The translations under genes were made by a program, and so were the position numbers. A DNA stretch of 64,000 nucleotides from a phage. The notes under the pieces were generated by a model that searched no databases, was not told the origin of the DNA, and saw nothing but the letters and a program-made list of their open reading frames with translations. Below are positions 1 to 64,000 of this stretch, in pieces. How positions within the stretch are numbered: position 1 is the stretch's first letter; the number at the start of each line of letters is the position of its first letter. Location: sequence record PZ154895.1; one strand, 5' to 3'.

Positions 1-2
1 AA

Positions 3-314
3 TGGCTCAATAAGCATTCAAGTATTAAAAAGGAAATGCTTAGAATTGACGCGCAGAAAAAAGTTGCTCTTAAAGCTAAATTAGACTACTACTCGGGACG
101 AGGAGATGGTGATGAATTTAGTATGGATCGTTATGAAAAATCAGAAATGAAGACAGTTCTATCAGCTGATAAGGACGTTTTAAAAGTTGATACTTCATTA
201 CAATATTGGGGAATTTTATTGGATTTCTGTAGCGGAGCTCTTGATGCTATTAAATCACGCGGATTTGCTATTAAGCATATTCAAGACATGCGAGCATTTG
301 AGGCTGGAAAATAA
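3..314 (+). CDS. uvsY: UvsY recombination mediator, C-terminal part (5' end lies outside window)
   Basis: ORF open to window start; translation WLNKHSSIKKEMLRIDAQKKVALKAKLDYYSGRGDGDEF... matches the remembered T4 UvsY C-terminal region. Confidence 0.85.
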   Translation, partial: WLNKHSSIKKEMLRIDAQKKVALKAKLDYYSGRGDGDEFSMDRYEKSEMKTVLSADKDVLKVDTSLQYWGILLDFCSGALDAIKSRGFAIKHIQDMRAFEAGK

Positions 315-538
315 TGAAATATAGCATTGATGATGCTTTTAATTATGAAGAAGAATTTGAAACGGAAATTCAATTCTTAATGAAAAAGTATAATCTCAAG
401 CGTCAGGATATTCGTATCCTGGCCGACCACCCATGCGGTGAAGATGTACTTTATATTAAAGGAAAATTTGCCGGATATCTTGATGAATATTTTTATTCTA
501 AAGATATGGGTATTGATATGCATATGAGAGTTATATAA
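314..538 (+). CDS. hypothetical small protein (uvsY.-1 position)
   Basis: 74-aa ORF, ATGA overlap with uvsY stop; position as in T4. Confidence 0.5.
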   Translation: MKYSIDDAFNYEEEFETEIQFLMKKYNLKRQDIRILADHPCGEDVLYIKGKFAGYLDEYFYSKDMGIDMHMRVI

Positions 539-541
539 ATA
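534..541 (+). promoter_or_regulatory. late promoter motif TATAAATA
   Basis: exact T4 late -10 consensus about 25 nt upstream of the 567 ORF. Confidence 0.5.
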
Positions 542-566
542 GATATATAATTTAGAGGAGACAATC

Positions 567-734
567 ATGTCAGATAAGATTTGTGTTGTCTGTAAAACTC
601 CAATCGATTCTGCATTGGTTGTTGAAACAGACAAAGGTCCTGTACATCCTGGGCCTTGTTATAATTACATTAAAGAACTACCAGTTTCAGAAAGTTCGGA
701 AGAACAATTAAATGAAACACAACTTTTGCTATAG
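567..734 (+). CDS. hypothetical small Cys-containing protein (uvsY.-2 position)
   Basis: 55-aa ORF MSDKICVVCKTP..., preceded by GAGGAG SD and a TATAAATA late-promoter motif; below the ORF-track size cutoff. Confidence 0.4.
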   Translation: MSDKICVVCKTPIDSALVVETDKGPVHPGPCYNYIKELPVSESSEEQLNETQLLL

Positions 735-789
735 TGTGACCTTTAGTCTATAGTTTTGGCCCTTCCTTTTTGGTTGGGCCTTTTTTAAT

Positions 790-1032
790 TTAAAAGCTTT
801 CTTCTACTTCATCGTCTGAATCTTCTAATTCAGCTCTTTTTCCTGCCAAAGCATCTCTCACAGAGATGTCATCAGTATCTTTTAATTCAGTTTCTTTAAC
901 TCTTTTCTTATAATAAGCTTCAAGTTCTTCTAGACCTTCTAATGTTTGGCAAGAGGCAATTTTACCCATAAATTCATCAATAGAAGCTTCATAAAGAAAT
1001 TGTTTAAATTCTAGTAACATCTTTTTCTCCAA
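790..1032 (-). CDS. uvsW.1: UvsW.1 small protein
   Basis: 80-aa ORF immediately downstream of uvsW on the same strand, acidic C-terminus; T4 synteny. Confidence 0.65.
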   Translation of the reverse strand: MEKKMLLEFKQFLYEASIDEFMGKIASCQTLEGLEELEAYYKKRVKETELKDTDDISVRDALAGKRAELEDSDDEVEESF

Positions 1033-1045
1033 AGGGCCGAAGCCC

Positions 1046-2554
1046 TTATAAATTAACTGTTTTCATTACGTAATTAAATTTTTCATCTGCGTAGCGTTGA
1101 ATACGATCAATGCCGTGTTTTAAAAGATAGTTCAAATGAACGTATTTCTTTTTCGTATTAGCAGATTTTGGCTTAACACCGCAATCATCTATGAGGTCCC
1201 AGACCGTTGCGATTGTTTTAGAACCATGCTTACGTAATACGCGACCTATTGTTTGCAATACAATAATTTTAGATTTAACACCGTGCGCTAAAACAACGTG
1301 ATGCAGATTTTTAACTGAAATACCAGTAGAAAATACACCATAACTAGCTACTATAATTATTCCTTTACCGTTTTCAGCTAAGGTTTTCATTATATTGCGG
1401 GTTTCAGTATCAACTTCCCCTGATACGTAATAAACTTTATCGTATTCATTTTTAATTAAATCGAAAATAGCTTTACCGTGCGATACGTGTTTAAACATGA
1501 CAAAAGCGTTTTCATCTTTTTGTGCAAGTTTAATAGCTAATTTAGCGATCCATTTATTTCTTTTACTGAGCCCAGTAATAATTTTTATTTCTTCTTGGTA
1601 AGTTTTTCCCTTTAATTTAGTAGTGAACTCATCAGGATAGCGAAGAAAAATACTATTAATTTTTAACTCAGTTACTTGTCCATCTTCCATTAATTTAGAA
1701 GTCGTTACTGGCTTAAATATTTCACCAAACATTCCAACATACTGCATGATATTGGCTTTGCCATCACGTAATGAACCGGACAAACCGAATTTGAACATGC
1801 AGTTATTTAAACCTGATATGATAGATGAAATACTTTTTCCTGTAGCAAGATGGCATTCATCATTCATCATCATTCCAAACTGTGAGAACCATTCTTTTGG
1901 TTGTTTTACTACAGTTTGCCATGTACCAACAACGACTGGCGCATCATTTTTATATTTATCATCTTTTGATGCTCCACCGCCAATTTTCTTTATCATTGCA
2001 TGACTGAATAAACGATAGTCAACAAAGTCATCAGCCATCTGAGTTGTCAGAGCAGTTGTTGGAACAATGATAAGAATTTTACCTTCATAATTTTCCAAAT
2101 AATATCGAGCAAGCAAAGCTTGAATTAAAGATTTACCTGCGGATGTTGGAAGATTAAGAATTCTACGACGATTAACTAATCCTTCGAACACTGCATCTTT
2201 TTGATACCAGTGCGGTTCAATTCTTTTATTTCCTGAATAGATTTCTAATTTAGAAAGCCATTCATCAAAATCTTTTCTTGATAATTCTTCTTTTTCGTTA
2301 ATCTGTGGGTCAATCCAGGCTTTATAGCCAAAGTTATCACAGAACTTTTTAATTTGCCCGACTAAGCCGAATGGAAGAAGGCGATTATAATCTAAAAGAC
2401 GGATTCGTCCATCCCAGTTGCCATATCTGAAGCGAGGATTAAACCTATATCCATCGGCCTCAAACGAAAAGAAATCTCTTAATTCGTGGAACGTGCTCTC
2501 TTCACAATCGATGCGTACATGACTGAAGTCGTGAAAATGTACTTTAATATCCAT
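1046..2554 (-). CDS. uvsW: UvsW RNA-DNA and DNA-DNA helicase (SF2)
   Basis: 502 aa; helicase motifs (NLPTSAGKS Walker A, DECH box); size and position as T4 uvsW. Confidence 0.9.
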   Translation of the reverse strand: MDIKVHFHDFSHVRIDCEESTFHELRDFFSFEADGYRFNPRFRYGNWDGRIRLLDYNRLLPFGLVGQIKKFCDNFGYKAWIDPQINEKEELSRKDFDEWLSKLEIYSGNKRIEPHWYQKDAVFEGLVNRRRILNLPTSAGKSLIQALLARYYLENYEGKILIIVPTTALTTQMADDFVDYRLFSHAMIKKIGGGASKDDKYKNDAPVVVGTWQTVVKQPKEWFSQFGMMMNDECHLATGKSISSIISGLNNCMFKFGLSGSLRDGKANIMQYVGMFGEIFKPVTTSKLMEDGQVTELKINSIFLRYPDEFTTKLKGKTYQEEIKIITGLSKRNKWIAKLAIKLAQKDENAFVMFKHVSHGKAIFDLIKNEYDKVYYVSGEVDTETRNIMKTLAENGKGIIIVASYGVFSTGISVKNLHHVVLAHGVKSKIIVLQTIGRVLRKHGSKTIATVWDLIDDCGVKPKSANTKKKYVHLNYLLKHGIDRIQRYADEKFNYVMKTVNL

Positions 2555-2556
2555 AA

Positions 2557-3174
2557 TTATGCCTTACTAAATTTGCCTTTAGAGTCTCTTTTCATGAGAC
2601 GACCTTTAATAAATCCGTCGGGAATAATACCGTCTGGTTGTATTAATTTATTTATTGCTCCATTATTGACCCAAAAAGTTCCTGTGGTAGTCGGTTTGAC
2701 TTTACATCCTTTTCTGGACTTTCTATTAAAATGAACCATCCCTTTTACAAATCCTTCTGGAACAAGTTCTCCAGGTTTAATAAAAATATTTTTAGTTCCA
2801 TTAGTGTAACAAGTTGTACCTAATACCGTGCCCGGTGAGTTTTCAAATCTCTTAGCGGAAGATTCTTTCATCTTTGCTATAACCTCTGCAGTCATAACAA
2901 TTCCACCAATTCCACCAGGTTTCATATTATAATAATTTTTGCTTTTTATTAGTTCAGGAGTTATAATTTCTTCTTCATACATGTACGCTTCTTCGGAAGT
3001 TTTAAACTCTTTTAGTATTGTTCTAGAGAAATTCTTTTCACCATATTTCTTTATAGCCTGCTGAATTGCCTTACCGGAACCAAGGTAGCCATCATTCAAG
3101 TCATCAGTAGAGTGTTTTCCTATATACTTTTTACCATTTATTAGATTTGTCGTTTCATATACAAAGTGATACAT
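2557..3174 (-). CDS. segE: GIY-YIG homing endonuclease SegE
   Basis: 205 aa; N-terminal GIY-YIG motif (HFVYETTNLINGKKYIGKH); located between uvsW and inh as in T4. Confidence 0.8.
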   Translation of the reverse strand: MYHFVYETTNLINGKKYIGKHSTDDLNDGYLGSGKAIQQAIKKYGEKNFSRTILKEFKTSEEAYMYEEEIITPELIKSKNYYNMKPGGIGGIVMTAEVIAKMKESSAKRFENSPGTVLGTTCYTNGTKNIFIKPGELVPEGFVKGMVHFNRKSRKGCKVKPTTTGTFWVNNGAINKLIQPDGIIPDGFIKGRLMKRDSKGKFSKA

Positions 3175-3202
3175 ACTATTTTCCGAGTAATAAATATATC
3201 TA

Positions 3203-3210
3203 TATTTATA
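3203..3210 (-). promoter_or_regulatory. late promoter motif TATAAATA (minus strand), upstream of segE
   Basis: exact motif on minus strand about 30 nt upstream of segE start. Confidence 0.45.
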
Positions 3211-3223
3211 CTGAGGAAATATT

Positions 3224-3904
3224 ATGATAGATAAAGATTATATTGCAGAGCTGAAGGCTCTTGATGATAATAAAGAAGCTAAGGCTAAATTAGCTGAATA
3301 TGCTGAACAGTTTGGTATAAAGGTCAAAAAGAATAAATCTTTTGATAATATCGTTAATGATATTGAAGAAGCCCTCCAGAAGCTCGCTAGTGAACCTATG
3401 CCAGAGACTGATGGGTTATCTATTAAAGACTTAATCAATGCTGCTGATGCTGCAGAGGGATTAAAATATGACGATGAAGAAGTCAATCCAGAGGCAGCAC
3501 TTCTGATTGATTCTCCGGTTAAATCTGATATTAAAATTGAAGTAGTCGAAACGGATAAAATTCCTGAAAATACCGATGTTTTGATTGAAGATACTCCTTT
3601 TGTTGAAGAAAAATTCGAACAGGCTGTAGCTGAGATTATTGAATCTGAAAAGCCGTCTGTATTTACTCTTCCGGAAAACTTTAGTCCGAATCTTCAGTTG
3701 ATTGGAAAAAATCCAGGATTCTGCACTGTTCCTTGGTGGATTTACCAGTGGATTGCTGAAACTCCGGATTGGAAATCTCACCCAACTAGTTTTGAACACG
3801 CGTCGGCACACCAAACTTTATTTAGCTTAATTTACTACATTAATCGTGACGGATCAGTTCTAATTCGTGAAACACGCAATTCTTCTTTCGTAACATTAAA
3901 ATAA
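3224..3904 (+). CDS. inh: Inh, inhibitor of prohead protease gp21
   Basis: 226 aa, size and position next to hoc as in T4. Confidence 0.7.
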   Translation: MIDKDYIAELKALDDNKEAKAKLAEYAEQFGIKVKKNKSFDNIVNDIEEALQKLASEPMPETDGLSIKDLINAADAAEGLKYDDEEVNPEAALLIDSPVKSDIKIEVVETDKIPENTDVLIEDTPFVEEKFEQAVAEIIESEKPSVFTLPENFSPNLQLIGKNPGFCTVPWWIYQWIAETPDWKSHPTSFEHASAHQTLFSLIYYINRDGSVLIRETRNSSFVTLK

Positions 3905-3913
3905 GGATAACTT

Positions 3914-5044
3914 ATGGCTTTTACAGTTGATATAACTCCTAAAACACCTACTGGAGTTATAGATCAGACTCAGCAGTTTACTGCTACACCCAGTGGTCAA
4001 ACTGGAGATGGACCTATTACATATGCTTGGACTGTAGACGATGTTCCACAGGATGGAGCTGAAGCAACTTTTAGTTATGTACTAAAAGGACCTGCCGGTC
4101 AAAAGACTATTAAAGTAGTTGCAACAAACACAGTTCCAGATACTGATGCTGAAACAGCAGAAGCTACTACAACTATCACAGTTCAAAATAAGACACAGAC
4201 AACTACCTTAGCTGTAACTCCTGATAGTCCTGCTGCTGGAGTGATTGGAACTCCTGTTGAATTTACTGCTGCTTTAGCTTCTCAACCATCAGGCGCATCT
4301 GCTACGTATCAATGGTATGTTGATGACTCTCAGGCTAGTGGGGAAACTAACTCTACATTTAGCTATACTCCAACTACAAGTGGAGTAAAAAGAATTAAAT
4401 GCGTAGCTCAAGTAACAGCGACAGATTACGATACAAAAGAAGTTACTTCTAATGAAGTATCACTGACTGTTAATAAGAAGACAATGAATCCACAGGTTAC
4501 ATTGACTCCTCCTTCTATTAACGTTCAGCAATATGCTTCGGCTACATTTACTGCTAATGTCACTGATGCCCCGGAAGAAGCGCAAATTACATATTCATGG
4601 AAGAAAGATTCTTCTCCTGTAGAAGGGTCAACTAATGTATACACCGTTGATACATCATCTATTGGAAGTCAAACTATTGAAGTTACTGCAACTGTTACCG
4701 CTACTGATTATGATAGCAAAACTATCACAGCAGAAGGTCAAGTTCAGGTAACTGATAAAGTTGCTCCAGAACCAGAAGGTGAATTACCTTATGTTCATCC
4801 TCTTCCACATCGCACTTCAGCTTATATCTGGTGTGGTTGGTGGGTTATGGATGAAATCCAAAAAATGACCGAAGAAGGTAAAGATTGGAAAACTGAAGAA
4901 CCAGATAGTAAATACTACTTACATCGTTACACTCTTCAGAAGATGATGAAAGACTATCCAGAAGTTGATGTTCAAGAATCGCGTAATGGATACATCATTC
5001 ATAAAACTGCTTTAGAAACTGGTATCATCTATACCTATCCATAA
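3914..5044 (+). CDS. hoc: Hoc, highly immunogenic outer capsid protein (Ig-like repeats)
   Basis: 376 aa; repeated Ig-like segments (TYAWTVDD, YQWYVDD, YSWKKD); size identical to T4 Hoc. Confidence 0.85.
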   Translation: MAFTVDITPKTPTGVIDQTQQFTATPSGQTGDGPITYAWTVDDVPQDGAEATFSYVLKGPAGQKTIKVVATNTVPDTDAETAEATTTITVQNKTQTTTLAVTPDSPAAGVIGTPVEFTAALASQPSGASATYQWYVDDSQASGETNSTFSYTPTTSGVKRIKCVAQVTATDYDTKEVTSNEVSLTVNKKTMNPQVTLTPPSINVQQYASATFTANVTDAPEEAQITYSWKKDSSPVEGSTNVYTVDTSSIGSQTIEVTATVTATDYDSKTITAEGQVQVTDKVAPEPEGELPYVHPLPHRTSAYIWCGWWVMDEIQKMTEEGKDWKTEEPDSKYYLHRYTLQKMMKDYPEVDVQESRNGYIIHKTALETGIIYTYP

Positions 5045-5048
5045 TCTC

Positions 5049-5070
5049 AGGGGCTTCGGCCCCTTTCTTC
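5049..5070 (+). terminator. intrinsic terminator after hoc
   Basis: GC hairpin aggggcttcggcccct followed by T-run. Confidence 0.7.
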
Positions 5071-5132
5071 ATTTTGAAAGCACACAAAACATAGTCAGAA
5101 AACGATGTATATAATGGCACCAACTCGATAAC

Positions 5133-5348
5133 ATGAGATTGATTATGAGAACTGAGGTTGTGGTGTTTACACTCCATGAGTCTGGAAAGTCATTCATTGA
5201 AATTGCTCGTGAATTGAACTTACAGGCGAAAGAAGTGGCTGTATTATGGGCTCGAGCTATGACTGCTAAGAATAAATTTGAGACTCGAGAAAAAGTTGTC
5301 TATAGAAAAAGACATATTAATAAGAAGGTGAAAAATGGAACAGTATGA
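5133..5348 (+). CDS. hypothetical small protein with helix-turn-helix-like segment
   Basis: 71-aa ORF; HESGKSFIEIARELNLQAKEV resembles an HTH; T4 24.2/24.3 position. Confidence 0.45.
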   Translation: MRLIMRTEVVVFTLHESGKSFIEIARELNLQAKEVAVLWARAMTAKNKFETREKVVYRKRHINKKVKNGTV

Positions 5349-5613
5349 TCTTTATGAAAATGAATCTTTTGCTAATCAATTACGCGAAAAAGCACTTAAA
5401 AGTAAACAGTTTAAGCTAGAGTGTTTTATTAAAGATTTTTCGGAACTTGCTAATAAAGCAGCTGAACAAGGTAAAACATATTTTAGTTATTATTGTACTG
5501 CTCGCGATAAATTGATTACTGAAGAAATTGGTGATTGGCTGAGAAAAGAAGGATTTAGCTTTAAAGTCAATAGTGATCAGCGTGATGGTGATTGGTTAGA
5601 AATTACATTTTGA
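5335..5613 (+). CDS. hypothetical protein
   Basis: 92-aa ORF overlapping previous stop; T4 24.2/24.3 position. Confidence 0.45.
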   Translation: MEQYDLYENESFANQLREKALKSKQFKLECFIKDFSELANKAAEQGKTYFSYYCTARDKLITEEIGDWLRKEGFSFKVNSDQRDGDWLEITF

Positions 5614-5622
5614 GGATTAATT

Positions 5623-6627
5623 ATGTTTAAAAAGTATAGCAGTCTTGAAAATCATTACAATTCTAAATTCATTGAAAAACTTTACAGTTTAGGATTGACT
5701 GGCGGCGAATGGGTAGCTCGTGAAAAGATTCATGGCACAAATTTCTCATTGATTATTGAGCGTGATAAAGTAACTTGTGCTAAACGAACTGGTCCTATTC
5801 TTCCTGCTGAAGATTTCTTTGGGTATGAAATTATTTTGAAGAATTATGCTGATTCCATTAAAGCAGTACAAGATATTATGGAAACTTCAGCGGTTGTATC
5901 TTATCAAGTTTTTGGCGAATTCGCTGGACCTGGCATTCAGAAGAATGTCGATTATGGTGATAAAGATTTTTATGTATTTGACATTATTGTTACTACCGAA
6001 AGTGGTGATGTAACTTATGTCGATGATTATATGATGGAATCATTCTGTAATACATTCAAATTTAAAATGGCTCCACTTTTGGGTCGTGGTAAATTTGAAG
6101 AGCTGATTAAATTGCCAAATGATTTAGATTCTGTCGTCCAGGATTATAATTTTACGGTAGACCATGCTGGATTAGTTGATGCAAATAAATGCGTTTGGAA
6201 TGCTGAAGCAAAAGGCGAAGTATTTACCGCTGAAGGATATGTATTGAAACCTTGTTATCCTTCTTGGCTGCCTAATCGCAATCGTGTAGCCATCAAATGC
6301 AAGAACTCTAAATTTAGTGAAAAGAAAAAGTCTGATAAGCCTATTAAAGCTAAAGTTGAGTTGTCAGAAGCTGATAATAAATTGCTGGGAATTTTAGCTT
6401 GTTACGTTACACTGAACCGAGTAAATAACGTTATTTCTAAAATTGGTGAAATTGGTCCAAAAGATTTTGGAAAGGTGATGGGACTAACGGTTCAAGATAT
6501 TTTGGAAGAAACTTCTCGCGAAGGTATTACTCTAACTCAAGCAGATAATCCTTCTTTGATTAAAAAGGAATTAGTTAAAATGGTACAAGATGTACTTCGT
6601 CCGGCTTGGATTGAATTGGTAAGTTAA
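5623..6627 (+). CDS. rnlB: RNA ligase 2
   Basis: 334 aa; ligase lysine-adenylation motif KIHGTN; size as T4 Rnl2. Confidence 0.9.
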
Positions 6628-6633
6628 ATAAAA

Positions 6634-6651
6634 AGGGACCTTTTGGTCCCT
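6634..6651. terminator. bidirectional intrinsic terminator between rnlB and gene 24
   Basis: hairpin agggacc-tttt-ggtccct flanked by A-run and T-run, between convergent genes. Confidence 0.7.
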
Positions 6652-6656
6652 TTGTT

Positions 6657-7940
6657 TTATTCATCAACGATAATTTTTGGTAATTTAACACCTAATAAAA
6701 CAGACAAATCTGAACGACCCGCCATTTTATCCATGTCTCCACCATCAATTATTCTTGCTTCTTTTTCATCTTTTGCTACAGTGTAAGGATTTGCAGATAA
6801 AGCATATCTAACCAATAAACCGATAGATGGTTGTAAGCTTTCTGGATCAACTACAACTTTAAATGCACCTACATGTTCAGGGTCATCTAAGTCAAGACCT
6901 TCTGTATACGGAGCATAGAAAATTGATCCGACAATTTCTTTTTCACCAATATTTTCTACTACGCCAACGATTACATAATCTAATGGGCTGTTAGTATCGC
7001 AATAAAGCGGTAAACCATTAGCTAAGAACCCATAGGCATTTTGTGAAAGATATTTATCATCTTCTGGTTTATGTTTTAACCAACCTGATGCAGCAAGAAT
7101 CGCAGCGGCACGAGCTGAAGCAACACAGAACGTTGCTGTATAAGTTGATTCTTTTTGGATATGTGAAACCATTTCACATACCATTCGGTATAATGAACGA
7201 CCAGCTTCAGGTGCAGATGCATAACTCAAATCAATGAATCCAGTATCAGTAATTCCTGTAACTTTATAGCGTTTTGATACTGTAATCAAAGATTGCAGAA
7301 TATCTTTATTGATTTCATCCGCCATTTCAGTTGCAAGCAAATCTTCCAAGAAATTAGGAGCATCGAATCCATTTGCTTCTAAATCTTGTGCTAATTCAAC
7401 TGTAATGCCAGTTTTAAGTTTACGAGATTTAACTGCGGTTTGCCATTTATTAATCTGGAATCTAGCATCAGCAATTTCGCTATCAGAGCTTTCAAATTTG
7501 CTCGTTGACGCTGCATCAGAAAATAGACGAACCTTTAAAAGAACAATTGCAATCTGAAGAGCTAATTCTAAATCGCTTTCTTCAATGGTAGCAAATGGTG
7601 TATCTTCTAATACTTTATAAACGATATTATTATATTTGAATAAATCGCCTTTATTGAGAGTTAATTTAGACTCTTCTGTTAATTCTGTGATTTGTTCTCG
7701 GTCTACATACCCAGCTTCGCCAGCGTAAGTAGCACCAGTTTTAAACGTAAATTCGTTATCTGGGTTAAGGTATTTGATACCATAAAAAGCAGCAACAGGT
7801 TGATTAGTTCTTTGCGTTGCTACAATGTCAGAATATATTAATTTAGTGGTAGCGCGAGTCAAAGCAACGAGATTTGGGCGACCGATTGAGTTGCTATTCG
7901 TTGTGGTTGATTCGCGCAGAAGTTCGTTGATTTTAGCCAT
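6657..7940 (-). CDS. 24: gp24 head vertex protein
   Basis: 427 aa; gp23-like fold, size and position as T4 gp24. Confidence 0.9.
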   Translation of the reverse strand: MAKINELLRESTTTNSNSIGRPNLVALTRATTKLIYSDIVATQRTNQPVAAFYGIKYLNPDNEFTFKTGATYAGEAGYVDREQITELTEESKLTLNKGDLFKYNNIVYKVLEDTPFATIEESDLELALQIAIVLLKVRLFSDAASTSKFESSDSEIADARFQINKWQTAVKSRKLKTGITVELAQDLEANGFDAPNFLEDLLATEMADEINKDILQSLITVSKRYKVTGITDTGFIDLSYASAPEAGRSLYRMVCEMVSHIQKESTYTATFCVASARAAAILAASGWLKHKPEDDKYLSQNAYGFLANGLPLYCDTNSPLDYVIVGVVENIGEKEIVGSIFYAPYTEGLDLDDPEHVGAFKVVVDPESLQPSIGLLVRYALSANPYTVAKDEKEARIIDGGDMDKMAGRSDLSVLLGVKLPKIIVDE

Positions 7941-7967
7941 TGTATTTTCCTTGTTGAAATATAATAC

Positions 7968-7975
7968 TATTTATA
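7968..7975 (-). promoter_or_regulatory. late promoter TATAAATA for gene 24
   Basis: exact motif on minus strand upstream of gene 24 start. Confidence 0.65.
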
Positions 7976-8039
7976 AAGTTATTTACAAGACCAAAGTAAT
8001 ATGATATTATATTCATATACAAATGGAGTGGTGGTTAAA

Positions 8040-8702
8040 ATGAAATATTTAATATATCAAATTACTAATATCATCAATGGAAAAATTTACATCGGAGCTC
8101 ATGCTACTCTTGACGAAAACGATGGTTATATGGGTTCTGGCGTAAACATCAAAAAATCCATCAAAAAATATGGTATTCATAACTTTAAAAAAGAAATTCT
8201 TTATTCTTTCTCCTCATCTGAGGAGATGTATAAAATGGAAGCTTTACTAGTCAATGAGGAATTCGTTATGAGAACTGATACTTATAATGCTGCTATTGGT
8301 GGTAGAGGAAATCCAGTTATAGTTCATTTGCAAGATCCTTCATATCGTAATATGTTATCAATGCGAACAAAAGAAGGAATGACTGTGGAAGCTAAACGAA
8401 AAATATCAAAGGCAAAAACAGGCGTTAAGCAATCTGATGAAACTATCGCGAAGCGAGTTAAAGGGCGCAATGAATATTATAAAACACATGTTCATCCACG
8501 AAAAAATAAACCTATATCGATTTCACATCGTAAAGCTATTTCTGAAAAACTTAGCGGTATTAAAAAATTTATTCCAATATGTATAAAGGGTGTCAAATTT
8601 GATAATCCTGATTACGCAGCGGAGCATTTTAAAGTTAGTCCTAAAACTATTCGCAATTGGATAAATGCGGATGATATGCCTGATTGCTATCGTATAAAAT
8701 AG
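8040..8702 (+). CDS. segD: GIY-YIG homing endonuclease SegD
   Basis: GIY-YIG motif (KYLIYQITNIINGKIYIGAH); between genes 23 and 24 as in T4; start chosen at MKYLIY with GGAG SD. Confidence 0.8.
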   Translation: MKYLIYQITNIINGKIYIGAHATLDENDGYMGSGVNIKKSIKKYGIHNFKKEILYSFSSSEEMYKMEALLVNEEFVMRTDTYNAAIGGRGNPVIVHLQDPSYRNMLSMRTKEGMTVEAKRKISKAKTGVKQSDETIAKRVKGRNEYYKTHVHPRKNKPISISHRKAISEKLSGIKKFIPICIKGVKFDNPDYAAEHFKVSPKTIRNWINADDMPDCYRIK

Positions 8703-8707
8703 AAAAA

Positions 8708-8725
8708 GGGAACCCGAAGGTTCCC
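8708..8725. terminator. bidirectional intrinsic terminator between segD and gene 23
   Basis: hairpin gggaacc-cgaa-ggttccc flanked by A/T runs, between convergent genes. Confidence 0.7.
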
Positions 8726-8751
8726 TAAAATTGTGTTTCTATCGTTAGAGA

Positions 8752-10317
8752 TTAGATACCTTTAACATATACACGTCTAAAGTAAGCGTTTTTACCAAGG
8801 CTATTCAGAATAGAAGGCATACCGCTCTGGATGCGAGAAGCCGGAGCCTGAGCAGCGGATTCTGCAAATGGGTTGATACCGATACCGTAACGAGTTTTGA
8901 ATCCCATTACTGGTTGGAAGTTCTTCGGATCGGAACCACGCAGCGGAGTCAGAGCTACATATGGAGCATAGTAAATACCAGCATCCATTTCGTTCGGACC
9001 TTTATAACCTACAGTGAAATAATCCTGTTTAGCATACTGGTCGATATATACACGGTATTTACCACCCAGAACACCAGCAAATACTGACTTGGTAGTATCA
9101 GTGTTGAAGCCGGTAGCCAGACCCTGTGCAGCATAAGAAATGCCAGTATCAACTGAAGCCAGAACGTTAACTACGTTACGGGAAGCGATAATGAAGTTAC
9201 CTTCACCACGACCGGTCTGACGAGCAATTTCAACTGCTTCTTTGTCAATCTGGAACAACAGAGCTTTAAAGGATTCACCCGCCCAGCGAGCACCACGAAT
9301 ATCAATCGGATCCTGGAAGTCAAATACACCAGCTTTAGAACCTGGAGTCAGGGTCATACCAGATTTACCAACCTGAGCTGAGTAGTTAATCCAATCAACA
9401 ACTTCGCGGTTGATTTCCAACATGATTTCGGTAGCCAGAATACCAGACAGTTCAGCATCAGCATCCATACCGTGAACAGCGCGGAGGTCTTGTGCTAATT
9501 CGATAGAGTAAGCAGCTTTCAGCTGACGAGATTTAGCTTCGATAACTTGTTTATCGATACGGAAGCCCATTTCATTCCACGGGTTATCGGTAGAACCATT
9601 GAAACCTTCCTGGAGTTCAGCGATAGAAGTAGCCATACCTTCAGCGATTTCTACCAGTGCACCAGCTTCCATTTGTTTCTTAATTTCAGCATCTAATTTA
9701 GCTGCGTCAGATGCACTAGCATCGATTGTTACTTGAACAGAAGCCTGCAGATACACAGTACCAGTGTCCTGGAAGAAGTGAGTATAGATATCACCTACTG
9801 TGGTTTGTGTGCTAGCAGCCAGAGCTGTGAATTTCTTAGCAGCACCCTGACCAGAGAACATTGCATCCGGGCCATACATTGGGTGGAATGCTTCTTTAGC
9901 GCCGGCAGCAATTGGGTCTTTACCGTATACAGCACGCAGTGCGAATACCTGACCGGTCGGGCTATTCATCGGCTGAACACCGCAAATATCGAAAGCAATC
10001 AGGTTAGGAATAGCACGACGTACCATACCCATAACAGCTGGGCCAATCTGAGTTACTGCGCCAGAAGTCTGACCTGCAGCGATGTTAGTAGCATTGTAAC
10101 CGTGGTCACCACCGATTTCAGCTTCTGTTAAGAAAGAACCGAACGCCTGAGCGATTTTTTCGTCTTTGTACTCTGGAGCTGTCTGGAAATCTTTTTCCTG
10201 GTTTTCAAAGATTTTAGCGATAATCGCTTGTTTGCTATTAGCAATTTCCGGTAAACCTTCACCTTCCAGTAATGGCTTCCATTTGTTCAAAAGTTCAGCT
10301 TTAGTTTTGATAGTCAT
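8752..10317 (-). CDS. 23: gp23 major capsid protein
   Basis: 521 aa; N-terminus MTIKTKAELLNKWKPLLEGEG recognised as T4-type gp23. Confidence 0.97.
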   Translation of the reverse strand: MTIKTKAELLNKWKPLLEGEGLPEIANSKQAIIAKIFENQEKDFQTAPEYKDEKIAQAFGSFLTEAEIGGDHGYNATNIAAGQTSGAVTQIGPAVMGMVRRAIPNLIAFDICGVQPMNSPTGQVFALRAVYGKDPIAAGAKEAFHPMYGPDAMFSGQGAAKKFTALAASTQTTVGDIYTHFFQDTGTVYLQASVQVTIDASASDAAKLDAEIKKQMEAGALVEIAEGMATSIAELQEGFNGSTDNPWNEMGFRIDKQVIEAKSRQLKAAYSIELAQDLRAVHGMDADAELSGILATEIMLEINREVVDWINYSAQVGKSGMTLTPGSKAGVFDFQDPIDIRGARWAGESFKALLFQIDKEAVEIARQTGRGEGNFIIASRNVVNVLASVDTGISYAAQGLATGFNTDTTKSVFAGVLGGKYRVYIDQYAKQDYFTVGYKGPNEMDAGIYYAPYVALTPLRGSDPKNFQPVMGFKTRYGIGINPFAESAAQAPASRIQSGMPSILNSLGKNAYFRRVYVKGI

Positions 10318-10335
10318 TTGTGTTAACCTTTAAAA

Positions 10336-11145
10336 TTAGAAACGAGATGCGACTTTCGCATATACACTTACAATATCTTCTGCACCAGGTGCAGCTTTAT
10401 CTTCTACAGCTTCAGTGACGAAATTTAGTCCGGCTGCTTCAGTATCAGGAGTATTTATACCCTCAGTAATAGTGCTTTCATCTTTATTAGACTTCTTCAC
10501 CATTTCTACGATGGCACTCAATTTATTTGAGAATTCATCTGAATAATCCATACCTTCGACCAGAGCAGAGACTTTTTCTTTTTGAGACTCAGTCAGATCT
10601 TTAGTACTTTCGCTCAATGCCACTTCACGCTGCACATAATTGATATATGCGTCGCGCATATTGAGTTCTTCGAACAGACGAGCTGATTCTTCTTTATGTT
10701 CTTGCAGCTCTTCTTCCATTTCAGCCACAACATCAACTGATTCTTCTGGAACAACAACGTTGTGTTCAACAAAGAGCTCTTTTAATCCACCAAGCATGGA
10801 TTCAAACAGTTCGGCTTTGATGCCTTTATCAACTGCTAATTTATTTTCAGCGAGCCATTCTTTCGCAAGATGGTCGATGAATTTAGAAGCTTGCTCAGCG
10901 ATTTTCTTCTCAGCTTTTTCTTCGGCTTCTTCTTTATTTTTTTCTACTTCTTCTTCTGCTTTTTCAGCAATTTTAGCGATATGAGATTCAGCTAATTTAA
11001 CGGCGTGCTGCTTGACGGTAGCTTCGAATACAGTGCCGAAAGTTTCTTTTGCTTCCGGAGAAATATTAACTGATTCGAAAATACTATCAAGAGCAACGGA
11101 AGCATCAATTTTTTGCGCTTCAGCAATCAGTTGTTCTTTAAGCAT
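10336..11145 (-). CDS. 22: gp22 prohead core scaffold protein
   Basis: 269 aa, highly charged coiled-coil; T4 synteny. Confidence 0.85.
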   Translation of the reverse strand: MLKEQLIAEAQKIDASVALDSIFESVNISPEAKETFGTVFEATVKQHAVKLAESHIAKIAEKAEEEVEKNKEEAEEKAEKKIAEQASKFIDHLAKEWLAENKLAVDKGIKAELFESMLGGLKELFVEHNVVVPEESVDVVAEMEEELQEHKEESARLFEELNMRDAYINYVQREVALSESTKDLTESQKEKVSALVEGMDYSDEFSNKLSAIVEMVKKSNKDESTITEGINTPDTEAAGLNFVTEAVEDKAAPGAEDIVSVYAKVASRF

Positions 11146-11172
11146 TTTGTAGTCCTGTTGTTTAGATAATAA

Positions 11173-11180
11173 TATTTATA
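11173..11180 (-). promoter_or_regulatory. late promoter TATAAATA for gene 22
   Basis: exact motif on minus strand upstream of gene 22 start. Confidence 0.6.
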
Positions 11181-11814
11181 ACGCTTTTTTCATGGCCTCT
11201 GCGAGAGCCATATAGGCGTCATCGGCACTTGTATCGGCTTCCGCCGTCTGTGATTCGGTAATTTCCTTAGGAGTTACCCATGCATCTGGAGCACTTGGAC
11301 CCCATACTGCATCAACACCTACAGTTAATTTGAATCCTTCGTTTACGATACGATAACCTTTATTTGTGTCAGTCAATGAACCTAATCCACGAGAAGAAAC
11401 TCCTGGAATCCATCCGGCACGAATATTAGCTGCTAATTTATCTCCAGGACCGTGGTCACCTTCAATAACACGAGCTCGTCCGTATACGTCATTTCCTTTC
11501 CACCACATATCTTCTATAATGATAGCGGCTTGCATCGGGTCAACATTAGCGCGTGGAGGATGATTTAATTCTCCGAGAGCTTGTTTAGTTAAAACTTGCT
11601 CATTAATATAGTCTTTTACCGCTTTTTCTAATATGCGTTTTGGATAAAGACGTTTATTTCTATTGACGACTTCTGCTTGCATGAATATTCCTTCGATGTA
11701 TAAACCCGGTTTTAAACCTAAGTCTTTTCCATCGTGGGATTCAAGCATTGGCACACCATCAATAATTTCGCCAGGTTGACCCCAAGTTTCAATTAGTAAT
11801 TGGGGTTCATTCAT
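11176..11814 (-). CDS. 21: gp21 prohead core protease
   Basis: 212 aa; T4 synteny and size. Confidence 0.9.
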   Translation of the reverse strand: MNEPQLLIETWGQPGEIIDGVPMLESHDGKDLGLKPGLYIEGIFMQAEVVNRNKRLYPKRILEKAVKDYINEQVLTKQALGELNHPPRANVDPMQAAIIIEDMWWKGNDVYGRARVIEGDHGPGDKLAANIRAGWIPGVSSRGLGSLTDTNKGYRIVNEGFKLTVGVDAVWGPSAPDAWVTPKEITESQTAEADTSADDAYMALAEAMKKAL

Positions 11815-12239
11815 TAGCTTAATCCTAATGCTTTACGGCGTTTAAGAGCTTTTTTACGCTTACGCTGAGCACGAGATTGACCTGCTGGATTGGCAATCTT
11901 CGTTTTGGTAGCTTTGCGAGCAATTTGTCTACGTTTTGCTTTAGACAGCCCAGTGGTTTGAAATGCATTACGTTCGCGTGTTTTGCGGTCTTTAGTACGT
12001 GTAATTTCACCACGAGCTGAAACATGCTTAACAATGAATTCATTTAACGGCATATTTTCATTAATAGAAGCTAATGCAACTGCTAAATCAGTTTCATCAT
12101 CAAGCATATTCTCGATAATTGTATTTATATCGTCTTTATTTAAAGCAGAAGACAATTCGTCAAAGCGACCCTGTGCTTCAGGAATAAGTGCTTCGACATT
12201 CTCGAGAACTAATTCATGAGTTTCAGGGATCAGAAGCAT
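11814..12239 (-). CDS. 68: gp68 prohead core protein
   Basis: 141 aa basic C-terminus; T4 synteny. Confidence 0.75.
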
Positions 12240-12483
12240 TATTCATCATCCTCGTCTTCGTCATCTTCGTCAGAGTCTTTGTCTTTTTTGTCGTCTTTAT
12301 CATCACTATCTTCGTCTTCATCATCCTCGTCTTCAGGTTCTTCACCTTCGATTAAGAAATTACGAGCGATAGCGATTTTTTCTTCTTTAATTAAATCAAT
12401 CGTTCTTGCAGCCATGGCTTCAGCAAATAATTTACGAGCGGCTACGAGGTCGTTTGATTTAATAGCTTCAATTAAACCTTCCA

Positions 12484-12484
<1 letters not shown>
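12239..12484 (-). CDS. 67: gp67 prohead core protein
   Basis: 81 aa with poly-acidic tail; T4 synteny. Confidence 0.75.
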
Positions 12485-14109
<1,625 letters not shown>

Positions 14110-14141
14110 TTAAGCAGGATGGGGATTTCTCCCCATTCATT

Positions 14142-14633
14142 TTATTCCCAATAATCGAGAGCGAGAGTTACTTCAAAGGTTTGAATTTCATTGTTTGAAT
14201 CCCAATCTAATTGAAGTTCACCCACGTTAGTAGGCCACAGGCCTTTAATTTCGACTTCTTTTGTTACAGTTTTAGCGTCACGAGCATATTGGCGAACAAC
14301 AGCGCTCTTTTTATACTCTGCTGGTTTTCCACCAGTAATTTCGTTCCCTTGCCCAGCAGCAATGCTTTGCCAATCAACAAACTTCTGGCGAGCATCATGT
14401 GCCTCATCGTTCATTACTGTAATAGTCCAGTCATCGAATGTACGATCGCCTGCTACGTTAATTTTACGGTTCATAAATCCGACTGGAATTTTTTCTACAA
14501 TACCAGCTGGTAAAGCAGTGGCTTTACATTGAAACGTAAAATTTTGTCCAAGATAAGAAATTTCTACTTGGAATAAGTTAGGTCGAGCAAAATCACCAGA
14601 TTCAAACGCTCGTGTTACATCATCTACAAACAT
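14142..14633 (-). CDS. 19: gp19 tail tube protein
   Basis: 163 aa; size and position as T4. Confidence 0.9.
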   Translation of the reverse strand: MFVDDVTRAFESGDFARPNLFQVEISYLGQNFTFQCKATALPAGIVEKIPVGFMNRKINVAGDRTFDDWTITVMNDEAHDARQKFVDWQSIAAGQGNEITGGKPAEYKKSAVVRQYARDAKTVTKEVEIKGLWPTNVGELQLDWDSNNEIQTFEVTLALDYWE

Positions 14634-14647
14634 ATTAGCCTCTGTAG

Positions 14648-14655
14648 TATTTATA
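14648..14655 (-). promoter_or_regulatory. late promoter TATAAATA for gene 19 (second copy at 14707-14714)
   Basis: exact motif on minus strand upstream of gene 19 start. Confidence 0.6.
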
Positions 14656-14749
14656 TCCCTATGTTTAACCTAGGGCATATAGAATTAAAGAATTAAGGAT
14701 ATAGTGTATTTATATGGCCTGCCGAAACAGGCCTTTAGAATGCACCGTA

Positions 14750-16729
14750 TTAACCTGCAAGACCAGTTAACTCATCGAAATCTGCACCAGTAGCAGTTGC
14801 TACGAAGTTCAAGGTAATGTAGTTAATGCTTCTAGCCGGTTGGATGTAGAATGTTGCAACAAACTCATTTCTATCAATTACTGACGGAGTGTTATTTGTT
14901 GTATCGCAAACTACACGATATTCATAAATTCCACCGAGAGCTTTAATTCCCTGTAAGTATTGGGCAGTTTCTGTGCGGAATGATGAACGAGTAAACGCGT
15001 TGTTTAATTCGAACAAACGATATTTTGAACTACGTCCGATATTCGTTTTCAACATATTAAACAGACGACGAACGTTAATACGATCAAATGGAGAAGGAAC
15101 AGAAGTAGCTGTTTTATCACCATACAATACGTAACCATCACCACCTGTACCGGTTACCGGGTTGATAGCTTCTTGGTATAAACGATCGCGCTGCGCCTGG
15201 CGAGTTTCAATAGCAAGTTTAATAACGTTAAGAATCTGGCCACGATTATAACCAGCTGGAGACATCCAAGTCTGAGAAACGTTATCGGTTCTTGCACATA
15301 AACCAGCAATATCAGCTGCTAATGGAACCCAGCGATTTACATCATTATATTTGTCATACTGATATTTGTAGTTACCATCAATTGCTGCGTAGGTTGAACT
15401 GATATTAAAGTTATTATCAGTGTATGAACCTGCTGCAGTTCTCCAATTGACTAAGTTATCAACAGCACGAGTTACAGGAATTCCAACTACAGTTTCACGC
15501 GGTGGTGAGCACAATACCAAGCAATCTTGGCGAGCATCCCCGATTGAAACAACATGTTTTTGGACAGTAGATGCTGTTTCTAAAGATTCACCGGCACAAG
15601 AGCCAGCAATAAACAACTGAACATCAACGGATTCACGGTCAGCAAAGAAGTCCCAAGCTTCCATCAAATCTCCTGCTGTTACTTCAGCATTTGATGATAA
15701 TCCGCCAGACAGAGTTAAAATTCCAGAGAAGCCTTCTGGCCAGTTTTGTGCAGTTGCGAAAATATATTCTGAACCACCTTTTGCGAAAAAGTCATCAATA
15801 TAGATGTTACTATCGTAAATATCTTTTTCACCACGCTTTGTTGAAAGAACAACGCTTTGAACAATAGCATCATTGCGACGAACTATAATAGCGTATTGTG
15901 AATCAGTTTGTGGTCCATATCCAAACACTGCTTTGGCAGTAGATGCGCGTGTTCCGCCACCTGGATAAATTGGGAGTAATGCAGAAGCACCTTTTGCGTA
16001 GTCAGCTTTAGATACGATTTCAATTTCGATTTTATCGCCCAACTCACCTGGATAAAGAGCTACTACTCCTGGAATTCCATATTTTTCAAGATTTGTTTGA
16101 AATTCAACCGCTGTCATGGCAGCTTCAGCATTTTCAATTTCAGCTAATAAAATACCAGAATCAGTAATAATTTTTCCAAGGGTTATTACTGCAGCTAAAC
16201 CAGAGGAAGACGAAGAAATTTCCGCGGTCCAGTTAGAACCTAATGCTGGATATTCACCAACTTCTTTCGCTTTAGCGATAATTTTTGCGGTAGGAATATT
16301 AATTTTCTTAATTTTTCCATCAGCATCTACTTCGGTAATTTTACCTTCCGTTTCAATGTCTTCTGAAACATACTTAACTGTGATTTTATCTCCAACCGCG
16401 TAGTTACTACCTGGGGTAGAAATAGTGTATTCAATATTACCAGCAATCGGAGATGAGTTTTTAGCGGTATCTCTATCGACAGCACGCACAACTCGCAAAT
16501 CATTTCCATATTGTAAGAAATTCATTGCAGACATAAAATAATCAGCAGTTTCAGCTGTAGGTTGACCAAAAGTATTAACTAAATCTACTTCATTTGTAAC
16601 CTGTTTGATCTGAAAAGCAGGACCCCACTGGAATTTACCGGCCAAAGCTGCTGTACCAGTAGAGTTATTAACCACGGTGCTTTGAACCGTAGTTTCTTTG
16701 AGCTCAATGCCCGGAGATAATAAAGTCAT
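14750..16729 (-). CDS. 18: gp18 tail sheath protein
   Basis: 659 aa; size and position as T4. Confidence 0.92.
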   Translation of the reverse strand: MTLLSPGIELKETTVQSTVVNNSTGTAALAGKFQWGPAFQIKQVTNEVDLVNTFGQPTAETADYFMSAMNFLQYGNDLRVVRAVDRDTAKNSSPIAGNIEYTISTPGSNYAVGDKITVKYVSEDIETEGKITEVDADGKIKKINIPTAKIIAKAKEVGEYPALGSNWTAEISSSSSGLAAVITLGKIITDSGILLAEIENAEAAMTAVEFQTNLEKYGIPGVVALYPGELGDKIEIEIVSKADYAKGASALLPIYPGGGTRASTAKAVFGYGPQTDSQYAIIVRRNDAIVQSVVLSTKRGEKDIYDSNIYIDDFFAKGGSEYIFATAQNWPEGFSGILTLSGGLSSNAEVTAGDLMEAWDFFADRESVDVQLFIAGSCAGESLETASTVQKHVVSIGDARQDCLVLCSPPRETVVGIPVTRAVDNLVNWRTAAGSYTDNNFNISSTYAAIDGNYKYQYDKYNDVNRWVPLAADIAGLCARTDNVSQTWMSPAGYNRGQILNVIKLAIETRQAQRDRLYQEAINPVTGTGGDGYVLYGDKTATSVPSPFDRINVRRLFNMLKTNIGRSSKYRLFELNNAFTRSSFRTETAQYLQGIKALGGIYEYRVVCDTTNNTPSVIDRNEFVATFYIQPARSINYITLNFVATATGADFDELTGLAG

Positions 16730-16757
16730 TTTTAATCCTCTTTAATATGCTTTAATA

Positions 16758-19898
<3,141 letters not shown>

Positions 19899-19939
19899 GA
19901 TTTCTCCTAATCTGGGCTTTAATTAGTTTATAATATTTA

Positions 19940-21641
<1,702 letters not shown>

Positions 21642-21654
21642 TTAAAAATCCTTT

Positions 21655-21670
21655 GGGGCCTTACGGCCCC
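21655..21670 (-). terminator. terminator hairpin between wac and gene 13
   Basis: hairpin ggggcc-ttac-ggcccc with T-rich tract on minus strand. Confidence 0.5.
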
Positions 21671-21673
21671 ATG

Positions 21674-23137
21674 TTATGCTGGTGATAAAAAGGTAGAAAG
21701 TAATACCCATTCGCCGTCTTTACGAACGTAAGCTTGACCATCTTTTGGAGCTTCAGGAATATAACCTGCTTCTTGTAGAGCTTGAACATCACCTTGCAGA
21801 GAAGATATACTGCCTTTGGCTGTATTCACTTCTTGCGTAACTGATGCAATGTTGGTTTCGTTAGTTTTTATTGAGTTGGTTAATCCACGTTCTTCAACAG
21901 TTGAACCATTTGGATTAGTTCCATTTACTAAAGTATTTAACGCTACAACTTGCCCTTTAATTCCTGCGCTGTTATTACCAATCTCTACTTGTAGGTTTTG
22001 AACATCGTTGTTCAAGCTTGAAACAGAAGTTTCAATTGTAGAAACTCGGTTTAAAAGAGACCCAGGAGGAGAAGGTTGTCCACCGCTAGAATCAGTTCCA
22101 ACAATTTGGTTTAACCACGAAACATTCGCTCTTAAACCAGATGAAGTGTTTTCACCGACGATTCCATTTAGAGCTTCGATTGAAGTTGTGTTATCTTTGA
22201 TTTGGCCTTTAATACTCGAAGGAATATCATCTGAACCAATGGAAGTTTCAATAACGGTTAAACGCTGTTTAATACCTCCACTTTGATTTAGCTCTAAATT
22301 AATAGATGCAATATTATCAGTGTTTGTATTAACATTCGTAATAATCGAATTATTTCCTGGATATCCTATTGAGGTCTTAATAGCACTAATGTCAGATTCA
22401 ACTGTTGTCTGTTTAGTGTCAATTTCATTTAAGCGACTGTAAACAGTTTGTGAAAACGATGGTGGTTTAGGTCCAAGTTCTTCGCGAAGATTACCAACTT
22501 CAATAGTCAAAGAACCTACGTCAGATTCAATAAATTTTGTTTCTAATTCGCTTAAACGTATTCCCTGTGAAGTAATGACATCAGTATTATTAATAATGCG
22601 ATGCTTCATTCCTGTGCTAGGATTTCCTACAACAGGAAGACCATTAATATCTTGACCCGTGTATTGTCCAAGTTCACGCTTTATCCATAGTAAATCATTT
22701 CTGATCGTTCTGTATACAGAGTTGGCCTCGGAGTTAAATGGACCAATATCAGCAAGAATGCTGTCAACTGTACTATTGGTTCCATTTAATATTTCTGTAT
22801 GTTCACTGGTTAGCGTTTTAAGGTCAGAAATATCCTTTTTATTGATACTTATTTGGGCCAAAGCTTCAATATCACCAGATACATCTAAGATACCCTGAAT
22901 TGTTTTAATATCACTATTTGCGGTTTCTAAAGATGTTTTAAGTATTCCAATGTTTTTATCAAGAACTTCAACATTTCTTAGTACAGAAACTGTAGGTCTA
23001 TTCATTGAGCCTTCACTTCCATACTGTGTGTCAGCTCCTAATATTTCTTCGCCGTTTTTAATCCAGGAAATGCGGCTCTGGCCCTCTGCAGGAGGGCCGT
23101 CAACGAATGGTAAGTCATTCAGTACAATATCTGTCAT
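21674..23137 (-). CDS. wac: fibritin (whisker antigen control)
   Basis: 487 aa; long coiled-coil with Ser/Thr/Asn-rich heptads; T4 synteny. Confidence 0.9.
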
Positions 23138-24717
23138 TCTTTTACCTTAATTATGTAGTTTAAAGAAATGTTCCATGGACGTGTTTCATTTCCAATTAAT
23201 TCAGGACGATTTAGTGTATATTTGGAATTTCGTTGTGATGCTGGGTCAATTTCATATCCATCATTGGTAAAGTATGAACGGTTATCCCAGTCAAGTCCTT
23301 TACGTGTACCAACAAAATTTGATCTACGGGTATTACCGAATGCTCCAGAATCATCATGCTCACCAAATCCGCCAGCGTGTTTATGATAAGACATCTGCTG
23401 TTTTTGTACTTCGCCAACATATCCACCGGTACAACCTACACCTAATCTAGGCTTACCAAATTGGTCATTACCATTAACGTTTGGATTTGTTAAGTGAGAG
23501 CCACGACCAGAGCCACGAACAAAAAGACCACGCATATCAGGTAATCCAGGATTTGATGAGCTTCCGCCGTATCTTGTTCCAATTCTAGAAGCATATAACG
23601 GACAATCTGATGCTGAAACAGTTCCACCATGACAGAAGCGCCAAGCATCACTAGGAAGGCTATCAGCCGCCCACATCATAATAGCTCCGACAGGAATAGT
23701 TCTATCTATTTCATTTTGCGTTACAACACGCTTACCTTGAATATAACCACCGGTCATGTTAACTGTTCCGGTAATATTTGCTCCACCTGAAGCTATTGTA
23801 AGCGTATTATTAATGCGAAGTGTTCCATTAATCGTTTGACCACCTCTTTGGTGGATAACGTCAGCATTCCAAGCTAATGCCGATGAAGCATCGCCTCCGC
23901 TCTGTGAACCGGCGGTTGTAGTTAATTTAACTACGCCTCTCATTGACGTTGTAGAACCGCGACCATTAAGAGTTGCACCAGTAACAGCAACAGAAGCATT
24001 ATTCGAGTTAACTTCTGATTGCGTTCCTAATTTAATTACGCCTTTATATTCTTCAGTAGCAGTAGAATTCATTAATGTATAAGGAGAAATTGCATAGCCT
24101 TCTCTTAAAGTTCCTTGACGAACTTGAGCTACTGTTGCTAATTGAACAACACCTTGGTCAGATTCGGTAGCTGTGGTTTCAGAAGGAGCAATTTGCGCAA
24201 TTAATTTAATAGCTAACTGTTGTGTTTTTAACGGAGTCATTGCAGTAGTATCATCAGCACCTGCCAATGCTTGCGGCAATGACGAAATTTTAATAACTCC
24301 ATTCTTTGATTCAGTTGAAACACGAGTTTCAAAGGCATTATTAAGGGCAACAGTAAATTTAGCAGGAGTTATAGAAGATTCATTATTAACTCCGGCAATT
24401 GCTTCATCATTGGTTGAATATCTTGTTAATCCGTAAACAGTTTCAGTTGCGTTTGGATAAGATAATCTTGTTGCCAACGTTGCTGGTGTAACTGCTTTGG
24501 TATTATCAGTTCCGTCGATAACTTCCTGTTCAGTGGCAAGAAATAAAATTCCCTTTGTTGTTGATGATGCATCAGGAACTCCATTTACACCAGCAGGAGA
24601 AATGGCTGCTATAGCAGCCTGAACATCAGTAATCTCTGCTGGAAAATTTGTGCCAGTTGGATCAAATTTTACATAGCGAGATTCATTAGAAACGTGTTGG
24701 TATGTATTATTACTCAT
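23134..24717 (-). CDS. 12: gp12 short tail fiber
   Basis: 527 aa; T4 synteny and size. Confidence 0.9.
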
Positions 24718-25373
24718 GCTGTTCTCTCAAAATGATAAAGTACTATTGGAGTTTGCTGATTATCTAAAGTTACAGTTTGTGCACCAAGCAAATTCCATGT
24801 GCCATATCCAGGCTTAGATTCTGAAATAATTTCTTGGGAAATAGTTATTCCATATGTGGAATATGTGCTTAATACATGTTTCTGATTATCTAAATAAGTA
24901 ACTTCTAATTTACTACCATCGGTTGGATGGTCTTTATATGAATTGATAGCAGTAAATGACGCAATAGCTTCTTGTAGAGCAACACGAACTTTGGCGACAA
25001 ACTCAATAGCTGTCATTCCGGTTGTTGCTGAAACTGGAAGACCGAATACTAATACAGTAACAGGAGAACCAGGAGGAAGCGAATCATCTGTTACAGTTCC
25101 CGAAAATGCCCAATAATCAGTTTGAGAAACACCCTCAGGAGAAACACCAGTTTTATTAGTAATAATTGTACCAACGTCTTTTATAGAAAAATTATGAACG
25201 TCATTAATAGCTGATTCTACGTTTGGTTCATAAAATCCTTTCGCTAATTGAGAAATTGTCACTGACCCAACTGATTGACGATTCATTACATCGATGTCAC
25301 CAGTTTTAGGTCTAAAACCAAGAAAATCGGCTAAGCGGGAAATAACTCCCGCTTTATTATTAAGTAAACTCAT
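24714..25373 (-). CDS. 11: gp11 baseplate wedge, short tail fiber attachment
   Basis: 219 aa from [10 protein letters not shown] (start adjusted, TAATG overlap with gene 10 stop). Confidence 0.85.
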
Positions 25374-27181
25374 TATGCAATCCTTATCCAACGATAAACT
25401 GTAATATATGGTTGAATGTTAGTTATTGATGTTGGCGGAGTGTGAGTAGAGTTAGTAGATGCTTTAGCTTCACGGTATTTCGTGTAAACTGGACCGGATT
25501 CATCTGGATCGTATTGACATCCACCAACAATGACTGATCCATTTTCATCAACTATTAGAACTTCTTCATCTGTCTCAGTTGCAGGAAGATTAGCATTTTC
25601 CAATGTAACAGAAGTAGAACCGCCTGTTCCACCCGCCGTATGTGAAGGATTTCCACCCGAATCTAAATCGTTATTATTTAGAGCAAAGTTAGGGTCCGAA
25701 ATATCTTCATTCCATCCAACTAAAACTTTTCCTTGCCCAAATAATTTCCATGAGCCGAATCCCATATATGTAACAGGGTTATTTGGATTAACAGCGTTTT
25801 CATATATAGTTCCAATAGGATAAATCGTATCAAAGATATTTGAAACAGCATTAAATTCGCGTTGATAGGATTGAACTGCTTCTACATTTGGCCAACCAAT
25901 TTTATCGAAGTCTGTTAAATTTACATCACCAGAAATATCTACTCCTGGTCCTTGCGATACATAGAGATTATCAGTTTCATCAATAATCTCGTCTTTTGTT
26001 AATAATGTACCTAAATCATTATTAAACCAGGTGATATTGATAATGTCGCCATGCTCAAATACTCTATCGAAATGTAAAATTTCCGGTATGCCGTTTTCAT
26101 CAGTTTCAACTGAATAGTCGGTATGAGACTGTTCCCAAGTTCCACCTAAAACAGAGCATTCTACTTCATCGTCTGAATCTGCACCGACACAATGAAATAA
26201 TGGCATTCCAACTGTTCCAGCCAATTCTTGTAAAATTCCATTAAAACGAACCTCAAGAGAATTAGGATTAATAGGTTCACCTGGAATTAATCCAAAAGCT
26301 GAAAACGGAATTGATTTCATTGTTGATAAATCAGTAACGTAAATGCTTCCTTCTAAAGAAGTCTTTGACGTTAATTTTGAATCTAACACTCTAATTTGAC
26401 GTCTTGTATATGAACTTCTCCACTGTGATACGCCATCCATAAATGTTTCAATTTGAACAGTATCACCAATATTACAAGGCTGTCTTAATCGAATATTAAA
26501 TCCATCAAGAGGAACTAATTCGCCTTCATTTTCGCCCGGAGAGCCAAAATCACTGTTTTCACTAAATACATCGCCGTAATACAATTCGTTACCACGATGT
26601 TTTACTCTGATGTTATTTACATTATAACTAGTTCCACGGAAAACATCTAAAAAGTCTGTTTGTCCTTGGACTTCGACTAAAAATTCTTTACGAGCTACAT
26701 TACTAATGTCTGAACTGGTAATTTTGTCAATTTGTTTATTTTTGACATATTCCCAACGTCCTGGGGCGCAATACACTAATTCCAAATCGCTGAATTGAAC
26801 ATTAATTTCAACTGGTACTGCAGACCCTTTAATTGTATCGCCGGAAGCAGCTACTAATGTAACTGGGTTGACGTTCCATGTAGCAAATACGTCTCTAGCT
26901 CTAATTACCTTGTTGTAATCATTGACAGTTCCTTTTGGAAGATTTATAGTCACTCTTCCAGAAGAGGTATTAATAGCGTATGATTTTCCCCACTCAGCTT
27001 TTAATGTTTGACCAGATGAAGCATCATAAGTTTTCCAGGCACCGGCTGAATATGGAACATCTCCATCACCAAGCTCGTAATAAAGCTCATCAAAGTTTTC
27101 ATTTATTTTTATACCACCTTTACGCAGGTAGTCACCGGTACCATCATCAACAACATTACCGATATTAATATTTTGTTTCAT
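25373..27181 (-). CDS. 10: gp10 baseplate wedge protein
   Basis: 602 aa; T4 synteny and size. Confidence 0.9.
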
Positions 27182-28047
27182 TATTGAGCCACCCCGATTT
27201 TCTGCGTAGCGATAACTTTAACTGCTGCTCTCATACCGACAGTTGAAGAACTTATAGTCGCCGTTACATAATTTTCTTTAATACTAAATGCAATATTAGC
27301 GATTTCGTCTTCTTCGGTTTCATTCCCAACTCGCATGACAGCATATTCAGAAGAAATGACCTCTGAATTAACAGTATCCACAAGAATATTTATTTCTGCC
27401 GTTTTAATTTTTCTTCCATCTACCGATTGACATGTAACTAACAATTTAGCCATGTTATATTCAGTACGATGAAATAGTGGAATATCAACTGATCCGGATG
27501 TAGAAATATTCCATGTACCTTCAGCAGGTGATTCCTTTTGTCCAAACATACTTTCAATAGAATAATTCCAAACTGATGTAGAATTATCAGATGAAATACA
27601 ACGTAAAGTTACTTTACTATATGGGCTAGTTACTACTAAATTACCAGAAACACCTTTAATTGAATCAATCGCTTGAATCGTTAAAGGATTAGTAACTGAT
27701 ATAGATCCATTTGAGTTAATAAATTCAACGCAATCACCAAGTTCGCCTCTTTCAATGATAACTTTAACACCTACAGTAGAGGTATCAATATCATGTCTAG
27801 TGCCAACTTTTACTGGAGTTGCGTACTCTGCAATAGAGTGTTTTTGATAATATCCAGTAGCATGGATAATTTGGCCATCTGCTCCAGTTCCATTTGCTAC
27901 TGCCATTTTACGTTGATCGCCAAACGCATTATAAATTGCGTTAAAATCACTATTAATTTTATTACCACCGTCGAATAAGATATCACCAGTAGAAGCGTTA
28001 CCAATTTCGCCGGTATCAATCAATTTCTTTGGTTCTTGAATGAACAT
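27181..28047 (-). CDS. 9: gp9 baseplate wedge, long tail fiber socket
   Basis: 288 aa; T4 synteny and size. Confidence 0.9.
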   Translation of the reverse strand: MFIQEPKKLIDTGEIGNASTGDILFDGGNKINSDFNAIYNAFGDQRKMAVANGTGADGQIIHATGYYQKHSIAEYATPVKVGTRHDIDTSTVGVKVIIERGELGDCVEFINSNGSISVTNPLTIQAIDSIKGVSGNLVVTSPYSKVTLRCISSDNSTSVWNYSIESMFGQKESPAEGTWNISTSGSVDIPLFHRTEYNMAKLLVTCQSVDGRKIKTAEINILVDTVNSEVISSEYAVMRVGNETEEDEIANIAFSIKENYVTATISSSTVGMRAAVKVIATQKIGVAQ

Positions 28048-28071
28048 AGCTGTTTCCTTATGAGTTTATAG

Positions 28072-28079
28072 TATTTATA
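28072..28079 (-). promoter_or_regulatory. late promoter TATAAATA for gene 9
   Basis: exact motif on minus strand upstream of gene 9 start. Confidence 0.6.
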
Positions 28080-28087
28080 AAGAAAAA

Positions 28088-28106
28088 GGGAGCCCATGGG
28101 CTCCCT
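28088..28106 (-). terminator. intrinsic terminator after gene 8
   Basis: hairpin gggagccc/gggctccc followed by T-run on minus strand. Confidence 0.65.
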
Positions 28107-28110
28107 TAAG

Positions 28111-29115
28111 TTAAAATGTAAACAGAATATTGATTTCTTCTGTTTGATCCATTGCCATGATAATAGGTGGCCTATTTTCCATATAAATCATTTCGCCCGA
28201 ATGCCTCATTAAATCTTCCGGATCATAATAATCCTTTTCAGCTTTAACGTTTGGGTCATTTGGATGAGCTTTAGCTTCAAGAGGATTCGTGATTATTGAT
28301 ATTTGTCTAAATCCTTTATTTCCCGGCAATGCAGCTTCAGGAAAATAAACTGAATCTAAATATGCTTTAAAACGAATAGTATTTGCCTTAACCCGGTAAA
28401 TTAATCCAAAATCATCTTGCTGCCATGTGAGATTATCTTCATATCCCCATCTAGTCGGGTCTTCTTTTAATTCCTCAGGCCAAGGAACCACGATATATTC
28501 ATTCGTGCATCTATTTATAGACACATCAGGCGGAATCTCAAAAAGATATTCCCAAACATATCCGTCTCCAGGTTCAATTGTTCCTTCCGCGTCTCCTCGA
28601 CCTTCAGGAGGAGTCATTGACCTAGCAGAAGGAGTCCATTTTCCACCTAACTTAAGGCATTCATCCTTATTAGTTAAAGACTCAATTGAACACATTCCGG
28701 TATCAGGAACATCTAAACAACGATATACTAACCAGCCTGCGCCTGATTCGGTAGCATTGTAAGGAGCTGAGTTACATACTACAATATCGTTAATTCTAAA
28801 TGTGTATGGATCCGGATATCTAGTATCTCCCCAATCTCGACGAGGAATAACTGCATCAAGCATAGATGGAAGAACCTTCACGGTTCCCATCATATGAGTC
28901 CACATGTCAGTTACACCTAATACAGAATCGGTGGGATAAGGTGGGGCAAATCCCACCTCATTTTCATTTGATGACCATGGTTCTGATCTTCCAAATGTGA
29001 TAAAGATAGTGTTTTTATCCGGACCATTTCCAATTGAATTATAAAAATTCAACATTTTTTCTGTTCTAAATTTTGAAGTAACTATCGCACGATAGATAAC
29101 ACTTGAATCATTCAT
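28111..29115 (-). CDS. 8: gp8 baseplate wedge protein
   Basis: 334 aa; T4 synteny and size. Confidence 0.88.
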   Translation of the reverse strand: MNDSSVIYRAIVTSKFRTEKMLNFYNSIGNGPDKNTIFITFGRSEPWSSNENEVGFAPPYPTDSVLGVTDMWTHMMGTVKVLPSMLDAVIPRRDWGDTRYPDPYTFRINDIVVCNSAPYNATESGAGWLVYRCLDVPDTGMCSIESLTNKDECLKLGGKWTPSARSMTPPEGRGDAEGTIEPGDGYVWEYLFEIPPDVSINRCTNEYIVVPWPEELKEDPTRWGYEDNLTWQQDDFGLIYRVKANTIRFKAYLDSVYFPEAALPGNKGFRQISIITNPLEAKAHPNDPNVKAEKDYYDPEDLMRHSGEMIYMENRPPIIMAMDQTEEINILFTF

Positions 29116-32100
29116 CTATTTTAACCTGTGTTGGATTTTCAGGGTCTCTTGGATTTCCTATATTATCTTTTAGACGTTTATTAACTAAATCCCTAAATTG
29201 TGCAAATGTTGTTCCAGATGCATCGAATAAAGGACTCATTAATTTACGTCGTTCAGATGGCAATTGACCTTGAAATATTGAATTATTATTTTCAGCATTA
29301 TAGTCATCAGGAAGAGGATATTTTACACCAGCCATTGGGCCAGGTTCATAAATTGCTTCACCTGTTACCGAATCATGCTCAATTTCACCGGTTGGAGTCA
29401 ATTTAGCTACTCTATCAGCATATTCAGTAGGCAATCCAGAATCCCATTTATAGTTTTTGTATTTATTAATTATAGTCTCTGTATGTTTAAGAGTTAAACC
29501 AACATTAATAAACATTGTTAAAAGAGTAATTGCTATAAATCCAAATCCTACTGGATGAACAAAACGAATAACGTCAGATTTCCAGCGAGAAGAAGGTAAA
29601 TTGGATTTAATTTTCATTACATAATATGACCGACTTCTATTAATATAGTCTATATTATTTTGAAGCAAATCCTTCCCTTTAACCCCGCGAATAATTTCGC
29701 CTTCAAAACTAGGGAGTCTTTCTGCTTTAACTTCTTGACCAGCAATTAATCTTCCCAAAAGATTATGAATAGTTACGGTCCACTGCAATTTACCGTTAGA
29801 ATAGCTTCTTTCTATATAAGTAACATTACATCTTCCTGTGGCTGTATAAATCGTTTGTCCTACTAAGTCTTCAGTCAAAGAATCAGATTGAACGATTATA
29901 TCATATTCAGTACCAGCCCCAGATTCAATTTCAATTTCAACTTCTTCATTATAAAGAACTTTAAAAAGAAATTTGTATGATGCTTCAATTCCTTTAGTAG
30001 AATAAAAATCATAGCTACGTGATTCGAAAAATCTTGCAACAGCATCACGTTTGTCAGCATTTAAATAAATGTTTCTTTTATATATCTCTGACCACAAATA
30101 TTCCCATGCATGCTCTTCTCGTGGATATTTGTTACGAATTAAATTTCGTAAATTGTTATACTGAGTTCCATATCCATCAGAAAGATACTGAATATATGCT
30201 TCGCAAAATGCCTCAAAATTTGAATCCTGTAGCAAATAAGAATCAGGCATCATTGTGCCAATCAATGGTCTTAAATCTGGGTCAGCTAATCCACGTTCTT
30301 CTTCAGGCGACCAAGGAGTTTCATGCTCTTGGTTTTGTAAAAATGCTTTTAAAAATACTTCAGTTGGTTTCCAAATAATTTCTACTGTATCTCTAACACG
30401 ATAGTTAAAATCATAGTAAGAAATTATTTCACCAGAGGCTTTATAGAAAAGCATCCCAGATGCATATTTTTTAAATCCAGTGAATTTAACATTTGGCATT
30501 ACTATAGTGCAATCGCCATCGTCCCAGTATTCATGAACTAATCTATCTGGTGATGTTTCCGGAATATTTTCTATAACTTTAGTGTATTTTAAATCAGCAT
30601 AAACTACTACAACCCTATCAGAGTTGTTTATCCAACAACGTGTGTTAGATTTTTTAGACCAGTTAAAGAATGGTTCAGAGTAGTATTTCATCGGCTGAGG
30701 AGTAAAAGTTTCCCAATCAGAATTTTCATCTGCTATAAATGCCATCATATGATAATGCTTATCAGCTAACCATTCACGAGGAAATTCATATTTAACAGCA
30801 CCGATTAACTGATATTTCGCCGCAGTTTCAGCGTCATTAACAACGTTATCACTTAAAAATTTAAAATTACTCGAAGATAGAGAAACTAATTTACCGTCAG
30901 TTGACATACTAGCATATCCAGGTTGAATACGTCTTCTTTCTTCTTCAGTGTTGCCAAAAACTCTTTTCCATGTTTTTGTGTCATGATTTAAAACATATAT
31001 TCCTTTATCAGCAGAATCAATTATTTTTGATGTTCTAGGATTAGCATTTAGTGTTTCAACTTCACCAATAATAAGAGCAAAAACTTTATCACCGACAGAA
31101 TCCATTTTATAGCATACTGCTTTAGGATTTCCAGTTATAGTCATTGTATCAGGTTCAAAAAGTCTTTCCGAATATGTTGGAGATAATGGATCAGAATCTA
31201 TAGGTGCATTACTCGTTTTTATGTATCTAACTTTGTCTCTGGCGACAACGTAAATGTAATCATCGGTGCAAGTAATAGCTTCTGCAATGCGATATACATT
31301 CGCTGGCAAAGTTGCGTAAGTTGCAAAAATTTCTACATCAAATCCTAAATGTAATTGGTCGCCAAGTTTAGCGAATGTTATATCCTGAGAACTAAATCTG
31401 ACATCGTCAGCTGACCATCTAACATCAGTCGATTTGCGGCCATAGAAAATCTTGTCGTATCCTAGAACGTATGTTGTGTTCGCAGATTGGTAATATACTG
31501 TCTTAGATAAAGGATATCCTACGCGGTCATTGAAGAGCTTTACAGCTTTCCAAGTTTGTCCTTTATCATTGGATACTTTAACTACAGGTTGATAACGCTC
31601 AAAAAGGTATAAAATCCCTTCTGATTCCATCAAATAAACTCGGTTAATATCCTTACATACTTGCTGAATAGAACCTTGTATTTCATGATACTCATTTTCA
31701 CCAATAATAAAATTACTTATTGATGAAACGTCAACATATGACGGGCTGAATTGAAATGATTCATTCATCAATGCAGCCATTATAGTGTCATTATTAAAAT
31801 TGACATAATCAGAATTATTAAGAGTAAATTTTTCCTGAATGAATTTATTAGCTAATTGCATTTCAATCATGTTTTGAAATGTATAAGCATTTGTAGCAAA
31901 AGTTTCAAACTCTTCGGTATAAATCCAATCAGACTGCTCAAAATCTTGCGCAGCAGTAGCTACTCTGATAATGTATGATGTCAATGGGTCAGCATCATCA
32001 AAAAAGAAGCTATTATTTGCAGTATATCCTAAGTTAATCCATCTGTATTGATTACTCGGGAGATTTTCCCCCGAGTTTGTTTTTGTCTCAGCGATTTCTA

Positions 32101-32206
32101 CAAAATAGTAGAAATTAGCACCAACGTCATCCCAGCGTACTTGCACCTGATTTGCGGATAACTTGGAAATTCTGAGACTAGTGACTGAAGGTGCTTTTAC
32201 TGTCAT
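29108..32206 (-). CDS. 7: gp7 baseplate wedge initiator
   Basis: 1032 aa; T4 synteny and size. Confidence 0.9.
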   Translation of the reverse strand: MTVKAPSVTSLRISKLSANQVQVRWDDVGANFYYFVEIAETKTNSGENLPSNQYRWINLGYTANNSFFFDDADPLTSYIIRVATAAQDFEQSDWIYTEEFETFATNAYTFQNMIEMQLANKFIQEKFTLNNSDYVNFNNDTIMAALMNESFQFSPSYVDVSSISNFIIGENEYHEIQGSIQQVCKDINRVYLMESEGILYLFERYQPVVKVSNDKGQTWKAVKLFNDRVGYPLSKTVYYQSANTTYVLGYDKIFYGRKSTDVRWSADDVRFSSQDITFAKLGDQLHLGFDVEIFATYATLPANVYRIAEAITCTDDYIYVVARDKVRYIKTSNAPIDSDPLSPTYSERLFEPDTMTITGNPKAVCYKMDSVGDKVFALIIGEVETLNANPRTSKIIDSADKGIYVLNHDTKTWKRVFGNTEEERRRIQPGYASMSTDGKLVSLSSSNFKFLSDNVVNDAETAAKYQLIGAVKYEFPREWLADKHYHMMAFIADENSDWETFTPQPMKYYSEPFFNWSKKSNTRCWINNSDRVVVVYADLKYTKVIENIPETSPDRLVHEYWDDGDCTIVMPNVKFTGFKKYASGMLFYKASGEIISYYDFNYRVRDTVEIIWKPTEVFLKAFLQNQEHETPWSPEEERGLADPDLRPLIGTMMPDSYLLQDSNFEAFCEAYIQYLSDGYGTQYNNLRNLIRNKYPREEHAWEYLWSEIYKRNIYLNADKRDAVARFFESRSYDFYSTKGIEASYKFLFKVLYNEEVEIEIESGAGTEYDIIVQSDSLTEDLVGQTIYTATGRCNVTYIERSYSNGKLQWTVTIHNLLGRLIAGQEVKAERLPSFEGEIIRGVKGKDLLQNNIDYINRSRSYYVMKIKSNLPSSRWKSDVIRFVHPVGFGFIAITLLTMFINVGLTLKHTETIINKYKNYKWDSGLPTEYADRVAKLTPTGEIEHDSVTGEAIYEPGPMAGVKYPLPDDYNAENNNSIFQGQLPSERRKLMSPLFDASGTTFAQFRDLVNKRLKDNIGNPRDPENPTQVKIDE

Positions 32207-34185
32207 TGTGATATAGGCTCCAAATCGATAGTTAAGTATTGTGGACGTAAGTCATTTTCAAATACAATCAATGAACCATCGCGAGTAAAGATAACATCAT
32301 CGGTTGGGTCAGAATATAATTCAATAGTCTGAACTTCAAATTTTTCAGATGTTAAATTAATTTTAGCGATATTCCAGTAAATCACATCAGCTGGATAATT
32401 TATTTCACCGATAACATAGTATTTGTCGCGTCCATCAGAATTTGCTAATTTATTAAAATCGTTGCCTGTATATGGCTGAATGTTTTCATTTTCTGTAACA
32501 TCGCCAGAAGCAAATGGACCAATAATAACTTTACCAATTCCTTTAGAATCTCGGTCTGTTGATACTATACGAACGTCATATAATACATCTTCTTCTAAAC
32601 CAGTATCAGGATTTACAACCTTTCGTCCGGAATTAAATGAAAACGTATTAGATTCCATAGAACGATCTTTTATTTGATTATTGTATTTAATACCCGCTTC
32701 AGGCGTTTTATAGAAGTTTTGTACTTCACGTACTATTTGAATTGTCGCCGATGAGCCAATGATAGAATGATCTGCATCATCTACATATGTCAACATCTTA
32801 GATTTAGCGAAAGATGAGTTAAAAATTTCTACATCTTCGGTATAATAACGATCAATTTTATCAATTATTTGACCTTCGAGCCACTGCTCAGATTCTTGCA
32901 GCTTATTTAAAGCATATGTGACTTTTAAATTAGTCTTAATAAAAAGATAATTAGGAGAAATAATTGATGGCGTAATAGGAGCTAAATTATAGTCTTTGAG
33001 ATAATTTTTAATATCTTCGCGTTGTACAGTAGTTAAATACAGCCCTGATTTAGGTTTAGCAGCAATAAATGCATAACCAGGTTTAGTAGAATCAGTAAAA
33101 GTCTGAACTGCCTGAATAATAGAACCAAATCTCTCTGAAACGAATGTATCATAGTCAGTCGCAGTTACGCATCGTTGCTGGGTTTCACGTTTAATAGTAC
33201 CCAATTCGCGAATACGCTCAATATCTTCTGGATCACCGCCGCCATCTGCCCCAACAAAATCTGGGTCATCGTTTGGATTTTCATTAATATTGATGACAGT
33301 TATATTTGTTAATGTATCTGCGTATGAAAATCCGACTGCGCCATTCGCATCCGCGCCGTTAGTACTGATGTACTCAATAACAATCGTAGAGTTTTGGGTA
33401 GGCTTAAGACCTCCAATATAATTAGCAGTCAATGCTCCTTCTGCCGCGTTAACAGAAATCTCACCTTCACCAAAATAAAATTCAGTATTTCCATCAATAG
33501 TTTCACGCATGTAGTAAATTGTTGATGTAGAACCAGCATGAACCATTGACTTTCTTGTCCAGTTAATCCATTCTGCTCCATCAACATACAGCTTAACTTG
33601 GTTTCTATCTATATTTTTGTCATAAATGATAATAGGTGTTAATTTATCATAAACGATTTCAGTTCTTACTATACGTCCCTGGGCCAATTTTAAACGTGGA
33701 AAATATTGGTTATTTTTATCACGAATAGCAATAACATCTTCGGTAGAGACAAAGTTATAAGGATTAACAGAAGTATCCTTTGCATATGCTAAAAAGCGAG
33801 TACCACGAGGAATAGTAATGTAATTTCTATTCAATGCGTCTGTACAAGTTAGCATAATTTCAGTTTGAGCAGCTGATTTTGAAGTAGGTAAATATCCATT
33901 ATCTTGTGCAGCTTGAACTACTGAACTACGTAAGTTAGCAGTACGCATAAAGCTTTCATACACGGCAGCATTACCAAACTGCTGAATGTATAATGTGTTA
34001 TAAGCCAAAAGGTCGCACAGAACGTTTAATCTTGAGCCTTCAAAATCATAATCCAAAAATTCGTTTTGACCATTAAGCCATTCAATGAGGTTTTGTTTTA
34101 TTTCAGCAAATGTACCCCCGACGAATATCTCGGGAATAGCATTTGCTGTTCTTGTTAATTGATAATTTACAGGGGTATTTGCCAT
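32203..34185 (-). CDS. 6: gp6 baseplate wedge protein
   Basis: 660 aa; T4 synteny and size. Confidence 0.9.
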   Translation of the reverse strand: MANTPVNYQLTRTANAIPEIFVGGTFAEIKQNLIEWLNGQNEFLDYDFEGSRLNVLCDLLAYNTLYIQQFGNAAVYESFMRTANLRSSVVQAAQDNGYLPTSKSAAQTEIMLTCTDALNRNYITIPRGTRFLAYAKDTSVNPYNFVSTEDVIAIRDKNNQYFPRLKLAQGRIVRTEIVYDKLTPIIIYDKNIDRNQVKLYVDGAEWINWTRKSMVHAGSTSTIYYMRETIDGNTEFYFGEGEISVNAAEGALTANYIGGLKPTQNSTIVIEYISTNGADANGAVGFSYADTLTNITVININENPNDDPDFVGADGGGDPEDIERIRELGTIKRETQQRCVTATDYDTFVSERFGSIIQAVQTFTDSTKPGYAFIAAKPKSGLYLTTVQREDIKNYLKDYNLAPITPSIISPNYLFIKTNLKVTYALNKLQESEQWLEGQIIDKIDRYYTEDVEIFNSSFAKSKMLTYVDDADHSIIGSSATIQIVREVQNFYKTPEAGIKYNNQIKDRSMESNTFSFNSGRKVVNPDTGLEEDVLYDVRIVSTDRDSKGIGKVIIGPFASGDVTENENIQPYTGNDFNKLANSDGRDKYYVIGEINYPADVIYWNIAKINLTSEKFEVQTIELYSDPTDDVIFTRDGSLIVFENDLRPQYLTIDLEPISQ

Positions 34186-34193
34186 TTTAAATC

Positions 34194-34487
34194 CTATTTA
34201 ATGAATACTTTAGATGATGCCTGAGCCACAGTATCACCGCATGATATTGGATCAGCCATTTGAACAGCTTTCTTTCCAGTGACATATACCTTAGAAGTTC
34301 TAGGTTGTGTCACTCCGCCATGTGTTTCATATGGCTTTTTAATTTCTGTATGTTCTGTAATTGGATCACCTGCTACGAGAACAGCAATTCCTCCGGTGAA
34401 TACTTTACTTTGTGTGGCATTCACAACTGTTGGAGGCCACGCTTCATGGCCAGCAGTAACACACTTATCATAACTTAATCCTGACAT
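34194..34487 (-). CDS. 5.4: gp5.4 PAAR-type spike tip protein
   Basis: 97 aa, Cys/His-containing small beta protein directly downstream of the gp5 spike genes. Confidence 0.8.
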
Positions 34488-35045
34488 TTATGGCCTCTCA
34501 TACACATAGCTTCTCAATTTATTAGCCCAACGACTCCAATTTCCAACTATAGTTTTTGTATAATTTTTAACAAGAGTTTTTCTTATTGGAGCAGGAGGAT
34601 CAGTTGGTTCAGTAGTATCAGAAGATGACCTAGAATTACTGCCAGAACCTCCAGATTCACTTTGTTCTTGGTAGTCATATATTAATGTTACTTCGTAAGT
34701 GAATGTCTTCTGGAGGTTTTGAGGAGCTTTCCATAGATATAACTGAGTATTAGAATCAGTTGGAAGGTCTTCCCATGAAGCAGCAGTTTTAAATTCATTA
34801 TCTAAACGATATTTCAATGCGTCATTTCCAAATCCAAACACAGATTCATACGTTCCATATAAACGATTTTTTTCTACTAAAACCCCAGGAGTTTCTTCGT
34901 AACTAGTTATATTTATAGATACTAACGTTTCACCCGTTTCTAATTGAGCGGTAAAGGTGACGTCGATAGAAGAACCTTCCATGGATTCTCCTAAATCAGC
35001 GCTCATTGGAAGTATATTAGCCAATGTCAATCCTCGATCCATCAA
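34488..35045 (-). CDS. 5.1: gp5.1-like protein
   Basis: 185 aa between 5 and 5.4; T4 synteny. Confidence 0.6.
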
Positions 35046-36744
35046 TTGTGTATTGACCAGATGAAATAGAACTCATAGATGCCATTTTTTCTGTCCAATC
35101 ACCACCAACGTCCCAATCAACTGTCCCAGCAACTTTCCAAGAAAGATTTCCATTTACTGTATTAGTTTGATTTCCTTCAACTAAAGTGGTAGCATCCCCT
35201 TTAACTGTAATGTCAGCATTACCTTCAACTACAATAGTAACATTACCTTTGACTAGGATAGTTCCATTACCTTCAACTGTCTTAGTTTCATCGCCACGCA
35301 CAAATATTGTATTGCTTCCATCTATTTGGTGAAGACGATTATCCATGTTGTAATAAATTTCTGATCCACCGACGTTAGTCTTTTTATCGCCGGCTACTAA
35401 AAAATTACCGTCAGCATTTGTTATATCATACAAATTATCAACAGTTTTTCTTGTTCTTCTTCCTGATGGTGATACTTCCTCATACGTTCCAGTCGGATGA
35501 ACTAATCTGTATCGTTCTTGCCCAGGGGTATCATCAAATTCCTGAATATGACCGCTTTCAGTTTCCATTGTGTGAACATACGGATATTCACCTTTATATG
35601 AAGAAACAGGTTCTTTGAATAAAATTCTCGAATCATTCGGAATAGGAGGGTCAGCCGGGTCAGAAGACTTTGCTACAGTAGCAGCCATTGCTGACAAAGA
35701 CCTAGCTGGCGTTTTCACTTCAATACCGTATGATTCCAAATTCCCTGTAAGAATAATCATGGTAACACGGGATGCACGGCCTTTTGTTTGTTGATACCAC
35801 AATGAATCGCGTCCGGCTTTATATGCTTTTTCCCAATCTCCGGCTAACATAGCAGTTAACATTGTGTTAAATTTAGCTACACCGCCAACGCCCATTTGAA
35901 ATGCCATATTTTCTAACGCCATTTGACGAGAACGATTAACTGCCTGCCAAACTGGGCCAACTTTAGAATGTGATTTAATGTCACGTTGCATATCAGCCAA
36001 ATCACGTTCAAATAAAGCTACCGCTTCTTCCATTGTAATGGAACCTGGATTTCCGGTAATTTCACGACCAACTTGTTTTGATAAAACTTTATTAATTTGG
36101 GCCATATCACGAACTGGCTGCTTCATGATAAGATGACCAATACCAATTGTCGGATATCCTTCGGTATCCCAATAAACTTTTAGTCTTAATCCTTCATCAC
36201 GGCGAAGCATTTCAGCCATTGACATATTTGGATTATCATCAGTTGGAATCTCTGATAGTGGTCTATCATCGGGATTTATCGCAGTATCTAAATTGCTATC
36301 TTGGATAATATTAGAAGACGAATCATATCCTACTTCTCCGCCTTGGTTTAATACGTTAGTATCATTTCCTAGACGTCTAGGATACTGACCAGTTGGGTCA
36401 GAAAATCCTTCAAGTCTATTAGGTTTTTCGCGAACTATTCCGCCATACGTGCCAAGGACAATTCCGTTAGTTTTCCATTTGTCTAAAAAATGACCATAAA
36501 CTCTAGTTCCTTCTACCGGACCAGTAACGGAGCCTCCAATTCCAGACATTGCTGCAGAAGTTATAGGTTGAATAACTGACATCCATGGTAATTTATCAGT
36601 TGGAATACCCATTACGTCGCCTTGCGCTCTTTGAGGTGGATGCAGACCAACTACACGAACACGAACACGACCTAATTTTAATGGGTCCATTCTATCTTCA
36701 ACAACACCAACAAACCAATTAAGGTTATTACTTATCATTTCCAT
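35017..36744 (-). CDS. 5: gp5 baseplate hub subunit with tail lysozyme domain
   Basis: 575 aa; internal T4-lysozyme-like segment DTEGYPTIGIGHL; C-terminal VxGxxxxx beta-helix repeats. Confidence 0.92.
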   Translation of the reverse strand: MEMISNNLNWFVGVVEDRMDPLKLGRVRVRVVGLHPPQRAQGDVMGIPTDKLPWMSVIQPITSAAMSGIGGSVTGPVEGTRVYGHFLDKWKTNGIVLGTYGGIVREKPNRLEGFSDPTGQYPRRLGNDTNVLNQGGEVGYDSSSNIIQDSNLDTAINPDDRPLSEIPTDDNPNMSMAEMLRRDEGLRLKVYWDTEGYPTIGIGHLIMKQPVRDMAQINKVLSKQVGREITGNPGSITMEEAVALFERDLADMQRDIKSHSKVGPVWQAVNRSRQMALENMAFQMGVGGVAKFNTMLTAMLAGDWEKAYKAGRDSLWYQQTKGRASRVTMIILTGNLESYGIEVKTPARSLSAMAATVAKSSDPADPPIPNDSRILFKEPVSSYKGEYPYVHTMETESGHIQEFDDTPGQERYRLVHPTGTYEEVSPSGRRTRKTVDNLYDITNADGNFLVAGDKKTNVGGSEIYYNMDNRLHQIDGSNTIFVRGDETKTVEGNGTILVKGNVTIVVEGNADITVKGDATTLVEGNQTNTVNGNLSWKVAGTVDWDVGGDWTEKMASMSSISSGQYTIDGSRIDIG

Positions 36745-37318
36745 AAGATTTCTCCATTATACGTATAAGGTCGTTCATAAATGAATTGATGTCTGATTTT
36801 GCTATTATTTTTATTTGACGAAGTTTTTCATTTTCAAGAACAGCAGCTTCATACGTATCGACCGCGGCAAGTGCTCCTTCATATTGAGGATATTTTCTAG
36901 CTTTATCGCCTTTGTCATACCAAACATATGGATTATCATCGTATGATATTAAATTATAAAATTTTTCACCGTTTTCATTCACATGATATACTATTTGGTC
37001 TCCACCTACGTTTTTGTATTTTTGTATAGATGCTTGATAAGCAGCTTCCTGCGAAGTAATCCATCCATAATACGGATCATAATTATCATTACACATCAAT
37101 AAAACCCAATACAACTGCGGATTTCCATATATAGTATTTGCTAATTCTTCCGGGCGTGGTGAACCTTTAATATAATAAGTGCGTAAGCGGTATCCCGCAA
37201 GAGCACGTTTGAAATAGTCTTTATAGTTTCTAAAAATATCTGTCATAGGAATAGTCGGCGCGTTTTTATTCACCGTTTTGGCCGCATATTCAATCGGATC
37301 AAAAAATGTAAAGAGCAT
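36728..37318 (-). CDS. 53: gp53 baseplate wedge protein
   Basis: 196 aa; T4 synteny and size. Confidence 0.85.
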   Translation of the reverse strand: MLFTFFDPIEYAAKTVNKNAPTIPMTDIFRNYKDYFKRALAGYRLRTYYIKGSPRPEELANTIYGNPQLYWVLLMCNDNYDPYYGWITSQEAAYQASIQKYKNVGGDQIVYHVNENGEKFYNLISYDDNPYVWYDKGDKARKYPQYEGALAAVDTYEAAVLENEKLRQIKIIAKSDINSFMNDLIRIMEKSYGNDK

Positions 37319-37331
37319 GGGCCCTCCTGTT

Positions 37332-37339
37332 TATAAATA
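37332..37339 (+). promoter_or_regulatory. late promoter TATAAATA for gene 4
   Basis: exact motif upstream of gene 4 in the divergent 53/4 intergenic region. Confidence 0.65.
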
Positions 37340-37346
37340 TATTATC

Positions 37347-37354
37347 TATTTATA
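37347..37354 (-). promoter_or_regulatory. late promoter TATAAATA for gene 53
   Basis: exact motif on minus strand upstream of gene 53. Confidence 0.65.
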
Positions 37355-37365
37355 AGGAGAATCCA

Positions 37366-37818
37366 ATGGCATATTCTGGAAAATGGGTTCCTAAAAATAT
37401 ATCAAAATATAGAGGTGACCCTAAAAAAATTACGTATAGATCAAATTGGGAAAAATTCTTTTTTGAATGGTTAGATAAAAATCCAGAAATTATTGCATGG
37501 GGTAGTGAAACAGCAGTAATTCCTTATTTTTGTAATGCAGAAGGGAAAAAACGTAGATACTTCATGGATATTTGGATGAAAGATTCTTCTGGACAAGAAT
37601 TTTTTATTGAAATAAAACCTAAAAAAGAAACACAACCACCAGTTAAACCAGCACATCTAACAACTGCAGCGAAGAAAAGATTTATGAATGAAATTTATAC
37701 ATATTCCGTTAATACTGACAAATGGAAAGCAGCACAAGCTTTAGCTGAAAAGCGTGGAATAAAATTTAGAATTCTAACAGAAGATGGATTACGAGCTCTT
37801 GGCTTTAAGGGGGCATAA
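37366..37818 (+). CDS. 4: gp4 head completion protein
   Basis: 150 aa; divergent from gene 53; T4 synteny. Confidence 0.85.
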
Positions 37819-38642
37819 TGGCTATTTTTCAAATAATTAATGAAAGCACTCCCCAAGTTCCAAAGGTTAAGCAATCATTAAACGAAAAGAAATGGATTCA
37901 GATAGGTCTTGAATACAAAAAGGCCAAAGCAAAAGGAATGACAGGAAAGCAATTTGCTGAAGAAAGAGGAATCAAATACTCTACGTTTACTTCAGCAATG
38001 TCAAAATATGCTTCAGGAATTAAAACAGCTGAAAAGATTCAAAAGCTTGAATCAAAACCAATGAATAAACTCAATAAGCAAGAAAGACAACTGCTTATGA
38101 TAAATTCATTCAGGCAAACATTGCGTGATAAAATTCGTAATGAAGGTGCAGCAATTAATAATAAAACTAGAAAGTGGTTTGCTGAAACTATTAAGCAAGT
38201 AAAAGGACATAAAGTTGTTCGCCCGCAGCCGGGACGAATATATGCTTTTGCTTATGATGCTAAACACAAAGAAACTCTTCCTTACTGGGATAAATTTCCT
38301 TTGATAATTTATCTTGGTTTAGGTAAACATAATTTAATGTACGGATTGAACTTGCACTATATTCCACCTAAAGCTCGTCAGCAATTTCTAGAAGAGCTTT
38401 TAAAGCAATATTCAAATACACCTACTATTACTAATAAAACGAAATTAAAAATTGATTGGAGTCAAGTGAAAGGATTTAGGGGTGCAGACCAAATGATTAA
38501 GGCATATATACCCGGTAATATTATGGGTAGCCTTGTTGAAATCGCCCCGAAAGACTGGGCGAACGTTGTGTTAATGCCACTTCAGCAGTTCGTTTCAAAA
38601 GGAAAACGTTTCTCTGCAAACAAAGTCTGGTCAAATATCTAA
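37818..38642 (+). CDS. 2: gp2 DNA end-protector protein
   Basis: 274 aa; T4 synteny and size. Confidence 0.85.
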
Positions 38643-38748
38643 TTCTATTATCTTCCATTCTTTTCTATTGTTTGTTCTAATTGGAATTGAATGGAAGGGA
38701 CTTAGACCCATTATACCACCAACATTTATAAAGCATTATGAGGAATAT

Positions 38749-39279
38749 ATGTCGCAAGCACTGCAACAAATTTTTAACCAAGCAAATACAACTAACTTTG
38801 TAGTATCAATACCACATAGTAATACTACATCTGCTTTTACTTTAAATGCTCAGTCAGTTCCTATTCCGGGAATTAGAATACCTGTTACTGATACCGTGAC
38901 TGGGCCGTTTGGACTAGGCCGAGCACAACGTCCAGGAGTTACATTTGAATACGATCCACTCATCGTGAGATTTATAGTTGATGAAGAGCTTAAGTCGTGG
39001 ATAGGAATGTATGAATGGATGCTAGGAACTAGTAACTATCTTACAGGTGAAAATACTGCCCAAAAAACAGGTCCTGAATACATTACGCTTTACATTTTAG
39101 ATAACAGTAAAACTGAAATCGTGATGTCAATAAATTTTTATAAGCCTTGGGTTTCTGACCTGTCTGAAGTAGAATTTAGCTACACGGAAGATTCAGACCC
39201 AGCTTTAGTATGTACAGCAACGATTCCTTATACGTATTTTCAAGTAGAAAAAGATGGTAAAATTATAGCAGAAGTTTAA
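38749..39279 (+). CDS. 3: gp3 tail completion and sheath stabilizer
   Basis: 176 aa from MSQALQQIF with GAGG SD (ORF-track start is an upstream in-frame extension). Confidence 0.85.
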   Translation: MSQALQQIFNQANTTNFVVSIPHSNTTSAFTLNAQSVPIPGIRIPVTDTVTGPFGLGRAQRPGVTFEYDPLIVRFIVDEELKSWIGMYEWMLGTSNYLTGENTAQKTGPEYITLYILDNSKTEIVMSINFYKPWVSDLSEVEFSYTEDSDPALVCTATIPYTYFQVEKDGKIIAEV

Positions 39280-39328
39280 TGCTTCAGTTTCATGTGTTAT
39301 AATCTTAACTAAATTTGAGGAGAAACAT

Positions 39329-40053
39329 ATGAAACTAATCTTTTTAAGTGGTGTAAAGCGTAGTGGAAAAGATACTACTGCAGATTTTATCATGAATAAT
39401 TATTCTGCAGTTAAATATCAACTTGCTGGTCCTATTAAAGATGCATTGGCTTATGCATGGGCTGTATTTGCAGCAAACACTGACTATCCTTGCTTAACTC
39501 GTAAAGAGTTTGAAGGAATTGACTATGATCGTGAGACTAATTTGAATTTGACTAAATTAGAAGTAATTACGATTATGGAACAAGCATTTTGCTATCTTAA
39601 TAGTAAAAGCCCAATTAAAGGCGTGTTTGTTTTTGATGACGAAGGAAAAGAATCAGTTACTTTCGTAGCATTTAACAAGATTGCTGACGTTATAAATAAT
39701 ATTGAAGATCAATGGTCAATCCGTCGTCTGATGCAAGCCCTAGGTACGGATTTGATTGTTAATAACTTCGACCGCATGTATTGGGTAAAATTATTTGCTT
39801 TAGATTATCTTGATAAATTTAACTCAGGTTATGATTATTATATCGTTCCTGATACTCGTCAAGATCATGAAATGGATGCGGCTAGGGCGATGGGTGCTAC
39901 AGTAATTCATGTAGTTCGTCCTGGTCAAAAATCCAATGATACTCATATTACAGAAGCTGGATTGCCAATTCATGATGGCGATTTAGTAATTACAAACGAC
40001 GGTTCTCTTGAAGAACTTTTTTCTAAAATTAAAAATACACTAAAGGTACTATA

Positions 40054-40054
<1 letters not shown>
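39329..40054 (+). CDS. 1: gp1 deoxynucleoside monophosphate kinase
   Basis: 241 aa; P-loop GVKRSGKDT; T4 synteny. Confidence 0.88.
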
Positions 40055-40751
<697 letters not shown>

Positions 40752-40754
40752 TTT

Positions 40755-40797
40755 CACAAAGTTGTTTACATGCTGATGAGGTAGTGATACTATTACC
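40755..40797 (+). promoter_or_regulatory. T4-type early promoter (-35 GTTTAC 40764-40769, extended -10 TGATACTAT)
   Basis: consensus motifs at correct spacing upstream of the CTS gene. Confidence 0.7.
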
Positions 40798-40823
40798 TCA
40801 TCAAAATTAATTAGGAAAATAAA

Positions 40824-41081
40824 ATGAAAACTTTCAAAGAGTTTGCTACAAAAACTACTATCACTGAATCTTCACACGGTATGGAAGTAAAGCTTGGAAT
40901 GGCTTTAGCTGAAGCTGAGCGTCTTTTATCTCGTATTAAAGAACTTGCTGCTGCAGTCGATCCTTCATCTTTTAAAGGAGACCAAACTAAAGTTAAAGCA
41001 CTTTTAGCATTATGCTCCGATGCAGGAGAAATTGCTAAAAATGGTTCTAAGATGAAGAAACGATTAGAAGATTTAAAATAA
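40824..41081 (+). CDS. internal-protein-like, capsid targeting sequence (CTS) bearing protein
   Basis: 85 aa; N-terminus MKTFKEFATK resembles the T4 IP capsid-targeting leader; ipI-locus position next to 57B. Confidence 0.55.
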   Translation: MKTFKEFATKTTITESSHGMEVKLGMALAEAERLLSRIKELAAAVDPSSFKGDQTKVKALLALCSDAGEIAKNGSKMKKRLEDLK

Positions 41082-41084
41082 TTT

Positions 41085-41127
41085 CACAAAGTTGTTTACA
41101 GAAGGGTAGTAGTGTGATACTATTACC
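41085..41127 (+). promoter_or_regulatory. T4-type early promoter (-35 GTTTAC 41094-41099, -10 TGATACTAT)
   Basis: near-duplicate of the promoter at 40755. Confidence 0.7.
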
Positions 41128-41151
41128 CTATCAACTACCGAGGAGAATAAA

Positions 41152-41337
41152 ATGAAACGTTGTGAATTAATTCGAAATGTTGCTATTGCAATTTCTGCTT
41201 CTGCATTTAGCTTTTCAATGTTTGTTGGATTTATATGTGGATTATTAACTACAGCAGAAAATGTGTTTTCACTTGTAGTAGCATTTTTAATTGGTTTAAT
41301 TGCTATCGTTATGGATAAAATTTCTAAAGGTGAATAA
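41152..41337 (+). CDS. small membrane protein (2 predicted TM helices)
   Basis: 61 aa, two long hydrophobic segments; GAGGAG SD. Confidence 0.45.
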   Translation: MKRCELIRNVAIAISASAFSFSMFVGFICGLLTTAENVFSLVVAFLIGLIAIVMDKISKGE

Positions 41338-41738
41338 TGAACGTTGAATACTATGTATATGCGGATTACGAAAATAATCCATCTAAAGATGAAGATAATC
41401 GTTTAGGTGTAGATGCTTTCGATTCCCCTGCAGCGGCATGGCAATGGGTTGAAAGAACCGATATTCCTTACCGTTATATTGAAGTGGTTGACCACGCAGG
41501 AAACAAGTATCCTAAGGAAGCATATGTTCCTTCCGGGAAGGTAAATTTCCTTTTGTTTGCAGGTGATAATTATTATCCACGTGGTGGGTATACTGATTTA
41601 ATTGCGAAAGCCTCCACTGAAGATGAACTTCGTGACATTATCAAAGAAAATGAAAACAAACCGATGTGTGGTTCTAATCGCTTTGATTGGTGGCAAATTG
41701 TAAATGCCAATACGCACACTATTGTTGATGAAGGTTGA
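41337..41738 (+). CDS. hypothetical protein
   Basis: 133-aa ORF, TAATG overlap with upstream ORF. Confidence 0.5.
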   Translation: MNVEYYVYADYENNPSKDEDNRLGVDAFDSPAAAWQWVERTDIPYRYIEVVDHAGNKYPKEAYVPSGKVNFLLFAGDNYYPRGGYTDLIAKASTEDELRDIIKENENKPMCGSNRFDWWQIVNANTHTIVDEG

Positions 41739-42028
41739 TAATGATTCTTTATGCGAAAGTATCATCCATTGAAAATGGATATAAATATGATCAAGAAGCA
41801 GCTAAAGCCTTGATTGATGATTATGGCATTTTAACATATTTTGAAGTTGAAAAGGTTTACATTGACCGTTCATCTTCTCAAGTTAAATTAGTGAAGGAAG
41901 ATCGTAAATTTAATACAGTAAATTTTGATTTCTTTATTGAAACAGAAAAAGGTCCTCTTGAATATGATATTTTCAAGAATCCTTTGGGTCTTGAATGCAT
42001 CGTAAATATGTATTATCATAAATGGTAA
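41735..42028 (+). CDS. hypothetical protein
   Basis: 97-aa ORF overlapping upstream stop. Confidence 0.5.
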   Translation: MIMILYAKVSSIENGYKYDQEAAKALIDDYGILTYFEVEKVYIDRSSSQVKLVKEDRKFNTVNFDFFIETEKGPLEYDIFKNPLGLECIVNMYYHKW

Positions 42029-42125
42029 ATATGCTTTAAGAATTATTTGTTATTATTAACTCATATCGCACTGATTAATACCCTCTATCATCAAGGGTTC
42101 TTGCTTAAGAGCCTTTGTTAATAAT

Positions 42126-42198
42126 TGGGAATTAGCCAAGTTGGTAAGGCACTGGATTTTGATTCCAGGATGCAAAGGTTCGAGTCCTTTATTCCCAG
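42126..42198 (+). tRNA. tRNA-Gln (anticodon UUG)
   Basis: manual cloverleaf: 7-bp acceptor tgggaat/attccca, anticodon loop ttTTGat, T-arm GGTTCGAGTCC. Confidence 0.75.
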
Positions 42199-42199
42199 C

Positions 42200-42286
42200 G
42201 CGAGAATGGTCAAATTGGTAAAGGCACAGCACTTAAAATGCTGCGGAATGATTTCCTTGTGGGTTCGAGTCCCACTTCTCGCACCA
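42200..42286 (+). tRNA. tRNA-Leu (anticodon UAA), type II
   Basis: acceptor gcgagaa/ttctcgc + CCA, anticodon loop ctTAAaa, long variable arm. Confidence 0.75.
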
Positions 42287-42291
42287 AATTT

Positions 42292-42365
<74 letters not shown>

Positions 42366-42411
42366 ATTTATGACTCGTCGTGAGACGCTCAGTTCTTTAT
42401 TAGGGACTGAT

Positions 42412-43020
42412 ATGCATTTTTATCTTTATAAAATAACAAATAAAATTAATAATAAAATTTATATTGGTGTGCATTCTACCGAAAATTTAGATGATGGATA
42501 TATGGGTTCTGGTAAATTATTAAAAAGAGCCCAAGACAAGTATGGTATAGAAAATTTTTCTAAAGAAATATTAGAGTATTTTGATGATAAAGAATCTATG
42601 CTTGAAGCCGAGAAAAATATTGTTACAGAAGAGTTTTTAAATAGACCAGATGTGTATAATTTAAAACTTGGCGGTGAAGGTGGATGGGACCACATAAATA
42701 ATTATCCTATGACAGATCAGCAACGCGAATTAATTTCATTGGGTGTTAAAAAGGCACATTCTAACGGAAAATTAAAAGGATGGTCTTCAAATGGATTAAT
42801 GAAGAATGGCTTTGCTGGTAAAACTCATTCTCAAGAAGCTAAACGTAAAATAGCAAAAGCAAACGAAGCAAAAGTTTCTGCGGATGAAAGAAAAAGAAGA
42901 ATAGAAATTTCTAAATTATATGATTTTTCTAAGCGTGGTGAATTATCTAAATATGCTAAGCATATTGGCGTAAGTCATACTCAAGCAAAAAGAATTCTAA
43001 ATCAAATTAACAATATATAA
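42412..43020 (+). CDS. segB: GIY-YIG homing endonuclease SegB (alternative start 42370)
   Basis: GIY-YIG motif HFYLYKITNKINNKIYIGVH; embedded in the tRNA cluster as in T4. Confidence 0.75.
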   Translation: MHFYLYKITNKINNKIYIGVHSTENLDDGYMGSGKLLKRAQDKYGIENFSKEILEYFDDKESMLEAEKNIVTEEFLNRPDVYNLKLGGEGGWDHINNYPMTDQQRELISLGVKKAHSNGKLKGWSSNGLMKNGFAGKTHSQEAKRKIAKANEAKVSADERKRRIEISKLYDFSKRGELSKYAKHIGVSHTQAKRILNQINNI

Positions 43021-43026
43021 ATATTT

Positions 43027-43116
43027 GGAGGCGTGGCAGAGTGGTTTAATGCACCGGTCTTGAAAACCGGCAGTCGCTCCGGCGACTCATAGGTTCAAAT
43101 CCTATCGCCTCCGCCA
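43027..43116 (+). tRNA. tRNA-Ser (anticodon UGA), type II
   Basis: acceptor ggaggcg/cgcctcc + CCA, anticodon loop ctTGAaa, long variable arm. Confidence 0.7.
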
Positions 43117-43121
43117 GTTTT

Positions 43122-43197
43122 GCTGATTTAGCTCAGTAGGTAGAGCAACTCACTTGTAATGAGAAGGTCGGCGGTTCGATCCCGTCAATCAGCACCA
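43122..43197 (+). tRNA. tRNA-Thr (anticodon UGU)
   Basis: acceptor gctgatt/aatcagc + CCA, anticodon loop ctTGTaa, T-arm GGTTCGATCC. Confidence 0.7.
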
Positions 43198-43198
43198 A

Positions 43199-43273
43199 GG
43201 CCCTGTAGCTGGAAGGTTCAAGCAAGCGACTCATAATCGCCAGATGGTGGTTCAATTCCACCCAGGGCCACCA
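43199..43273 (+). tRNA. tRNA with CAU anticodon (Ile-lysidine type or Met)
   Basis: acceptor ggccctg/cagggcc + CCA, anticodon loop ctCATaa; T4 carries an Ile tRNA of this type. Confidence 0.6.
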
Positions 43274-43282
43274 AATTAATTT

Positions 43283-43369
43283 GGGGAGTTATCCCGTAGA
43301 GGTAGCGGTGTGGACTGTAAATTCATTGTCATTGCGACTCGGGTGGTTCGACTCCATCACTCCCCACCA
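43283..43369 (+). tRNA. tRNA-Tyr (anticodon GUA), type II
   Basis: acceptor ggggagt/actcccc + CCA, anticodon loop ctGTAaa, long variable arm; manual fold, less certain. Confidence 0.5.
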
Positions 43370-43373
43370 ATTT

Positions 43374-43448
43374 GGATGTGTAGCTCAATGGCAGAGCGAT
43401 CGCCTGTTAAGCGATTGGTTATAGGTTCGAATCCTATCACGTCCGCCA
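43374..43448 (+). tRNA. tRNA-Asn (anticodon GUU)
   Basis: acceptor ggatgtg/cacgtcc + CCA, perfect anticodon stem atcgc/gcgat with loop ctGTTaa. Confidence 0.6.
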
Positions 43449-43452
43449 AATC

Positions 43453-43528
43453 CGAGGCATAGCTCAGAAGGAAGAGCAAGGACCTTCTAAGTCCTAGGTC
43501 GTAGGTTCGATCCCTACTGCCTCGACCA
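43453..43528 (+). tRNA. tRNA-Arg (anticodon UCU)
   Basis: acceptor cgaggca/tgcctcg + CCA, anticodon stem aggac/gtcct with loop ctTCTaa, T-arm GGTTCGATCC. Confidence 0.7.
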
Positions 43529-43544
43529 ATTAAGTGAGGAAAAT

Positions 43545-43895
43545 ATGAAAGGTAATGTTTATTTAGTAGTTCATGATTTAACATTCTATTTTAATCACAA
43601 TGACACTGTTATTTCTGAACGTGTAATTAATTTGCTTTATCAGCATGCAGATTATGTTTATGTCGAAAACGAATATGGTCATTGGCAATTTCTCAAAAAT
43701 CGTTCATTTGGTTTAGATGGTTACGAATACTTTGAACGTAAAGACCTTTTAGATAAAATTCCGTTATCTACACAATATCAAAATCATAAGTCTTTACATA
43801 AATGCCGTCAAATTCGAAATGCTGAATCTGCGTATGAAGCAATTGATTTATGGCGTAAACGCCGTGAACAGATTGATGCTTTAAAAGAATACTAA
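43545..43895 (+). CDS. hypothetical protein
   Basis: 116-aa ORF starting 17 nt after tRNA-Arg with GAGGA SD. Confidence 0.5.
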   Translation: MKGNVYLVVHDLTFYFNHNDTVISERVINLLYQHADYVYVENEYGHWQFLKNRSFGLDGYEYFERKDLLDKIPLSTQYQNHKSLHKCRQIRNAESAYEAIDLWRKRREQIDALKEY

Positions 43896-44229
43896 GAAAC
43901 CGGGTAGCTACCGGTAAGTCGTCGGACTGATGTTCCCTGCGTAAGGACTGGTCTTAATAAATCTTTACGATTTGTTAATATCCCCTTACATCACAGCAGA
44001 AACGGCGCACCGAATTATCGATTCGAGGAAATATCTTTGCCGTAAGCCGAGTAGCGTTTTTGACGGAACGTTCGGATATGGTCGAGATATGGCCTTTTAA
44101 AAATATTGAGTAGCGTCAACTGCTTAATAACCGGGTTCGAATCCCGGCGTTTCGTACAAACACTTGCCTTAGCAGGTGGAACCCCGACAAGGTTGCCGCA
44201 AGGCTTAGCCCCAACCGAAAGGTTGGGGC
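43896..44229 (+). ncRNA. structured small-RNA locus (T4 rnaC/rnaD-like species 1 and 2 candidate)
   Basis: about 330 nt without a credible ORF, tRNA T-arm-like CCGGGTTCGAATCCCGG, ends in a strong intrinsic terminator; T4 has stable RNAs at the equivalent position. Confidence 0.35.
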
Positions 44230-44234
44230 TTTTT
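44208..44234 (+). terminator. intrinsic terminator ending the structured-RNA locus
   Basis: hairpin gccccaacc-gaaa-ggttggggc followed by TTTTT. Confidence 0.75.
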
Positions 44235-44236
44235 AG

Positions 44237-44244
44237 TATAAATA
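44237..44244 (+). promoter_or_regulatory. late promoter TATAAATA for the CTS gene at 44285
   Basis: exact motif about 40 nt upstream of the ATG. Confidence 0.55.
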
Positions 44245-44284
44245 TAGTAGTATATTAAATCTACGAATTAAAACAGGAAATAAG

Positions 44285-44758
44285 ATGAAATCATATGCTC
44301 AATTTTTAAATGAAGCGGTGTTAAATGAAGCATCTAGCACCGAAATTCAAGCTGTCGCAAAAGCAGCCATTGCAGCGGGTAAATATTCCTATAAAGATGC
44401 TTCTGACGAATCACGATTCCAATTTGCTCGCGACATGAAAGCAGAAGGATTTACGGGAAATGCGGTTAGTATGGCCTGGAAAAGTTTAGTTGCTACTGGT
44501 GCTGCTTTTGCAAAGGCTTCGGGTAAACCTGCTCCTAAAGCAGATCCTAAAGCTACACAAGAAAAAAATATTGTTAAAGGAATTATCGCTAAGTATGAAG
44601 CTATCCTTAAAGAGCTTTTAGTAATCAAAACCGAAGGCCAAAAGTTAGCCCGTGCCTATAGTTTCAAAGATAATCCACATGTTCACTCTCTTGAGTATGT
44701 TGAAGACATCCAAAAAATTATTAAAGACCGCATTTGGTCTGCTAAACAAATCAAATAA
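44285..44758 (+). CDS. internal-protein-like CTS-bearing protein
   Basis: 157 aa; N-terminus MKSYAQFLNE|AVLNE|A with two L-x-E protease-type sites; own late promoter and terminator. Confidence 0.55.
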   Translation: MKSYAQFLNEAVLNEASSTEIQAVAKAAIAAGKYSYKDASDESRFQFARDMKAEGFTGNAVSMAWKSLVATGAAFAKASGKPAPKADPKATQEKNIVKGIIAKYEAILKELLVIKTEGQKLARAYSFKDNPHVHSLEYVEDIQKIIKDRIWSAKQIK

Positions 44759-44766
44759 CATTCTTA

Positions 44767-44793
44767 ACCCCGACCAAAAGGTTGGGGCTTTTT
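44767..44793 (+). terminator. intrinsic terminator after the CTS gene
   Basis: hairpin ccccgacc-aaaa-ggttgggg followed by T-run. Confidence 0.7.
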
Positions 44794-44919
44794 GGTATCT
44801 AGGCCTTTCCGCGCCTCTCTAGGCATCATTTAGTTTATACACTTTATAATATATTATCCTATCCTTTAATTGCCCATCCCTTCCCTAGAATTCCCTAAAA
44901 CTTTTAAAAAAAAATTTTT

Positions 44920-44962
44920 CACAAAACTGTTTACATCTCTGTTCTTCCGTGGTACTATACAA
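44920..44962 (+). promoter_or_regulatory. T4-type early promoter (-35 GTTTAC 44929-44934, -10 TGGTACTATAC)
   Basis: consensus motifs; A/T-rich UP region. Confidence 0.7.
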
Positions 44963-45001
44963 CTATCAACTACTGATACAGAAAACAACTTGGAGAATGA
45001 A

Positions 45002-45265
45002 ATGGATAATTACGGCGAACTGTTCAACTTCTTTATGAAATGTGTTTCAGAAGATTTCGGTCGTACAGTGAATGATATTAAAGTTATCGGTCCTGACCAT
45101 CCGATGTTTGAAACTTACGCAGTAATGGGTAATGAAGACGGTCAGTGGTATACTGTAAAGGTTGTGATTAACATGTTCACAGCAGAAGGTTATGATAAAC
45201 TGTCTTCTAAAGTTTATCATGATAACGACGAAATCGCAGAAGAATATTTCAATAATATGAAATAA
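45002..45265 (+). CDS. hypothetical protein (e.8 position)
   Basis: 87 aa from MDNYGELF; the ORF-track N-terminal extension overlaps the early promoter so the start was moved to the ATG after the GGAG SD. Confidence 0.5.
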   Translation: MDNYGELFNFFMKCVSEDFGRTVNDIKVIGPDHPMFETYAVMGNEDGQWYTVKVVINMFTAEGYDKLSSKVYHDNDEIAEEYFNNMK

Positions 45266-45297
45266 GTTTACACAGGCTCATGATTGAGATATTATGA
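45260..45297 (+). promoter_or_regulatory. T4-type early promoter with overlapping inverted repeat
   Basis: -35 GTTTAC 45266-45271, -10 GATATTAT; inverted repeat caggctcat/atgagcctg spans the -10. Confidence 0.55.
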
Positions 45298-45320
45298 GCC
45301 TGTAATTTGAGGAGAACATT

Positions 45321-45656
45321 ATGAAACGTAACTTTAGTAAAGCTTTTTGTAATCGAAATTATTATCCCGAAGAGCTTTTTGAATCTAAGGAATTTAAAGA
45401 GTTTAACGAACGTTCTCAAAACATGCCTGTGCAGTGGGTATTGGATTATGCCAATCGTATCTTTGAAGGCGTGCGGGATATTTGTCCTGATGATGAAGCT
45501 CCTTATTTTAAAAAGGCTTGGGAACTTGCTAACCAAGCATATATCAATGCTTTAGAATTTTCTAAAGGCACTGACGATGATTTTACTTTATTGGCTATCA
45601 ATGATGCCGTTATCGAAGCCATTGACATCTTTATCGATGAGCTAGACGAAGAATAA
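45321..45656 (+). CDS. hypothetical protein (e.7 position)
   Basis: 111-aa ORF with GAGGAG SD after an early promoter. Confidence 0.5.
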   Translation: MKRNFSKAFCNRNYYPEELFESKEFKEFNERSQNMPVQWVLDYANRIFEGVRDICPDDEAPYFKKAWELANQAYINALEFSKGTDDDFTLLAINDAVIEAIDIFIDELDEE

Positions 45657-45690
45657 GTTTACAATCTATTAGAAACGTGATATTATCTAA
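45650..45690 (+). promoter_or_regulatory. T4-type early promoter
   Basis: -35 GTTTAC 45657-45662, -10 GATATTAT. Confidence 0.6.
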
Positions 45691-45713
45691 TTATATCAAC
45701 CTAAGGAAATACT

Positions 45714-46307
45714 ATGAACACACTGAAGAAAATTGTTGAGTTTATTCGCACTAAACTTGGTTCTGCTATGGCTAAAAATTTATCTGTTGAAGAACAGTAT
45801 ACTGCTGCAGCAGCAAAACTACTTGATAAAATTAAAGACCTAAAAACTGCTTCTGTTAAATCTATTAATGAAGAAAAACGTATTCGTGAACTTGTTGTTG
45901 AAAAGAATCGACAGGCCGAATCAAAAGAGCGTGAAATTCGTAAACTTCTTTCCGAAGGTCAAGATGTAACAATGCATGCTAAACTTGGTTTACTATATCG
46001 TCGAACAGCTGAGCAGTTGACTACTAAAGCTGACGGTTATGCTGAAATGCGAATTGAAATCGCCAAGAAAGTAGTTGAGTTAGATGATGCTCGCCAAGAA
46101 CTTGCAGTTAAATTGGAATATATCCGTGAAACTCGTGCAGCAAATGCCCTTGGAATTAGTACTGCCGATGATGTAGTTGAAATCGCAGCGCTGACTAAGG
46201 TTGATATTGAAGATACCCTTGCTCGAGTTGAAACCTTTAACGGTAATATTTCCGGGGTTGAAACTACCTCTGCCGATGTCCAGGAATATATTAATTCTCT
46301 GAAATAA
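45714..46307 (+). CDS. coiled-coil protein (e.6 position)
   Basis: 197 aa, almost entirely heptad-like charged helix; followed by a terminator hairpin. Confidence 0.55.
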
Positions 46308-46312
46308 TGATA

Positions 46313-46328
46313 AGGGGCTTCGGCCCCT
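46313..46328 (+). terminator. terminator-like hairpin after the coiled-coil gene
   Basis: hairpin aggggcttcggcccct; downstream T-run weak. Confidence 0.45.
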
Positions 46329-46348
46329 ATTACTTGGAGTAAATAGGA

Positions 46349-46957
46349 ATGAAAATGCAAAGTGATTTCAATTCAATGTTTGAAGAGTTCCAAAGACAGG
46401 TTGATGTTCCAGATCAATTATTAAATGCTCTTAAACGTATGGCAGAAGGACGTAATTACTATTGGGGGTCTTCATATGAAACTGATGAAAGTCTTTCTGG
46501 AAGATTTTCTAGAGGTAAAAAGTCTTTAATACGTCCTGGAATACTTATTAACAGTATTGAATCAATTCATTCATTGACGTGTGATTTTGATGTTGAATTT
46601 ACTGATTTCATTTCTCCTGAATGGACAGTATGTTATTTAAACGACGATTTTGATTATCTCGGTGTTTATAGTTTAAGTGACGCATGGTTTAAACGTAACT
46701 TACAAAAGTCAAATTTATTCTATATTGATACTACAGTAAAATTTCAGGGAAAGAAATATTTCTTTACTCTTATAGTTGATTCTGAAACGAAACATGAAAA
46801 TAAACGTATTCTTAGTAAAAGGAATATCTTGAATATTGTTGATGATCTTTTTGATAAATTCGTGGAAAATCCTAGTTTTGAAAGCGATTTATTACTAGAA
46901 AAATTTGTTAAGGAATGTAGAGAATATGTCAAAGCCATCACTATACCTTCCAAGTAA
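46349..46957 (+). CDS. hypothetical protein, C-terminal FVKECR motif (e.5 position)
   Basis: 202-aa ORF; C-terminus shares a motif with the three downstream membrane proteins. Confidence 0.5.
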   Translation: MKMQSDFNSMFEEFQRQVDVPDQLLNALKRMAEGRNYYWGSSYETDESLSGRFSRGKKSLIRPGILINSIESIHSLTCDFDVEFTDFISPEWTVCYLNDDFDYLGVYSLSDAWFKRNLQKSNLFYIDTTVKFQGKKYFFTLIVDSETKHENKRILSKRNILNIVDDLFDKFVENPSFESDLLLEKFVKECREYVKAITIPSK

Positions 46958-47318
46958 ACCTTTGAAGTATGAATTAAAGCGCCAGCTAATTTCTACTGAT
47001 GTATTAATAGGTCCTGTTATACTCATATCATTTGTAATTCTATTGATTATTGGAGGTGTTTTAGATGTTATGACTGATATTGATTCTGGCGAAATACTTG
47101 TGTTAATGCTAATTCTTCCATTAATAGTTCCACTTTTATTAGTACCTGTAAATTGGATAGGATATTGGTATCAAGGAAGACATTATCGTAAACGTGTACG
47201 TGATTGGAAAGCACAGTGTAAAAAGATTAAAAAGGAACACCAGCTTAAACTTGCTGAGTATGAATTTAATGAAATTATGAAATTTGTTAAGGAATCACGA
47301 TGCAAAAGCCAAAACTAA
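46905..47318 (+). CDS. small membrane protein, paralog family (e.4 position)
   Basis: 137 aa; two hydrophobic helices then basic tail ending FVKESRCK. Confidence 0.5.
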   Translation: MLRNVENMSKPSLYLPSKPLKYELKRQLISTDVLIGPVILISFVILLIIGGVLDVMTDIDSGEILVLMLILPLIVPLLLVPVNWIGYWYQGRHYRKRVRDWKAQCKKIKKEHQLKLAEYEFNEIMKFVKESRCKSQN

Positions 47319-47662
47319 ATAAAGTCAAATATTCGTTCCCCGAGGCACTATTAATTCTTGCTGTGTCAGTATTTGCAGCTCTTGCTGGTAGTCTTATTGG
47401 ATTGTTAATTGACTGTATTATTTTAAACATCGATGGTTCAGCAATTATAACAGAGGTTTGGAGTGAACTTCGTTTTACTATAGCGATTACATTATTTTCA
47501 TTCTTTGGTACCATGCTATATTTTCATTATGATAATTTTAAAATAAATTGGCAAAGAAAAAAGGATTACAAAATACAATTAAAGGAATATAATAACTACA
47601 TGTCTTATATTGAAAAAGAATCAATGGAAGAGTTTGTGAGTGATTGTAGGAAAATTAAATGA
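47300..47662 (+). CDS. small membrane protein, paralog family (e.3 position)
   Basis: 120 aa; two hydrophobic helices; C-terminus FVSDCRKIK. Confidence 0.5.
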   Translation: MQKPKLNKVKYSFPEALLILAVSVFAALAGSLIGLLIDCIILNIDGSAIITEVWSELRFTIAITLFSFFGTMLYFHYDNFKINWQRKKDYKIQLKEYNNYMSYIEKESMEEFVSDCRKIK

Positions 47663-48147
47663 TTTTAAAAACTCGTTGGTATGATTTAGATGATGGGGAC
47701 GATGGCATTTCAGTTGATAGAGTTGACTGGAATGGCTGTTCCGAAGATATGAAAAATTTGCTGATTAGGGAGTTTAGAATGGGATATCAACCAGTTAAGC
47801 CATCTACTGCAACAGATGATAAATTCGTGTGTATTCATAATGGTCGCGCTAAATTAACGAACGCTGATTGGTTCACAGATAAGATTATGATTCTGTGGTA
47901 TATTATTAGTTTTCCTGTGACATCATTTGTATTTTGCTTCTTTGGAGAAAGTCCAGTAGGCAGAACGGGAGATTGGATTCTTTTAATCATACTTGTTAAT
48001 ATTTTTACAGCAGCAGTACTATCAGGAATATGGTGCGTGTTCATTGAAATGCCATGGCGTTTACGTAGGCAGCAAAAGATTTTTGATGAAAAGAAATATA
48101 CTCAAAATTTAAATAATTTTATCACCGAATGCAGGAAATTAAAATGA
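47659..48147 (+). CDS. small membrane protein, paralog family (e.2 position)
   Basis: 162 aa; two hydrophobic helices; C-terminus FITECRKLK. Confidence 0.5.
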   Translation: MILKTRWYDLDDGDDGISVDRVDWNGCSEDMKNLLIREFRMGYQPVKPSTATDDKFVCIHNGRAKLTNADWFTDKIMILWYIISFPVTSFVFCFFGESPVGRTGDWILLIILVNIFTAAVLSGIWCVFIEMPWRLRRQQKIFDEKKYTQNLNNFITECRKLK

Positions 48148-48584
48148 AAACATTATCAGCTGGTATTATCTTTATGACAGAAGATAAAGATTTATTCATG
48201 GGACGGGTTACTGGTTCTCGTAAGCCTGGAATGATGGCACATCGCTGGGATATTCCAAAAGGCCGTGTAGAAAATTCTGATTTGAGCGCACTAGATGCAG
48301 CACGAAGAGAATGCTTAGAAGAGACCGGTTTTAGCAATTATAATCCAGACCTTCTAGAAGACCTAGGTGTATTTAAATATTCTAGTAATAAAGACTTACA
48401 GTTGTTTTATTATACGATTCCAGTAGAGCATGAGATGTTTAGAAATTGCCATTGTGAGTCTTATTTTGAAAATAAAGATGGCGTTATGATTCCAGAAATG
48501 GATGCTTTTGCTCTTATTCCTCGTACTCAGTGGCAATATGTGATGGGTCCTTCACTTTACCGAATAATGAACAGCCTCTTTTAA
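48129..48584 (+). CDS. nudE: Nudix hydrolase NudE (e.1)
   Basis: 151 aa; Nudix box GRVENSDLSALDAARRECLEETGF; immediately upstream of e. Confidence 0.8.
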   Translation: MQEIKMKTLSAGIIFMTEDKDLFMGRVTGSRKPGMMAHRWDIPKGRVENSDLSALDAARRECLEETGFSNYNPDLLEDLGVFKYSSNKDLQLFYYTIPVEHEMFRNCHCESYFENKDGVMIPEMDAFALIPRTQWQYVMGPSLYRIMNSLF

Positions 48585-48587
48585 TTT

Positions 48588-48608
48588 ATAAATACCTTCT
48601 ATAAATAC
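48588..48608 (+). promoter_or_regulatory. tandem late promoters (two TATAAATA copies) for e
   Basis: TATAAATA at 48588-48595 and 48601-48608 upstream of the lysozyme ATG. Confidence 0.65.
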
Positions 48609-48620
48609 TTAGGAGGTATT

Positions 48621-49109
48621 ATGAATATATTTGAAATGTTACGTATAGATGAAGGTCTTAGACTGACTTTATACAAAGACACTGAAGGCTTTTGGACGAT
48701 TGGCATAGGCCATTTAGTAACAAAGAACCCGTCTTTAGCCGTAGCTAAAGCTGAACTTGACAGAATGATCGGACGTAAATGCAACGGTACAATTACCCTT
48801 GATGAGGCTGAAAAGCTATTTAATGAAGACGTTGATAAAGCCGTTCGCGGAATCTTGGGTAATGCTAAACTTAAACCGGTATATGATTCTTTAGATGCAG
48901 TTCGTCGATGTGCGTTGGTCAATATGGTCTTCCAAATGGGCGTAGCAGGCGTCGCTGGTTTTACTAATTCTCTTCGTATGCTTCAACAGAAACGTTGGGA
49001 CGAAGCGGCAGTAAATCTAGCCCAATCTAAATGGTATCGTCAGACACCTAATCGCGCGAAACGCGTAATCTCAACATTTAAAACAGGAACTTGGAAAGCG
49101 TATATATGA
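48621..49109 (+). CDS. e: endolysin (T4-type lysozyme)
   Basis: 162 aa; [15 protein letters not shown]...[13 protein letters not shown] recognised as T4 lysozyme family, roughly 80 percent identical to T4 E as recalled. Confidence 0.95.
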
Positions 49110-49387
49110 AAACATATAGTGAATTTTTATCAGAATCTATTCTTAACGAAGCTACTGACACATTTGCAACTAAGTTAGGTGCAGCTTTGGTTGAAGCCGA
49201 AAGTCTATTAGCACGTATTTCTGAACTTGCTAGTAAGATAGATACTCGCAAATTTGAACGTACCAGCGATATCGTTAAGCTTGAAGCCTTGTTGCGTATG
49301 TGCGATAAACCAGAAGAAATCGCTAAGAACGGCTCGCTAATGAAACAACGTCTTGAAAAATATATTTCAGGCGCTTCAGAAAAATAG
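49106..49387 (+). CDS. internal-protein-like CTS-bearing protein (IPII-like size)
   Basis: 93 aa from [10 protein letters not shown]|SILNE|A; ATGA overlap with e stop; position between e and denV where T4 has ip genes. Confidence 0.55.
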
Positions 49388-49422
49388 TGTTTACTTCCTC
49401 CAAGGACTTTGATACTATACAT
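49383..49422 (+). promoter_or_regulatory. T4-type early promoter upstream of denV
   Basis: -35 GTTTAC 49389-49394, -10 TGATACTATAC. Confidence 0.7.
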
Positions 49423-49445
49423 TCATCAACTACTTGGAGGAAGTT

Positions 49446-49862
49446 ATGACTCGTATCAATTTAACACTTGTTTCTGAACTGACCGACCAACATCTTATGG
49501 CTGAGTATCGTGAATTGCCGCGTGTTTTTGGTATAGTTCGTAAACATGCGGCAAATGGTAAGCGGGTTAAAGATTTTAAAATATCTTCCGAGTTTATTTT
49601 AGGCTCTGGTCATGTTACGTTCTTTTACGATAAGTTAGAATTTTTGCGAAAGCGCCAATCAGACATTATAACGGAATGCTTAAAACGTGGGTTTAGTATA
49701 AAAGATACTGAAGTTCCTGACATCAGCGATATTCCAGCAGAATGGAAAAACGATTATAATCCATGCAAATCAGCTATTAAATTGAGTCAACAACGACTCG
49801 ATGAAAAAATTTTAATGAAGCCACACTGGTACAAGTATTACGGCAAAAATATTTACATTTAA
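49446..49862 (+). CDS. denV: endonuclease V, pyrimidine-dimer DNA glycosylase
   Basis: 138 aa from [29 protein letters not shown], recognised as T4 EndoV family; GGAGG SD. Confidence 0.92.
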
Positions 49863-49871
49863 AGGAAACAT

Positions 49872-50345
49872 ATGAAAACATATCAAGAATTTATCACTGA
49901 AGCAGCTATTAATTCTCAAATTATTGCTGAATCTTTTACTGATCTTTTGAAATTTAAAAAAGGACAGAAAATTACTGCTGTATTAGATGATGGTACAGAA
50001 GTTGAGATGGATGTACAAGGATATAATTATGCAGTAGATGGAAAACTGTATAATAAATCTCATGCTAAATTTGATTCATTTGACGACTTTGTTAATACAG
50101 TTGAAGATGAAAAAACTCGTAGATCCATTGCAACTGGCGATGCTAAGGTTCTTATGGCACACGGTCATGAACGTATTCGCGCTAAACAGAATAAAATGGG
50201 CGAAGATAATTTCGCATTAGTTGGTTATCAATCTGGTAAGCAAACTTATGGCTATCAGCGTACTGCTACCATGTATAATAAAAATGGTAAAATCGCTTTC
50301 GTGAATAGCAAAGGCTCTATTCAGTACGTCAAATCATTCAAATAA
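49872..50345 (+). CDS. internal-protein-like CTS-bearing protein
   Basis: 157 aa; N-terminus MKTYQEFITE|AAINSQIIAE|S closely matches the canonical T4 IP leader MKTYQEFIAE. Confidence 0.55.
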   Translation: MKTYQEFITEAAINSQIIAESFTDLLKFKKGQKITAVLDDGTEVEMDVQGYNYAVDGKLYNKSHAKFDSFDDFVNTVEDEKTRRSIATGDAKVLMAHGHERIRAKQNKMGEDNFALVGYQSGKQTYGYQRTATMYNKNGKIAFVNSKGSIQYVKSFK

Positions 50346-50498
50346 GCAAATAAGAAATATGGGAACAAGCTGGACCTCATGATTCTATGAGGGATTCCCG
50401 CCAACCTGTAATAAGGTCGAGCCCAAGTGCGGTAATGGGTAAATACAGAAATGGACAATTCATGCGCCATGGAATGGCCCAAATTTAGAGAGAATAAA

Positions 50499-51038
50499 AT
50501 GAGAACATTTTTAACTGGTCCTTATCTATCCCTGATGAATGCTTTTACACACCATTCTGATGCTAGAGTAGAAGAAATTTGTAAAAACGATTATATCCCA
50601 CCATTTGAAGACTTACTTAAGCAGTATTGCACACTTCGTTTAGATGGTGGCAGACAATCCGGTAAATCAACTGCTGTGACTAACTTTGCTGCTAATTGGC
50701 TGTATGATGGTGGAACAGTTATTGTTCTTTCTAATACTTCAGCTTACGCTAAAATTTCTGCGGGCCACATTAAAAAAGAATTTTCTCGTTATTCTGGCGA
50801 TGATATTCGATTCCGCTTATTTACCGATTCTGTCCGTAGTTTTATTGGCAATAAAGGAAGCAAGTTCAGAGGTTTATCGCTTTCTCGAATTTTGTATATA
50901 ATCGATGAGCCTGTTAAATCTCCTGATATGGATAAAATTTACGATATTCATATTGAAACTGTGCAACACTGCTGCAATAGTAAATGCTGTACTGGTGGTA
51001 TTACTCGTCCACAGTTTTTCGTAATCGGAATGCAATGA
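50499..51038 (+). CDS. small P-loop NTPase with C-terminal Cys cluster
   Basis: Walker A DGGRQSGKST, Walker B ILYIIDEP, C-terminal CCNSKCC; start chosen at MRTFL (alternative 50451). Confidence 0.55.
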   Translation: MRTFLTGPYLSLMNAFTHHSDARVEEICKNDYIPPFEDLLKQYCTLRLDGGRQSGKSTAVTNFAANWLYDGGTVIVLSNTSAYAKISAGHIKKEFSRYSGDDIRFRLFTDSVRSFIGNKGSKFRGLSLSRILYIIDEPVKSPDMDKIYDIHIETVQHCCNSKCCTGGITRPQFFVIGMQ

Positions 51039-51364
51039 TGACAGATACGCAACTTTTCGAATATCTTTATTTTTCGCCAAAAACTATTAAAAATAAATTG
51101 GTGAATCATTTTGAAATTTTGGCAAATAACAACGTCTTGAGCGAATTTTATCCTAAGCAATACAAATTACAAAAAGGCGTATTCAAAGGATGCAGAGTTT
51201 TGTGCACTGCTCCTAATGCAAAGTTAATGAATAAAATTCCATATTTTACCATGGAATTTATTGATGGACCTTTTAAAGGACTAATTACCCAAAGTTTAAT
51301 GGCATATGATTCTGAGCCATTTTTAATTAAAGAGCAATCTTGGATAAATTTATTTTCTAATTGA
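51035..51364 (+). CDS. hypothetical protein
   Basis: about 109 aa from MMTDTQLF, overlaps upstream stop. Confidence 0.45.
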   Translation: MMTDTQLFEYLYFSPKTIKNKLVNHFEILANNNVLSEFYPKQYKLQKGVFKGCRVLCTAPNAKLMNKIPYFTMEFIDGPFKGLITQSLMAYDSEPFLIKEQSWINLFSN

Positions 51365-51370
51365 GGTTAT

Positions 51371-51733
51371 ATGAAAGCATATCAAATTCTTGAAGGCACA
51401 CATAAAGGTACTATTTATTTTGAAGACGGTATTCAAGCACGAATTATTGTCTCTAAAACTTTTAAAGAGGACTCTTTTGTAGACCCGGAAATTTTCTACG
51501 GTTTGCATGCCCGTGAAATTGAAATTGAAACACAACCTACAGTTAAAATTGAAGGTGGTCAACACTTGAACGTTAACGTTCTGCGTCGCGAAACTCTGGA
51601 AGATGCAGTTAAGCATCCGGAAAAATATCCGCAGCTGACCATCCGTGTATCAGGTTATGCAGTTCGCTTTAACTCTCTGACTCCGGAACAGCAGCGCGAC
51701 GTTATTGCTCGTACCTTTACTGAGAGTTTGTAA
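51371..51733 (+). CDS. GrcA/YfiD-like autonomous glycyl radical cofactor
   Basis: 120 aa; C-terminal half [55 protein letters not shown] carries the glycyl-radical RVSGY motif, near-identical to enterobacterial GrcA as recalled. Confidence 0.85.
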
Positions 51734-51954
51734 TGGCAAAGATAATTATTGAAGGTTCTAAAGATGTGCTAAATGCTTTCGCCGAATGGTTTAGTAATTC
51801 AGGCGAGCAGCAATTTAATGAAGCGTGGACCATGGGTGATATTGATGGAATTTATCCTACGACAGAAATTTCTGTTCAAGGATATGGCATTCATGAACCT
51901 ATTCGTTTAGTTGAATATGATTTATGTACTGGTGAGGAAGTAAAATATGATTGA
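51733..51954 (+). CDS. hypothetical small protein
   Basis: 73-aa ORF, ATGG overlap with upstream stop. Confidence 0.4.
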   Translation: MAKIIIEGSKDVLNAFAEWFSNSGEQQFNEAWTMGDIDGIYPTTEISVQGYGIHEPIRLVEYDLCTGEEVKYD

Positions 51955-52213
51955 AGATATTAAGGGTTATAAGCCACATACTGAAGAGAAAATCGGTAAA
52001 GTGAATGCTATCAAAGACGCTGAAGTTCGTTTAGGACTTATCTTTGATGCTTTATATGATGAATTCTGGGAAGCACTGGATAATTGTGAAGACTGTGAAT
52101 TCGCAAAGAATTATGCTGAAAGCCTCGATCAGTTAACTATTGCTAAAACTAAACTCAAAGAAGTCAGTATGTGGGCTTGTCGCGCAGTGTTTCAACCAGA
52201 GGAAAAATATTAA
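51947..52213 (+). CDS. hypothetical small acidic helical protein
   Basis: 88-aa ORF; vs.3-vs.8 region of T4. Confidence 0.4.
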
Positions 52214-52491
52214 TGGCTCAATTAAGCGCAGGGTTTGGTTATGAGTATTATACTGCCCCTCGTCGTGTATCTGTTGCTCCTAAGAAAATTCAAAGTCTTG
52301 ATGACTTCCAGGAAGTAGTCCGTAAAGCTTTCCAGGACTATGCACGTTATCTTAAAGAAGATTCACAGGACTGTCTCGAAGAAGATGAAATTGCTTACTA
52401 TGAGCAGCGTCTTGAACAGCTCAAAAACCTACATGAGGTTCGTGCAGAAGTTTCAAAGTCTATGAATAAATTGATTAGATTTAAAGAATAA
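52213..52491 (+). CDS. hypothetical small protein
   Basis: 92 aa from MAQLSAGF with GAGGAA SD. Confidence 0.4.
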
Positions 52492-52525
52492 CTGTTTACT
52501 TTTCCTCTTGACTGTGGTATAATTT
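52488..52525 (+). promoter_or_regulatory. T4-type early promoter upstream of regB
   Basis: -35 GTTTAC 52494-52499, -10 TGGTATAAT. Confidence 0.7.
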
Positions 52526-52550
52526 TTCTATCAGTTAAGAGGAGAATAAC

Positions 52551-53012
52551 ATGACTATCAACACAGAAGTTTTTATCCGTCGAAATAAGCTCCGTCGTCA
52601 CTTTGAGTCGGAGTTTCGTCAAATTAACAATGAGATTCGTGAGGCATCAAAAGCAGCAGGGGTCTCATCGTTTCATCTAAAATATTCTCAGCATCTTCTT
52701 GATCGTGCAATTCAACGGGAGATTGATGAGACATATGTTTTTGAATTATTCCATAAAATAAAAGACCATGTTTTAGAAGTTAATGAATTCCTGAGTATGC
52801 CTCCGCGTCCTGACATTGACGAGGATTTTATTGATGGGGTTGAATATCGTCCTGGGCGTTTAGAAATCACAGATGGAAATCTTTGGCTTGGATTTACAGT
52901 TTGTAAACCTAATGCGAAGTTCAAAGACCCGTCGCTTCAATGCAGGATGGCAATTATTAACAGTCGTCGTTTACCAGGAAAGGCTTCTAAAGCAGTAATT
53001 AAAACTCAATGA
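52551..53012 (+). CDS. regB: RegB site-specific endoribonuclease
   Basis: 153 aa, exactly the T4 RegB size, own early promoter, position between denV and tk. Confidence 0.65.
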   Translation: MTINTEVFIRRNKLRRHFESEFRQINNEIREASKAAGVSSFHLKYSQHLLDRAIQREIDETYVFELFHKIKDHVLEVNEFLSMPPRPDIDEDFIDGVEYRPGRLEITDGNLWLGFTVCKPNAKFKDPSLQCRMAIINSRRLPGKASKAVIKTQ

Positions 53013-53019
53013 GGTAAGC

Positions 53020-53565
53020 ATGAGAAAAGCACTACTCGCTGGTCTATTGGCCATTTCAATGATGGCGCATAGCTCCGAGCATACTTTCAGTAATGTCCAA
53101 CTCGATAACATGCGTTACGCGTATCAATTCGGGGAACAATTTTCTAAGGATGGAAAATATAAAACACACAAAAATATCCACAAGAGCGGATTAGGTCATA
53201 TAATGGCTGCTATTTTATGGCAAGAAAGCTCTGCCGGAGTTAATTTAAAATCTAAACCAAAGCATCATGCCTACGGAATGTTCCAAAATTATTTGCCAAC
53301 TATGCGAGCAAGAGTTAAGGAACTTGGTTATAATATGACTGATGCTGAAATAAAAAGAATGTTGAATAAACGGTCCAATTCAGCTTCCTGGGCGTACATT
53401 GAACTTTCTTATTGGTTAAATATACATAAGGGTGATATAAGAAAAGCTATATCCTCTTATAACTCGGGATGGAATGTTAAAGCTGGTTCTAAATATGCTT
53501 CTGAAGTCCTAGAAAAGGCTAACTACCTTAAAAATAATAAACTTTTGGAAATAGTAAATGACTAA
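53020..53565 (+). CDS. secreted protein with signal peptide, lytic-transglycosylase-like
   Basis: 181 aa; N-terminal signal peptide MRKALLAGLLAISMMAHS; AILWQESSAG resembles a lytic transglycosylase catalytic-Glu motif. Confidence 0.5.
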   Translation: MRKALLAGLLAISMMAHSSEHTFSNVQLDNMRYAYQFGEQFSKDGKYKTHKNIHKSGLGHIMAAILWQESSAGVNLKSKPKHHAYGMFQNYLPTMRARVKELGYNMTDAEIKRMLNKRSNSASWAYIELSYWLNIHKGDIRKAISSYNSGWNVKAGSKYASEVLEKANYLKNNKLLEIVND

Positions 53566-53899
53566 AATTTTGGTTTTATGTATAGGATTAATTTCATTTT
53601 CTGCGTTAGCAAATACATCATATACTGAAATTAGAGAGTATGTAAACCGTACTGCCGCGGATTATTGCGGGAAAAATAAAGCATGCCAAGCTGAATTTGC
53701 GCAGAAATTAATATATGCATATAAAGACGGAGAAAGAGATAAATCAAGCAGATACAAGAACGATACTTTATTAAAACGATATGCTAAAAAGTGGAATACC
53801 TTAGAATGTTCAGTTGCGGAGGAGAAAGATAAAGCCGCCTGTCATTCAATGGTTGACCGTTTGGTAGATTCTTATAATCGAGGATTGAGTACTAGATGA
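53558..53899 (+). CDS. small secreted Cys-containing protein (signal peptide)
   Basis: 113 aa; signal peptide MTKILVLCIGLISFSALA; four Cys. Confidence 0.45.
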   Translation: MTKILVLCIGLISFSALANTSYTEIREYVNRTAADYCGKNKACQAEFAQKLIYAYKDGERDKSSRYKNDTLLKRYAKKWNTLECSVAEEKDKAACHSMVDRLVDSYNRGLSTR

Positions 53900-54375
53900 T
53901 TGTAAAATATATCAAGGGCGATATTGTCGCCCTATTTCTTCAAGGTAATATTATTGCGCACGGGTGCAACTGTTTTCATACTATGGGTTTAGGTGTAGCG
54001 GGTCAATTAGCAAGAGCCTATCCTAAAATTTTAGAAATAGATAAAACCACTACTGAGTACGGTTCTCGTGATAAATTAGGTGATATGTCTATTGTTTTTA
54101 AACATAATCCTGCAGGATTTGGTATATGCTATAACCTGTATACGCAATACGAACCGGGTCCTAATCTTGATTATGGTGCTTTAGTAAACTGCATGATAGA
54201 ATTAAATCTACAGGCAGAAACCCTTTTGTTTAAACCAGTAATTTACATTCCACGCATAGGTTGTGGTATTGCTGGCGGTGATTGGGATAAGGTTTCTAAA
54301 TTAATCGACATGTTTACTCCTGATATTGATTTAATAGTGGTGGATTATGAAAGTACATTACCCGCATCCGTTTGA
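53896..54375 (+). CDS. macro-domain-like protein (ADP-ribose binding/processing)
   Basis: 159 aa; GDIVALFLQGNIIAHGCNCFHTMGLGVAGQLA resembles the macro-domain N-terminal and Gly-rich loop motifs. Confidence 0.5.
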   Translation: MIVKYIKGDIVALFLQGNIIAHGCNCFHTMGLGVAGQLARAYPKILEIDKTTTEYGSRDKLGDMSIVFKHNPAGFGICYNLYTQYEPGPNLDYGALVNCMIELNLQAETLLFKPVIYIPRIGCGIAGGDWDKVSKLIDMFTPDIDLIVVDYESTLPASV

Positions 54376-54559
54376 TCCTAAAAATAAAGCGGAAATTATT
54401 CGACACTGGACCGAAACACGAGTAACTAAATGCCCTATAAAAAGTCAACACAATACCGATAAATGGTATATCGGCGAATATGTTGAATATACTTTTATAG
54501 ATAAAAATAAACGTAAACAGCATGTAGAAGAATATTGTTTAAAGGTGCAATGGTTATGA
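54347..54559 (+). CDS. hypothetical small protein
   Basis: 70-aa ORF overlapping neighbours; weak. Confidence 0.3.
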   Translation: MKVHYPHPFDPKNKAEIIRHWTETRVTKCPIKSQHNTDKWYIGEYVEYTFIDKNKRKQHVEEYCLKVQWL

Positions 54560-54741
54560 GTCTAAGCATTAGTCAGAAAAGTAGATTATTTGAGCTTATT
54601 CATGAGCTTTTGGATGAGCATACAGAAGCAAACACCTTTTATGATGAATACGGCCCGCTATCTCCCGAACAGCAGGAAGAATTTGCTGATCGGTTTGATA
54701 AGAAAGAAAATGAATTAATAGCTTATGTGAATACGCTTTAA
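54535..54741 (+). CDS. hypothetical small acidic protein
   Basis: 68-aa ORF directly upstream of tk. Confidence 0.35.
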   Translation: MFKGAMVMSLSISQKSRLFELIHELLDEHTEANTFYDEYGPLSPEQQEEFADRFDKKENELIAYVNTL

Positions 54742-54750
54742 GAAGGTGAT

Positions 54751-55332
54751 ATGGCGAGTTTAATTTTTACTTATGCAGCAATGAATGCTGGAAAATCTGC
54801 TTCTCTTTTGACTGCTGCACATAATTATAAAGAACGTGGAATGAGTGTATTAGTTCTTAAGCCTGCTATTGATACTCGCGATTCTGTCTGTGAAGTCGTT
54901 TCTCGCATTGGAATTAAGCAGGAAGCGAATATTATTACGGATGATATGGATATTTTTGAGTTCTATAAATGGGCTGAAGCACAAAAAGATATTCATTGTG
55001 TATTTGTAGATGAAGCCCAGTTTTTAAAAACTGAACAGGTGCATCAATTAAGCCGAATTGTTGATACATATAATGTTCCTGTTATGGCTTATGGACTAAG
55101 GACTGATTTCGCTGGAAAATTATTTGAAGGTTCTAAAGAACTTTTGGCGATTGCAGATAAACTTATTGAACTAAAAGCAGTTTGTCATTGTGGTAAAAAA
55201 GCTATTATGACAGCTCGATTAATGGAAGATGGAACACCAGTTAAAGAGGGTAATCAAATCTGTATTGGTGATGAAATTTATGTTTCTTTGTGTAGAAAAC
55301 ATTGGAATGAATTAACTAAAAAGCTCGGTTAG
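54751..55332 (+). CDS. tk: thymidine kinase
   Basis: 193 aa; P-loop AMNAGKSAS and C-terminal zinc-ribbon Cys pairs; size as T4 Tk. Confidence 0.9.
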   Translation: MASLIFTYAAMNAGKSASLLTAAHNYKERGMSVLVLKPAIDTRDSVCEVVSRIGIKQEANIITDDMDIFEFYKWAEAQKDIHCVFVDEAQFLKTEQVHQLSRIVDTYNVPVMAYGLRTDFAGKLFEGSKELLAIADKLIELKAVCHCGKKAIMTARLMEDGTPVKEGNQICIGDEIYVSLCRKHWNELTKKLG

Positions 55333-55341
55333 TGCAAAAGT

Positions 55342-55349
55342 TATAAATA
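55342..55349 (+). promoter_or_regulatory. late promoter TATAAATA upstream of the rI region
   Basis: exact motif about 25 nt upstream of the 55375 ORF. Confidence 0.55.
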
Positions 55350-55374
55350 GGTTTATCTAACTAAAGGGGTATAT

Positions 55375-55587
55375 ATGCTACAATTAACTGAAAAGCAACT
55401 TCGCAATCTTACTGTTCTTCAATTAGATGAAATTCGTAGGGAAGTTGGAAATATCATTTCAGCTTTGCGTCGAGAAGTATCACTCAACCAATCTCCGGCA
55501 GACTATACTAGATTGCGAAATTTTGAAAAATACCTTGATAAAGTTAAGGCCGTGCATCGGCATAAAGTAAATACAGGACAAAAATGA
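55375..55587 (+). CDS. hypothetical small protein (rI-adjacent)
   Basis: 70-aa ORF after a TATAAATA late promoter. Confidence 0.45.
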
Positions 55588-55599
55588 TAGGAGGCCTTT

Positions 55600-55893
55600 A
55601 TGGCCTTAAAAGCAACGGCATTATTTGCCATGCTAGGATTAGCGTTTGCTTTATCTCCACCAATTGAAGCGAATGTCGATCCTCATTTTGATAAATTTAT
55701 GGAATCTGGTATTAGACATGTTTATATGCTTTTTGAAAATAAAAGCGTAGAATCATCTGAACAGTTCTATAGTTTTATGCGAACGACCTATAAAAATGAC
55801 CCGTGCTCTTCCGATTTTGAATGTATAGAGCGAGGCGCGGAGATGGCACAATCATACGCTAGAATTATGAACATTAAATTGGAGACTGAATGA
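55600..55893 (+). CDS. rI: RI lysis-inhibition regulator (periplasmic antiholin)
   Basis: 97 aa with N-terminal signal-anchor MALKATALFAMLGLAFALSPPIEA; size and position next to tk as in T4. Confidence 0.7.
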   Translation: MALKATALFAMLGLAFALSPPIEANVDPHFDKFMESGIRHVYMLFENKSVESSEQFYSFMRTTYKNDPCSSDFECIERGAEMAQSYARIMNIKLETE

Positions 55894-56276
55894 AATTCAG
55901 CGACTTTTCACAAAGCGGAAAACCTTCAAAGGCAGATGAATACTTAGGTTTATTAATGGCTGCGCAAGCTTATTTTCATTCTGCGCATTTTGAAACTAAA
56001 AGTTATGCTAGACACAAAGCATACGATTTTATTTTCTCTGAGTTGCCAGATTTGATTGATAAATTTGGTGAGCAATATTTGGGGTATTCTGGTAGAAAAT
56101 ACACGCCGTCAATTCCGGATGCCAGTAAACTTCCTACCGACACAATTAAAATGATTGATCGTATACTAGACCAATCTAACAGCATTTACAAAGAAATGCC
56201 TCCAGCCATTCAAAGCACGATAGATGATATTACTGGAATGTTTTACCAGAGTAAGTATCTTCTTTCCCTCGAATAA
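55890..56276 (+). CDS. hypothetical protein (rI-adjacent)
   Basis: 128-aa ORF overlapping rI stop; followed by a terminator. Confidence 0.5.
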
Positions 56277-56280
56277 CATT

Positions 56281-56304
56281 AGTCTCCTTCGGGAGACTTT
56301 TTTC
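56281..56304 (+). terminator. intrinsic terminator after the rI-adjacent ORF
   Basis: hairpin agtctcc-ttcg-ggagact followed by TTTTTT. Confidence 0.75.
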
Positions 56305-56307
56305 ATT

Positions 56308-56347
56308 TTACCGGTTTACTTTCCATTTGAGCTGTGATACTATACAA
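56308..56347 (+). promoter_or_regulatory. T4-type early promoter
   Basis: -35 GTTTAC 56314-56319, -10 TGATACTATAC, immediately after a terminator hairpin. Confidence 0.7.
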
Positions 56348-56371
56348 CCATCAGATAAAGAGGAGAACATC

Positions 56372-56560
56372 ATGAAAATTGAAGCACTTAATCAAGAAGG
56401 AAATATCTACGTCATCATTAATGGTGATTTTTTCGTCGACATGGATGAAGTTACCAGTGAAGAACTTGAAGAACTTCTTAAGAAACGTTATGATATGTGT
56501 GATGAAGCTGCAACTCATATGGCGTGTGCAATATTCTCTCTTTCATATGTGGTGGAATAA
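56372..56560 (+). CDS. hypothetical small acidic protein
   Basis: 62 aa from MKIEALNQ with GAGGAG SD after an early promoter. Confidence 0.4.
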
Positions 56561-56763
56561 TGATTAGTATAGAACAAGCAGATAAAATTAAAGAATTGGT
56601 AGCTTTAATTCGCAAAGCAGACGAGGAACTTAGTGACTTTGCTTGGTTTTCGGCAGGCATTGCAAATAAAGGCGCTGAAGAACTTGAAGCTAAAGTTGAT
56701 AATGCTGTAGAAGCTTTAGATATGTTTCTTGATGAAATTATCGATCATAATACGAGAGTTTAA
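56560..56763 (+). CDS. hypothetical small protein
   Basis: 67 aa from [16 protein letters not shown] coupling. Confidence 0.4.
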   Translation: MISIEQADKIKELVALIRKADEELSDFAWFSAGIANKGAEELEAKVDNAVEALDMFLDEIIDHNTRV

Positions 56764-56765
56764 GT

Positions 56766-56960
56766 ATGCTAACACGTGAACAGTTTGAAAAAATCATTAA
56801 ATTAGCACGTGATATTGAAATAGATTCATACCAATTGGCAGTTGAGCATTGTGAAGGATATTCATACGATGGTATAGAAGCAGCTAAAAAGGATTTGGAT
56901 AAATCCAAAGCTAAGTTAGTTCAATATCTTGAAATGATTAGGTGGAATAATGAAAACTGA
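56766..56960 (+). CDS. hypothetical small protein
   Basis: 64-aa ORF. Confidence 0.4.
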   Translation: MLTREQFEKIIKLARDIEIDSYQLAVEHCEGYSYDGIEAAKKDLDKSKAKLVQYLEMIRWNNEN

Positions 56961-57123
56961 AAAGCAGATGTTTTTAATGAAGCTAATTGAAGAATATGCT
57001 AATGCAGTTTCTGACTATGAGTGTTCTTCTCGGGAAAGAGGTACAGCTTTCGCAAAGGAAGAAATGAAAATCATGGTTGATGCTCACACAAAGCTTCAGA
57101 ATTTTATTGAAAACGTCATTTAA
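56950..57123 (+). CDS. hypothetical small protein
   Basis: 57-aa ORF overlapping upstream stop; below the ORF-track cutoff. Confidence 0.35.
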   Translation: MKTEKQMFLMKLIEEYANAVSDYECSSRERGTAFAKEEMKIMVDAHTKLQNFIENVI

Positions 57124-57158
57124 TGGTTTACAAGTTGGCAAGGTTATGGTATAGTAAT
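57119..57158 (+). promoter_or_regulatory. T4-type early promoter
   Basis: -35 GTTTAC 57125-57130, -10 TGGTATAGT. Confidence 0.65.
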
Positions 57159-57290
57159 CTTGTCAACTGCCAAGGAGAAGAGAATGAAAGTTTTGTTTGT
57201 TGTGTATGTGATGATTCAATATAATTACCCGATGTTTACTTATAATCTGGTGAACAACATTATTGATATTATTCAAAGGAGTATGTAATT

Positions 57291-57848
57291 GTGGGTGAGT
57301 CGAAGAGAATCAATATGAAACGATTAGTATTAGAAGTTAGTCCGCTTTTTGGTGAATTGGCTATAGAAAAAGTAAATAACATGTATCGTTTGACACAAGA
57401 AGACGATATGCTGTATTTTACGCCTAGTGAAATCATTCATTTAACCCAAATTGAATATCCTTATACTGATAAAATAGTAAGCATCAATGATGAGCACAAA
57501 ATTCATTTTTATTCTTCATGCCCAGGATTTAATATTAACAGTGAGTCAATGTGTTTATCAGTTATCCATTGGGATAGTTTTATAGCTAAGATTAAATATT
57601 TTTATTATTCTAATGAAAGAAAACATAGTTTAAAATGGCTTAAAAATTGCAATGCTATTATTACTAACGCTTGCAATCAGAATGATGAAACTCTTTTAAA
57701 TGTATCAAAATGTTATGAAGAGGGAGATGTCTTAACTATTCGTCAAATTGACGATTTTCGATCACATATTGTTACATTTACCAAAGACGAAGCTATTGCG
57801 CTAAAGACTTATCTTGATTCTGTCATTCCAACTATGATTTCAAAGTGA
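57291..57848 (+). CDS. hypothetical protein, paralog A (GTG start)
   Basis: 185 aa; AGGAG SD 9 nt upstream of GTG; C-terminus LTIRQ...FTKDEAIALKTYLDSVIPTM homologous to the next ORF. Confidence 0.5.
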   Translation: MGESKRINMKRLVLEVSPLFGELAIEKVNNMYRLTQEDDMLYFTPSEIIHLTQIEYPYTDKIVSINDEHKIHFYSSCPGFNINSESMCLSVIHWDSFIAKIKYFYYSNERKHSLKWLKNCNAIITNACNQNDETLLNVSKCYEEGDVLTIRQIDDFRSHIVTFTKDEAIALKTYLDSVIPTMISK

Positions 57849-57854
57849 GGAAAT

Positions 57855-58376
57855 ATGTTTATTTCAAGTGAAAGCGGTTTAATTCGTGTTGAATTTAAAA
57901 ATGACATCTTCCTTATTCAAGGAGATGATATTATTAAAATGAGTTATGACGAAATCAAGAAAATTTGTCATGCTCTTGAAAGCCATGGAAAAGTAAATGC
58001 TACTATCGATATAGGTGATTTATGGGTGACACTTTATGAAGTATCCGAAGGATTTAACATTGAAGATGAAAATAACATCTTAGCTATTGATAAAAGAAGT
58101 GATTTGTTTGATGTGTTAAAAGTTTATGAACAGTCAAACGGTGGAAGAAAAGCTGCATTGATTTATCAAAAACCACATTCATGTGGAACTGCTTCAATCA
58201 TTTCAAATATTGAAGATGAAACTGATACTTATATGTGTGTTTTAAAGGCTGGTGGTGACCGTCATCCGGATTTTATTTCTATTCGTCAAAACAATGGAGA
58301 AATTTCATTATCAAAATCAGAAGCTGAAGCTATGATTAAGTATTTAACAACTGTTACACCTTCAATGAAAGGATAA
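57855..58376 (+). CDS. hypothetical protein, paralog B
   Basis: 173 aa; C-terminus ISIRQ...LSKSEAEAMIKYLTTVTPSM homologous to the previous ORF. Confidence 0.5.
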   Translation: MFISSESGLIRVEFKNDIFLIQGDDIIKMSYDEIKKICHALESHGKVNATIDIGDLWVTLYEVSEGFNIEDENNILAIDKRSDLFDVLKVYEQSNGGRKAALIYQKPHSCGTASIISNIEDETDTYMCVLKAGGDRHPDFISIRQNNGEISLSKSEAEAMIKYLTTVTPSMKG

Positions 58377-58378
58377 TT

Positions 58379-58840
58379 ATGATTATTAATGAAAGCTCTT
58401 GGCACTATAAATTATTCAAAATGTTTAATGATGAATGGAAACGACCTAAGACACTGTGCGCGTATTTTTGGTCTATTGTTATTCCTACATTTTTCGTTTC
58501 TTTTTTCGGATGTACTATACTCGCAGGTCTAACTATCATCTGTGCAGAAATCATACAGAAATGGCTTATTTTTGGTAGTTTATGGACTCTTATTCCATCA
58601 GCATTTATACTTGCCATTTTGCTTGTTTTACTTATTATTGGTTCATTTGTTATTCCTGCACAACTGCGTGAAAAATATAAAGATTATAAATGGAAAAAGG
58701 ATTATGCTTTACATGTAGAAAATATTGATAGGGCGTATAAAGGTTTACCTCCTATTCAACCTAAGAAATCTATTATCGTCGAATTTTTAAAAGCGCGTAA
58801 AGCTAAAGTATGTCCTGTTATTGAATATAAGGCTGAATGA
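58379..58840 (+). CDS. membrane protein (2-3 predicted TM helices)
   Basis: 153 aa with long hydrophobic segments; start 2 nt after previous stop. Confidence 0.5.
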   Translation: MIINESSWHYKLFKMFNDEWKRPKTLCAYFWSIVIPTFFVSFFGCTILAGLTIICAEIIQKWLIFGSLWTLIPSAFILAILLVLLIIGSFVIPAQLREKYKDYKWKKDYALHVENIDRAYKGLPPIQPKKSIIVEFLKARKAKVCPVIEYKAE

Positions 58841-59850
58841 TGAAAACAGTAATGAAAAGCTATTTTGGTAGTCATCTTTATGGAACTTCTACTCCAGAAT
58901 CTGATGTAGATTTTAAAGAAATCTTTGTTCCTCCTGCTCGCGATATTCTTATCGGAAATGTTAAAGAGCATATGAGTAAAAACACTAACAACACATCATC
59001 TAAAAACACTAAAGATGATATTGACCATGAACTATACAGTCTTAAGTATTTCTTTAAATTAGCAGCAGATGGTGAAACTGTAGCATTGGATATGCTCCAC
59101 ACTCCACCTGAGTTAGTGGTTAAATCTGATTTGCCTGATGTATGGAAGTTTATTCAAGACAATCGTTCTCGTTTTTATACGACTAACATGAAATCCTATT
59201 TAGGATATGTTCGCAAGCAAGCTTCTAAATATGGTGTTAAGGGTTCTCGTTTGGCCGCATTGCGTGATGTATTGAAAGTAGTTAATCAAATCCCTGATCA
59301 GTGGGTTGATTACCAAGAAGACGGTTCCATTAAGCAGCGTCGCACTAAAGTTGAAGATATTAAGCATCGTCTTCCAGAAAACGAGTTCTGTGAATGGGTG
59401 TTCCACAATCATGAGAAAACAGGCCCACAAACGTTCTATACTGTGTTGGGTCGTAAATATCAGACAACTCTTTCTCTTATTGAGCTTAAGCAGTCTTTGA
59501 ATAAACTTGATGCCGAATACGGTGAACGCGCTCGTAAGGCTGAAGCTAATGAGGGCATTGACTGGAAAGCTTTGAGTCATGCTTGTCGTGGTGGACTCCA
59601 ACTATTGGAAATTTACAAAACTGGTGACTTGGTTTATCCACTTAAAGATGCTCCATTTATTCTCGACGTGAAGTTGGGTAAACATCCATTTAAAACTGTT
59701 CAAGAGTTTTTGGAAGATGTGGTCGATCAAGTAGAAGCAGCATCCATTGAAGCTTCTAAGAACGGTATGCAGCAAAAAGTAGACATGGGTTTCTGGGATG
59801 ACTTCCTTGAGAGGGTTTATCTTGAAAACCACCGAAGTTATTATAAATGA
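58837..59850 (+). CDS. Pol-beta-superfamily nucleotidyltransferase-like protein
   Basis: 337 aa; N-terminal GSHLYGTSTPESDVDF fits the GS-x(9-13)-D-x-D NTase motif, with a candidate third acidic residue in VALDML. Confidence 0.55.
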   Translation: MMKTVMKSYFGSHLYGTSTPESDVDFKEIFVPPARDILIGNVKEHMSKNTNNTSSKNTKDDIDHELYSLKYFFKLAADGETVALDMLHTPPELVVKSDLPDVWKFIQDNRSRFYTTNMKSYLGYVRKQASKYGVKGSRLAALRDVLKVVNQIPDQWVDYQEDGSIKQRRTKVEDIKHRLPENEFCEWVFHNHEKTGPQTFYTVLGRKYQTTLSLIELKQSLNKLDAEYGERARKAEANEGIDWKALSHACRGGLQLLEIYKTGDLVYPLKDAPFILDVKLGKHPFKTVQEFLEDVVDQVEAASIEASKNGMQQKVDMGFWDDFLERVYLENHRSYYK

Positions 59851-59853
59851 TAG

Positions 59854-59879
59854 GGAGCCTTCGGGCTCCCTTTTTTTTT
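59854..59879 (+). terminator. intrinsic terminator after the nucleotidyltransferase gene
   Basis: hairpin gggagcc-ttcg-ggctccc followed by nine T. Confidence 0.8.
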
Positions 59880-59894
59880 GTTTAAAATGACGTC

Positions 59895-59936
59895 ACAAAG
59901 TTGTTTACTTCTATCGCAAAGCATATTATAATATAT
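59895..59936 (+). promoter_or_regulatory. T4-type early promoter
   Basis: -35 GTTTAC 59903-59908, -10 TATTATAAT, after a terminator hairpin. Confidence 0.65.
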
Positions 59937-59978
59937 GTGTAGTTAATTAATTGCTCTTTAAAAATTGAGGAGAATACA

Positions 59979-60269
59979 ATGCATATTTTAATGCAATGCC
60001 TTGGCAACAAAATTAATGATTTTAATCATAAGCGTGTTAATGATTACATTAAAGACAAACTTGAGATTAAAGACATACTTTTTAGAGGACTTACAATAGA
60101 GGAAGTGCTATCTTATAAGTTTGAAGTTAATAGGAGAATCAAATTTAAAAGAATAACTTCCTTTAGCAGTGAGTCTCATATAGCTGAAACGTTTGCAGCA
60201 GAACGCTATATGACTAATGCTTTAGTAGTGTTAAAAATGCAAACGTTTTCGACTATTCGACTGCTATGA
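59979..60269 (+). CDS. hypothetical protein
   Basis: 96-aa ORF with GAGGAG SD after an early promoter. Confidence 0.45.
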   Translation: MHILMQCLGNKINDFNHKRVNDYIKDKLEIKDILFRGLTIEEVLSYKFEVNRRIKFKRITSFSSESHIAETFAAERYMTNALVVLKMQTFSTIRLL

Positions 60270-60463
60270 TTGACATTTTAGAAAATTTAATCGCAATTGA
60301 AGAATCTGGCCAAACTGACGATGATAAGCTTAACAAGCTTTATGATAATCTTTGTATGGTAGATTATGAAAGAGAGTTTTTACTGCCAACTAATTCTGAG
60401 TTAATAGTTAAAAACATATATTTTGATAGCAAAAAGAACATGCATATAGTAGAAATGGAATAA
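60266..60463 (+). CDS. hypothetical small acidic protein
   Basis: 65-aa ORF overlapping upstream stop. Confidence 0.4.
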   Translation: MIDILENLIAIEESGQTDDDKLNKLYDNLCMVDYEREFLLPTNSELIVKNIYFDSKKNMHIVEME

Positions 60464-60495
60464 ATCGACACAAAGGGGGCTATGGTACTATACAA
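60460..60495 (+). promoter_or_regulatory. early-type promoter (-10 TGGTACTATAC, weak -35)
   Basis: -10 and leader identical to the 44950 promoter; -35 not consensus. Confidence 0.5.
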
Positions 60496-60528
60496 CTATC
60501 AACTACTGATACAGATTTGGAGAATAAA

Positions 60529-61497
60529 ATGAAAACTGTAACTATCAATAAGGGTATCTACTTTGGTAAAGAAATCTCTGGAACTTTTGAGCTCTTAGGC
60601 GAATGGTTCCCAGATAATGCTCCGGTAGATGCACAAGGAGATGGTAAAGTTTTTGTTGAAATTGACGGTAAACGTCGCGGTGTTTGGGTTTACAAATCAG
60701 ATATTTCATATGATGGTGTAAAAGTTGAAGAAGTTAAAGAATCGTATGAAGATATGAAAACCCGCATTAATAAAAGATTTAATGTTATGGGAATGATGAC
60801 GAACGGTATTATTAATGGAAATATTCGTTCATTAATTATCTCTGGCGCAGCAGGTATTGGTAAAACGTATTCTTTAGATAAAGCTTTAAATAAAGCAAAT
60901 GATATTGGATACATTGAATATAAAAGCATTAATGGTAAAATCTCTGGTATTGGTCTTTATGAGCAGCTTTGGAATAATCGTGAAGAGAATTCTGTCCTTT
61001 TGATTGATGATGTGGATGTTTTCTCTGATATGGACATTCTTAATCTTCTAAAAGCTGCTCTGGACACTGGAGAGACCCGTAAAGTCTGCTGGAGCACTGC
61101 GTCTTCTTACTTAGAAGAAAAAGGCATTGACCGTGAGTTTGAATTTAAAGGAACGATTGTTTTTATCACAAACGTTGACATTGACCGCGAATTAGACCGT
61201 GGTACTAAACTTGCTCCACATTTACAAGCATTAGTGTCCCGCTCAGTTTATTTGGATTTGGGTGTTCACACTAATGAAGAAATTATGGTCAGGGTTGAAG
61301 ATGTTATTCTTTCAACTGACATGATGCAAAAGCGTGGTCTTTCTGATGAAGAAACTTATAAAGCATTATCATGGATGAAAGTTAATGTTAATCGTTTACG
61401 CAATGTTTCACTGCGTACTGCTCTTTATCTTGCTGACTTTATTATGACCGACAAAAACGGTTGGGAAGAAATTGCTGAGGTTACTCTTCTGAAATAA
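60529..61497 (+). CDS. AAA+/P-loop ATPase
   Basis: 322 aa from MKTVTINKG; Walker A GAAGIGKT, Walker B VLLIDDVD; ORF-track start is an upstream TTG. Confidence 0.65.
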   Translation: MKTVTINKGIYFGKEISGTFELLGEWFPDNAPVDAQGDGKVFVEIDGKRRGVWVYKSDISYDGVKVEEVKESYEDMKTRINKRFNVMGMMTNGIINGNIRSLIISGAAGIGKTYSLDKALNKANDIGYIEYKSINGKISGIGLYEQLWNNREENSVLLIDDVDVFSDMDILNLLKAALDTGETRKVCWSTASSYLEEKGIDREFEFKGTIVFITNVDIDRELDRGTKLAPHLQALVSRSVYLDLGVHTNEEIMVRVEDVILSTDMMQKRGLSDEETYKALSWMKVNVNRLRNVSLRTALYLADFIMTDKNGWEEIAEVTLLK

Positions 61498-61598
61498 TTC
61501 ATAAGAGGACTTCTATGACAAAAAGGCAGTTCAGAAATAGATTATATGGACTGCCATTAAAAAGATGACTAGAATTAAACTGGTGAATGGAGGTAGTG

Positions 61599-61901
61599 AT
61601 GTTATACTCAAAGGCTCGTGAAATTTACGAAACTAAAATTAAAGAAGCAGTATTTCAGTTCGCAACGACAATGCGATGGACAAATGACTGGGAGTATTCA
61701 AAAAATCATAAGAAGCCCATGGTGACAAGAAAGGCTCATATGTTAGTGTTAATAGACCGTGAGCAGATTAAAGCCCGAGAAGCCCTCCAGAATCATAAAA
61801 AGGCTGCCTTTGAATGGTTTATGGATAACACTGCTCCTGAGACTAAGAAAGCAGTGAGCGCATGGTTCAGTGGAAAAAATTGTGAAAGAAGTTTCTTTTA
61901 G
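61599..61901 (+). CDS. hypothetical protein
   Basis: 100 aa from MLYSKAREIYE with GGAGG SD. Confidence 0.45.
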   Translation: MLYSKAREIYETKIKEAVFQFATTMRWTNDWEYSKNHKKPMVTRKAHMLVLIDREQIKAREALQNHKKAAFEWFMDNTAPETKKAVSAWFSGKNCERSFF

Positions 61902-61936
61902 TGGTTTACAAGACTGTTCCTCTGTGGTACTATACA
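61898..61936 (+). promoter_or_regulatory. T4-type early promoter
   Basis: -35 GTTTAC 61904-61909, -10 TGGTACTATAC. Confidence 0.7.
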
Positions 61937-61961
61937 ACTATCAACTACGGAGGAACAGAAA

Positions 61962-62489
61962 ATGAACGCTAAAGATATTTTCAACCTGGTAAATTACAAC
62001 GATGGTAAATTTAAATCTGAAGCACAAAGCAAGTTCTTTAACGACATCTCAATCGGAGGTGAAATCACTGTTGATGGAGGACAAATTTACAAATCCCGTT
62101 GGAACTGGATCGTTATTATTGATGAGATTGGTATTGTCGAAATTTACAAGAATACGAATAAAAATCGTACATTACACTGGTCTCGTGATACTAACGAACA
62201 GTACAAAAAAGATAAAGCATCTAAAATTTCTCGTGTAACTCAAGAAGATATTGAGTTTATCAAGAAAGATATTTTAATGTATGATAACTTAATTGCTGAA
62301 GAGCAAGCTGTTATTGATAAATTTGACGAGATTAAAGCTTCTCGTGAAATTCCTGATTTTATGAAAGAATCAGTAAATGAACGATACACTCTCATTTCAG
62401 AGCGTATTGAAACTTACAAAAAGCAAAGAGCTGAACGCCAAAATACTCTTCGGAAGTTTGAAGAACGGTTAAAGACGGTACTCGCATAA
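61962..62489 (+). CDS. hypothetical protein
   Basis: 175-aa ORF after an early promoter with GGAGG SD. Confidence 0.5.
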   Translation: MNAKDIFNLVNYNDGKFKSEAQSKFFNDISIGGEITVDGGQIYKSRWNWIVIIDEIGIVEIYKNTNKNRTLHWSRDTNEQYKKDKASKISRVTQEDIEFIKKDILMYDNLIAEEQAVIDKFDEIKASREIPDFMKESVNERYTLISERIETYKKQRAERQNTLRKFEERLKTVLA

Positions 62490-62544
62490 CCGCTTTATAC
62501 CAAGGATGGTATAATGGTTCTAAGCCCTTTTAATTGAGATTATT

Positions 62545-62952
62545 ATGAAACAGTTGATAATTAAAAGATTGAATTTATTGATATGTTGTTTATGTGTAGT
62601 AGTTGCATACGGTTATTACGCAATTAATGATTATATGCATTATAAAGATTATGATGTTACTGTAGTTAATACCATTACAGGAACACAAGGAAAGGGGTCT
62701 AGTTTATCGTTTATTGCCGTATATGAACTCAAAGACGGTTATAGATTTAGTGAATATATTTCCCCAGAGATGTATTTTTCAATAGAAAAGGGTGATAATA
62801 TTACTGTAAGTTTACGTCCTTTCGACGTAAAACAGACACTGTTTGATAATATTGTTTGGTTCTTTGGGATGGTATTAGTTCAATCCGTGTGTGGCGCTTA
62901 TGTAGTCTGTTCAATCATATTCTGTGTATTTAGTAAAATTGAAATTGAGTGA
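62545..62952 (+). CDS. membrane protein (N- and C-terminal TM helices)
   Basis: 135 aa with hydrophobic N- and C-terminal segments. Confidence 0.45.
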   Translation: MKQLIIKRLNLLICCLCVVVAYGYYAINDYMHYKDYDVTVVNTITGTQGKGSSLSFIAVYELKDGYRFSEYISPEMYFSIEKGDNITVSLRPFDVKQTLFDNIVWFFGMVLVQSVCGAYVVCSIIFCVFSKIEIE

Positions 62953-62959
62953 GGAAAAT

Positions 62960-63850
62960 ATGTCAGTAGTAATTAATAATGTCAATGCAGTAATTAAATC
63001 ATTAGTTAATAAAAAAATGATGAATGAATGGACTGTACTTCGCCGTGGAGAGCCAGATAAATTTTTTCATAGATTTAACCCAACTTTGGATTTGAATGTT
63101 ATCGACAAAGATGTTCATGCAGAAATTTTAGATAAGTTTAAAGTTGATATTGGATTTGGATTAGAAAAACATTTGCAGCGAACAACCGGGTCTGGAATGA
63201 GTTTATCTAATCGCATTATGAAAGCCCTTAATAAAATTGGAGCGTTGTCTCGTATTAATGCGAGCGAAATCCTTCGTAATTATAATAAAGGATATGACCT
63301 TTATGGTCGACTAATGCCAAAATTATCATTCGATCAAATGATTGCGGATTTGTGGGAAAATCAACGACGATTATTAGCATTGGGCGCTCGATTAGCTAAA
63401 GGTCTAGATAAACAAATGATTTTTAAGACCAATAATACAGAAGACCTTAAATGCTTTAAATTTAGTATTCGCGGAGATGATTATTACATCAGAGCTCGCT
63501 CTACAGATTATGTCAATATGGGTCATCATCTCTGTTTAGCTTTTGAAGTTTTAAAAGAAGCTGGAACACTAGAATATTCATCTGGTGCTAAATGCCCTAT
63601 TGGTTCAAGTTGTATTTTAATTTATCGCCCGGATGAATCCAGTTCAACTAAATTGCCTACAAAACCTGTACCAGTTCGTAGTAACGAAAAACATTCTGAA
63701 CAAATTGATTATTTTAATAAGCAGATTGAAGAGCTGAATATTTCTATTCAACAATATGACGATGAAATTTTCAGACTATCTGGACTGAGTAGTAAAGCTA
63801 AATCTGAGCGTGAAAAGTTAATTAAAATTGTTGATTTACTTAAATCTTAA
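62960..63850 (+). CDS. hypothetical protein
   Basis: 296 aa from MSVVINNVN with GAGGAA SD (ORF-track start is an upstream GTG). Confidence 0.5.
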   Translation: MSVVINNVNAVIKSLVNKKMMNEWTVLRRGEPDKFFHRFNPTLDLNVIDKDVHAEILDKFKVDIGFGLEKHLQRTTGSGMSLSNRIMKALNKIGALSRINASEILRNYNKGYDLYGRLMPKLSFDQMIADLWENQRRLLALGARLAKGLDKQMIFKTNNTEDLKCFKFSIRGDDYYIRARSTDYVNMGHHLCLAFEVLKEAGTLEYSSGAKCPIGSSCILIYRPDESSSTKLPTKPVPVRSNEKHSEQIDYFNKQIEELNISIQQYDDEIFRLSGLSSKAKSEREKLIKIVDLLKS

Positions 63851-63858
63851 GGAATACC

Positions 63859-64000
63859 ATGAAAACTCGTTCTCAAATTGAAGATATGGTTCGTAATGCC
63901 AGCTATACTCGTGATGTTATGACATTTTTGTGTGAAAATAATTTAGACCCTGATAAAGTTAATCGTGTTATTCATCACTTTAAGTATACGAATAGCAGTG
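63859..64000 (+). CDS. hypothetical protein, 5' part (continues beyond window)
   Basis: ORF open to window end, starts MKTRSQIEDMVRNAS. Confidence 0.35.
   Translation, partial: MKTRSQIEDMVRNASYTRDVMTFLCENNLDPDKVNRVIHHFKYTNSS

Follow-up and report, generated by a model that had tools for sequence, protein, structure and literature searches.

What does a compact early locus, in which a nucleotidyltransferase (NTase) gene follows two paralogs and a membrane protein gene, do for the phage that carries it, and do its products act together? The locus lies in a 64,000-nucleotide stretch of phage DNA (sequence record PZ154895.1), referred to here as the window. A preliminary description had reported four coupled open reading frames flanked by an early promoter and a strong terminator; the coordinates and tight packing of these four hold, but the unit has five genes, the mobD.2 ortholog at 57184-57288 having been overlooked. 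Positions 57184-59850 comprise mobD.2, mobD.1, a mobD.1 paralog, a membrane protein gene and nrdC.11, in that order, as a T-even early transcription unit, and the source phage is a T-even Tequatrovirus that differs from T4 itself. The locus sits in the tk-nrdC region, which is mosaic and dispensable; the nrdC.11-mobD.3 stretch is missing from viable genome-reduced T4 mutants (PMC9825161). The early gene cluster is already catalogued in T4-like phages and its classification is unchanged: these are catalogued genes, and the family is known. The features, 5' to 3', are as follows.

57127..57155, + strand: sigma-70/T4-early-like promoter site, TTTACA-17-TATAGT with extended -10 TG, 10/12 matches (consensus match only)
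57184..57288, + strand: mobD.2 ortholog, 34-aa hydrophobic peptide, 91% identity to T4 MobD.2
57291..57848, + strand: gene A, MobD.1 ortholog of the y05I family (PF24449 + PF24448), 185 aa
57855..58376, + strand: gene B, full-length gene A paralog, 173 aa (PF24449 + PF24448)
58379..58840, + strand: gene C, membrane protein (phrog_944), 153 aa (PHROG match, hydropathy)
58837..59850, + strand: gene D, NrdC.11 ortholog, Pol-beta NTase of the RlaP family (PF10127), 337 aa
59852..59880, + strand: intrinsic terminator, 8-bp stem, UUCG loop, T9

Both flanking signals described earlier were recovered. Counterpart sequence of the promoter-like site is kept in T4 upstream of mobD.2; scanning for such consensus sites returned 37 where 29 ± 5 were expected. 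The terminator is clear: its hairpin (59852-59871) has six G-C pairs in the 8-bp stem followed by T9 (−16.2 kcal/mol, z = −3.45) and carries a terminator annotation in phage JB75. Within the genes, two matches resembling promoters and a weak one resembling a terminator were read as chance, given the shuffle expectation, and the T4 late-promoter motif TATAAATA did not occur within 57000-59900. The mobD.2 ortholog has AAGGAGAAGAGA upstream of its ATG, and gene A starts with GTG 8 nt past AAGGAG. Spacing is tight throughout (A-B, +6 nt; B-C, +2 nt; C-D, a 4-nt ATGA overlap), and the unit is likely to be co-transcribed. Searches of all five proteins against PADLOC and NCBIfam gave no meaningful match.

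Gene D is the only enzyme of the unit. Its orthology to T4 nrdC.11, previously left undecided, is settled by 98% identity over 336 aa, and T4 NrdC.11 (NP_049709, “nucleotidyltransferase”) is equally placed, downstream of mobD.1 and upstream of nrdC.10. The earlier assignment to Pol-beta-type NTases is borne out by motif, catalytic residues, family match and predicted fold. Residues G11, S12, D23-x-D25 and D85 stay unchanged across alignments reaching as low as 36% identity, and structure prediction, which the preliminary description had named as the check on an NTase fold, gave an N-terminal alpha/beta NTase core followed by a beta-rich insert (155-209) and a C-terminal helical bundle (214-336). 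Gene D scores above the gathering threshold of PF10127 (43.7 bits against 23, E = 3.6e-11) in a match that spans only the N-terminal half of the model (positions 23-142 of 249), and PF10127 is the precomputed assignment on all listed NrdC.11 homologs. Alignment of the NrdC.11 family with six canonical RlaPs by hhalign covered only 93 N-terminal columns (E = 6.5e-4, probability 27%). Direct PDB sequence searches with gene D and its family profile returned nothing significant, and the chain of Pseudomonas fluorescens RlaP (PfRlaP) was absent from the results of sequence and fold searches of the PDB copy. Within the Pol-beta nucleotidyltransferases, gene D belongs to the RlaP (PF10127) branch as a divergent member. 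The candidate role of gene D as the MNT of an MNT-HEPN toxin-antitoxin pair was tried and rejected (MntA model 13.2 bits against a cutoff of 60); such a pair needs a small MNT and a HEPN partner, and gene D has 337 aa with the bundle fused. Its sole Rx5H (R326-H332; the HEPN motif is Rx4-6H) is not kept in homologs.

The closest enzymes of described activity are PfRlaP and its P. aeruginosa counterpart PaRlaP, which add one or two NMPs to RNA 3'-OH ends in a Mn2+-dependent reaction, prefer a mimic of cleaved tRNA, and leave DNA and protein unmodified (PMC12776372). NrdC.11 shares with them the Pfam family and the GS / DxD / third-carboxylate core, and in its predicted structure a helical C-terminal part comes after the NTase domain, an order that the Pseudomonas enzymes have as well. 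It differs in that only its ~130 N-terminal residues align, in being ~70-90 aa longer with the beta-rich insert, and in falling into a separate cluster of the PF10127 similarity network, where T4 NrdC.11 belongs to cluster 5 (PMC12776372). Full-length bacterial relatives of NrdC.11 type (30-41% identity) sit in RNA-repair operons, for example in the orders Hen1 - Pnkp - NrdC.11 type - RlaP - RNA ligase (locus L062) and Ro60 - RtcB - NrdC.11 type - RlaP - RNase T-like (L079), and relatives of both the RlaP and the NrdC.11 type occur in operons with RtcB or Pnkp. RNA-repair neighbours were present at 14 of 74 bacterial NrdC.11-type loci and none were seen at the other 60; at the phage locus, no RNA-repair gene adjoins gene D. 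Because the NrdC.11 type adjoins canonical RlaP at nine bacterial loci, the two types are not equivalent, and a distinct, non-redundant activity is implied.

Since bacterial RlaP extends RNA 3' ends by 1-2 nt and NrdC.11-type relatives occur in repair operons, the likeliest role of NrdC.11 is to refill tRNA that the host has cleaved, ahead of its ligation. D23, D25 and D85 would form a two-metal site that transfers one or a few untemplated NMPs onto an RNA 3'-OH. Likely targets would be tRNA halves left by host anticodon nucleases that also remove a nucleotide (e.g., RloC), and after extension the phage Pnkp and RNA ligase would reseal the full-length tRNA, so that NrdC.11 would serve as a conditional counter-defence enzyme. 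This mechanism draws on Pseudomonas RlaP biochemistry, the operon context of bacterial NrdC.11-type genes and a published prediction of a phage RlaP–RloC role (PMC7824862). Weighing against it are the N-terminal-only match to the RlaP model, the pairing with canonical RlaP in bacteria, the 60 bacterial loci at which repair neighbours were not seen, and the phage locus itself, where gene D has none. We give a probability of roughly 0.6 to the reading as a whole, namely that NrdC.11 is an RNA 3'-end NTase of the RlaP branch acting in conditional counter-defence through tRNA repair, that A and B are Pur-alpha-like, and that co-transcription is likely while any functional coupling to the NTase is putative and not obligatory. 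An anti-defence role, raised at the outset, is plausible; the accompanying view that the genes are functionally uncharacterized is right for the phage proteins, but published work already covers the family of the NTase, the role predicted for it and the biochemistry of its bacterial relatives.

Other activities of the enzyme have to be weighed against RNA repair. NrdC.11 might act on a non-RNA substrate, by AMPylating a protein like an MNT antitoxin, by modifying a small molecule like ANT/Lnu enzymes, or by making deoxy-oligonucleotides like Hailong HalB, and so neutralize or mimic host defence in another way. No alignment to canonical RlaP extends into its C-terminal half, and its tandem arrangement with canonical RlaP in bacteria implies another activity, both of which would suit such a substrate. 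We nonetheless consider it unlikely: identity to HalB and KNTase/Lnu-type NTases, which have other substrates and partners, is 9-15%, the likeness is mostly that of the shared NTase core, and no sequence-family relationship of gene D to either was detected. RlaP is the sole significant family match, the MntA model scores 13 bits against its cutoff of 60, and the bacterial contexts are RNA-repair operons rather than toxin-antitoxin or resistance loci. Synthesis or editing of a nucleotide second messenger by a cGAS/DncV-like enzyme, with the paralogs and the membrane protein as helpers, is far less probable still. It had been suggested by GSHLYGTSTPESDVDF at the start of the protein, which was taken as a cGAS/DncV-like signature; this GS...DxD motif is present in gene D but is general to Pol-beta NTases, and beyond it the idea has the early accessory-gene context and nothing else in its favour. 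The PADLOC library (models for known and candidate defence systems, according to the tool description) covers CD-NTase models. No PADLOC model matched gene D at E ≤ 0.1, nor did any Pfam CD-NTase family at E ≤ 1, and the predicted structure pairs an NTase domain with a HEPN-like bundle instead of the bilobal cGAS/OAS-like fold. Neither sequence models nor the predicted fold connect gene D with cGAS/DncV-like enzymes.

Genes A and B were correctly recognized as paralogs, and their relationship runs full length, beyond the C-termini from which it was first read. Gene A is the ortholog of T4 MobD.1 (86% identity), annotated as a “putative transcription factor” with the domains T4_y05I_N (PF24449) and T4_y05I_C (PF24448); gene B has the same two domains and is a second copy that T4 does without. 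Pairwise BLASTP of A against B gave no match and global alignment gave 27% identity, while both match the two Pfam families at 1e-21 to 1e-38 (gene A, 132 and 75 bits; gene B, 113 and 83 bits, E = 8.6e-33 and 1.8e-23; cutoffs 24.9 and 27), and a hidden Markov model built from A-type sequences only recovers B (6.7e-17, positions 16-175). Gene B was also considered as an ortholog of T4 NrdC.8, which is similar in size and order, and rejected (no BLASTP match). The y05I proteins apparently form a tiny, phage-restricted Pfam family: a full-library profile search returned only 29 clusters and zero links to cellular families. Standalone y05I C-domain proteins of 65-87 aa exist.

The predicted model of gene A contains three beta-beta-beta-beta-alpha repeats, of the kind that pair into a PC4-like domain, which suggests a Pur-alpha-like architecture (described in PMC7549692, a 2020 review that records this layout from Pur-alpha alone). 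The C-domain is modelled at a pLDDT of only 56-79 and the third repeat with five strands; among the repeats, hhalign gave a weak I-III signal (E = 9e-4) and none for I-II or II-III. The predicted layout resembles Pur-alpha and PC4-like/Whirly folds (PDB 3k44, 5fgo, 2gia, 1l3a), but there is no sequence similarity to these (4-12% identity), the Pfam PUR family gave no match, and direct PDB sequence searches with A and B found nothing significant. Both proteins are acidic (pI 5.7 and 4.8), which is atypical for nucleic-acid binders. In the predicted fold, two repeats of A or B would make one intramolecular domain and the third, by analogy with Pur-alpha, would pair with another copy, so that A-B heterodimers or homodimers are likely. 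On this model, the probable ligand of A and B is single-stranded nucleic acid or a partner protein.

Gene C is a membrane protein, as first described, with two long hydrophobic stretches (approximately residues 28-57 and 62-93), basic termini and a pI of 9.4. Alignment with homologs from Mosigvirus, Moonvirus and an Acinetobacter phage shows a conserved N-terminal INxxSWH and C-terminal FLKARKxKVCP, and both termini are predicted to be cytoplasmic. A pattern scan of the bacterial genome collection found no relatives. Gene C, a putative partner that seems confined to phages, is nearly always located directly behind a y05I C-domain. An assignment as the ortholog of T4 NrdC.7, similar in size and order, was rejected (no BLASTP match).

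Whether the four larger genes form one device depends on how their arrangement is distributed among phages. Several T4-like genera show a y05I C-domain, the membrane protein and the NTase in this order. Among 21 diverse IMG/VR loci with a C-like gene, the NTase lies 0-1.2 kb downstream on the same strand in 15, and a y05I protein (full-length or C-domain only) stands immediately upstream of C in 13; in an Acinetobacter phage, C and the NTase are one small gene apart. With the close packing, the C-D ATGA overlap and the survival of this neighbourhood in an otherwise mosaic region, these observations favour an integrated module, in which A and B, dimerized via the third repeat of each, would attach to the cytoplasmic tails of gene C and collect RNA, for example cleaved tRNA, for the NTase, as a membrane-associated RNA-processing or repair unit. 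Against it, B and C are missing from T4 and its close relatives, which still carry A and D: in T4 the first five codons of B remain, and the HNH homing endonuclease gene mobD lies directly upstream of nrdC.11 at the place that B and C occupy here. The NTase is missing within 3.5 kb at 6 of the 21 C-like loci, Aeromonas, Slopekvirus and Miami phages carry it without A, B or C alongside, and unrelated ~180-aa proteins separate C and D in other genera. Phage record counts are unequal as well (NTase, 1514; membrane protein, 922; paralog B at ≥90% identity, ~434). The fixed four-gene module of the preliminary description thus finds no support: since T4 retains A and D without B and C, the four proteins are not an obligate module, and any functional link of A, B and C with the NTase would be an optional one. 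Because gene order is broadly kept across T4-like phages, synteny is also weak as functional evidence, and we regard the integrated unit as improbable. A bolder version would make y05I the first non-eukaryotic Pur-alpha layout and have an A-B heterodimer on the cytoplasmic tails of gene C pass damaged tRNA to NrdC.11, as a membrane-tethered repair hub against RloC-like trimming nucleases; we hold this to be a long shot, somewhat less probable again.

As catalogued genes, the locus is ordinary; it yields a testable anti-defence hypothesis. The Pur-alpha-like prediction is a first handle on the function of the T4 early protein MobD.1, and the gene order that recurs, with a y05I C-domain ahead of the membrane protein and the NTase, indicates candidate partners. 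If NrdC.11 does put back the nucleotides that wobble-excising anticodon nucleases cut out, it would complete the classic Pnkp/Rnl1 tRNA-repair pathway of T4 and would offer T-even phages a route past RloC, a nuclease regarded as repair-proof.

The window comes from a T-even phage, its + strand being equivalent to the minus strand of T4. The 2.8-kb region was matched by 673 phage records (mostly Escherichia, Shigella and Yersinia Tequatrovirus phages), 429 of which covered at least 80% of it, with identity up to 97.6%. The four ORFs of the preliminary description are real and agreed exactly in position with the ORF calls, but a fifth, of 34 aa, had been overlooked; because this MobD.2-like ORF lies between the promoter and gene A, the unit comprises five genes:

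57127-57155, + strand: sigma-70-like site, kept in T4
57184-57288, + strand: mobD.2 ortholog, 34 aa, 91% identity to T4 MobD.2, between promoter and gene A
57291-57848: gene A, mobD.1 ortholog
57855-58376: gene B, paralog of gene A
58379-58840: gene C, membrane protein
58837-59850: gene D, nrdC.11-type nucleotidyltransferase (NTase)
59852-59880, + strand: strong intrinsic terminator (-16.2 kcal/mol, z = -3.45)

Genes A and B are separated by 6 nt and B and C by 2 nt, while C and D overlap by 4 nt (ATGA). A motif scan found no T4 late promoter within the unit.

Gene D was 98% identical to T4 NrdC.11, which settles its orthology, left undecided when it was first described. It matched Pfam PF10127 (RlaP; 43.7 bits, cutoff 23; positions 23-142 of the 249 in the model) as well as phrog_388, and residues G11, S12, D23, D25 and D85 were invariant among homologs down to 36% identity. 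In its AlphaFold2 model (pLDDT 85.5), an N-terminal NTase core is followed by a beta-rich insert (155-209) and a helical bundle at the C-terminus; the Pol-beta NTases LinB and kanamycin NTase are its nearest solved structures. The family match, catalytic residues and predicted core all uphold the proposal of a Pol-beta NTase, and the structure prediction recovered the NTase fold. NrdC.11 was recognized as a COG3541 NTase in 2006 (PMC1524935); the RlaP family, named for its association with RNA ligases, is predicted in phages to restore nucleotides removed by nucleases such as RloC (PMC7824862). In a December 2025 preprint, two Pseudomonas RlaPs extended RNA 3'-OH ends by 1-2 NMP in a Mn2+-dependent reaction, preferring a cleaved-tRNA mimic and being inactive on DNA or protein, and T4 NrdC.11 was assigned to a separate cluster in the family similarity network (PMC12776372). 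Among the large fragments missing from viable T4 mutants with reduced genomes is the nrdC.11-mobD.3 stretch (PMC9825161).

NrdC.11-type relatives were encoded at 77 loci in the bacterial genomes scanned, most of them near full-length matches at 23-54% identity and a few of them partial. RNA-repair-type neighbors occurred in 14 of the 74 loci not resembling phage contigs, and nine loci had a full-length, canonical RlaP directly downstream. Examples are a Chlamydiales contig (L062, 975-7836) with the order Hen1, Pnkp, NrdC.11 type, RlaP and RNA ligase, and a Methyloligella contig (L079, 864-7335) with Ro60, RtcB, NrdC.11 type, RlaP and an RNase T-like gene. These operon neighbors support a function in RNA repair for the NrdC.11 type as such, while the tandem pairing implies that the two forms are not redundant and suggests a division of labor between adjacent PF10127 enzymes. 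Because of this implied non-redundancy, and because only a 93-residue catalytic core aligned when their profiles were compared, the measured RlaP activity is not simply transferable to NrdC.11.

Proteins A and B were 27% identical in global alignment, and pairwise BLASTP returned no match between them. Their proposed paralogy nonetheless held: PF24449 and PF24448, domains described as "y05I-like putative transcription factor", are present in each, and an HMM built from A-type proteins only detected B across its whole length (6.7e-17). The y05I family is tiny, with 51 clusters at 90% identity and 29 at 50% identity in a set of 1.84 billion proteins, the latter including standalone C-domain proteins of 65-87 aa. 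One metagenomic protein (P0137, six contigs) is a natural fusion of an A-type N-domain and a B-type C-domain, most likely formed by recombination between adjacent A and B paralogs that deleted the intervening sequence. The predicted y05I model resembled MRP1/2, Whirly proteins, Pur-alpha repeat III, Borrelia Pur-alpha and PC4/Sub1, and would place the protein in the PC4-like fold class. Its layout, in which one domain is built of two repeats and a third repeat stands alone, was known to a 2020 review only from Pur-alpha, whose third repeat mediates dimerization (PMC7549692). A and B may, by analogy, dimerize with themselves or with each other and may be binders of single-stranded nucleic acid, with the caveats that the fold comes from a predicted model, that both are acidic (pI 5.7 and 4.8), that the internal-repeat signal in sequence is weak and that they have no sequence similarity to PUR proteins.

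Gene A was 86% identical to T4 MobD.1, whereas genes B and C are both absent from T4, where the mobD HNH homing endonuclease occupies the mobD.1/nrdC.11 interval (PMC2988022). Directly 3' of the mobD.1 stop codon, T4 retains the ribosome-binding site and first five codons (MFISS) of gene B (L002, NC_000866, ~6385-6300, minus strand; window 57849-57870), beyond which it diverges into the mobD cassette. From this 5' remnant we infer that the T4 lineage lost B and C when the cassette arrived; the remnant itself is a scar of this two-gene replacement. Sequence comparison rejected B as a displaced NrdC.8 and C as a displaced NrdC.7. Between the nrdC.11 and nrdC.10 orthologs the window holds two small ORFs without Pfam matches (59979-60269, 96 aa; 60266-60463, 65 aa), preceded by a promoter-like site of their own (59904-59932; whole segment 59904-60463), whereas the corresponding gap in T4 is only 114 bp long. 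The place of T4 nrdC.10 is taken (60517-61497) by a 326-aa P-loop/AAA protein that weakly matches models of STAND-type NTPases (nSTAND3, 20 bits, under cutoff).

Protein C matched phrog_944; its termini are basic and it contains two long hydrophobic stretches. Its motifs INxxSWH (N-terminal) and FLKARKxKVCP (C-terminal) are common to Mosigvirus, Moonvirus and Acinetobacter phage homologs, and no relatives were found in the bacterial genome scan. Functional linkage was assessed in 21 diverse IMG/VR loci with a C-like gene. In 15 the NTase was encoded on the same strand, 0-1.2 kb further downstream, and in 13 the gene directly preceding C encoded a y05I protein, either full-length or a lone C-domain. 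The y05I C-domain and the membrane protein form the most consistent pair. A four-protein machine is possible, but an obligate link is contradicted by the absence of B and C from T4, by six C-like loci with no NTase within 3.5 kb, by NTases without adjacent A, B or C in Aeromonas, Slopekvirus and Miami phages, and by other genera in which a differing ~180-aa protein stands right before the NTase. Counts in the phage collection were likewise unequal (D 1514, C 922, A-type 729, B-type ~434 records). The proposed four-gene module is thus not a fixed one; rather, the region is a mosaic with the NTase as its conserved anchor.

In Moonvirus, Aeromonas and Slopekvirus phages and in two unassigned T4-like contigs from IMG/VR, the NTase is preceded by weakly inter-related proteins of ~170-200 aa, without Pfam matches and absent from the window; they directly adjoin it in three of five loci, two small genes intervening in L020 and L005. 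Several genera also encode a small DksA/TraR-type zinc-finger protein, a few genes ahead of the membrane protein. Positions within the compared loci are:

~170-200-aa family: L009 3483-4025, L020 3989-4570, L024 3993-4532, L003 4487-4990, L005 3795-4406
DksA/TraR-type protein: L009 2172-2429, L004 3906-4172, L020 2827-3093, L024 2465-2722

Of the functions first suggested, nucleotide signaling is disfavored, gene D belonging to an RNA-repair family and not a nucleotide-signaling one, while an anti-defense role is plausible. The components are catalogued genes, and the NTase family and its predicted role were already published. To these the analysis adds orthology assignments, RNA-repair operons as a genomic setting of the NrdC.11 subtype, the prediction that MobD.1 and its paralog are Pur-alpha-like, and evidence for a homing endonuclease having displaced two genes in T4.
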